This document shows, piece by piece, positions 1 to 36,274 of a stretch of DNA of 36,274 nt. Position numbers and translations under genes: made by a program. The stretch is from Candidatus Zixiibacteriota bacterium (GTDB lineage Bacteria > Zixibacteria > MSB-5A5 > GN15 > JAAZOE01): NCBI GenBank assembly GCA_043819555.1, contig JBDREQ010000070.1:1-36274 (forward strand). Direction: 5' to 3'. The stretch's first letter is position 1. Each line of letters starts with the position of its first letter. The notes beneath the pieces were generated by a model. That model saw only the letters and a list, made by a program, of their open reading frames with translations, was not told the DNA's origin and made no database searches.

Positions 1-295
1 TAATCAGTACGGCAGGTTTTGACGGGAAACAGTAGGTCTTGATTGGATACTTCAATATCCTCACAAATTAGATTTTAAATTGGAGGAATTCGGACTGGAA
101 CATAGGTACAAGGATGTAGTGAATTGTGAACATATTGAGTATCCATTCGATCCATAATGCTCTTTTCTTGTCATTCGATGCCAGTAATTTATTCTATCAT
201 TCGGTGCAATGACCAAACGCGGGAACAGGGCGCTGCTTTTCATGAATTACCCCTACGATCAAATTTTTTAATCATTCTATAATTTCTAGTCATGA

Positions 296-3200
296 TTATT
301 TAATTGTGTTCAGCATTATCCTGCTTACAGAAAAAGTACCTGTTGTCCAATCCCTTCCAGTAGCTTTTCTAATTCTCCGCCACGAACCACCAATTTCATT
401 ACCATATAAGCGTCCATCAAATTTTAAATTGAACCTATATATAGCCCCGTTCATGTTTTCTTTTGTCCAAATCTCAAAATTAATGTCTTTTTTATTTATA
501 GTTCCAGAAAGCGGACCTACTTCATACTCAGAGCCTTGAATAGTTTCGTAAAAGTAACCATCAAATCTATCACCAAATATATCCATTATCTTAATTCGAA
601 TTCGAGTTGAAGATTTTCCTCCATGCACCTTCCAACTCCCCTTCCAATGGGTGTAATCTTGGAGAAGACCTTGCGTGAGTTCAATAGGGAGCCCTTTTTT
701 TGGATTAAACTTAGTAATTACAAGCTCGTTGTATTGATCACTTTTGTTTGTTATTCCAGGATTTGGGTGACCGTGCAAATCACCACTTAGAAGCAATCCA
801 CCATCAGCGGTAAGAGTTATGGTCTCCCAGGAGCTGTAAATATCAAGACTAGTATTGCGTCGTATGTGGCCACGGGCATTGAAAGAAACTAAACGATCTC
901 TCCCAGGATTCGTTACACCTTCATGCATTGCAAGTAAGTTGTAAATATCACCGCTCGCACTAGCAATTGAAAAACTATAATACTTAGCGTCCCAGTCCCA
1001 AGGCTTTAACCATTCTTTTTGACCGTCCAAGCTATATTTTGTTAATCCCGTTTGTTGGGCTAACAGATAGCCGCCATCACGAGTATTAATAATATCAGGT
1101 TTACCTGGAAGAGTGTTAATGGCATGAAGAGAAAAATCTGTACATTCAATTTCCCAAGATTTACTTCCAGTTGAGTCTATCCGAACAAGATAATATCCTC
1201 TTTTGGTTTTTGGATGTAGTTGTCGAAAAAATCCAAGCAAAACATAACCCCCTCTATTGTCTGCTTTTAACGAAAATGGTATGTGGAATTCTTCTTCGTC
1301 TCCAATTACAGCATCCCAAAGCTGTTGATCTAATGAATCGTACATTTTTAAATGTATTTTCTCAGATATTGATTTCCGGTCTTTATTCTCGAAAGAACCT
1401 TCTTCTGTAATTGTAAATGCAATTAAGTAATTTCCACTTTCATTTACCAATAACTCATATATATGACTTTTATCTTCAATTAAGTCTCTTGTCCAAATAA
1501 CATGCCCTAAATCTGAAATTCTATATAGTGATTTTCCAACTGCCATCATAAATCCGCCGGATGGGCATGGTGCTATTTCATTTTCCGTCTCAGTGCCACT
1601 ATAGTTTTCCCGCCAGCGTTCTCCACCGTCAGGCCCGACGTTTATAACTTCAATTCCATCCTTACCTTTAAAATCCCCACCGCTTAGGTAATCACTATAT
1701 GCAATAATATATCCTCCATTGTAAGTTGGAGTAATCTTCTGACGTCCTCCATTAATATGATACATACGTTGCCAGTCACCCCATTTTGATACTTGTTCTT
1801 TTACTTTGCTCATACGTACACTGATGAGTTGAGCATCGAGTGAATCAATCAACTCTCTAGCCCTTTCCAGGTATTTTCCTTCTGGATATTTCCATATATA
1901 CATTTCAGGGTAAATACCAGATGCCACTGAATCGAAGTAGGCCTTTTCTGTTCTCAATTTCAACCATTGTGTAAGAACAACACCAGACACTATTAATAAC
2001 AGAATTGTACAGGCAGCAATTATAAGCCTTCGGTTCCGCCTTTTTACCCCTTTTAATGCTTTAGAAAGGTTTATATTGTATTCCTCGTTGCTTGGGGCCA
2101 GTTTAGTTGCTTCTTTGTAATGATAGAGAGCTTTCTTCCTTGCTGATTCTTTTAGATAAAACTTACCAGCTTCAGAGTGGATATGGATTGAAAGATTTGT
2201 ATCATCTTTCCAATCTTCAATTTGCCGTAAATGTTCCAGATGAGGTAGAAGCTCTATGGCTTCTTGTCCAGTAGCACCCTCAATCCACTTCTCATAGCAC
2301 GTAAAAATAAAAGCGCTGTAGTAATTGCTTTTTTGAGGACTTGATTTCATATAAGTAATAATTGTATTATTGTCTAGCTTATCTGCTTTCTTCAATGCTA
2401 TCTTTGCTGCGGATAAAACAAATTCCAATTTCAGTCTCTCATCATGATCAAGATCAGATATGTCAATTTCTTCTAATTCTCTTAAAATTGATTCATGTAT
2501 TTGCGAGTCCGTTGGTTCAGATAAGAAAAGTCTCGAGAGGCTATCAAGAAGAATTACACTCTGAGAATCTGGTTTTAATATTCTGGCACGATTTGTATAC
2601 TCTGAAGCTTCTTTAAATTGACCTTTAACAAGTTTCGCTTGTGCTAAAATATAAAGTATATTGAAATCATCAGAGCCTGATTTCATTATCTTTTGGGCAA
2701 TTTCATCGGCTGCTTCAAGATTTCCCATACTATTATATATTTCTAATAAACCTGATAGTAGCTCGAGGTTTTCAGGGTCATCTTTTAATTTCTCAGATAG
2801 TATATAAGTAGCTGTATCGGCGTCATTATTAATCAATATCAAGAGATTAGCAAGTTCAAGTATTTCCTTAGAATTTGTAATTGTGAGAGCAGATAATTGT
2901 TTGAGGCTCTTTTTAGCGTTTTCAAACTGATCAAGTTCATAATATGTTCTTGCTATCTGGCAAAGAGCAATTTGATGTGATGAATCAATAGCAAGTACTT
3001 TTTCCAATTCCTGAGTAGCTTCCTGAAGCATCCCACATTGATCTAACACATTGCCATGCTTAAGAAGTAAATCAACGTTTAGTGGCTCCAATTGAAGTTG
3101 CTGTCTTAGCAATTCTTCTTTGGCTTTTAACCGGGGGTCTTCAACAAAGACGTCCACTTTGTCGACCACCGTTTCACTGCGCGTAGAAGTGTGTTTTGGT

Positions 3201-3697
3201 ATAACTGCAGATCCGAGACGCGTCTTGATTACTACTGTTCCAGCCAACTTGTCATGCCACCCTTGTGAGTTCTTATCGAAGAGCGCCCAGAGAAAACCGA
3301 GACCCAAAAATAAACCACTTAAAGGTCGGCCTATGAACTCTCTAAGCAGCATCAATCCGAAGCCTGGAATATTACCGGTTTCTTGTCTGATGACGCGGAG
3401 TCCCATTACTTTCTTCCCTGGAGTCATTCCCTGTCTGAACAGTGACGCATACCATATCAGGTAACCGATGGGAAACGCTATCGCTGCAATGTAAATGAGA
3501 TCGGGTAATATGCGCCCCACAATTAACATAAAAGTGAAGTGGAGGAGTAGACCCAATAGAGGATCAATGACCAAAGCAAGCCACCGTTCAAATAGATTTG
3601 GACGAATACCCAAAGTCGGATTTGGAATGTACCTTCGACACCATTGACAAAAAAAACTGTCAGCCTCTATCGACTTTTGACAACTTGGACAATGCAT
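296..3697 (-). CDS. Multidomain membrane protein: N-terminal Zn ribbon, RDD domain, TPR region, TM helix, extracytoplasmic beta-rich (propeller-like) domain
   Basis: CPSC..CQWC at the N-terminus; RDD motifs 'RWLALVID', 'GMTPGKKVMGLRV', 'QGWHDKLAGTVV'; helical TPR-like repeats; hydrophobic 'LIIAACTILLLIVSGVVL' after RRNRR; repeated 'GGY(I/L)(I/L)A...G...W' units; SD AGGAGG upstream. Confidence 0.8.
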   Translation of the reverse strand: MHCPSCQKSIEADSFFCQWCRRYIPNPTLGIRPNLFERWLALVIDPLLGLLLHFTFMLIVGRILPDLIYIAAIAFPIGYLIWYASLFRQGMTPGKKVMGLRVIRQETGNIPGFGLMLLREFIGRPLSGLFLGLGFLWALFDKNSQGWHDKLAGTVVIKTRLGSAVIPKHTSTRSETVVDKVDVFVEDPRLKAKEELLRQQLQLEPLNVDLLLKHGNVLDQCGMLQEATQELEKVLAIDSSHQIALCQIARTYYELDQFENAKKSLKQLSALTITNSKEILELANLLILINNDADTATYILSEKLKDDPENLELLSGLLEIYNSMGNLEAADEIAQKIMKSGSDDFNILYILAQAKLVKGQFKEASEYTNRARILKPDSQSVILLDSLSRLFLSEPTDSQIHESILRELEEIDISDLDHDERLKLEFVLSAAKIALKKADKLDNNTIITYMKSSPQKSNYYSAFIFTCYEKWIEGATGQEAIELLPHLEHLRQIEDWKDDTNLSIHIHSEAGKFYLKESARKKALYHYKEATKLAPSNEEYNINLSKALKGVKRRNRRLIIAACTILLLIVSGVVLTQWLKLRTEKAYFDSVASGIYPEMYIWKYPEGKYLERARELIDSLDAQLISVRMSKVKEQVSKWGDWQRMYHINGGRQKITPTYNGGYIIAYSDYLSGGDFKGKDGIEVINVGPDGGERWRENYSGTETENEIAPCPSGGFMMAVGKSLYRISDLGHVIWTRDLIEDKSHIYELLVNESGNYLIAFTITEEGSFENKDRKSISEKIHLKMYDSLDQQLWDAVIGDEEEFHIPFSLKADNRGGYVLLGFFRQLHPKTKRGYYLVRIDSTGSKSWEIECTDFSLHAINTLPGKPDIINTRDGGYLLAQQTGLTKYSLDGQKEWLKPWDWDAKYYSFSIASASGDIYNLLAMHEGVTNPGRDRLVSFNARGHIRRNTSLDIYSSWETITLTADGGLLLSGDLHGHPNPGITNKSDQYNELVITKFNPKKGLPIELTQGLLQDYTHWKGSWKVHGGKSSTRIRIKIMDIFGDRFDGYFYETIQGSEYEVGPLSGTINKKDINFEIWTKENMNGAIYRFNLKFDGRLYGNEIGGSWRRIRKATGRDWTTGTFSVSRIMLNTIK

Positions 3698-3835
3698 ATA
3701 ACCCTCCTGATTTTATTCTGTCATTGGACTTCAAGATAGAAAACCACTGCCAAGTTCGAACAGATGACAGAGCAAACTTAGAACACTTTTAGCAGATAAA
3801 GAATGATGGAGGTAGTGATAAGTCACTAACACACT

Positions 3836-4387
3836 CTATCGATTCTTCATTCTCTCTATTTCTTCCCGAGCCGCCTTGGTAACTCTGCTCTCATTCCCCG
3901 AAGAATCAATACTGGACCCAGTTCCAAAGGTCTCCGAGTATCGTGGATAGTTCTTGAACATCGGTCGCTTTTGATAGTAATTCAGATAGTCCCAATTAGA
4001 TAGGTAAAGCGGACCAGGTATTGTCGCAGCAAACCAATTGTCATCTCTGTTCACTAGTTCGATGAAAAAATCTACACCCTGCTGGATTGTAACCCGATAT
4101 CTTACCGTCGTGTCGGATCTGGCAACCACATTATAAGTCCACTTATCCGGATCCAATTCGCTGCCGCCTATTCCGACTACCATTTGCTTGAGATGAAAAT
4201 CAACACGGGGACTGCGTTGATATGGATCTGTCATTTCGAGAATCTCATCGACGTTTCCATCATATAAAGCTCCAAAGTAAGCAATTACCATTGCGGAATC
4301 GTCTGAGTTTCCTCCGCATCCAGTAAACAGCAGGATGAAAACGGAAATTACGCATAGCATAATCACTCTGTTTGATCTCATAGTCAT
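3836..4387 (-). CDS. Putative lipoprotein
   Basis: SD AGGAGG before ATG 4387; signal peptide ending in lipobox 'LFTG-C'. Confidence 0.65.
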   Translation of the reverse strand: MTMRSNRVIMLCVISVFILLFTGCGGNSDDSAMVIAYFGALYDGNVDEILEMTDPYQRSPRVDFHLKQMVVGIGGSELDPDKWTYNVVARSDTTVRYRVTIQQGVDFFIELVNRDDNWFAATIPGPLYLSNWDYLNYYQKRPMFKNYPRYSETFGTGSSIDSSGNESRVTKAAREEIERMKNR

Positions 4388-4428
4388 CTGCCTCCTGAAC
4401 TCCATAAAATTGAGATTGTATCAACACT

Positions 4429-4746
4429 TCAATATTCTGGCCGGGCTGACCTACCACTCATTGTATTTGAGACTTTGTAAATAGTAATAACATTGGAGTG
4501 TTTTAGTGCAGTAGTTGCTTGAGTCTCATGTTTGAAACGAGCCCGGCAGTCATTATCCTGGCAAAGATTCGGAGGAAGAAACTTAAGAGCGACATTGCGT
4601 TTGAGCTTGGCAACTTCGTCCATATATACCTCACCCATCCCACCGGCGCCGATTTTCTCGACTATCCGGTAGTGGGACACCATCGTACCCTTGGTTAGGA
4701 CGATGTGGGTTTGGGTTTTATCGTTGTCATCTTGATTCAAAGACAT
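4429..4746 (-). pseudogene. Truncated Hanks-type Ser/Thr protein kinase (N-lobe only)
   Basis: 'YRIVEKIGAGGMGEVY', 'VALKFLP', 'RARFKHE', 'LKHSNVITIY' then stop; no HRD/DFG motifs; degenerate substitutions. Confidence 0.85.
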
Positions 4747-5186
4747 ACGCGTTAACCCTAATTTTATCAATGATGAATACCCCAAGAGCTTTGATAATAT
4801 AGACTAAATAATGCTCAAGAGCAATTAGAATATTTCAATCATTTTAGTACTGAAGCTCTTCCTCGTCAGCGTAATTCGGACACAGTTAACTTATTCTTAT
4901 AAAGGAATGGCTTGCATAGAAATTAATAGGTTTGATGAAGCGAAAGAGGCTATTAAAGAATTTATTGTTCGTGCTCCGGAGTCATGTGAGGAATACATTA
5001 AATTGGCCAAATTAGAGCTTTCTGAGATGGCTGGCTTGATATTCGAGTAGCGGGGATAGTAGGAATTGCCGGGCAAGTATAGCATCAAAGTCTCAAATGC
5101 ATTTATCATAAAATTCTTTCTCGATATTAAGCGGATTGAAAGCTTATAGTAAGAACTATTGCTTTAGTGGACACAAAATGGTCACC

Positions 5187-5201
5187 TATGAAAAGGCCGC
5201 T
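5187..5201 (+). repeat. IS1111 sub-terminal inverted repeat (downstream end) TATGAAAAGGCCGCT
   Basis: Exact reverse complement of 6470-6484. Confidence 0.95.
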
Positions 5202-5249
5202 GTCAAGGGTTATCTTTCTTCTTTCTGGTCCCTTGGACCCGAGTTCATT

Positions 5250-5397
5250 CGTCGGATTGTCTTAGTCACCTATTCGAGCTCTTCAGTTAGAAGGCTCACG
5301 ATATTGTTCTTTAGAAACGGCCGCCCACTCACAAAAACGGATTCTTTTCGATCCAGCCCAAATTTTCGGGCTGACCGCTCATATGCAATTCCGACTT
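5250..5397 (-). ncRNA. Bridge/seek RNA of the IS1111 element
   Basis: Closed by an outer stem (5251-5259 with 5386-5395); two hairpin-containing loops carry guides GGTC(A)/TTTTGTGA (target) and AATATC/ATAGGTGA (donor junction); exact ends unknown. Confidence 0.8.
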
Positions 5398-5409
5398 CTT
5401 GTTTACTTC

Positions 5410-6420
5410 TTACGCTGCCTCTGTCCGAAACGGCTCGTTACGATTGAGCATGGCATAGATAATGACCGCTAACTTCCGAGCTATGGCCACTCGTGCCTTT
5501 TGAACATTGCTGCGATAGAGAATACGACAGAACATCCGATTCAAATCCGGTGATTTCCGGACAGCATTGATCGAGGCTTCGACCAGAACATGACGCAGCG
5601 GTTTGGAACCATATCGGGTAATGCCGCCAGTCCAGACCGAATCCCCTGACGATCTAACAGTCGGAGTTAAACCAGTATAACTGGCTAAGGCTCTGGCGCT
5701 GTGGAAGCGTGCGACATCGCCTACTTCGGCGTAGACCACGGCTGAGCGCAGCTTACCAATCCCCGGAATGGTCTGAAGCAGCTCTACAGTATGGTTATCC
5801 TTCACACGCTCCCAGATTTCTTTGCTGATCTCCACTACCTGATCATCAAGCAGGGCGATGATCTTCAAACATTGATCAATCGTCTGTCTTGTGACATCAG
5901 GCAAACACAGCTTTCGGATCTCTAACTTGGCTTTGGGAGAAGATATGTTGAAGACCCGGAGGTCAATCCCGTGTTGAAACAGCAAATGACGGATGCGATT
6001 CTTGTTTGTAACCATACTTTTGACCAGATGATAACGCTGTCGAATCAGTCCCCGCAGCAGACGAATCTTCGCCGGAGGCACCCAGGACTCCGGCAGAAAG
6101 TTAGTTCGCAGAAGTTCAGCCAGTATGCGAGAATCGTATTTGTCTGTCTTACACTTCGACTCCGCAATTACCCGAACCTTGAACGGTGTCGCCACATGGA
6201 CCGAACCGACATACGGTTCAAATTGATCCAGTAACCACAAGTAATTCAGCACTGGTTCAAGAACTAGGTGAACTTTGGAGTTCAGCGAACTGGCGAAGGT
6301 TGAAACCTCCTCAAAGGTATTGCCAAACCTACTCTGGCGAATTACCTTTCCGATGGAATCGATCTCGGTGTAAACACACCATTTCTTGTGGACATCGATT
6401 CCCATATAGCTTTTTGACAT
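5410..6420 (-). CDS. IS110-family transposase/recombinase (336 aa)
   Basis: RuvC-like DEDD motifs 'GIDVHK', 'LEPV', 'KTDKYD'; 'TIPGIG'; 'YTGLTPTVRSSG' carrying the catalytic Ser; SD AAAGGAG before ATG 6420. Confidence 0.97.
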   Translation of the reverse strand: MSKSYMGIDVHKKWCVYTEIDSIGKVIRQSRFGNTFEEVSTFASSLNSKVHLVLEPVLNYLWLLDQFEPYVGSVHVATPFKVRVIAESKCKTDKYDSRILAELLRTNFLPESWVPPAKIRLLRGLIRQRYHLVKSMVTNKNRIRHLLFQHGIDLRVFNISSPKAKLEIRKLCLPDVTRQTIDQCLKIIALLDDQVVEISKEIWERVKDNHTVELLQTIPGIGKLRSAVVYAEVGDVARFHSARALASYTGLTPTVRSSGDSVWTGGITRYGSKPLRHVLVEASINAVRKSPDLNRMFCRILYRSNVQKARVAIARKLAVIIYAMLNRNEPFRTEAA

Positions 6421-6469
6421 GGCCGCTCCTTTATGGCTATGACTTGACTCAACAAAACATAACCTACTG

Positions 6470-6484
6470 AGCGGCCTTTTCATA
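6470..6484 (+). repeat. IS1111 sub-terminal inverted repeat (upstream end) AGCGGCCTTTTCATA
   Basis: Exact reverse complement of 5187-5201. Confidence 0.95.
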
Positions 6485-6638
6485 TAATATCACAAAATAG
6501 TAATAGGTGTTGTAATGTGTTACCAGTTAGTTACTTATCACACGCGAGCTTGAACTACAGCTTCAAGCGGAAATTCGGCAACATGTATTGCAATCGAATC
6601 CCAAAATGACATGAATATGAATTTAGAAGGCTGTAAAG

Positions 6639-6711
6639 CTCCCCCGGCTGGACTCGAACCAGCGGCCCGCTGATTAACAGTCAGCTGCTCTACCGACTGA
6701 GCTACAGGGGA
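6639..6711 (-). tRNA. tRNA-Asn(GTT), CCA not encoded
   Basis: TCCCCTG/CGGGGGA acceptor stem, D-arm TAGCTCAGTCGGTAGAGC, anticodon loop CTGTTAA, T-loop GGTTCGAGTCC. Confidence 0.97.
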
Positions 6712-6763
6712 GTGTGGAAAAATCAAACCATTTTTTCAAAAACTTGGCGTTTCTGAGAACTCC

Positions 6764-6791
6764 AATATAATATCGGCGTTGAATTTGTCAA
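6764..6791 (-). promoter_or_regulatory. Probable sigma70 promoter of tRNA-Asn
   Basis: TTGACA-N16-TATATT about 50 nt upstream of the tRNA. Confidence 0.55.
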
Positions 6792-6957
6792 GCATAAGCT
6801 ATTTAAAATTATTCATTCCATAAATACCGATTTCTTTAGCAGCAATTGATTAATTCAGAAAGAATCGATCGTCAAAATACATTTACAAGCCTTGCCAAAA
6901 CCCTAAAAGTCGTATATTTTTGAAATTGAAAACTATATTAGATTGCAGGATTAAGCC

Positions 6958-9900
6958 GTGTTTGAAGAATTCAATAAGGTCGATGTCAATCAATGGGTCG
7001 AGCTGGCAAAAAAGATTTTCAAAGATAAAATTTCTGAAGAGCTTATAACCAAATCTCTCCCCGAATCAATATCAATCAAACCATTATATATCCATGAAGA
7101 TGTCGATAACAGTTTCACGCCGGATCGAACATCTAACGGCTGGAAGATAATTCAGGATTATACAATTCCCGGAATTGAACAGATAATTGAAGATATTAAA
7201 AACATTTCAGACGAATCCTTTGATATTGAATATTTAATAATTCATGGCGATTACATTCATAATAGCCGGGGAAATGCGGTCCATGAATTAACCTTTGTAT
7301 TATCATCCGCCGCCGAGTATTTGCGCATTTTTGAAAATAGGAATTTAACTCTCGAAAATATCGTTCCAAAATTAAAGTTCTCGTTCGGAATCGGCTCAAA
7401 TCTATTTCTCGAGATTGCCAAATTACGAGCAGCCAGAGAGCTCTGGAAACGTTTCGTCGCAGTAATAGGACTGCCGGAAAACTCAAACCAGATTCATATT
7501 CATGCGGTCACTTCAGCAATCAATAAAACAACAGATGAAATCCATGACAATATTCTGCGAACGACCACAGAAGCGTTTTCAGCCATAGTAGGTGGAGCAG
7601 ACAGTCTTACCATTTTGCCGTATGATTACGCAATAAAGGAAAGGAGTGATTTCGCCGAACGGTTGGCGAACAATATTCAGAATATTTTAAGAGAAGAAAT
7701 TAGACTCGATAAAGTAATCGACCCGGGCGGTGGATCATATTATCTGGAAAAACTAACCTATGATCTTGCTCAAAAGGCGTGGGAATTTTTCCGGAAAATT
7801 GAATCGCAGGGTGGAATAATTGAATCACTCAAAAAAGGTCAATTTCAAAGAGAGGCTGGATTGGAATCAATTCCTGATTCGATTAATATCGGCGCGGAGT
7901 ACAATAGAAGAAAGAACAGCCTTATGCCGGATTTTACAAAAATCGGTTTTACACCCTCTCAATACAAAGACATAGAAAAATCTATTGATGATTCCCAGTT
8001 ATGGAAAACCCTCGAAAAAATTGATATAAAACCAATTTACGGTAAACACGATATTGAGAATTTAGAGCATCTCGATTCGTTGCCGGGATTCCCCCCATAT
8101 CTACGCGGACCGTATCCGACGATGTATGTCACCCGTCCCTGGACGATTCGTCAGTATGCCGGTTTCTCTACCGCCGAAGATTCCAACGCTTTTTATCGCA
8201 GAAATCTTGAGGCCGGGCAAAAAGGCCTCTCGGTTGCTTTTGACCTGGCGACTCATCGCGGATATGATTCTGACCATCCCCGCGTAGAAGGTGATGTAGG
8301 CATGGCCGGAGTTGCCATTGATTCCATCCTTGATATGAAAATCCTGTTCGATGGCATCCCGCTTGATAAAATGTCGGTTTCGATGACTATGAACGGCGCC
8401 GTTTTGCCGGTAATGGCCTTTTATATCGTTGCCGCCGAAGAGCAGGGCGTTACAATGGATAAACTGACCGGAACCATCCAGAACGACATTCTCAAAGAAT
8501 ATATGGTCCGCAATACTTACATTTATCCCCCGCAGGGCTCGATGAAAATTGTCGGAGATATAATTGCATTTACAGCCGAAAACATGCCCAAATTCAACAG
8601 CGTTTCAATTTCCGGATACCATATGCAGGAAGCCGGAGCCACCGCCGATCTCGAAATGGCCTACACTCTCGCCAATGGACTTGAATATGTCCGCACCGGT
8701 ATGGCGGCCGATTTGACAATCGATGAATTTGCTCCTCGCTTATCGTTCTTTTGGGCTATTGGAAAAAACTATTTTATGGAAGTTGCCAAGATGCGGGCGG
8801 CGCGGATGCTCTGGGCCAAACTCATCAGCCAGTTTAATCCCCAAAATCCAAAATCGATGATGCTCCGCACCCACTGCCAAACATCAGGCTGGAGCCTTAC
8901 GGCCCAGGATCCGTTTAATAATATTGCTCGCACCTGTATTGAAGCTCTCGCCGCGGCTTTGGGGCACGCTCAATCACTGCACACCAATGCTCTTGATGAA
9001 GCAATCGCTCTCCCGACTGATTTCAGCGCCCGCATCGCCCGCAATACTCAACTTTACCTTCAGGAAGAAACGGGGATATGTGATGTCATTGATCCCTGGG
9101 GCGGCTCTTATTTTGTCGAATCTTTGACCGGAGAACTCTGTCGCAAAGCCTGGAATCATATTCAGGAAATTGAAGAACTGGGCGGAATGACAAAAGCTAT
9201 TGAGAGCGGTCTGCCCAAAAGGCGCATTGAGGAAGCCTCTGCCCGCCGTCAGGCCCGGATTGATTCCGGCGAAGAAATAATTATCGGCGTCAATAAATAT
9301 CAATCCGAAGGTGAAACTTCAGTTGACATTCTTGAGGTGGATAATCAAATTGTACGTAAACAGCAAATCAATAGGCTCAGGGAACTTCGTGACAAACGGG
9401 ATGATGCGGCGGTTAAACAGGCTCTAAAAGCCATTACATTATGCGCTGAGACCGGCCAGGGGAATTTGCTTGAATTATCAATACAGGCCGCACGGGCACG
9501 ATGCACCCTTGGCGAAATAAGTCTGGCTATTGAACAGGTCTGGGGCCGCCACAAAGCGGAACATAATATCATCTCGGGCGTCTATAAAAGTGAATTTGGC
9601 AGGAGTGAAATAATCGACGAAGTACGCAAATTATCGGATGAATTCGCGGCTCGAGAGGGGCGGCGGCCGCGGATATTAATCGCCAAGATGGGTCAGGACG
9701 GACACGACCGGGGCGCCAAAGTAATCGCGACAGCTTTGGCCGATCTGGGATTTGACGTCGATATCGGTCCGTTATTTCAGACCCCGAATGAAACAGCCCT
9801 TCAAGCGATAGAAAACGACGTGCATATTATCGGCATGAGTTCATTGGCCGCCGGACACAAAACCCATCTACCACAATTAGTCAAAGAACTCAAAAAACTC

Positions 9901-10065
9901 GGAAGAAGCGATATTCTTGTAGCCGTTGGCGGCGTTATTCCCGCACAGGATTATGATTTTCTTTTTGAACATGGCGCCTGTGCGATCTTTGGTCCGGGAA
10001 CGGTCATCCCCACTGCGGCCAGGACAATTTTGGAAAAATTGATAGACCGGGAAAAAGGACGATAA
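6958..10065 (+). CDS. scpA: Methylmalonyl-CoA mutase; shortened small-subunit-like N-terminal module fused to a complete catalytic B12-binding subunit
   Basis: '[11 protein letters not shown]', '[17 protein letters not shown]', '[11 protein letters not shown]' B12 motif; the N-terminal ~320 aa carry MutA-like '[12 protein letters not shown]', '[16 protein letters not shown]', '[13 protein letters not shown]'. Confidence 0.92.
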
Positions 10066-10072
10066 CAGTATT

Positions 10073-11182
10073 ATGCCCCGAAGCCCTAAAAAAGATGGCG
10101 AAAAACCAAAATCTGCTCTGCGAATCGTCAAGGGGACAGCCAAGCATGTCTCATTAACCGGCGCCCGTCAAAATCAAAAAAAATCGGAAAAGAAAAACAA
10201 ACCCCAAAATCCCTCTATTAAAAAATTAGTCGAAGGCGTTCTCGCCAACGATCGGGCAATCCTGGCTCGAGTTATAACAATCATCGAATCGGATGCGAAG
10301 AAAGACCAAAAAAGAGCACAGCAAATACTAAAAGAGTTGATCCCTCATTCAGGTAACTCGATTAGAATCGGCATTACCGGAATGCCCGGAGCGGGGAAAA
10401 GTACTTTCATCGATACTCTCGGAATCAAACTCACCGCCCGGAATCACAAAGTCGCCGTCCTGGCTGTGGATCCTTCCAGCAGTCTGACAAAAGGCAGTAT
10501 TCTCGGTGATAAAACTCGAATGGAGAATCTCTCTCGCGACGCCAACGCCTTTATCCGACCCAGCCCGAGCGGCAGGACGCTGGGAGGCGTGTCACGAAAG
10601 ACGAGAGAGTCAATTATTGTTTTCGAAGCCGCGGGATATGATGTCATCCTCGTTGAAACCATCGGCGTCGGCCAAAATGAAATTGCGGTATGTTCAATGG
10701 TTGATTTTTTTCTGTTAATTCTAATTGCCGGAGCAGGCGATGAACTTCAAGGAATCAAGCGCGGAGTCATGGAAATCGCCGATGCCATTGTGATAAATAA
10801 GGCAGACGGCATTAATATCCGGCGAGCCGAAAATACTCGCGAGGAATTTGACCGCGCTCTGCATTATTTCCAGCCGGTAACCGATGGCTGGCAGCCAAAA
10901 GCGATTACGGTTTCGGCGTTGCATGATAATGGAATAGATTCCGCATGGGATATTATCAGGTCCTTCAGAGAAATAACCGAAGTCAACGGCGCTTTCAGGA
11001 TTAAACGCCGAGCTCAATTGAAAAACTGGCTTTATGATCTTATCTCAGGTCACTTGCAAAATCTCTTATTTACCGATTCTAAAATCAAAAAAGCTATTTC
11101 AATATTAGAAAAACAGGTCATTGAAGGCAGGCTCCCGGCCGCCCAGGCCGCCGAAGATATTATCAAAAAATTCCTTAAATAG
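10073..11182 (+). CDS. meaB: Methylmalonyl-CoA mutase-associated GTPase MeaB/ArgK
   Basis: 'IGITGMPGAGKST', 'AVDPSS..TKGSILGDKTRM', 'ETIGVGQ', 'INKAD'; adjacent to the mutase. Confidence 0.95.
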   Translation: MPRSPKKDGEKPKSALRIVKGTAKHVSLTGARQNQKKSEKKNKPQNPSIKKLVEGVLANDRAILARVITIIESDAKKDQKRAQQILKELIPHSGNSIRIGITGMPGAGKSTFIDTLGIKLTARNHKVAVLAVDPSSSLTKGSILGDKTRMENLSRDANAFIRPSPSGRTLGGVSRKTRESIIVFEAAGYDVILVETIGVGQNEIAVCSMVDFFLLILIAGAGDELQGIKRGVMEIADAIVINKADGINIRRAENTREEFDRALHYFQPVTDGWQPKAITVSALHDNGIDSAWDIIRSFREITEVNGAFRIKRRAQLKNWLYDLISGHLQNLLFTDSKIKKAISILEKQVIEGRLPAAQAAEDIIKKFLK

Positions 11183-11290
11183 CCTCTATCAAACAAATTC
11201 CATCAATAGTGAATACTCGGATTCCAATTATGACTAAAACCTGATTGCATTTGCACTCCAAATAGTATAAATTGTCCCCGCACAAGATAT

Positions 11291-11373
11291 GCGAGAGTGG
11301 CGGAACTGGTAGACGCGCTGGATTTAGGATCCAGTCCTTTTCCGGGGTGGGGGTTCGAGTCCCCCCTTTCGCA
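11291..11373 (+). tRNA. tRNA-Leu(TAG), CCA not encoded
   Basis: GCGAGAG/CTTTCGC acceptor stem, D-arm GGCGGAACTGGTAGACGC, anticodon loop TTTAGGA, long variable arm, GGTTCGAGTCCC; typical position upstream of tig. Confidence 0.96.
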
Positions 11374-11395
11374 TTATTTATTATTGGAGGATGAT

Positions 11396-12670
11396 TTGTT
11401 AGTCGAATTAATAGAAAAAGAAGGTTTGAAACGGGAATTGAAAATCGAAATCCCGGCTGAAGAAGTGGATAAGGCTTATAAAAAAATCTATGCTGACATG
11501 AGTAAAAAAATAAAGCTTGATGGTTTCCGACCCGGGAAAATCCCCCCAAATGTTATTCGTAAACGGTTCCACCGCGAAGCTACCGCCGAAGTGATCGATT
11601 CCATGATTAATGAACATTATCCAAAGGCGATCCGTGAGAATCAATTGGAACCGGTCGGGACTCCGGTTCTTACAAATGTTGATGTGGATGAAGGCAAGCC
11701 TCTGAAGTTTTCCCTTGGAATTGAAGTGATGCCAAAATTGGAAGATATTAAGATTGACGGGATTACGGCAGAGGAAATCAAGATTGAAGTTACCGATTCT
11801 GAAGTCGACGAAGTTGTCGAAATAACCCGTAAACAGCAGGCAGCGCTGCGTACTGTCGATCGGCCAGCCAATAAAACTGATTTGCTGATATGCGATCTGG
11901 AGCCGATCCAGGGGGCTATCGAAGGTCTCGGCGATACGCCGATGGATAATCAGGAAATTGATCTCGACAGTCCCAAAACAGTCAAAGAATTCAAAGAAGC
12001 CCTGCCGGGAACAAAACGCGATGATGTCAAGGAAATTATCCTTTCTTTTCCGGAACATCATTCCGATAAAAAATTCGCAGGCAAATCTGTAACCTTCAAA
12101 ACTACTGTCAAAGAAGTTAAAGAAAAGATTTTGCCGGAACTAAACGACGATTTTGCCAAACGCCTTGGCCTCGGAGAAACTTACCTTGAATTCAAGATTA
12201 ATCTGAGAAAACGGATGGAAGCGGAACGAAGAGCAGAACTTTTGCGTAAACAAAAACGGGACATCGTCGATCAAGTCGTCGATAAAAATGAATTTGACGT
12301 CCCCGAAGCGATGCTGGATTCGTATTTTAAGAATGTAATTGAGGACATAAAACGGCAGAATCAGGATGTGGATGAAAAAGAAATTCGGGAAAAATACCGG
12401 CCGATTGGAATCAATACCGTCAAATGGTACCTCCTCTATCATCGCCTTGCCGTCCTCGAAAAAATTGAAGTTTCCGCCGAGGATACCGAAAAATGGATAA
12501 AGAGTTTTGCGGAAAGCTATCGCATGGAATTTGGCAAAGCGAAAGAAATTTTGACACAAACCGGAAAGAGTGAAGAAATCAAAGACGGTATTCTCGAAGA
12601 TAAAGTCATCGAGTTTTTGCTTTCGAAAACCAATTCCGGTCAGGAATCAAAAGAAACTAAGGAAGGTTAA
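11396..12670 (+). CDS. tig: Trigger factor
   Basis: Ribosome-binding signature 'GFRPGKIP'; FKBP-like middle domain; TTG start after GGAGG; tig-clpP-clpX synteny. Confidence 0.95.
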   Translation: MLVELIEKEGLKRELKIEIPAEEVDKAYKKIYADMSKKIKLDGFRPGKIPPNVIRKRFHREATAEVIDSMINEHYPKAIRENQLEPVGTPVLTNVDVDEGKPLKFSLGIEVMPKLEDIKIDGITAEEIKIEVTDSEVDEVVEITRKQQAALRTVDRPANKTDLLICDLEPIQGAIEGLGDTPMDNQEIDLDSPKTVKEFKEALPGTKRDDVKEIILSFPEHHSDKKFAGKSVTFKTTVKEVKEKILPELNDDFAKRLGLGETYLEFKINLRKRMEAERRAELLRKQKRDIVDQVVDKNEFDVPEAMLDSYFKNVIEDIKRQNQDVDEKEIREKYRPIGINTVKWYLLYHRLAVLEKIEVSAEDTEKWIKSFAESYRMEFGKAKEILTQTGKSEEIKDGILEDKVIEFLLSKTNSGQESKETKEG

Positions 12671-12673
12671 GAT

Positions 12674-13276
12674 ATGACTTTAATACCAATGGTCGTTGAG
12701 ACAACCGGACGCGGAGAACGCGCCTATGATATTTACTCGCGTCTTCTCAAAGACAGAATCATTTTTATCGGATCCCCGATTGATGATAATATCGCTAATC
12801 TTGTCATCGCCCAGATGCTTTTTCTGGAAGCGGAAGACCCGGCCAAGGATATTTTCCTCTATATAAACTCTCCGGGTGGATCGGTCACGGCCGGAATGGC
12901 CATTTACGATACGATGCAGTTTGTCAAACCCGATATCGTCACCACCTGCATGGGTTTAGCCGCCTCAATGGGCGCTTTTCTTCTTGCTGCCGGTACCGCC
13001 GGAAAACGTTCAGGTTTGCCCAATTCGCGTATTATGATTCATCAGCCGATGGCCGGAACGCAGGGCCAGGTTTCGGATATCGAAATTATGACAAAAGAGT
13101 TTCTATATACCAAAAAGAAGTTGAATGAACTTCTGGTTTTGCATACCGGTCAATCGCTTGAAAATATTGAAAGAGATACCGACCGTAATTATTTCATGTC
13201 TGCCCGAGAAGCCAAAGAATACGGCCTGATTGACAAAGTCTATGAGTTTGGTCTGAAAACGAAAGATAAAAAATAG
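12674..13276 (+). CDS. clpP: ATP-dependent Clp protease proteolytic subunit
   Basis: '[13 protein letters not shown]', 'YINSPGGSV', 'GLAASMG', 'RIMIHQP'. Confidence 0.99.
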
Positions 13277-13288
13277 GAAATTACTATC

Positions 13289-14542
13289 GTGGGTGATGGT
13301 CCCAAAACTCCCGGCCCAACAGAACGGTGTTCTTTCTGCGGCAAAAAAGCTTCGCAGGTAAAACGCCTGTATTCAGGTTATAACGCTTACATCTGCAATG
13401 ATTGCGTCATCCTGTGCCACGACCTGACGCAGGGTACGCCCGAAGAAATTTTGCCCCGTGAGGATTTTGTCCTGCCTTCGCCGACTGAAACCAAGGAATT
13501 CCTTGATAAATATGTCATCGATCAGGAAGAAGCCAAACGCACCGTTTCGGTCGCCGTTTATAATCACTACAAGCGCGTCCAGAACCGCGAGAAAACCAAA
13601 GATGTCGAACTGGAAAAATCGAATATTCTCCTTTTAGGCCCGACCGGAACCGGTAAAACCCTGATAGCCCGCACGCTGGCTAAATTTCTGAAAGTTCCCT
13701 TTACTATTGCCGATGCAACCGTCCTGACTGAAGCCGGGTATGTCGGGGAAGATGTCGAAAATATTCTGGTCCGGCTTTACCATGCCGCCAACTACGACGC
13801 TGGTAAAACCGAACAGGGTATCATCTATATCGATGAAATCGACAAAATCTCTCGCACCGATGGAAATCCATCGATAACCCGCGATGTTTCTGGCGAAGGC
13901 GTCCAGCAAGCGCTCCTCAAAATCCTTGAAGGCACGGTCGCCAATATTCCTCCCAAAGGAGGCCGCAAACATCCCGAGCAGGCTTTTGTCTCGATTGACA
14001 CGTCAAATATTTTATTTATCTGCGGCGGAGCTTTCGAAGGGCTCGATAAGTGTATCGCCCGCCGGATCGGAAAGAAAACCGTTGGATTCGATTCGAGGAA
14101 AATCGACTTCGATGAAGACAAATCAGCTCTTTTGGACCAGGTCGAACCGCCCGATTTGCTCGAATACGGTCTCATCCCCGAACTTATAGGCCGCCTTCCC
14201 GTTGTGTCCGCGCTGCGTCCCCTGTCGGAAGAAGCGCTTCTGACGATTCTTACCGAACCGCAAAACGCTCTGGTCAAACAATTTCAAAAATTGTTCGAGC
14301 TTGACGGTATTAAATTAACATTCGAACCGTCAGCCCTCAGCGCCACCGTGGCCAAAGCAGTTTTGCGCAAAACCGGAGCCCGTTCATTGCGCTCGATTCT
14401 GGAATCATCACTGCTTGATATAATGTATGAAACGCCGACGATTCCGGATTTGAAAGAAGTCATCATCACCGATAAAGTCATCAACAAAACCGGCGAAGCA
14501 GAATACAAATTCAAAACCAAACGCGGCAAAAAATCCGCGTAG
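13289..14542 (+). CDS. clpX: ATP-dependent Clp protease ATP-binding subunit ClpX
   Basis: CSFC..CNDC Zn finger, 'GPTGTGKT', 'IDEIDK', '[14 protein letters not shown]', 'GARSLR'. Confidence 0.99.
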
Positions 14543-14728
14543 CGATTTCATGTAAAAATCATTTCTCCAATCAGCCTTCTTAAAGCAATAAATATTAAAT
14601 AGCTGCGAAACCGGATAAAAATTAAATAATTATAATTGTAAATTGAATTCAGAATGAGTAAAATGAATGAGAAATCCGACAAAAACTTTTAATGATACAA
14701 AATGCGAATTAAAGATGAGGATATTTAT

Positions 14729-15079
14729 ATGGGTTTCTATACAGTTAAGATCGTTCTAACGACCGCATCAATAATTGCGATTTCGGAGATTGCCAGGCGG
14801 AGCTCGTTTTTTGGGGCCTTATTAGCCTCAATTCCATTAATCTCCGTGCTGGCAATGCTCTGGCTGTACATAGATACCAAAGATGTCGCAAAAGTCAGCG
14901 CTTTGTCGATGAGTGTTTTTTGGCTTGTCATACCCTCTTTGACATTGTTTTTGGTATTGCCATTACTATTGAAACAAGGCTGGAATTTTTACCTGAGCAT
15001 TACCATTTCAATCGGGCTTACGGTTGTAAGCTATTGGTTAATGATCACCATCCTAAATCATTTTGGTGTAAAACTGTAA
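14729..15079 (+). CDS. DUF3147-family small membrane protein
   Basis: 'ISEIARRS..GALLASIPLISVLAMLWLY' pattern; four hydrophobic segments; SD GAGG before ATG 14729. Confidence 0.75.
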   Translation: MGFYTVKIVLTTASIIAISEIARRSSFFGALLASIPLISVLAMLWLYIDTKDVAKVSALSMSVFWLVIPSLTLFLVLPLLLKQGWNFYLSITISIGLTVVSYWLMITILNHFGVKL

Positions 15080-15276
15080 TTGATACCAGGCGGATAGGAT
15101 GATGCATCGGGTTCCGAAGGAGTGAAAAGGATGGGGAGCTTAATTACATGGGCGGCAGTCGTCCTCGTCTGCCCCATTATTAATCTGAGGAAACAAACCC
15201 ATTATTTCAAAAATCGTCTTTCATAAATTTCACCCAATATTTGACTTTCCGGCTGTCTCGATATAGTTTGCCTGCC

Positions 15277-17211
15277 ATGTTTGAAAAAATTGCGACCCCT
15301 TCAATATCCAGACAGACTTTTAAAACGATTGTCGCTTTGCTTCTATTAATATATGCGGTTATGCTTGTCCGAACGGCCTGGACATATGAAGACGTCTATA
15401 TTACTCTAAGAACAGTCGATAATTTTGTAAACGGCTATGGACTCACCTGGAATGTATCCGAGCGCGTGCAGACATATACGCATCCACTCTGGATGTTTTT
15501 GTTATCGGCCATATACTTATTAACACGCGAATCATTTTTAACAGTCATATTTTTTTCCATAACCGTATCGCTGATGGCGGTATTGATCTATGTTCTCGCG
15601 TTCGCGAACAAAGAACGGGCGGTTATTGCGGGATTATTAATATTTTTGATGTCAAAATTTTTTGTCGATTACTCCACTCCAGGATTTGAAAATCCATTGA
15701 CTCATTTATTGGCGGTTTTATTCGCGGCTGTTTTTCTTAAGCGGCGGCACGATAGGCGCACTTTGTTTTACTTATCATTATTAATGTCATTAAGCCTTCT
15801 CAACCGCATGGATACGGTTCTTATTTTTATTCCAGCCGTGCTCTATTCGTTTTGGCATGTTCGTTCAGTCCGTGCAATTGGCATAATTGCCCTCGGAATG
15901 ACGCCGTTTGTTTTGTGGGAAATATTTTCTTTGTGGTATTATGGAACGCCATTTCCTAATACCGCTTACGCCAAACTGAATAACGGAATTCCACTTTGGA
16001 ACCTTATCATTCAGGGCGCCTATTATCTGGAAGGAGCTTTTCGCGGTGATCGCTTGATGATTATAACCATCATCGCTGCAATCGGAGCCGCGATCTGGCG
16101 GCGAGGACGCACCGGATGGCCACTGGCGGCGGGTGCGTTGGCCTATATTATTTATGTTGTCTGCATCGGTGGTTGTTTTATCGGGGGTCGATTCTTAACT
16201 GCTCCATTTTTTATGGCCGTGATTATCCTGACCCAGTATGGGAAATTATTTTCCGGAAGGAGAATATATTATGTCGCTGTCCTGACCATCGTGCTTGGTT
16301 TGACAATCAAAGGACCTCCGATGTTGAGCGGCCGCGATTTCGGGAGCGATCCTTATGAGTGGGGATTTGGCCATGGAATAGAAGATTCCCGATTACTCGT
16401 ATTTCAAGATAACGGATTATATAATAAACTGGGGTGGCAAAAAGAATCGACGCACCATTGGGTCGAAAACGGCCGCCGCAACCATGAATTGAAAATACCA
16501 GTTGTCATAGAAGGGACAATCGGCTTTATTGGTTATTACAGCGGTCAGGGGACGCATATAATCGATTTCATGGGTTTGGCCGATCCGTTTCTGGCACATC
16601 TACCGGCAATAAAATTGAATAGCTGGCGGCCAGGACATTTCCGCAGAATCATCCCCGAAGGGTATCTGGAGACAATTGAACAAAATAAAAACTTAATCAA
16701 GGATCCCTGGCTGGCGGCTTATTATGATTCCCTCTGTCTCGTAATCAAAGCCCCGCTTTGCTCACCCGGTAGACTATCCGCGATAATAAAATTAAATCTG
16801 GGCGAATATGATTATTTGCTAAAAAACGCCGCTCATCCAATAAAAACGATATCAATAAACGATATAAGTACACCTGTTGCCGAAGGCACTGCCTGGTGGC
16901 ATCCTGATATGACAGTTGTCCCGCAAGATGGCATTATCATCAAACTTGAATATCCAATAACATTTAAAAAGTTTATGATTAGTATCGACAACGATGATGA
17001 TTATCTGATTGGCTATAGCCTGGGCGATAAAATAATCGGCGAATACCGGCTATGGAATAAAAAGGCCGGTTCCGCAGGATTGATTTATAAAATAGTCAAT
17101 GTCCCTGACTCCATTTATTCGGTCGGCTACGACGCCATACGATTGGTGCCTGCCGAGCCGGATAATGATTGCGCCCTGGGACATATTTCGTTTGATGCCC
17201 GAGGGCAATAG
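15277..17211 (+). CDS. GT-C-type membrane glycosyltransferase (arabinofuranosyltransferase-like) with C-terminal soluble domain
   Basis: 'AWTYEDVYITLRTVDNFVNGYGLTWN..ERVQTYTHPLW', 'YYGTPFPNTAYAK', 'WRPGHF'; many TM helices. Confidence 0.75.
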   Translation: MFEKIATPSISRQTFKTIVALLLLIYAVMLVRTAWTYEDVYITLRTVDNFVNGYGLTWNVSERVQTYTHPLWMFLLSAIYLLTRESFLTVIFFSITVSLMAVLIYVLAFANKERAVIAGLLIFLMSKFFVDYSTPGFENPLTHLLAVLFAAVFLKRRHDRRTLFYLSLLMSLSLLNRMDTVLIFIPAVLYSFWHVRSVRAIGIIALGMTPFVLWEIFSLWYYGTPFPNTAYAKLNNGIPLWNLIIQGAYYLEGAFRGDRLMIITIIAAIGAAIWRRGRTGWPLAAGALAYIIYVVCIGGCFIGGRFLTAPFFMAVIILTQYGKLFSGRRIYYVAVLTIVLGLTIKGPPMLSGRDFGSDPYEWGFGHGIEDSRLLVFQDNGLYNKLGWQKESTHHWVENGRRNHELKIPVVIEGTIGFIGYYSGQGTHIIDFMGLADPFLAHLPAIKLNSWRPGHFRRIIPEGYLETIEQNKNLIKDPWLAAYYDSLCLVIKAPLCSPGRLSAIIKLNLGEYDYLLKNAAHPIKTISINDISTPVAEGTAWWHPDMTVVPQDGIIIKLEYPITFKKFMISIDNDDDYLIGYSLGDKIIGEYRLWNKKAGSAGLIYKIVNVPDSIYSVGYDAIRLVPAEPDNDCALGHISFDARGQ

Positions 17212-17327
17212 ATTGATATCAATATTCACCCAATTAATAATTTGCAAGTTGTGATTTGACAATCTTGTTTCCCGGTACTATTTTGCCTGCCGTGACTTGA
17301 ATTCAAATATTTTTGGGAGGATAAATT

Positions 17328-18728
17328 ATGTCTGACAATGTCCGTATAGAAAAAGATACGATGGGCGAAGTGCAGGTGCCCGCCGATAAATACTGGGGTG
17401 CGCAAACTCAACGCTCGCTTATGAATTTCAAAATCGGGTTTGACCGAATGCCGCGCGAAATTATCCGGGCGTTTGGAATTCTTAAAAAAGGAGCCGCTCT
17501 GGCCAATTGCGATTTAGGCGTTTTGCCCAAAGACAAGGCTGATTTGATTTGCAAGGCCGCCGATGAAGTTATCGCCGGGAAACTCGATGACAATTTTCCG
17601 CTGGTGGTCTGGCAAACCGGATCGGGGACGCAGTCGAATATGAATTCCAATGAAGTTATCGCCAACCGCGCCATTGAAATGGCGGGCGGTAAAATCGGTT
17701 CCAAAGACCCGATTCATCCCAACGACGACGTCAATAAAAGCCAGTCGTCCAATGACGTTTTTCCAACGGCCATGCATATTGCCGCCACCGAAGAAGTAAC
17801 TCACACGCTTCTGCCGGCCCTGGAAAAACTGCACGCGACCCTAAAAGAAAAAGAGGAAGCGTACAAAGATATCGTCAAAGTCGGCCGAACGCATCTAATG
17901 GATGCCGTACCGCTAACCTTGGGACAGGAATTTTCCGGCTATCGCCAACAGGCTGAAAACGCCATCGCGCGAATAAAAGAATCGCTCAAGTATCTCAAAG
18001 AGCTGGCTCAAGGCGGGACCGCCGTCGGCACCGGCCTTAATACTCATCCGAAATTCGCTGTCAAAGTCGCTGATAAGATTTCTGAGTTGACCGGAATCGA
18101 TTTCGTGACGGCTCCCAACAAATTTGAGGCGCTGGCGGCGCATGATGCGATTGTCTATGCTCACGGCGCGCTTAAAACTCTGGCCTGTTCGCTGATGAAA
18201 CTGGCCAACGATATTCGCTGGCTCGGTTCAGGGCCGCGCTGCGGCATCGGCGAACTGATTTTACCGGCCAACGAACCGGGATCGTCGATTATGCCCGGCA
18301 AAGTTAACCCGACTCAGTCGGAAGCGATGACAATGGTCTGCGCCCAGGTGATGGGTAATGACGTAGCCATTAACATCGGCGGCAGCTCCGGTAATTTCGA
18401 ATTGAACGTCTTCAAACCGGTCATGATTCACAATTTTCTCCACTCGGTCAGAATCCTTTCGGGAACGATTAACTGCTTCATCGAAAAATGCCTTGCCGGA
18501 CTGGAGCCAAATTTGCCGGTAATCGACAAACTCAAATCCAACACACTGATGCTGGTTACGGCTCTCAATCCTCACATCGGGTATGACAACGCAGCCAAAA
18601 TAGCCAAGAAAGCACACGCCGATGGTTCGACGCTCAAAGAAGTAGCGGTAGAACTGGGATTATTGACCGCCGAGGAGTTTGATGAGAAGGTAAAACCGGA
18701 GGATATGGTCAGACCGAAGGCGAAGTAA
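17328..18728 (+). CDS. fumC: Class II fumarate hydratase
   Basis: 'WGAQTQRS', '[12 protein letters not shown]', '[13 protein letters not shown]'. Confidence 0.99.
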
Positions 18729-18786
18729 GATTATATCCGGTCAGATATGGAGAGGTTGTCCCATAAGCTTTAACTGAATGCGGTCA

Positions 18787-18809
18787 GTCGAAACCGCAGG
18801 GGTTTCGAC
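18787..18809. repeat. REP-like palindrome or terminator between convergent genes
   Basis: GTCGAAACC-gcagg-GGTTTCGAC perfect 9-bp stem. Confidence 0.55.
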
Positions 18810-18857
18810 CTATACCACATCGTATAGATGATATTATTAAATATATAACGACCATGG

Positions 18858-18977
18858 TGTCATTCCTACAGAACCAGGAATCCATGTGGCGTAAGGAGAA
18901 GTGCTGAATTTGTCATTTATCGATTACTCTGTATGGATGCCAGCAACGATCCCTTTGGGTCTTTCGCTGGAATGACA
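18858..18977. repeat. Paired inverted REP-like element (TGTCATTCC...GGAATCCA / TGGAT...GGAATGACA)
   Basis: Outer 9-bp inverted repeat TGTCATTCC/GGAATGACA; each arm is an internal hairpin. Confidence 0.6.
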
Positions 18978-19020
18978 AGTTCATTTTATGAGATAAAGTC
19001 CAATGAAGATCATCGTCAGC

Positions 19021-19560
19021 TTACTTTACGATCCCGGCTATTTGTTTGAACTGGTCGCCACCGGCTTTTTGGAGGATTTCAAACAGAGCCATCTCGACCG
19101 TAGTAATTTTCGCTCCGGCGTCTTTCATGGCTGTCAAACCGAAATGCTTGTTATCCATCGTCCGTGATGATACCGCGTCGGCGGGCACATAAACTTCATA
19201 ACTGGCATTAAGTAAATCGATAACCGTTTGATAAACGCAAATATGGGTCTCAATACCTATGACAATAATCTGCCGCCTACCCGTCTGAGTTAAGGCTTTG
19301 ATAAAACCTTCATTGCCGCAGCAGCTGAAAGTTGATTTGGCCATCGGTTGGATTTTATCGAGAAGTTCTTTTATTTGAGGGATCGTCCCCCCCAGCTTAT
19401 CGGGCACCTGCTCATTCCAAAGTATCGGCAATTCCAGAACCTGAGCGCCTTTGATCATTTTAACGGCATTTTCAAACAGCTTGTCTTTTTCGTACATAAG
19501 TCCGGCCAGTTTACCCTGAATATCAACGACAGCCAAAGCCGTATTTTCTAATTTTAACAT
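19021..19560 (-). CDS. Isochorismatase-family cysteine hydrolase
   Basis: 'VVDIQGKL', 'KSTFSC', 'GIETHICVYQT', 'DAVSSR'. Confidence 0.92.
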   Translation of the reverse strand: MLKLENTALAVVDIQGKLAGLMYEKDKLFENAVKMIKGAQVLELPILWNEQVPDKLGGTIPQIKELLDKIQPMAKSTFSCCGNEGFIKALTQTGRRQIIVIGIETHICVYQTVIDLLNASYEVYVPADAVSSRTMDNKHFGLTAMKDAGAKITTVEMALFEILQKAGGDQFKQIAGIVK

Positions 19561-19803
19561 CTATTTGCTCCTGCTTTTTAATACTGGTGAGTTTAATAAA
19601 TATTCAACACCGTTTTTCCCAAACTGTTCCGGCTAAATCCATTACGCAATAATGTCATCACAGGAAGCAAAAAGCCAGATAAATCATTTTTTTGGGCGGT
19701 CAAACCAGCCCAAACTTAGAAGATACAGTGCCCTGAGATTGACCGGAAATTTAACAAAATCAAAGAAATTGCCTGAGTAAACGCTGCAAATTCCAATTGA
19801 GCA

Positions 19804-19830
19804 TAAATTGTCTGCCTTGGAAGCCGATGT
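19804..19830 (+). promoter_or_regulatory. Sigma-28 (FliA/WhiG)-like promoter
   Basis: TAAA-N15-GCCGATGT about 60 nt upstream of the HD-GYP gene. Confidence 0.55.
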
Positions 19831-19890
19831 ATTGTAAGACAGGGTCTGCACGACACTTTTATGCCCTGGAAAAGATCAAGCGAGGATTAA

Positions 19891-21786
19891 GTGGCTAATG
19901 CATATCAGGACATGACGCGCGAAATCAACATTAAGCTTGAAGCCGAAAAAGCTTCACAGAGTATTCAGCTTAATGTTGACGGAGATTGGGCAAAAACGAT
20001 TACCAACTTGATGGCTCTGGCAAAGAAGGCAAACAAAGATTTTGAATATGACCGGGCCATCAGTTATTTATGCACGCTTGAAGAAATATGGGATTCCAAA
20101 GGACTTCCGGAATTTTCAATTGAACTCCGTTTTGAGTTGCATCAGGAAAAAGGTAAAGCCTTTTCCGCCCAGGGCAAATATGATGAAGCCATCAGTGAAT
20201 TCCAGAAAATATTAAAATACTGCCGTGATGCCAATCGATTGAATATCAAGGCGGAAACATTTACTCAAATTGGACAATTGATGGCCAAACAGGGAGATTT
20301 TGATCGTGCCCTGGGATATGTTCAGCGGGCAATTGGGTCTAACCGAAGATTAAAAAATGATCGAGGCACCTGCAAGGCTCTTCGAAATTTGGGAGTAGTT
20401 TATCTTGAATTAGGCGAATTTGAGGAGGCCGAAATCAATTATGGCCAGGCCATTGAGCTGGCCGAAAAAATTGGCGATGAAATTCTCTATGCCGACCTGG
20501 TCAATAATCTCGGCGCCATTATGAATATGAAAGGTAATCGCGATAAAGCGCTGGAATTATATTCGGAATCACTGAAAATCTATGAGGCCAATAACCAGGT
20601 TCGCAAAAGCGCCTACACCAAAAACAATATCGCCATCGCGTTCCTTGAGCAAGGCAAAGAGGACGACGCTTTTGAATATTTTAAAGAAGCAAACGATATT
20701 GCCCAGAGCATTAACGATGCCTCTCTGACCCTGATAGTCAATATCAATCTGGCAGACCTGTTTCTAAAGAAAGGCGATCTGACCAACGCCAAAATTCATT
20801 GCCAGAATGCCGACGCCTATTTGCAGGAGACCGGGCTTATTAACAGCCATCTGGTTGAAGTGAAGAAAATCGCCGGCAAGATCGCTTTTCTCGAAGAAGA
20901 ATATGAAATATCGAAACAGTTTTTTGAAAGCGCTCTTGAAATCAGCCGCGAAATGGGAACCCGATTTCTTGAGGCGGAAGTATTGCTTGAACGCGGAAAA
21001 TTACTCCGCGTTTTGCAAAATCATTTCGAAGCCCTCAATGATCTGGAATCTTCCTACCAGATTTACGCCAGCATAAAAGCCGAGGGGAAGCGGGAACAAA
21101 CCGAGCAGGTTATCAATTCAATCGAGATATTATATCTCGAAATCTTTGATTCAATGGCGAAAGACGTCGATCTTAAAGACAAATACACCAAAGGCCATTC
21201 CGATCGGGTAGCATCTCTGGCTCTCCTTTTGGCCCGCGAATTAGGTCTTCCGACCAGTATGCTGAAAACTATCGCGGCTGCCGCGCTTTTGCATGATATT
21301 GGAAAAATAAACATTAAAGATGAAGTTCTAAAGAAGGCTGGGAAACTTACAAAGGCTGAATATTTACATATCATGAAACACTCCGAATTGGGCGTTGAAC
21401 TTCTCCGGGCCAAAGAACTGCCGTGGGACGTTAAGCCCCTTATTTTACACCATCATGAAAAAATAGATGGTTCCGGTTATCCATTGGGCCTTAAGGGCGA
21501 GGACATTCCTCTGGGTGCCAAGATTATTTGTGTCGCCGATGTATTTGACGCTCTTACCTCCGATCGAGTTTATCGTAAGGCTAATAAGGTGCAAACAGCG
21601 CTTGAGATCATGAATAAGGAAGCAGCCACAACTTTCGATCCGGTTATTCTCAAATGCTTTGAAACCTTGATTATAGAAGGGAAGGCCGATCTGGTGATAA
21701 ATTCGCGTACCCGTGATGACGAGATGTATAGTATTTGGTCTCAATGCATGGCTGAGGTTTCTCAAGAAGCGCCGCAATTGAATTAG
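19891..21786 (+). CDS. TPR-repeat protein with C-terminal HD-GYP cyclic-dinucleotide phosphodiesterase domain
   Basis: Multiple TPRs; 'YTKGHSDRVA', 'LLHDIGK', 'HHHEKIDGSGYPLGL', 'DVFDALTSDRVYR'. Confidence 0.92.
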   Translation: MANAYQDMTREINIKLEAEKASQSIQLNVDGDWAKTITNLMALAKKANKDFEYDRAISYLCTLEEIWDSKGLPEFSIELRFELHQEKGKAFSAQGKYDEAISEFQKILKYCRDANRLNIKAETFTQIGQLMAKQGDFDRALGYVQRAIGSNRRLKNDRGTCKALRNLGVVYLELGEFEEAEINYGQAIELAEKIGDEILYADLVNNLGAIMNMKGNRDKALELYSESLKIYEANNQVRKSAYTKNNIAIAFLEQGKEDDAFEYFKEANDIAQSINDASLTLIVNINLADLFLKKGDLTNAKIHCQNADAYLQETGLINSHLVEVKKIAGKIAFLEEEYEISKQFFESALEISREMGTRFLEAEVLLERGKLLRVLQNHFEALNDLESSYQIYASIKAEGKREQTEQVINSIEILYLEIFDSMAKDVDLKDKYTKGHSDRVASLALLLARELGLPTSMLKTIAAAALLHDIGKINIKDEVLKKAGKLTKAEYLHIMKHSELGVELLRAKELPWDVKPLILHHHEKIDGSGYPLGLKGEDIPLGAKIICVADVFDALTSDRVYRKANKVQTALEIMNKEAATTFDPVILKCFETLIIEGKADLVINSRTRDDEMYSIWSQCMAEVSQEAPQLN

Positions 21787-22128
21787 CCAATTCCTATATT
21801 CGTTCCGTGTCATCCAGGAAATTTATTTTGAGTTTAAAAACCAGGCGGCAGCTCTCAAACAGGAACTAATTCATACCTGATTGTATTAACCCAAATCAGA
21901 TCGGAATCGGAGATTTTTGCCATTGAACCTAAAAGGAGTTTTATTGAATTTTAGGCAATATCTATAAATAATTTGGAATTCGTTCGGGATTTTCGTAAAT
22001 TCCGGAAGTAAAAAAATGATTGTCTTAATACTAAACGATACTTAAGGCTTTCATATATCGTAAGAATGATAGTTGAGGAGGCGTGTGCCCAATAAAGTTA
22101 TCATCTAATTGACAATAGATTTTGAATA

Positions 22129-22215
22129 TCTCCGAATCCCGTTGCGCCCATGCGGTCAGCGGGGACTCTACGGTTGGGAGAGCAATCGCCCAGCCTGCCC
22201 GAATGGCAAAGGAGA
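22129..22215 (+). ncRNA. Moco RNA motif riboswitch, P3-less (Tuco-type) variant
   Basis: P1 TCTCC/GGAGA; P2 TCCCGTTG..CAGCGGGGA; CTACGG junction; a single GCAA-capped stem; P5 TGCC-CGAAT-GGCA followed by AAGGAG; lies directly upstream of Moco genes. Confidence 0.85.
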
Positions 22216-22225
22216 AGGATTTTTT

Positions 22226-22255
22226 ATCCATAGCCATCGGGCTATGGATTTTTTT
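22226..22255 (+). terminator. Intrinsic terminator (riboswitch expression platform)
   Basis: ATCCATAGCC-atcg-GGCTATGGAT 10-bp perfect stem followed by a T tract, 3 nt before the mobA ATG. Confidence 0.85.
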
Positions 22256-22258
22256 ATT

Positions 22259-22816
22259 ATGACACGATTCGCTTACATACTTGCCGGTGGTTCCAGTTCC
22301 CGAATGGGGATAAACAAACTGAGTCTAAAATGGAAAGGCCAATCGCTTCTGGAACGCATAATTGAAACCTGTGCTTCCGAATGCGATAAAATTAGACTGG
22401 TTGGCAACATTATTCTAATTAAAGAAATTAGGGGTTTCAAGGTATTGCCAGACTTCCCGCTTGCTCGAGGACCAATGGCAGGTGTCCTCTCGGCTCTTGA
22501 AGATTGTCCCGAAGATATTTGTTTCATAACGGCCGCGGATTTAATTGATGTAACTTCCCAAAATATCGCCGATTTATTCAAACGCTACGCGGGGGAACAA
22601 TTCCTTGGATATTGTGAAGATGGCGGCCCCCAGCCGTTATGCGGCATTTACCATAAGTCAGCATCAGAGATTATGCTTGCGATGGCAGAACAGAGCAATT
22701 TCAAAATGCAGGATGTGGTCGTAAGACTGGATGCGCGGCTTCTTCCGTTAACGAATAAGAAATGGCGAAATATTAATACTCCTCGTGATGCAACTTCATC
22801 GGGAGTCGAGTTATGA
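22259..22816 (+). CDS. mobA: Molybdenum cofactor guanylyltransferase
   Basis: 'ILAGGSSSRMGINK', 'GPMAGV', 'QPLCGIY', 'NINTP'. Confidence 0.9.
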   Translation: MTRFAYILAGGSSSRMGINKLSLKWKGQSLLERIIETCASECDKIRLVGNIILIKEIRGFKVLPDFPLARGPMAGVLSALEDCPEDICFITAADLIDVTSQNIADLFKRYAGEQFLGYCEDGGPQPLCGIYHKSASEIMLAMAEQSNFKMQDVVVRLDARLLPLTNKKWRNINTPRDATSSGVEL

Positions 22817-23322
22817 TTGAATTAGGAATTATCGGCGCTCGGAATTCCGGTAAAACTACTTTGATTGAAAAGCTGGCGTCCATTCTGAGCAGTCGCGGAC
22901 TGAGAGTAGCAACGGTAAAGCATACTTTTCATTCGCATTCTTTTGATACCGAGGGCAAAGATACTTTTCGGCATCGGCAGGCGGGGGCACGTTTTACGGT
23001 CGGAATCAGCAGCGCCGATATGGCTCTTTTCGCTTCGCCCAATGACGAAAATAGAGAAAAATTTTTTGAATTTCTTATGAACAATTGCGACGTTTGTCTT
23101 GTTGAAGGTAATAAAGGAGCAAAGAGGTCCACGATACTTTTGACACGCAAAATTGATGACCTGGGCGAGATAAGTCCCGACCATATTATTGCCGTTTACG
23201 GTCCGGTTAATAATAATATGGAGAGGGATTATTTCCCCCTTGATAAGACTGATGAACTGGCTGATTTTGTGATTGGCCATTTTGGCTTGCAGCCCAAGGA
23301 TGATGATCATGAACGCAATTAA
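22813..23322 (+). CDS. mobB: Molybdopterin-guanine dinucleotide biosynthesis protein B
   Basis: 'GARNSGKTTLIEKL', 'VATVKH', 'DTEGKDTFRHRQAGA', 'LVEG'. Confidence 0.92.
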   Translation: MIELGIIGARNSGKTTLIEKLASILSSRGLRVATVKHTFHSHSFDTEGKDTFRHRQAGARFTVGISSADMALFASPNDENREKFFEFLMNNCDVCLVEGNKGAKRSTILLTRKIDDLGEISPDHIIAVYGPVNNNMERDYFPLDKTDELADFVIGHFGLQPKDDDHERN

Positions 23323-24256
23323 AATGCCAAAATATCTCCGAATGTCGTTATTATCTCAGTGCAATCTGAACTGTTTCTATTGCCGCCCGCCGGGAACAAT
23401 TAATCCCAAAATGCCTCAAACTCCTCCCCCGAAGTTTTTTAATGCCATTCGCGCATTACATCAAATTGGGGTTCGCAAGGTTCGATTCACCGGCGGCGAG
23501 CCAACCCTTTATAAGAATCTCCCCCGGTTAATCGAGAAAACCAAAGAATTTGATTCAAATATATTTACGGCCATGACCACTAACGGTCTTCTACTTGAAA
23601 AATTCGCATCTAAGTACTGCGAAAGTGGACTCGATAGCGTCAATGTCAGCCTGGATACTCTTTATGCTGACAAATTCAAATCTATAACATCGGTTAACGG
23701 CCTTGCCAAAGTAATCAGGGGTATCGAAATCGCCCGAAAATCAATTTCGGAGGTCAAAATTAATTGTGTTCTCATTGACGGCGTCAATGATGACGAATCC
23801 GATGACATGATTGAATTCGCGAATGCGATGAGCGTCGATATTAGATTTATTGAGTACATGCCAACGAGGCATAACAGTAAAAGGAAGAGAGGGTATCTGG
23901 CCAATGAAGAGTTGAGGGAAAAATCAAAATTTGATTTTTTCCCGTTGCCGATTAAAGGTTCGGCGGCGGCGCGGTACTTCGGCTCGCCGGATTTGGATAT
24001 TCGGGTTGGTTTTATCAGCCCGGTTAGCCATCCTTTTTGCGCCTCATGCGACCGAATTAGATTGACGGCCGATGGAATGATTTATGGCTGCCTGTTTTCT
24101 TCACAGGGATTTAATTTGTTTGAAATGCTGGAAGATAAATCAGGCGATTTGCAAAATAAAATGACGCAGCTGTTGGCTTTAAAAGATCTTCGAGGTTGCA
24201 TTGCCACAATGAATAATTTCGATAGCCTGCCTTCCTTTTATCAGGTCGGGGGATGA
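23309..24256 (+). CDS. moaA: GTP 3',8-cyclase (radical SAM)
   Basis: CNLNCFYC; 'RFTGGEP'; C-terminal 'FCASCDRIRLTADG..CLF'; ends in GG. Confidence 0.95.
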   Translation: MNAIKMPKYLRMSLLSQCNLNCFYCRPPGTINPKMPQTPPPKFFNAIRALHQIGVRKVRFTGGEPTLYKNLPRLIEKTKEFDSNIFTAMTTNGLLLEKFASKYCESGLDSVNVSLDTLYADKFKSITSVNGLAKVIRGIEIARKSISEVKINCVLIDGVNDDESDDMIEFANAMSVDIRFIEYMPTRHNSKRKRGYLANEELREKSKFDFFPLPIKGSAAARYFGSPDLDIRVGFISPVSHPFCASCDRIRLTADGMIYGCLFSSQGFNLFEMLEDKSGDLQNKMTQLLALKDLRGCIATMNNFDSLPSFYQVGG

Positions 24257-24257
24257 T

Positions 24258-24740
24258 ATGAACAAACCGACTCATTTTGATTCAGAAGGCAAGGCCCGCA
24301 TGGTAAACGTATCTGATAAGGAGATTACAAATCGTCAGGCCAGGGCAACAATTTCCATTAAATTAAATAAAACGAGTTTTGAAATCGCGCGTGAAAATCG
24401 CAGCGCCAAGGGTGATGTTTTGACGGTAGCGAAGTTAGCTGGAATTCAGGCGGCAAAGAGAACTTCGGATTTAATCCCGCTCTGCCATCAACTGCCGTTA
24501 AATCATGTTGATATTGAATTTGAATTAGACTCATCCCAAAATGTGATAAAAATTATTTCGACCGTCAATTGCTCATCGCGTACCGGAGTGGAGATGGAAG
24601 CGTTAACGGCCTGCTCCGTAGCGGCTCTAACGGTTTATGATATGCTTAAGGCGGTACAAAAGGATATTGTAATTTCAGATTTGATGCTGCTTGCGAAAAA
24701 AGGAGGCAAGTCAGGTGACTTCGTCCGGGAAAATACATAG
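24258..24740 (+). CDS. moaC: Cyclic pyranopterin monophosphate synthase
   Basis: 'THFDSEGKARMVNV', 'LIPLCH', 'TGVEMEAL', 'KKGGKSG'. Confidence 0.97.
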   Translation: MNKPTHFDSEGKARMVNVSDKEITNRQARATISIKLNKTSFEIARENRSAKGDVLTVAKLAGIQAAKRTSDLIPLCHQLPLNHVDIEFELDSSQNVIKIISTVNCSSRTGVEMEALTACSVAALTVYDMLKAVQKDIVISDLMLLAKKGGKSGDFVRENT

Positions 24741-25152
24741 AATTTCGATTTCCAAAAACAAAGGGGAAAAAAAGAAAAACGTCGATTCGGTGAATCTTGT
24801 TATTGACCGGGGCATTGAAGGCGACGCTCATTTTGGCAGCCAAAGGCAAGTATCGCTGTTACCGCTGGAATCATTCATTAAAGTCAAGCATGAATTATTG
24901 AATGTACAGCCGGGAGATTTTGCCGAAAATATCACCACAACCGGCATAGATTTGTCGCGGATTCAAATAGGCGATACAATTATCATTGGCGAAAACGTAA
25001 AGCTTACAATCATGCAAATCGGCAAAAAATGTCATAACGGTTGCCAGATCAAAAAACTGGTCGGCGACTGCATCATGCCTCGCGAAGGCGTTTTTGTCCG
25101 CGTTGTTAAAGGCGGAAAAATATCCGTCGGTGATACGATTGCACTCCAATAA
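24715..25152 (+). CDS. MOSC-domain protein
   Basis: 'GIEGDAH', 'RQVSLL', 'PGDFAENITT', 'QIGKKCH..C......GDCIMPREGVF'; GTG start after AGGAGG. Confidence 0.9.
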   Translation: MTSSGKIHRISISKNKGEKKKNVDSVNLVIDRGIEGDAHFGSQRQVSLLPLESFIKVKHELLNVQPGDFAENITTTGIDLSRIQIGDTIIIGENVKLTIMQIGKKCHNGCQIKKLVGDCIMPREGVFVRVVKGGKISVGDTIALQ

Positions 25153-25153
25153 T

Positions 25154-25660
25154 ATGAAATTCTCAGTCGGTATCATAATCGTATCGGATAGAGCCTCAAC
25201 GGGCGAACGTGAAGATGGCTGTATCCCGGTATTCAAATCATCTTTCAAAAATTCTGAATATTTTATAGAATGTACCGATATCGTTCCCGATAACGATGAG
25301 AAATTGACCGCCGCCCTCAATAAAATGATCGCCTCCAACATTTCCTTGATTTTTACGTCGGGAGGGACGGGGTGCGCCTCGCGAGATATCACACCCGAAG
25401 CCACGAGTAGAATCATTGAAAAGCCAACCCCGGGAGTTGACCAGGCGATCCGGACATTCAGCGCCAGGTATTCTCCCAATGCTTATTTTTCTCGTGCTAT
25501 TTCGGGAATCACCAAGAATTCATTTATAATTAATTTACCCGGTTCACCCAAGGCGGTCAGTGAAATACTGGATTTTTTGCTCCCAATAATCGCTCATCCC
25601 CTCAAACTAATCGCCGGACAATTGAAAGATTGCCAGGAGGATTTAAGGCAGAATGATTGA
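25154..25660 (+). CDS. MogA/MoaB-family molybdopterin adenylyltransferase
   Basis: 'VSDRASTGERED', 'TSGGTG...RDITPEAT', 'INLPGSPKAV'. Confidence 0.92.
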   Translation: MKFSVGIIIVSDRASTGEREDGCIPVFKSSFKNSEYFIECTDIVPDNDEKLTAALNKMIASNISLIFTSGGTGCASRDITPEATSRIIEKPTPGVDQAIRTFSARYSPNAYFSRAISGITKNSFIINLPGSPKAVSEILDFLLPIIAHPLKLIAGQLKDCQEDLRQND

Positions 25661-26864
25661 ATTCAAAGAAGCTTCTTCCCTGATCTTTGATGCCGCCAAA
25701 TCACTCGGCGAAATTACAAAGCCGATTGAACAAGCCGTCTCGTATGTTCTGTCTCGAGATATTATATCGCCCTTATCAATTTCTCCATTCAGGAATTCGG
25801 CAATGGACGGATTCGCCGTAAAAGCGGAATGGCTAAAGGATTGCTCCTCTGAACATCCGGTGAAATTGCCGATTGATGCGACCGTTTTTGCCGGCGATTC
25901 CGGTATTGCAAAAACGTTAGATGGCCGACCGATTAAAATTATGACCGGGGCGCCGGTACCGGATCTGTTTGATACGGTTGTTAAATTTGAAGATACATCT
26001 CATGATGACTCTTTTGTCGTATTCACGAAATCCATATATGAAGGAACTAATGTCAGACCGGCCGGTGAGGATGTGCATAAGGATCAACTTGTCTTCAAGC
26101 GCGGTCATGTCGTCTGTTCACTTGATATCGGTATCCTGGCCGGAATAGGATTAAAAGAAGTTTTAGTATTCAAAAAACCTTCCGTCCTCGTTTTTTCCAA
26201 CGGGAATGAACTGGTTTCTCCGGGGAACGACCTGAAATTCGGCCAAATTTACGACAGCAATAAATACACAGTATCATCTTTAATAAAACCCTTTGTCGAA
26301 CGGATTGAAATCGGCCCGACAGTCATCGATGATTCTGAAAAACTTGAGCAAGCTCTTGCGGCTGATTTTGATGTCATTATTACCAGCGGCGGTGTATCAG
26401 CCGGCGAAAAGGATTTGGTAATTGGAGCGGCTAAGAAAATCGGATTCGAACAGGTTTTTCATAAGGCGAGAATTAAACCGGGGAAACCAGTCTTTTTTGC
26501 ACAAAAAGGTCAAAGGATATTATTCGGATTGCCTGGGAACCCGCTGTCAACCGCGGTAACCTGCGCGGTATTTATCATCCCAACTTTGAAAAAAATAATT
26601 GGCAGGGAAGATTATGAGCTTTGCTTTGAAAATGCGGTTATGGATCCCGACCAAGTCAGGCAAGGCGGAAGGCTTCTGATATGGCCGGGAAATTTCCAGA
26701 AGACTCAGAACGGTATAAAGGCTGAATATTCGGAAAAGAAGTCATCGGCGGCCCTGTCGTCCTTATTAAACTCGGACGGTTTGATTTTTAGCGATTTCTC
26801 CGGAGATAAACAGGCGACACCGCCCCAGATACAGGTAATTTCCTGGAATCAGCTTCTCACTTAA
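25653..26864 (+). CDS. moeA: Molybdopterin molybdotransferase
   Basis: 'PFRNSAMDGFAV', 'IMTGAPVP', 'GQIYDSN', 'TSGGVSAG', 'KPGKP', 'GLPGNP'. Confidence 0.96.
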   Translation: MIEFKEASSLIFDAAKSLGEITKPIEQAVSYVLSRDIISPLSISPFRNSAMDGFAVKAEWLKDCSSEHPVKLPIDATVFAGDSGIAKTLDGRPIKIMTGAPVPDLFDTVVKFEDTSHDDSFVVFTKSIYEGTNVRPAGEDVHKDQLVFKRGHVVCSLDIGILAGIGLKEVLVFKKPSVLVFSNGNELVSPGNDLKFGQIYDSNKYTVSSLIKPFVERIEIGPTVIDDSEKLEQALAADFDVIITSGGVSAGEKDLVIGAAKKIGFEQVFHKARIKPGKPVFFAQKGQRILFGLPGNPLSTAVTCAVFIIPTLKKIIGREDYELCFENAVMDPDQVRQGGRLLIWPGNFQKTQNGIKAEYSEKKSSAALSSLLNSDGLIFSDFSGDKQATPPQIQVISWNQLLT

Positions 26865-26931
26865 AAAAACTAGATGGACACTTGACGGGTTAACCTTAAA
26901 TAAAGGCGAGGAATGAATTTGAAAACATCAC

Positions 26932-29406
26932 TTATGTGACTGGTTCGCTTTTTCTATCCAGTTCTTTTCTAACAGCCGTAATAAGAATCTGCTTTGTTAG
27001 CGGTTTTTTGACAAAAGCCCCGATGCCAATCATTTTCGCCTCAGCAACCCGTTCTGATTCGGAAAAGCCGGACACAATGATTGCTTTTTGATCCTGCCTA
27101 GTTTCTCTAATACGATTAAATGTTTCGACTCCGTCAATTCCGGGAGGCATCATCATATCAAGCATAATCAAATCAAATGAATAGTCCCGAGCCAATTCGA
27201 TCGCCTGAGTTCCGTTTTCGGCGAGCATAACCTGATATCCCATTTTTCTCAGTAAGTGCGAAGTTACCTGTCGTTGGATTTCGTCATCATCAACAACCAG
27301 GATTTTTTCTGATCCTCCAACCACTTTGCCTTCTTCGTCTACTTCTTTAACATCTTGAACGACGGGAAAATACATATCGAATGTTGTCCCCTGCCCGATG
27401 GCTGAATGTAAATCAATAAACCCGCCGTGGTCTTTCACAACTGAATCGACGACACTTAATCCCAAGCCTGAACCTCTTTTTTGATCAGATGATTTCGATG
27501 TGACAAAGGGGTCAAATATATTATGAAAGTCATAATCGGGTATTCCGCAGCCGGTATCGGAAATTGAAATTTTGACAAATTCTCCCGGGGGGATGGTAGA
27601 GTATCCGCTAATGGGTCTATCGATACGACAATTTTCCGTTTTAATGTGAAGTCGGCCATTATCCTGCATGGCATCGCGGGCGTTGGTCAATAGATTCATT
27701 AAGACTCGATGAATCTGAGCTCCCCCTCCCATAATATTCATCAAGTTCACATCTAAATCGGTTTTAATGTTCAGCGCATCAGGTACCGAATCTAACTCCT
27801 TGATAGCCCGTTCAACCAATTGATTCGGGTAAAGCATTTCCTGATTATAGTGTCCGCGTCTTCCCAGCGTTAGAAGCTGCTGATTAATATCGGCAATTTT
27901 TCGAGAGGAATTTTCTATATCATCCAAAAAAACCAGCGCTGGATGATTTTCCGGCAACTCATCCCTGATAAATTCCGGATAAGCAACCAAAGGCGCCAGC
28001 AAATTATTGAAATCGTGGGCTACCTGACCCGCTATCTTTCCGGCGGTCTCAAGACGTTGAGCCCGGACTTCGAGATCCTTCAAGCGCCTGGTTTCGGTAA
28101 TATCCAGAATTGAACCAAAGGCTCCCACAAATTCATTGTTTTTATTTCTTCTTGGTGTAATGGAGACAAAGATATATTTTTTATTGCCGTCCCGTGTTGG
28201 CAACTCCAACTCATATTGAGAACTTTCTCCGGTTTTTCTTTTATTGTTTTCCATCGTGATAATATTCTTCTGGCTTTCATCAAAGTAGTCGAGAAGATTC
28301 TTTCCCAGCATGTCATTGATCGAATTTTCCTCAAATATACTTGCAAATGCCGGATTGGCAAATATGATTATTTCGTTTTCATCGACAATACCGATACCTT
28401 CCATTACGGAACCAAATAATTCCTGATAACGATGCTCCGATTCTATTAATGCCTCTTCTGCCCGCTTGCGCTCGGTGATATCTATCAAGATTCCATCCAT
28501 GCCCAGAAATTTACCTTTAGATGAAAAAAGTGGTATTTTCCGGTCCTCAACCCAAAGGACATGGCCCTCTTTATGTATAATTCTATAATTATCTACTATC
28601 GATCCATGTTTCTTATATATAAGGTTTTTCCCCTTTTCTAAAATAGCTTTCTTATCATCGGGATGCACTATACTAAGCCATTTCTCCTTCATGGAATTAA
28701 GCTCTTGCTTAGTGTATCCGCAGATTTCAACGCTTCCGCTTACTATACTGGCTGACCAATCTGAATTGGCGGTGTAAATCATGCCAGGCACATTATTGAT
28801 CAAATTTCTGTTTTTCTCTTCGCTCTCTCTAAGAGCGGCAGTTGCACCAGTGAACTCGCGAGTCGTCCAGCGAGCGACATATGCGGAGATAAGAATCGCC
28901 AGTAGAATCGTGACGACGCCAACTTTGGCGATACGCATAAGCAACGGCGCCATTTCCTCATCCATCTCATCTACAGAGAGACCAATATGAAGCACCGCAC
29001 TGGCATTGCCCACCTGCGTAAAGATATCTGTGAATTGCATGCCATTCTCATTTTGATAACGCCACTCTTCAGGAATTAGCGATGCCGGTCGGCCAAGCAA
29101 CCTAAGGGGGATACCATCCGGGAATGTGTAAATATAAGGCTGTCCTCCCTGTTCGATAAAAGCATACGCAACGCAGTCGTCGGCCTCGGTGATCAACTCG
29201 AGTAATCCCATCAAAGCCAGGCGATCATCCCAAAGAATCAAACGATCCACTTCAGTGACTCGGACGGCAACTTCCTGGAAATAATGCTTCTCCATAAGCT
29301 GACGATTGAAATGCAGTACATAGGCTCTATGCACCAACATAATCAAGGCGATCAGAAGAACGCTGAGAATCACACTTCGAATAAATATTTTTGTTTTCAG
29401 TTTCAC
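26932..29406 (-). CDS. Membrane hybrid sensor histidine kinase (2 TM, 2 PAS, HisKA, HATPase, REC)
   Basis: 'AGQVAHDFNNLL', 'NLLTNARDAM', 'DTGCGI', 'GSGLGLS', REC 'LVVDDD..LDMMMP..KP'. Confidence 0.95.
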   Translation of the reverse strand: MKLKTKIFIRSVILSVLLIALIMLVHRAYVLHFNRQLMEKHYFQEVAVRVTEVDRLILWDDRLALMGLLELITEADDCVAYAFIEQGGQPYIYTFPDGIPLRLLGRPASLIPEEWRYQNENGMQFTDIFTQVGNASAVLHIGLSVDEMDEEMAPLLMRIAKVGVVTILLAILISAYVARWTTREFTGATAALRESEEKNRNLINNVPGMIYTANSDWSASIVSGSVEICGYTKQELNSMKEKWLSIVHPDDKKAILEKGKNLIYKKHGSIVDNYRIIHKEGHVLWVEDRKIPLFSSKGKFLGMDGILIDITERKRAEEALIESEHRYQELFGSVMEGIGIVDENEIIIFANPAFASIFEENSINDMLGKNLLDYFDESQKNIITMENNKRKTGESSQYELELPTRDGNKKYIFVSITPRRNKNNEFVGAFGSILDITETRRLKDLEVRAQRLETAGKIAGQVAHDFNNLLAPLVAYPEFIRDELPENHPALVFLDDIENSSRKIADINQQLLTLGRRGHYNQEMLYPNQLVERAIKELDSVPDALNIKTDLDVNLMNIMGGGAQIHRVLMNLLTNARDAMQDNGRLHIKTENCRIDRPISGYSTIPPGEFVKISISDTGCGIPDYDFHNIFDPFVTSKSSDQKRGSGLGLSVVDSVVKDHGGFIDLHSAIGQGTTFDMYFPVVQDVKEVDEEGKVVGGSEKILVVDDDEIQRQVTSHLLRKMGYQVMLAENGTQAIELARDYSFDLIMLDMMMPPGIDGVETFNRIRETRQDQKAIIVSGFSESERVAEAKMIGIGAFVKKPLTKQILITAVRKELDRKSEPVT

Positions 29407-30361
29407 AACGCTCTCTCCAATTCATTCTCTACCCAACTGTGCATTTTGCGAACCGTGTTGTATGCGGCATCATCGCCTTTTACAAATCTGTCAATTTGCA
29501 GACGTTTAAGAAGCGCCAAGGCCTTATTATCTTCGTGCAATGTAAGGATGGCGTACGCAGCTGTTTCTTAAGCTCACCGGGCAAATCCGGGTGCACCACA
29601 ACAGGAGGCATGGCATAAGGCGGCGACTTATCAACGATACGCGTACACTCTGTCAATTCCGGTTCAATGGCGTTTATAAAATCCCAAACAAGGGCATTAA
29701 CGGCCGCGCCATCAGCCAAACCCTCGGCAACGGCTCGGATCGAGTTGTCGTGACTATGAGTGTAAAACGTTTCGCCAAAAAACGATTCGGGGATTTTACC
29801 ATGTTTGGAGAGCATGTAGGTCGGCGCCAAAAAACCGGTATTGGAATTTGGATCGGTGAAGGCGAAACGCTTGCCACGCAAATCATCGAAAGATTGAATC
29901 TCGCTATCGCGGTGGGCCAGAATATAAGAATGATATACCGTTTGTCCACGCACGACTGGCGCAGCAATTATTTCCATACCGAATTCATCATGTCCTTTTG
30001 TGTAAGGTCCTGAGCATACAAAGGCGATGTCCGCCTCTTTGTTTGCCACCAGAGCATTAACTTCAGCGTAGGTCCGTCGTTGGGAGAAGATCGCCCTTCG
30101 GCCAAGTTTATCGGCCAGTAATTCGATCAGTTCCTCATAATAGTCGCGGGTCGTTTCGGGCGAGATCATCGCCCCGATCGCCACGCGCAATGCAGGCCGC
30201 GTATCGGGATGTGAACTGACCGAGTCGTCCGCCTGGACTCTGTCATTCATATCAACGGTCTGCAATTTCTCGCCGCAACCCATCATTACCAGTATCAATC
30301 CCATGATCAACATTGACAGATAATACCTGAATGTCGTTTTACCGGAGAACTTAAATGTCAT
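29403..30361 (-). pseudogene. PhnD/AioX-family periplasmic binding lipoprotein with a frameshift at about 29553
   Basis: Lipobox 'MMG-C'; 'QRRTYAE', 'FVCSGPY', 'FTDPNSNTG', 'SHDNSI'; family-like C-terminus continues in another frame to a TGA overlapping the kinase GTG. Confidence 0.8.
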
Positions 30362-30479
30362 GCGATAATCCCCTTGGCCATCGAAATCAGTATAAAACTT
30401 GAAATTGGTAGATCGATACCCCCATGCTCTTTTTTTGCCCCCTAATCACAAACAATTTACCAGATTGCAACCTCTCTAT

Positions 30480-30506
30480 ATATCGGCATTCCGCACAGGT
30501 TATTTA
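30480..30506 (-). promoter_or_regulatory. Sigma-28 (FliA/WhiG)-like promoter
   Basis: TAAA-N15-GCCGATAT about 120 nt upstream of the binding protein-kinase pair. Confidence 0.6.
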
Positions 30507-30691
30507 TGTTTAATCTTTATTATCCGGACTCAAACATAAATCGTTTATTTTGTTGAAATATCTACTGTTACGCAGACGGGAAGTATTCCTAGAAGGCCGG
30601 AATTTTGTTGAATTATGTCATGGCTGCGACAGGCATGACATTTTTTCAAATTCCATTTATTGTCTGAGGGAAAAAACTAAAAATGTCTTAA

Positions 30692-31657
30692 TTAGATTGA
30701 TGATTCAAACTCATCCTTGTACCGTTTCTGCTCCTTCAGGCTGTTTCGTTCCCAAAACACTCCATCAGTATAGCCTTGAATCCTAGTATCTTTTTCGGCG
30801 AGATTTAATCGTTTTGCGGCCCAACAGCAGTAATCGTGATTAAGCTCAATGCCGCAAAATCTCCGATTTAGTTTTTTCGCGACCACCGCTGTAGTGCCGC
30901 TTCCAAGAAACGGATCAAAAACAAAATCCCCCTCTCGGGAGCCTGCCAGAATTAATTTTGCCATCACCTTTTCAGGCTTTTGGGTGGGATGATCCGTGTT
31001 CTCCGGCATAGACCAGAAAGGAACCGAAATATCCGACCAGAAATTCGAGGGGTGTGTTAATCGATACTTTTTCCCTTCGCATTCCTCCCAATCCTTTGGC
31101 TGACCATCATCGGTCCGATACGGAGCTTTAACATTTCTTCTCAACTTAACCGCTTCGGCGTCGAAATAGTAATCGTTGCCGCAAGTGCAGTACCAAATAT
31201 CTTCGGTGTTATTTTTCCAATTTGATTTTGCACCCCGTCCCTTTTCCCGTTCCCATGTGATTCTATTGCGTATATGGAAATGCGTATCTAAAATGGGGAA
31301 TATCAGACTGGAAGTTTTCCATTCGCTGCATACATATACTGAAGCATCTGGTTTTAAAAACGGTTTGAGAGAACAAACAATTTCGGTAAACCACGATTTG
31401 TATTCCTCCGCCTGCTTTGATCTGAACAGATTGCCGTTATAGTTTTTGGTCAGGTTATATGGGGGATCGAGAATCAGCAAATCAACGAATTCAGCGGGAA
31501 GGAAAGCTCGAGCTTGAGCAAAATCCTGATGGATGATTTTATTCGTGATATATTCAATGTTAGCTGGAGTTGATAGATTGAGCAGCGATTTGCCATAATC
31601 GCGTGTCTCGCTTTTTGAACATGTAATGGTTCTATTTCGCAGGGCACGTTTTTTCAT
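30692..31657 (-). CDS. Orphan N4-C/N6-A DNA methyltransferase (beta class)
   Basis: Motif IV 'DPPYN' precedes 'HPTQKP' and motif I 'DPFLGSGTT'; no adjacent nuclease gene. Confidence 0.92.
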   Translation of the reverse strand: MKKRALRNRTITCSKSETRDYGKSLLNLSTPANIEYITNKIIHQDFAQARAFLPAEFVDLLILDPPYNLTKNYNGNLFRSKQAEEYKSWFTEIVCSLKPFLKPDASVYVCSEWKTSSLIFPILDTHFHIRNRITWEREKGRGAKSNWKNNTEDIWYCTCGNDYYFDAEAVKLRRNVKAPYRTDDGQPKDWEECEGKKYRLTHPSNFWSDISVPFWSMPENTDHPTQKPEKVMAKLILAGSREGDFVFDPFLGSGTTAVVAKKLNRRFCGIELNHDYCCWAAKRLNLAEKDTRIQGYTDGVFWERNSLKEQKRYKDEFESSI

Positions 31658-31903
31658 GAATCTCAAACTATATCTTTCAAATTGTTTTGAGTCTGCACTT
31701 TCGCGCCTAAAATTCTCAAGAATTAGCTCTCTAACATAGTCAAATGCCTGGTGAGACTGCAACAAATATATCTCAGGCTATTTTGGATTAAAATTACTGG
31801 CTCTTTTGATTATCCTGATATAACTATGGATTATCCGGGGGCAAAGATTGTCCGCCTGGATCATTCATGTGATTAGCTCTTTGTGAAATTTGTCCACGAA
31901 ATA

Positions 31904-34840
31904 TCAGGCCGTAAATTCTTTTACCGGACGGTCAAGCTCTTTTCTGATGGCGGCGGCCAGGATATCCTTTGTAATAGGTTTCTTGATAAAAGCGCCGACC
32001 CCCAGCTTCTGGGCTTCGAGAACTCGATCCGATCCCGAATACCCCGATAGAATGATCGCCTTCTGATGCGGATTAATCTTAAGAATTTGTCGGTATGTCT
32101 CGGTTCCGTCAATACCTCCCTGCATTACCATATCAAGGATCACCAGATCCTGCGGATTTTCGCGCAGGAATTCTATGGCTTTTTCGCCGCTCTCGACGGA
32201 ACTGCTCATATATCCAAGCCTTTTAAGCAAATGTGAAGATACGTCGCGCTGAATAGTATCATCGTCAACAATCAATATTTTCTCTGTACCACCGGCCACA
32301 GATCGGGTATCATTCCTGCCGACTATCTCTCGGGTAATGGGAAAGTAGAGATAGAACGAAGTGCCTTGACCAACTTTACTGTATATGTCAAGAAAACCGT
32401 TATGATCTTTCATAACAGCGTCAACCACACTCAAACCAAGCCCCGAACCCTGTTTTCTATCGGCCTCTTTTGTCGAGAAAAAGGGATCAAGTATTTTTTG
32501 GATAATATCATCCGAAATACCGCATCCTGTGTCTGAAATGGTCAGCTTGACATACTCCCCCATGGGAATGCGGCCAAACGCAACCGAAGTATCATTGGCA
32601 TAATAATTTTCTGTTTTGAAAATAATCTGTCCGGCATCCTGCATAGCATCCCGGGCATTTATCTGCAGATTGGTTAATGTTCGATGAATTTGAGCGCTTC
32701 CACCCTTTATTTTCATCAGATCAGGACAAAGCTCCATTACGCAGGTGACTGATTTAGTTTGCAGTTCAATTTCCTCAGCGACTTGCAGGACAACCTGGTT
32801 AAGGTCAATTACCTCCTGGGCATAATGTCCTCTTCTGCCCATTGTCAGCAAATCCTGATTTATATCCGCAATTTTCTCTGCTGCTTTTTCGATTGAATCA
32901 ATATATTTATGAACTTTGTTACCGGGTGGAAGTTGATTTCGAATAAACTCGGGGTATGCCATTAGAGGCGCCAAAAGATTATTAAAATCGTGTGCGACCT
33001 AGCCGGCAATTGTCCCGGCCAACTCGAGACGTTCAGCTCGTAATTCCAAATCCTGCAGTCTTTTGATTTCAGTGATGTTACTCCCGAAAATATATATTGA
33101 CTGCGTCGATTCATCTCTCTGGATATTAAACAGATAAATGTCATCTCCCAGCTTCTGTTCAAACTGTAATGGAGTGTTGCCAAAGGCTGGAGCGCTGAGT
33201 TTACCAACAGCGCCCGGGAGAACCGATTCAATGGATTCTCCTGTAACATCTCTGCCAAGCAAATTCTTTCCCTCGGGATTAATGAGAGTGATTTGGCCAT
33301 GCAAATCCGTTCTCAAAACTGGTGCAGGGTTATTCATTGCGAATGCTGCCAGCTGTTCTACCTTCTCTTCGGTCTGTTTGCGCTCAATTGCAAGAGCAAT
33401 ATGTTCGGACGCAAACGACATAATATTGAGATCCGCTTCGGAATAAGCTTCTGGATTGCTGTAGCTCTGCACCACTACCACGCCAATAATGCCATTTGGA
33501 GTTTTTAGCGGTACCCCTAACCAGATAGGTGATGGCAACCCAACTAAATCTACTTCGCCCTTACTCATCAGAATATTATGAGTCTGTTCATTTACTATAA
33601 TAGGCCTTTCTGTTCTTCGGACATAATCGGTAAGGCTTTTCTTGAGCTGCTTAGGTGTAAAATCAGTTTCATCGTATTGATCTACGCAATAAGGGAATGA
33701 ATATAGTTTTTTCTCCGCATCGTAGAGAGCGATGTAGAAATTAGTAGTATCAATCAATGATCCCAGCGTTTCATGAATAATTCTTAAAAGCTCCTGGAAA
33801 TTACTTGTTTGGTTAACCGATTCGGATATTTTATATAATGCCTTCTGCAATTTTTCCGCGTGCTTGTTCTCGGTGATATCGTCGATTAAACAAATGGAGC
33901 GGATAAAATTCCCCTGCTTATCTGTGATGGAAGATGAGTTTATATTGACATCTATGAGTCGGCCATCTTTTCGAATCATTTTATATTCTTTGTTACGAGT
34001 GATTCCTGTATTCGTTAATTCCGCCAGCGATTTATGCGCTTCGGCATGATAATCGGAGTGTATAATCTTACCCATATTTTGTCCGATTATTTCTTCACGC
34101 TTATATCCAAGTACCTCTTCTATTTTGTTATTGCAGTCAACAAGTATTCCTTCTGAATCCACGGACGTAATCAACTTGGATGCGGTTTCGAACATCAGGC
34201 GATATTTCTCTTCACTTGCTTTTAAGGCTTTTTCGGTTTCCATACGGCTGGTGACATCGCTGATAAATCCGAGAAACCTGTTCTCGTCAAGTTTTACAGC
34301 TTTGACTTTCCAATACCTTCGATCGCCATTTTTGATAACAACCAGTACCACGCCGGAGAATTTGCCAAATTTCACCATATTGGAAAAATGTTCTAGTCCC
34401 CTATTTTTTTCCTTCGGGGGAAAGAGCTGGACCAGATTTATCTTCAGAAGTTCTTTTTTGGAATAACCTGAAATTCTTGTGGAAGCATCGTTGACATCAA
34501 GGATTAAACCATTTTCATCCACCACTATTAATGCATAAGGTGACGAATCAGCATAGCTGCGAAACTTGCTTTCGCTTTTTAGCAGCGATTTTTCGGATTG
34601 TGCCAGGGTCAGCATAGCTTCCCGCAGCGGTCTCAAAAGTGAAAAGTATAAAACTGGCAAGCTACAAACCACGATCAAAGTGGCATCGAGAAATATGGTC
34701 TCCAATGTACCCATTTGAGGTAAAGCCGACAAGAGCATCATGATGAGGGCCTCCGTTGCAAAGACGCAAACTATGGTCACCACCAGAAGCCTAATTGGCG
34801 CGTAAAAATCGATGCGCATTCTTGGTTTTCCTAGCCCCAT
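31904..34840 (-). pseudogene. Hybrid sensor kinase (TM, PAS, PAS, GAF, PAS, HisKA, HATPase, REC) interrupted by an in-frame TAG at 32999-33001
   Basis: Reads 'LAGTIAG*VAHDFNNLLAPLMAYPEF' in a single frame; the paralog at 26932 has 'IAGQVAHDFNNLLAPL'. Confidence 0.88.
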
Positions 34841-35137
34841 ATTCTATTCGATCTCAAAACGCCATGTCCGTAGCAAATCGGATTGTACCATCAATTGTTG
34901 GCGATCCCCAGGGCCAGTTCAAAAAACTGAGCGCCAAAATATTTCAGATATTGATACCCCCGTTGTTTTTATCGTCATAATGGAGGGAAATATTAACAGC
35001 GGTGAACAATATTTAAGGCTTTGTACGGTAAGATATTACAATGTAGGATGGCAAACACAGCCCCCCTGCCTTGATCTCAAATAACTATTGTCTGTTCATG
35101 GTTTTGGAAGCAATAATCTATTTCAAAATAAATGCCC

Positions 35138-36007
35138 CTACGCCTGAGCTGTGAGAGGGAAAATGAATTTAGTATTTTCCAGAGAAAAATTGCCCAGAAT
35201 ATGTGTTCCGTTTTCTCTGACTTTAACCCAGTCAATATTCTCCGGTTTCATTTTGTCGACCATAAAGAGAAACTCGACGGCGACATCTTTCCTGTCACGG
35301 ATGTGTGGGTATATCTTTTCAAAAGTGGGGATTTCTTCGCCCACAATATCAAATATTGTTACCAGGCCATTTTCGCGCTTATACAAGACCAAGACATCCA
35401 ATTCAGGAATGTAATAAATATCATCCCTGAGAGCATAAAGGCACCAAAACATAAACAGTTTTTTATTCGATACGCCCAGAACATTAGATACCGGTTCTCT
35501 AACGGATGCAATGCGGTATATCCGCTCAAGGTGATCTTTATTTTGAACATCCAATTTGACGGAACCAGGATGAGCAACATTCCCCGAAACGGAAATTCGC
35601 GGTTTATACTCGTCCACGAGGCGAAAGCCACAATTTTTGTAAAAAGGATATGCATCTTTATCAGCAAACAGGTAGAAAAAATCATGGCGGTCCCGCGCCC
35701 AGTCCATTGCCTTTTGAGTTAATTGAGAACTTAAACCTTTTTTGCGATGCCCGGGAAGAGTTCCTACCGCTGAGATTTGAGCGACCTGGCATGGCTTTCC
35801 CCTGATGGTCATTTCCATAGAATAAACGCAGACGCTGGAAACAATCGAGTTGCCATCGAAATATGAAAATGGCCTGTATCTCTGATCCCAGAATCCCATT
35901 TTGTCCCACAGTGATAAATCAAGTCCGAATATCTGTACCAGATAATTCATAAACTCTTTTTTTAATTTCGGGGAATCGCAATAATTTTCTCTAAACGAAA
36001 GATCCAT
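35138..36007 (-). CDS. GNAT-family N-acetyltransferase
   Basis: Acetyl-CoA motif 'VGTLPGHRKKGLS', 'FYKNCGF'. Confidence 0.88.
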   Translation of the reverse strand: MDLSFRENYCDSPKLKKEFMNYLVQIFGLDLSLWDKMGFWDQRYRPFSYFDGNSIVSSVCVYSMEMTIRGKPCQVAQISAVGTLPGHRKKGLSSQLTQKAMDWARDRHDFFYLFADKDAYPFYKNCGFRLVDEYKPRISVSGNVAHPGSVKLDVQNKDHLERIYRIASVREPVSNVLGVSNKKLFMFWCLYALRDDIYYIPELDVLVLYKRENGLVTIFDIVGEEIPTFEKIYPHIRDRKDVAVEFLFMVDKMKPENIDWVKVRENGTHILGNFSLENTKFIFPLTAQA

Positions 36008-36127
36008 AATTTAATTCACGCATCAATTTAGATGTTTGCAATAGCAGAATGATAATTCTGAATTCTCTGCGTATCCACATTGGAGAATAATGTATTCTTT
36101 ATCTCCATGCAAGTTCCATTCCAATAA

Positions 36128-36274
36128 TCAGCCGGAGGTGGATTCACATTTGAAGTGCAACAGTTTATCTCCAAATAACTCAGCTGGGGTTCGAAAGTCC
36201 AGACATTTCCTTGGAGTGTTATTATAAGCGCAAATGAGTTTGAAGAAGCGATCATCAGTAAGTGTAGCCAAATC
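36128..36274 (-). CDS. C-terminus of an IS30-family transposase (gene runs off the window)
   Basis: Frame absent from the ORF track: DLATLTDDRFFKLICAYNNTPRKCLDFRTPAELFGDKLLHFKCESTSG*, with the IS30-type 'N.PRKCL.F.TP.E.F' motif. Confidence 0.85.
   Translation of the reverse strand, partial: DLATLTDDRFFKLICAYNNTPRKCLDFRTPAELFGDKLLHFKCESTSG
36137..36162 (+). repeat. Probable IS30 right terminal inverted repeat GGTGGATTCACATTTGAAGTGCAACA
   Basis: Overlaps the transposase 3' end as in IS30 elements; the partner IR is outside the window. Confidence 0.6.

Follow-up and report, generated by a model that had tools for sequence, protein, structure and literature searches.

A predicted bispecific bridge/seek RNA encoded between the recombinase gene and the right end of an IS1111-group insertion sequence in a Zixiibacteriota genome

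On the minus strand of the window, by which we mean the whole stretch of 36,274 nt that was analysed, a recombinase gene is followed by a long non-coding tail. This raises the question whether the tail encodes an RNA that tells the recombinase where to insert. The original prediction held that it does, and that four short strings in the tail are guides for both target strands and both donor strands. All four strings are indeed present on the minus strand (GGTCA, 5376-5372; TTTTGTGA, 5336-5329; AATATC, 5305-5300; ATAGGTGA, 5273-5266). When the 226-nt tail was shuffled 20,000 times, they arose by chance with frequencies of 0.20 for GGTCA, 0.065 for AATATC, 0.006 for ATAGGTGA and 0.002 for TTTTGTGA; the matches of GGTCA and AATATC therefore mean little when taken alone. 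The reading that we favour, with a probability of about 0.88, is that of an intact IS1111-group element whose recombinase would be directed by an RNA from the stretch that separates the stop codon from the right end. Identification of the downstream region as a putative bridge/seek RNA is supported by its anatomy and by covariation between guides and flanks.

Relatives of the element were collected in two scans. A scan of species-representative genomes gave 12 loci, 8 of them 77-95% identical in protein. A metagenome scan gave 87 relatives, the best 80 of which were kept, and about 35 of those were 51-94% identical. The relatives come from MAGs titled Ignavibacteriales and Zixiibacteriota. Right-end regions were aligned for 32 of them, and the 27 distinct and complete RNAs therein form alignment A1. 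Outside A1 stand L003, L010 and L075, which have internal deletions, and L005 and L085, which have the same RNA as L004 and L054. L007, L049-L052, L057, L059, L061, L066, L071 and L076, judged to be duplicates from the flank and end listings alone, are also outside it. A covariance model of the RNA matched directly after the recombinase gene in L017 (protein 40% identical) and near a truncated recombinase match in L018 (37% identical).

Several relatives are damaged. L010 (2007-2150) and L075 (2008-2116) have lost the target-binding half of the RNA and kept the donor half and the ends; the recombinase of L075 is truncated (residues 1-278). L003 (2524-2648; protein 91% identical) lacks about 25 nt, corresponding to the 3' arm of helix P4 and the left donor guide. 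In L005 (1-1530) the recombinase begins at residue 40, a DDE_Tnp_1 transposase ORF adjoins (L005:2-646), and the left end was seemingly lost to another insertion sequence. L054 and L085, each about 91% identical to the query, have a common left flank and different right flanks (ACCAAATTGTGACGG... and CCATATTTGTGCCATG..., respectively).

The boundaries of the element were set by an alignment of about 30 homologues, by insertion-free sites and by the head-to-tail junction of L058 (Table 1). At the left junction this copy reads ...CTATTTTGT GA TATTATATG..., the element starting GA-TATTAT, and at the right junction it reads ...CATAGGT GA CCATTTTG... All relatives have left ends of GA-TATTAT or GA-TACTAT and right ends of CATAGG(T/C). 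Insertion is site-specific and leaves no target duplication, as judged from the insertion-free sites and from a paralogous empty site in the same genome. Subterminal inverted repeats of the IS1111 group measure 7-17 bp and carry short extensions, the length range being that given in the available part of PMC11208160. The non-coding sequence of this copy is unevenly placed, with 226 nt after the recombinase stop codon versus 70 nt ahead of the start codon. As far as sequence can show them, the defining features of the IS1111 group are all present here, and the Pfam domains, the 14-bp subterminal repeats and the long downstream tail bear out the assignment to this group made in the original prediction.

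Table 1. Observed and predicted features of the element and its surroundings in the window (compensatory and paired figures refer to the 27 RNAs of alignment A1).
Feature	Position	Strand	Remark
IS1111-group insertion sequence	5184..6491	minus	1308 bp with the shared GA counted once
Left-junction GA (shared core as read in this copy)	6490..6491	minus	GA in 26/26 relatives that have a left end
Left subterminal inverted repeat ATGAAAAGGCCGCT	6470..6483	minus	6 nt inside GA; perfect 14-bp reverse complement of 5188-5201
Recombinase gene, 336 aa	5410..6420	minus	AAGGAG 7 nt before ATG
Bridge/seek RNA domain (predicted), 145 nt	5251..5395	minus	closed by outer stem P1
P1, outer stem GTCGGAATTG/CAATCCGAC	5395-5386 with 5259-5251	minus	4/9 pairs compensatory, 99.2% paired
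Target-binding module closed by P2 (predicted)	5315..5380	minus	contains GGTCA (5376-5372) as paired bases
P2, long-range stem	5380-5367 with 5327-5315	minus	9/13 pairs compensatory, 96.3% paired
Right target guide strand AAAATTTGGGCT, 5' side of loop	5355..5366	minus	complement tracks right flank
P3, hairpin GGAT-CGAAAAGA-ATCC	5339..5354 (5354-5351 with 5342-5339)	minus	2/4 pairs compensatory, 99.1% paired
Left target guide TTTTGTGA, 3' side of loop	5329..5336	minus	8-nt identity with left flank plus GA
Predicted right donor guide AATATC	5300..5305	minus	complement of GATATT at left end; 5' of P4 in multiloop
P4, hairpin GAGCCTTC/GAAGAGCTC	5275..5298 (5298-5290 with 5284-5275)	minus	4/9 pairs compensatory, 94.7% paired
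Predicted left donor guide ATAGGTGA plus C	5265..5273	minus	identical to right end ATAGGTGAC; chance 0.001-0.006; extension agrees with right flank
TTGACA, -35-like hexamer, right end	5201..5206	minus	TTGAC kept in 32/32 listed right ends
Right subterminal inverted repeat AGCGGCCTTTTCAT	5188..5201	minus	14 bp, 4 nt inside GA
Right-junction GA	5182..5183	minus	relatives: GA 18, GC 5, GT 2, GG 1, CC 1 (n = 27)
Right target half with second target-like repeat CCATTTTGTGTCCAC	5163..5181	minus	same tandem in insertion-free sites
tRNA-Asn (GTT)	6639..6711	minus	Rfam RF00005, 70.9 bits; ends 147 nt before left junction

An element running 11 nt further, to a second GTG, was suspected since the right flank repeats the target. 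This longer element was ruled out by three observations. L004 and L005, which come from one MAG, diverge right after CATAGGTG, the ends of L058 abut without extra bases, and the insertion-free sites already hold the tandem repeat, which therefore belongs to the target and not to the element. When the ends of this copy are abutted, TTGACA lies 19 nt before TG-A-TATTAT; an abutted sequence was seen only as the head-to-tail pair of L058. By analogy with the junction promoters described in the available parts of PMC11187229 and PMC11208158, TTGACA may be the -35 box of a junction promoter. In the 3.35-Mb assembly the element is single-copy, and its sole other match is a 50-nt piece on contig C23. 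There (C23 2167-2216; L002 1501-1550) about 26 nt of right end (TTGACCGCAGCCTTTTCATAAGTG) stand as a solo remnant directly before a target-like GGCCAAATTGTGGCCAC and then a T-run. The sequence upstream of this remnant is without recombinase gene or RNA, and it looks like the relic of an older insertion.

The recombinase carries the Pfam domains PF01548 (7.1e-17) and PF02371 (5.7e-25). The catalytic residues of IS621 in structure 8WT6, whose roles are set out in the available text of PMC11208158, line up with D9, E55, D93, D96 and S258; the protein also aligns with the ISCro4 recombinase. The segment GLTPTVRSSG, in which S258 is aligned to the catalytic Ser of IS621, fits the motif GL-P----S(T)G reported in the available text of PMC11187229. 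With both domains and all five catalytic residues, the recombinase is intact, as had been proposed. The description of its 336 aa as compact did not hold, the length being typical against the 330-350 aa that the same source, in the part available, reports for IS1111 transposases.

The secondary structure was predicted by RNAalifold on A1 and comprises four helices, P1 to P4. Over the whole structure 19/35 pairs show compensatory changes, compared to 8.5 ± 1.5 in shuffles, and 0/500 shuffles reached this value or any of five structure measures. When the partners were slid by 1-3 columns, pairing fell from 96.9% to 31-47% of cells. The outer stem proposed originally is real by this measure, since 4/9 of its pairs vary at both positions and 99.2% of cells form pairs among the 27 homologues, and so is the donor-side hairpin GAGCCTTC/GAAGAGCTC (4/9 pairs compensatory). 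Of the two hairpins placed after GGTCA, GGAT/ATCC stands (2/4 compensatory), but GCCCG/TGGGC, a local hairpin favoured by the single-sequence fold, has 0/6 compensatory pairs and 84.6% pairing and is replaced by P2. In L060 and L068 G29 becomes A, and only the distal P2 partner compensates. No Rfam family matched the RNA; between 4800 and 7000, with E-values of up to 1 admitted, the sole Rfam match is the tRNA.

Removal of the element rebuilds a target that can be read elsewhere in unbroken form. The native target of this copy reads TTTTGTGACC and then ATTTT. Seven insertion-free sites (L134, L136, L139, L141, L142, L144, L145), homologous to the right flank of L006, read ..(A/C)TTGTGACC-(A/T)3-(T/C)(T/C)GTG(A/T)C.. 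without interruption, which equals left flank plus GA plus right flank. They carry the tandem TTGTGACC-N3-TTGTGACC. The own genome holds ten copies of TTGTGWCC-N3-TTGTGWCC with at most one mismatch, all of them unoccupied, and no copy of the reversed control pattern. One of these, TTGTGACCATTTTGTGTCC on contig C78, equals the rebuilt target of this copy over 19 nt. The rebuilt target that was originally predicted is thus found both at the seven homologous sites and as a paralogue in the same genome. At the locus of this copy itself no empty site was found in relatives, either through the right flank (41 genomes) or through the left flank with the tRNA; neither flank is syntenic there.

We next consider how the RNA relates to these targets. 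Within the loop closed by P2, two single strands flank P3, and the strand on the 3' side ends in GA and copies the left flank. This left guide changes in step with the left flank, and does so in seven or more target classes: it tracks the flank in L073 (GGAACTGA), L074 (GGTTTCGA), L077 (GGCTTGA), L055 and L062 (TTTTGA) and L068 (GTGTGA), as well as in L017 (ACCCCTGA), where the protein is only 40% identical. In L003, which is outside A1, CTGTGA occurs in both guide and flank. The summed anchored run between left guide and own flank was 152 in 24 elements, compared to 114.3 ± 4.7 after shuffling (0/10000); L006 and L072, which are without a left flank, and L058, which has the same flank as L009, were omitted. 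For the 5' strand of the loop, six target classes or more show it following the right flank. In the close group AAATTTGG faces CCAAATT, in L055, L062 and L077 GTAGGTC faces GACCTAC, and in L079 CAGGTC faces GACCTG; the corresponding pairs are GGGGTCA and TGACCCC in L078, GCCGAAGC and GCTTCGGC in L018, and AAAACC and GGTTTT in L017. Here the nine-position identity sum was 167 in 25 elements (L009 and L058 omitted), compared to 126.9 ± 5.9 after shuffling (0/10000). Since the relatives share ancestry, both shuffle figures overstate significance, and the argument rests on six to eight separate target classes. The guide-flank matches hold in elements merely 37-66% identical in protein. In seekRNAs of the IS1111 family the top-strand match lies 5' of the bottom-strand match (PMC11187229, in the part available), and the same order is found in this RNA.

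In this copy the left guide fits its own flank over 8 nt. The complement of the right guide, GCCCAAATTTTC, agrees with the right flank, GACCATTTT, at 6/9 positions with a contiguous run of 1. Because of this poor fit of 5366-5355, the RNA of this copy taken alone is not fully decodable, contrary to what had been claimed. One may ask whether the system works as described while this particular copy sits stranded at a site recognised by its left guide only, from which it would excise inefficiently. We regard this as possible but rather doubtful. The weak right-flank match, the single copy and the ten better or equal tandem motifs that stand unoccupied in the genome would all agree with it, as would the requirement of ISEc11 circles for the correct target sequence on both sides (available text of PMC11187229). 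However, the gene, the RNA and both ends are intact, and excision of IS621 is reported to be independent of target complementarity in the part available of a preprint (10.64898/2026.08.31.748434).

A further alternative is the decoding as first written, in which GGTC(A) serves as right target guide and all four guides meet on a GA core of strictly two bases. GGTCA does complement TGACC of the rebuilt target, GA is found at both junctions of this copy, and the junctions of L055 share only GA. Yet GGTCA, with its chance frequency of 0.20 in the shuffled tail, lies in P2 (columns 24-28 of A1), a stem with 9/13 compensatory pairs. It varies as GATCA, GATTA, AATCA, AGTCA, GGTTA and GGGCA, and its P2 partner changes to match, whereas the right flank is not followed: it is still ACC in L060 (AATCA) and L068 (AGTCA). 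The strand that tracks the right flank in the target classes given above is a different one. The proposed covariation of guides with flanks is thus borne out for TTTTGTGA, a single strand beside a conserved hairpin that tracks the left flank and can be accepted as the left target guide, and it fails for GGTCA, being found in 5366-5355 instead. Together with the right junction, which is not GA in 9/27 relatives, these observations make the decoding as first written very improbable.

The core itself deserves a closer look. The proposed GA core stands insofar as GA is common to both junctions here and is found at all 26 left junctions, but only 18/27 right junctions have it. The right target guide of the close group has GC at its end, at a place where pairing with GA would call for UC, which is what the guide of the distant group has there. 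We conclude that exchange would be centred on an invariant G with a tolerant second position, and that GA is a fair description of this copy, the cleavage positions being predicted ones. A TG or GTG core was also considered, given that right junctions differ in the base that follows GTG; the junctions of L055 (TTGA and GCGA) share only GA, and those of L074 only GA or CGA. With nine of 27 right junctions other than GA and a close-group guide ending in GC, GA is best called a candidate core.

The donor side is formed by AATATC and ATAGGTGA(C), which flank P4 in a multiloop formed by P1, P2 and P4. Donor-binding bases lie in a multiloop in many IS1111 elements (Durrant et al., PMC11208160, in the part available). 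Both strings are single strands beside conserved hairpins and match the donor ends, and we retain them as the predicted right and left donor guides, respectively. Donor guides and ends are almost invariant, so that covariation barely tests the donor pairing. One compensatory case was found in L074, with C in both the RNA and the right end (ATAGGCGA). The left donor guide has U facing G in L055, where a wobble is possible, and a mismatch in L056. In the right donor guide A/G variation faces T (A-T or G-T wobble), and five elements with GATACT ends keep AATATC and so would be mismatched. In the left donor guide, what comes after ATAGG(T/C)G follows the right flank and not the left end, with CTT/CTT in L018 and TG/TG in L017, the two informative cases on which this result rests.

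The donor junction that had been rebuilt by joining the ends was also recovered. CATAGGTGATATTATATG is present in L058, where two copies that are 84% alike stand head to tail. Their ends (L058 685-2960) abut through one GA. The pair would fit an element that inserted at the left junction of a relative already resident there, or else a chimera assembled from reads of a circle junction. For this copy the predicted circle junction is CATAGGTGATATTAT. Neither a joint nor a circle junction nor an empty site was found in contigs from four sequencing runs. A run labelled metatranscriptomic (marked as probably DNA) gave a 457-nt contig with only the recombinase gene of a relative.

A tail that is only a structured 3' untranslated region, or an end bound by protein, and that resembles flanks and ends through repeated end sequence and not through guidance, would suit the donor-side strings, which copy the right end and are almost invariant, but this is the least probable reading of all, as guide strands change along with unrelated flanks (e.g. 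GGAACTGA, GGTTTCGA and ACCCCTGA, or GCCGAAGC/GCTTCGGC) and the architecture equals that of seekRNAs shown experimentally in the available text of PMC11187229.

The favoured reading, an RNA-guided element, combines observations made directly on the sequence (the anatomy, the covariation of stems and target guides, the empty sites and the catalytic residues) with a mechanism that would run as follows. The tail would be transcribed and the RNA bound by the recombinase, which joins a DEDD RuvC-like domain to a Ser-bearing Tnp domain. Enclosed by P1, two modules would serve target and donor. In the target module, 5366-5355 would pair with the top strand of the target's right half, and TTTTGTGA (5336-5329) with the bottom strand of its left half, with P3 between them. 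In the donor module, AATATC and ATAGGTGA(C) would pair with the two sides of the abutted CATAGGT-GA-TATTAT. Strands would then be exchanged at or beside the G of GA, with no duplication left. The element may be active at present.

IS1111-family elements with seekRNAs are ISEc11, ISPa11, ISKpn4 and ISPst6 (Siddiquee et al. 2024, PMC11187229, in the part available). As that text describes them, they resemble this element in their subterminal repeats with extensions, a recombinase of 330-350 aa, a long downstream non-coding region, the top-strand match 5' of the bottom-strand match, the lack of target duplication and targets in repeated sequences. The long form of the seekRNA measures 145-170 nt in the same text, compared to 145 nt here, and the P2 module would correspond to the shorter, target-binding form. 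The element differs from these four, compared by description, in its target, the TTGTGACC tandem repeat near tmRNA and tRNA genes, and in its host lineage. With IS621 and ISCro4 (Durrant et al. 2024, PMC11208160; Hiraizumi et al. 2024, PMC11208158; 8WT6, 9T56), as described in the available parts of these articles, it has in common the two domains with D, E, D, D and S, and a bispecific RNA with target and donor modules, left and right guides flanking a stem-loop, and a shared core. In IS621 and ISCro4, however, the RNA lies at the left end, the donor guides lie in an internal loop and the core is CT, whereas here the RNA lies at the right end with reversed guide order, the donor guides lie in a multiloop, the core is G(A), and the subterminal repeats are long (14 bp). 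The handshake is on the right guides in those systems; here a handshake-like extension is possible on the left donor guide, a position not described for IS621. This extension resembles the handshake guides of IS621 in the available text of PMC11208158 but is on a different strand.

The insertion sites have a recurrent setting. A tmRNA gene has its 3' end about 80-135 nt away in five of the seven insertion-free sites. In L006 the element is about 130 nt from the tmRNA gene, and in L004 it is 45 nt after tRNA-Ser; ARAGORN, run on 13 loci, found only these two genes. Judged from these sites, the preferred target of the family is the first unit of TTGTGACC-N3-TTGTGACC downstream of tmRNA or tRNA genes. 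The motif copies of the own genome lie on C10 (5496, 5690, 7562, 11590), C46, C55, C65, C78, C28 and C76. The four on C10 fall within 6 kb, and three of them, like the copy on C46, stand beside tmRNA-3'-like fragments. Among relatives of G041, each genome contains several matches to the last ~25 nt of the tmRNA gene (e.g. 6 matches in G057). Recurring tmRNA 3' ends are the usual trace of islands integrated at ssrA. In L134, one of the seven insertion-free loci, the motif closely precedes an integrase gene (PF00589), and on C65 it lies upstream of an integrase-like 105-aa N-terminal ORF that is 29% identical to the integrase of L134 (85 aa, E 2e-9). A Pfam search of 38 flank ORFs and of 20 ORFs near the motif copies of the own genome found an integrase in L134 only, the others being ordinary genes.

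IS4321/IS5075 and the IS1111-attC group are IS1111 members aimed at a conserved repeat of other mobile elements. Compared to these, the repeat found here adjoins tmRNA and tRNA genes as well as tmRNA 3' fragments, and twice an integrase gene, from which we infer a link of the target repeat to integrative elements. It is conceivable, and we offer it only tentatively, that this lineage homes by RNA on an 8-bp tandem repeat that may be a protein-binding site in the attachment region of integrative elements that use tmRNA and tRNA genes, with a handshake-like extension of the left donor guide. If this is true, islands moved by integrases would systematically carry an RNA-guided element along or have one parked next to them. 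The idea that the target is the end of a Tn7-like transposon was dropped for want of support.

Bridge/seek RNA systems are a kind described in 2024, of which this locus is, as read from its sequence, a further natural member, and the known mechanism is unchanged by it. It adds a well-resolved natural bridge RNA of the IS1111 type from sediment bacteria. About 30 relatives re-aim the same scaffold at several targets, which makes the family useful for learning the guide rules of IS1111 elements, the branch that has been studied less, namely which loop positions pair, how far core mismatches are tolerated and what role the sequence after the left donor guide plays. The corrected right guide further illustrates how a short match read from a single sequence may lead astray, and why the covariation of stems has to be consulted.

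Adjoining the insertion, a 118-aa ORF (4429-4785, minus strand) contains only the first 69 of the 263 positions of a protein kinase domain and probably represents a kinase gene that has been truncated. In G001, a genome of the same genus, the DNA of this ORF is matched three times.
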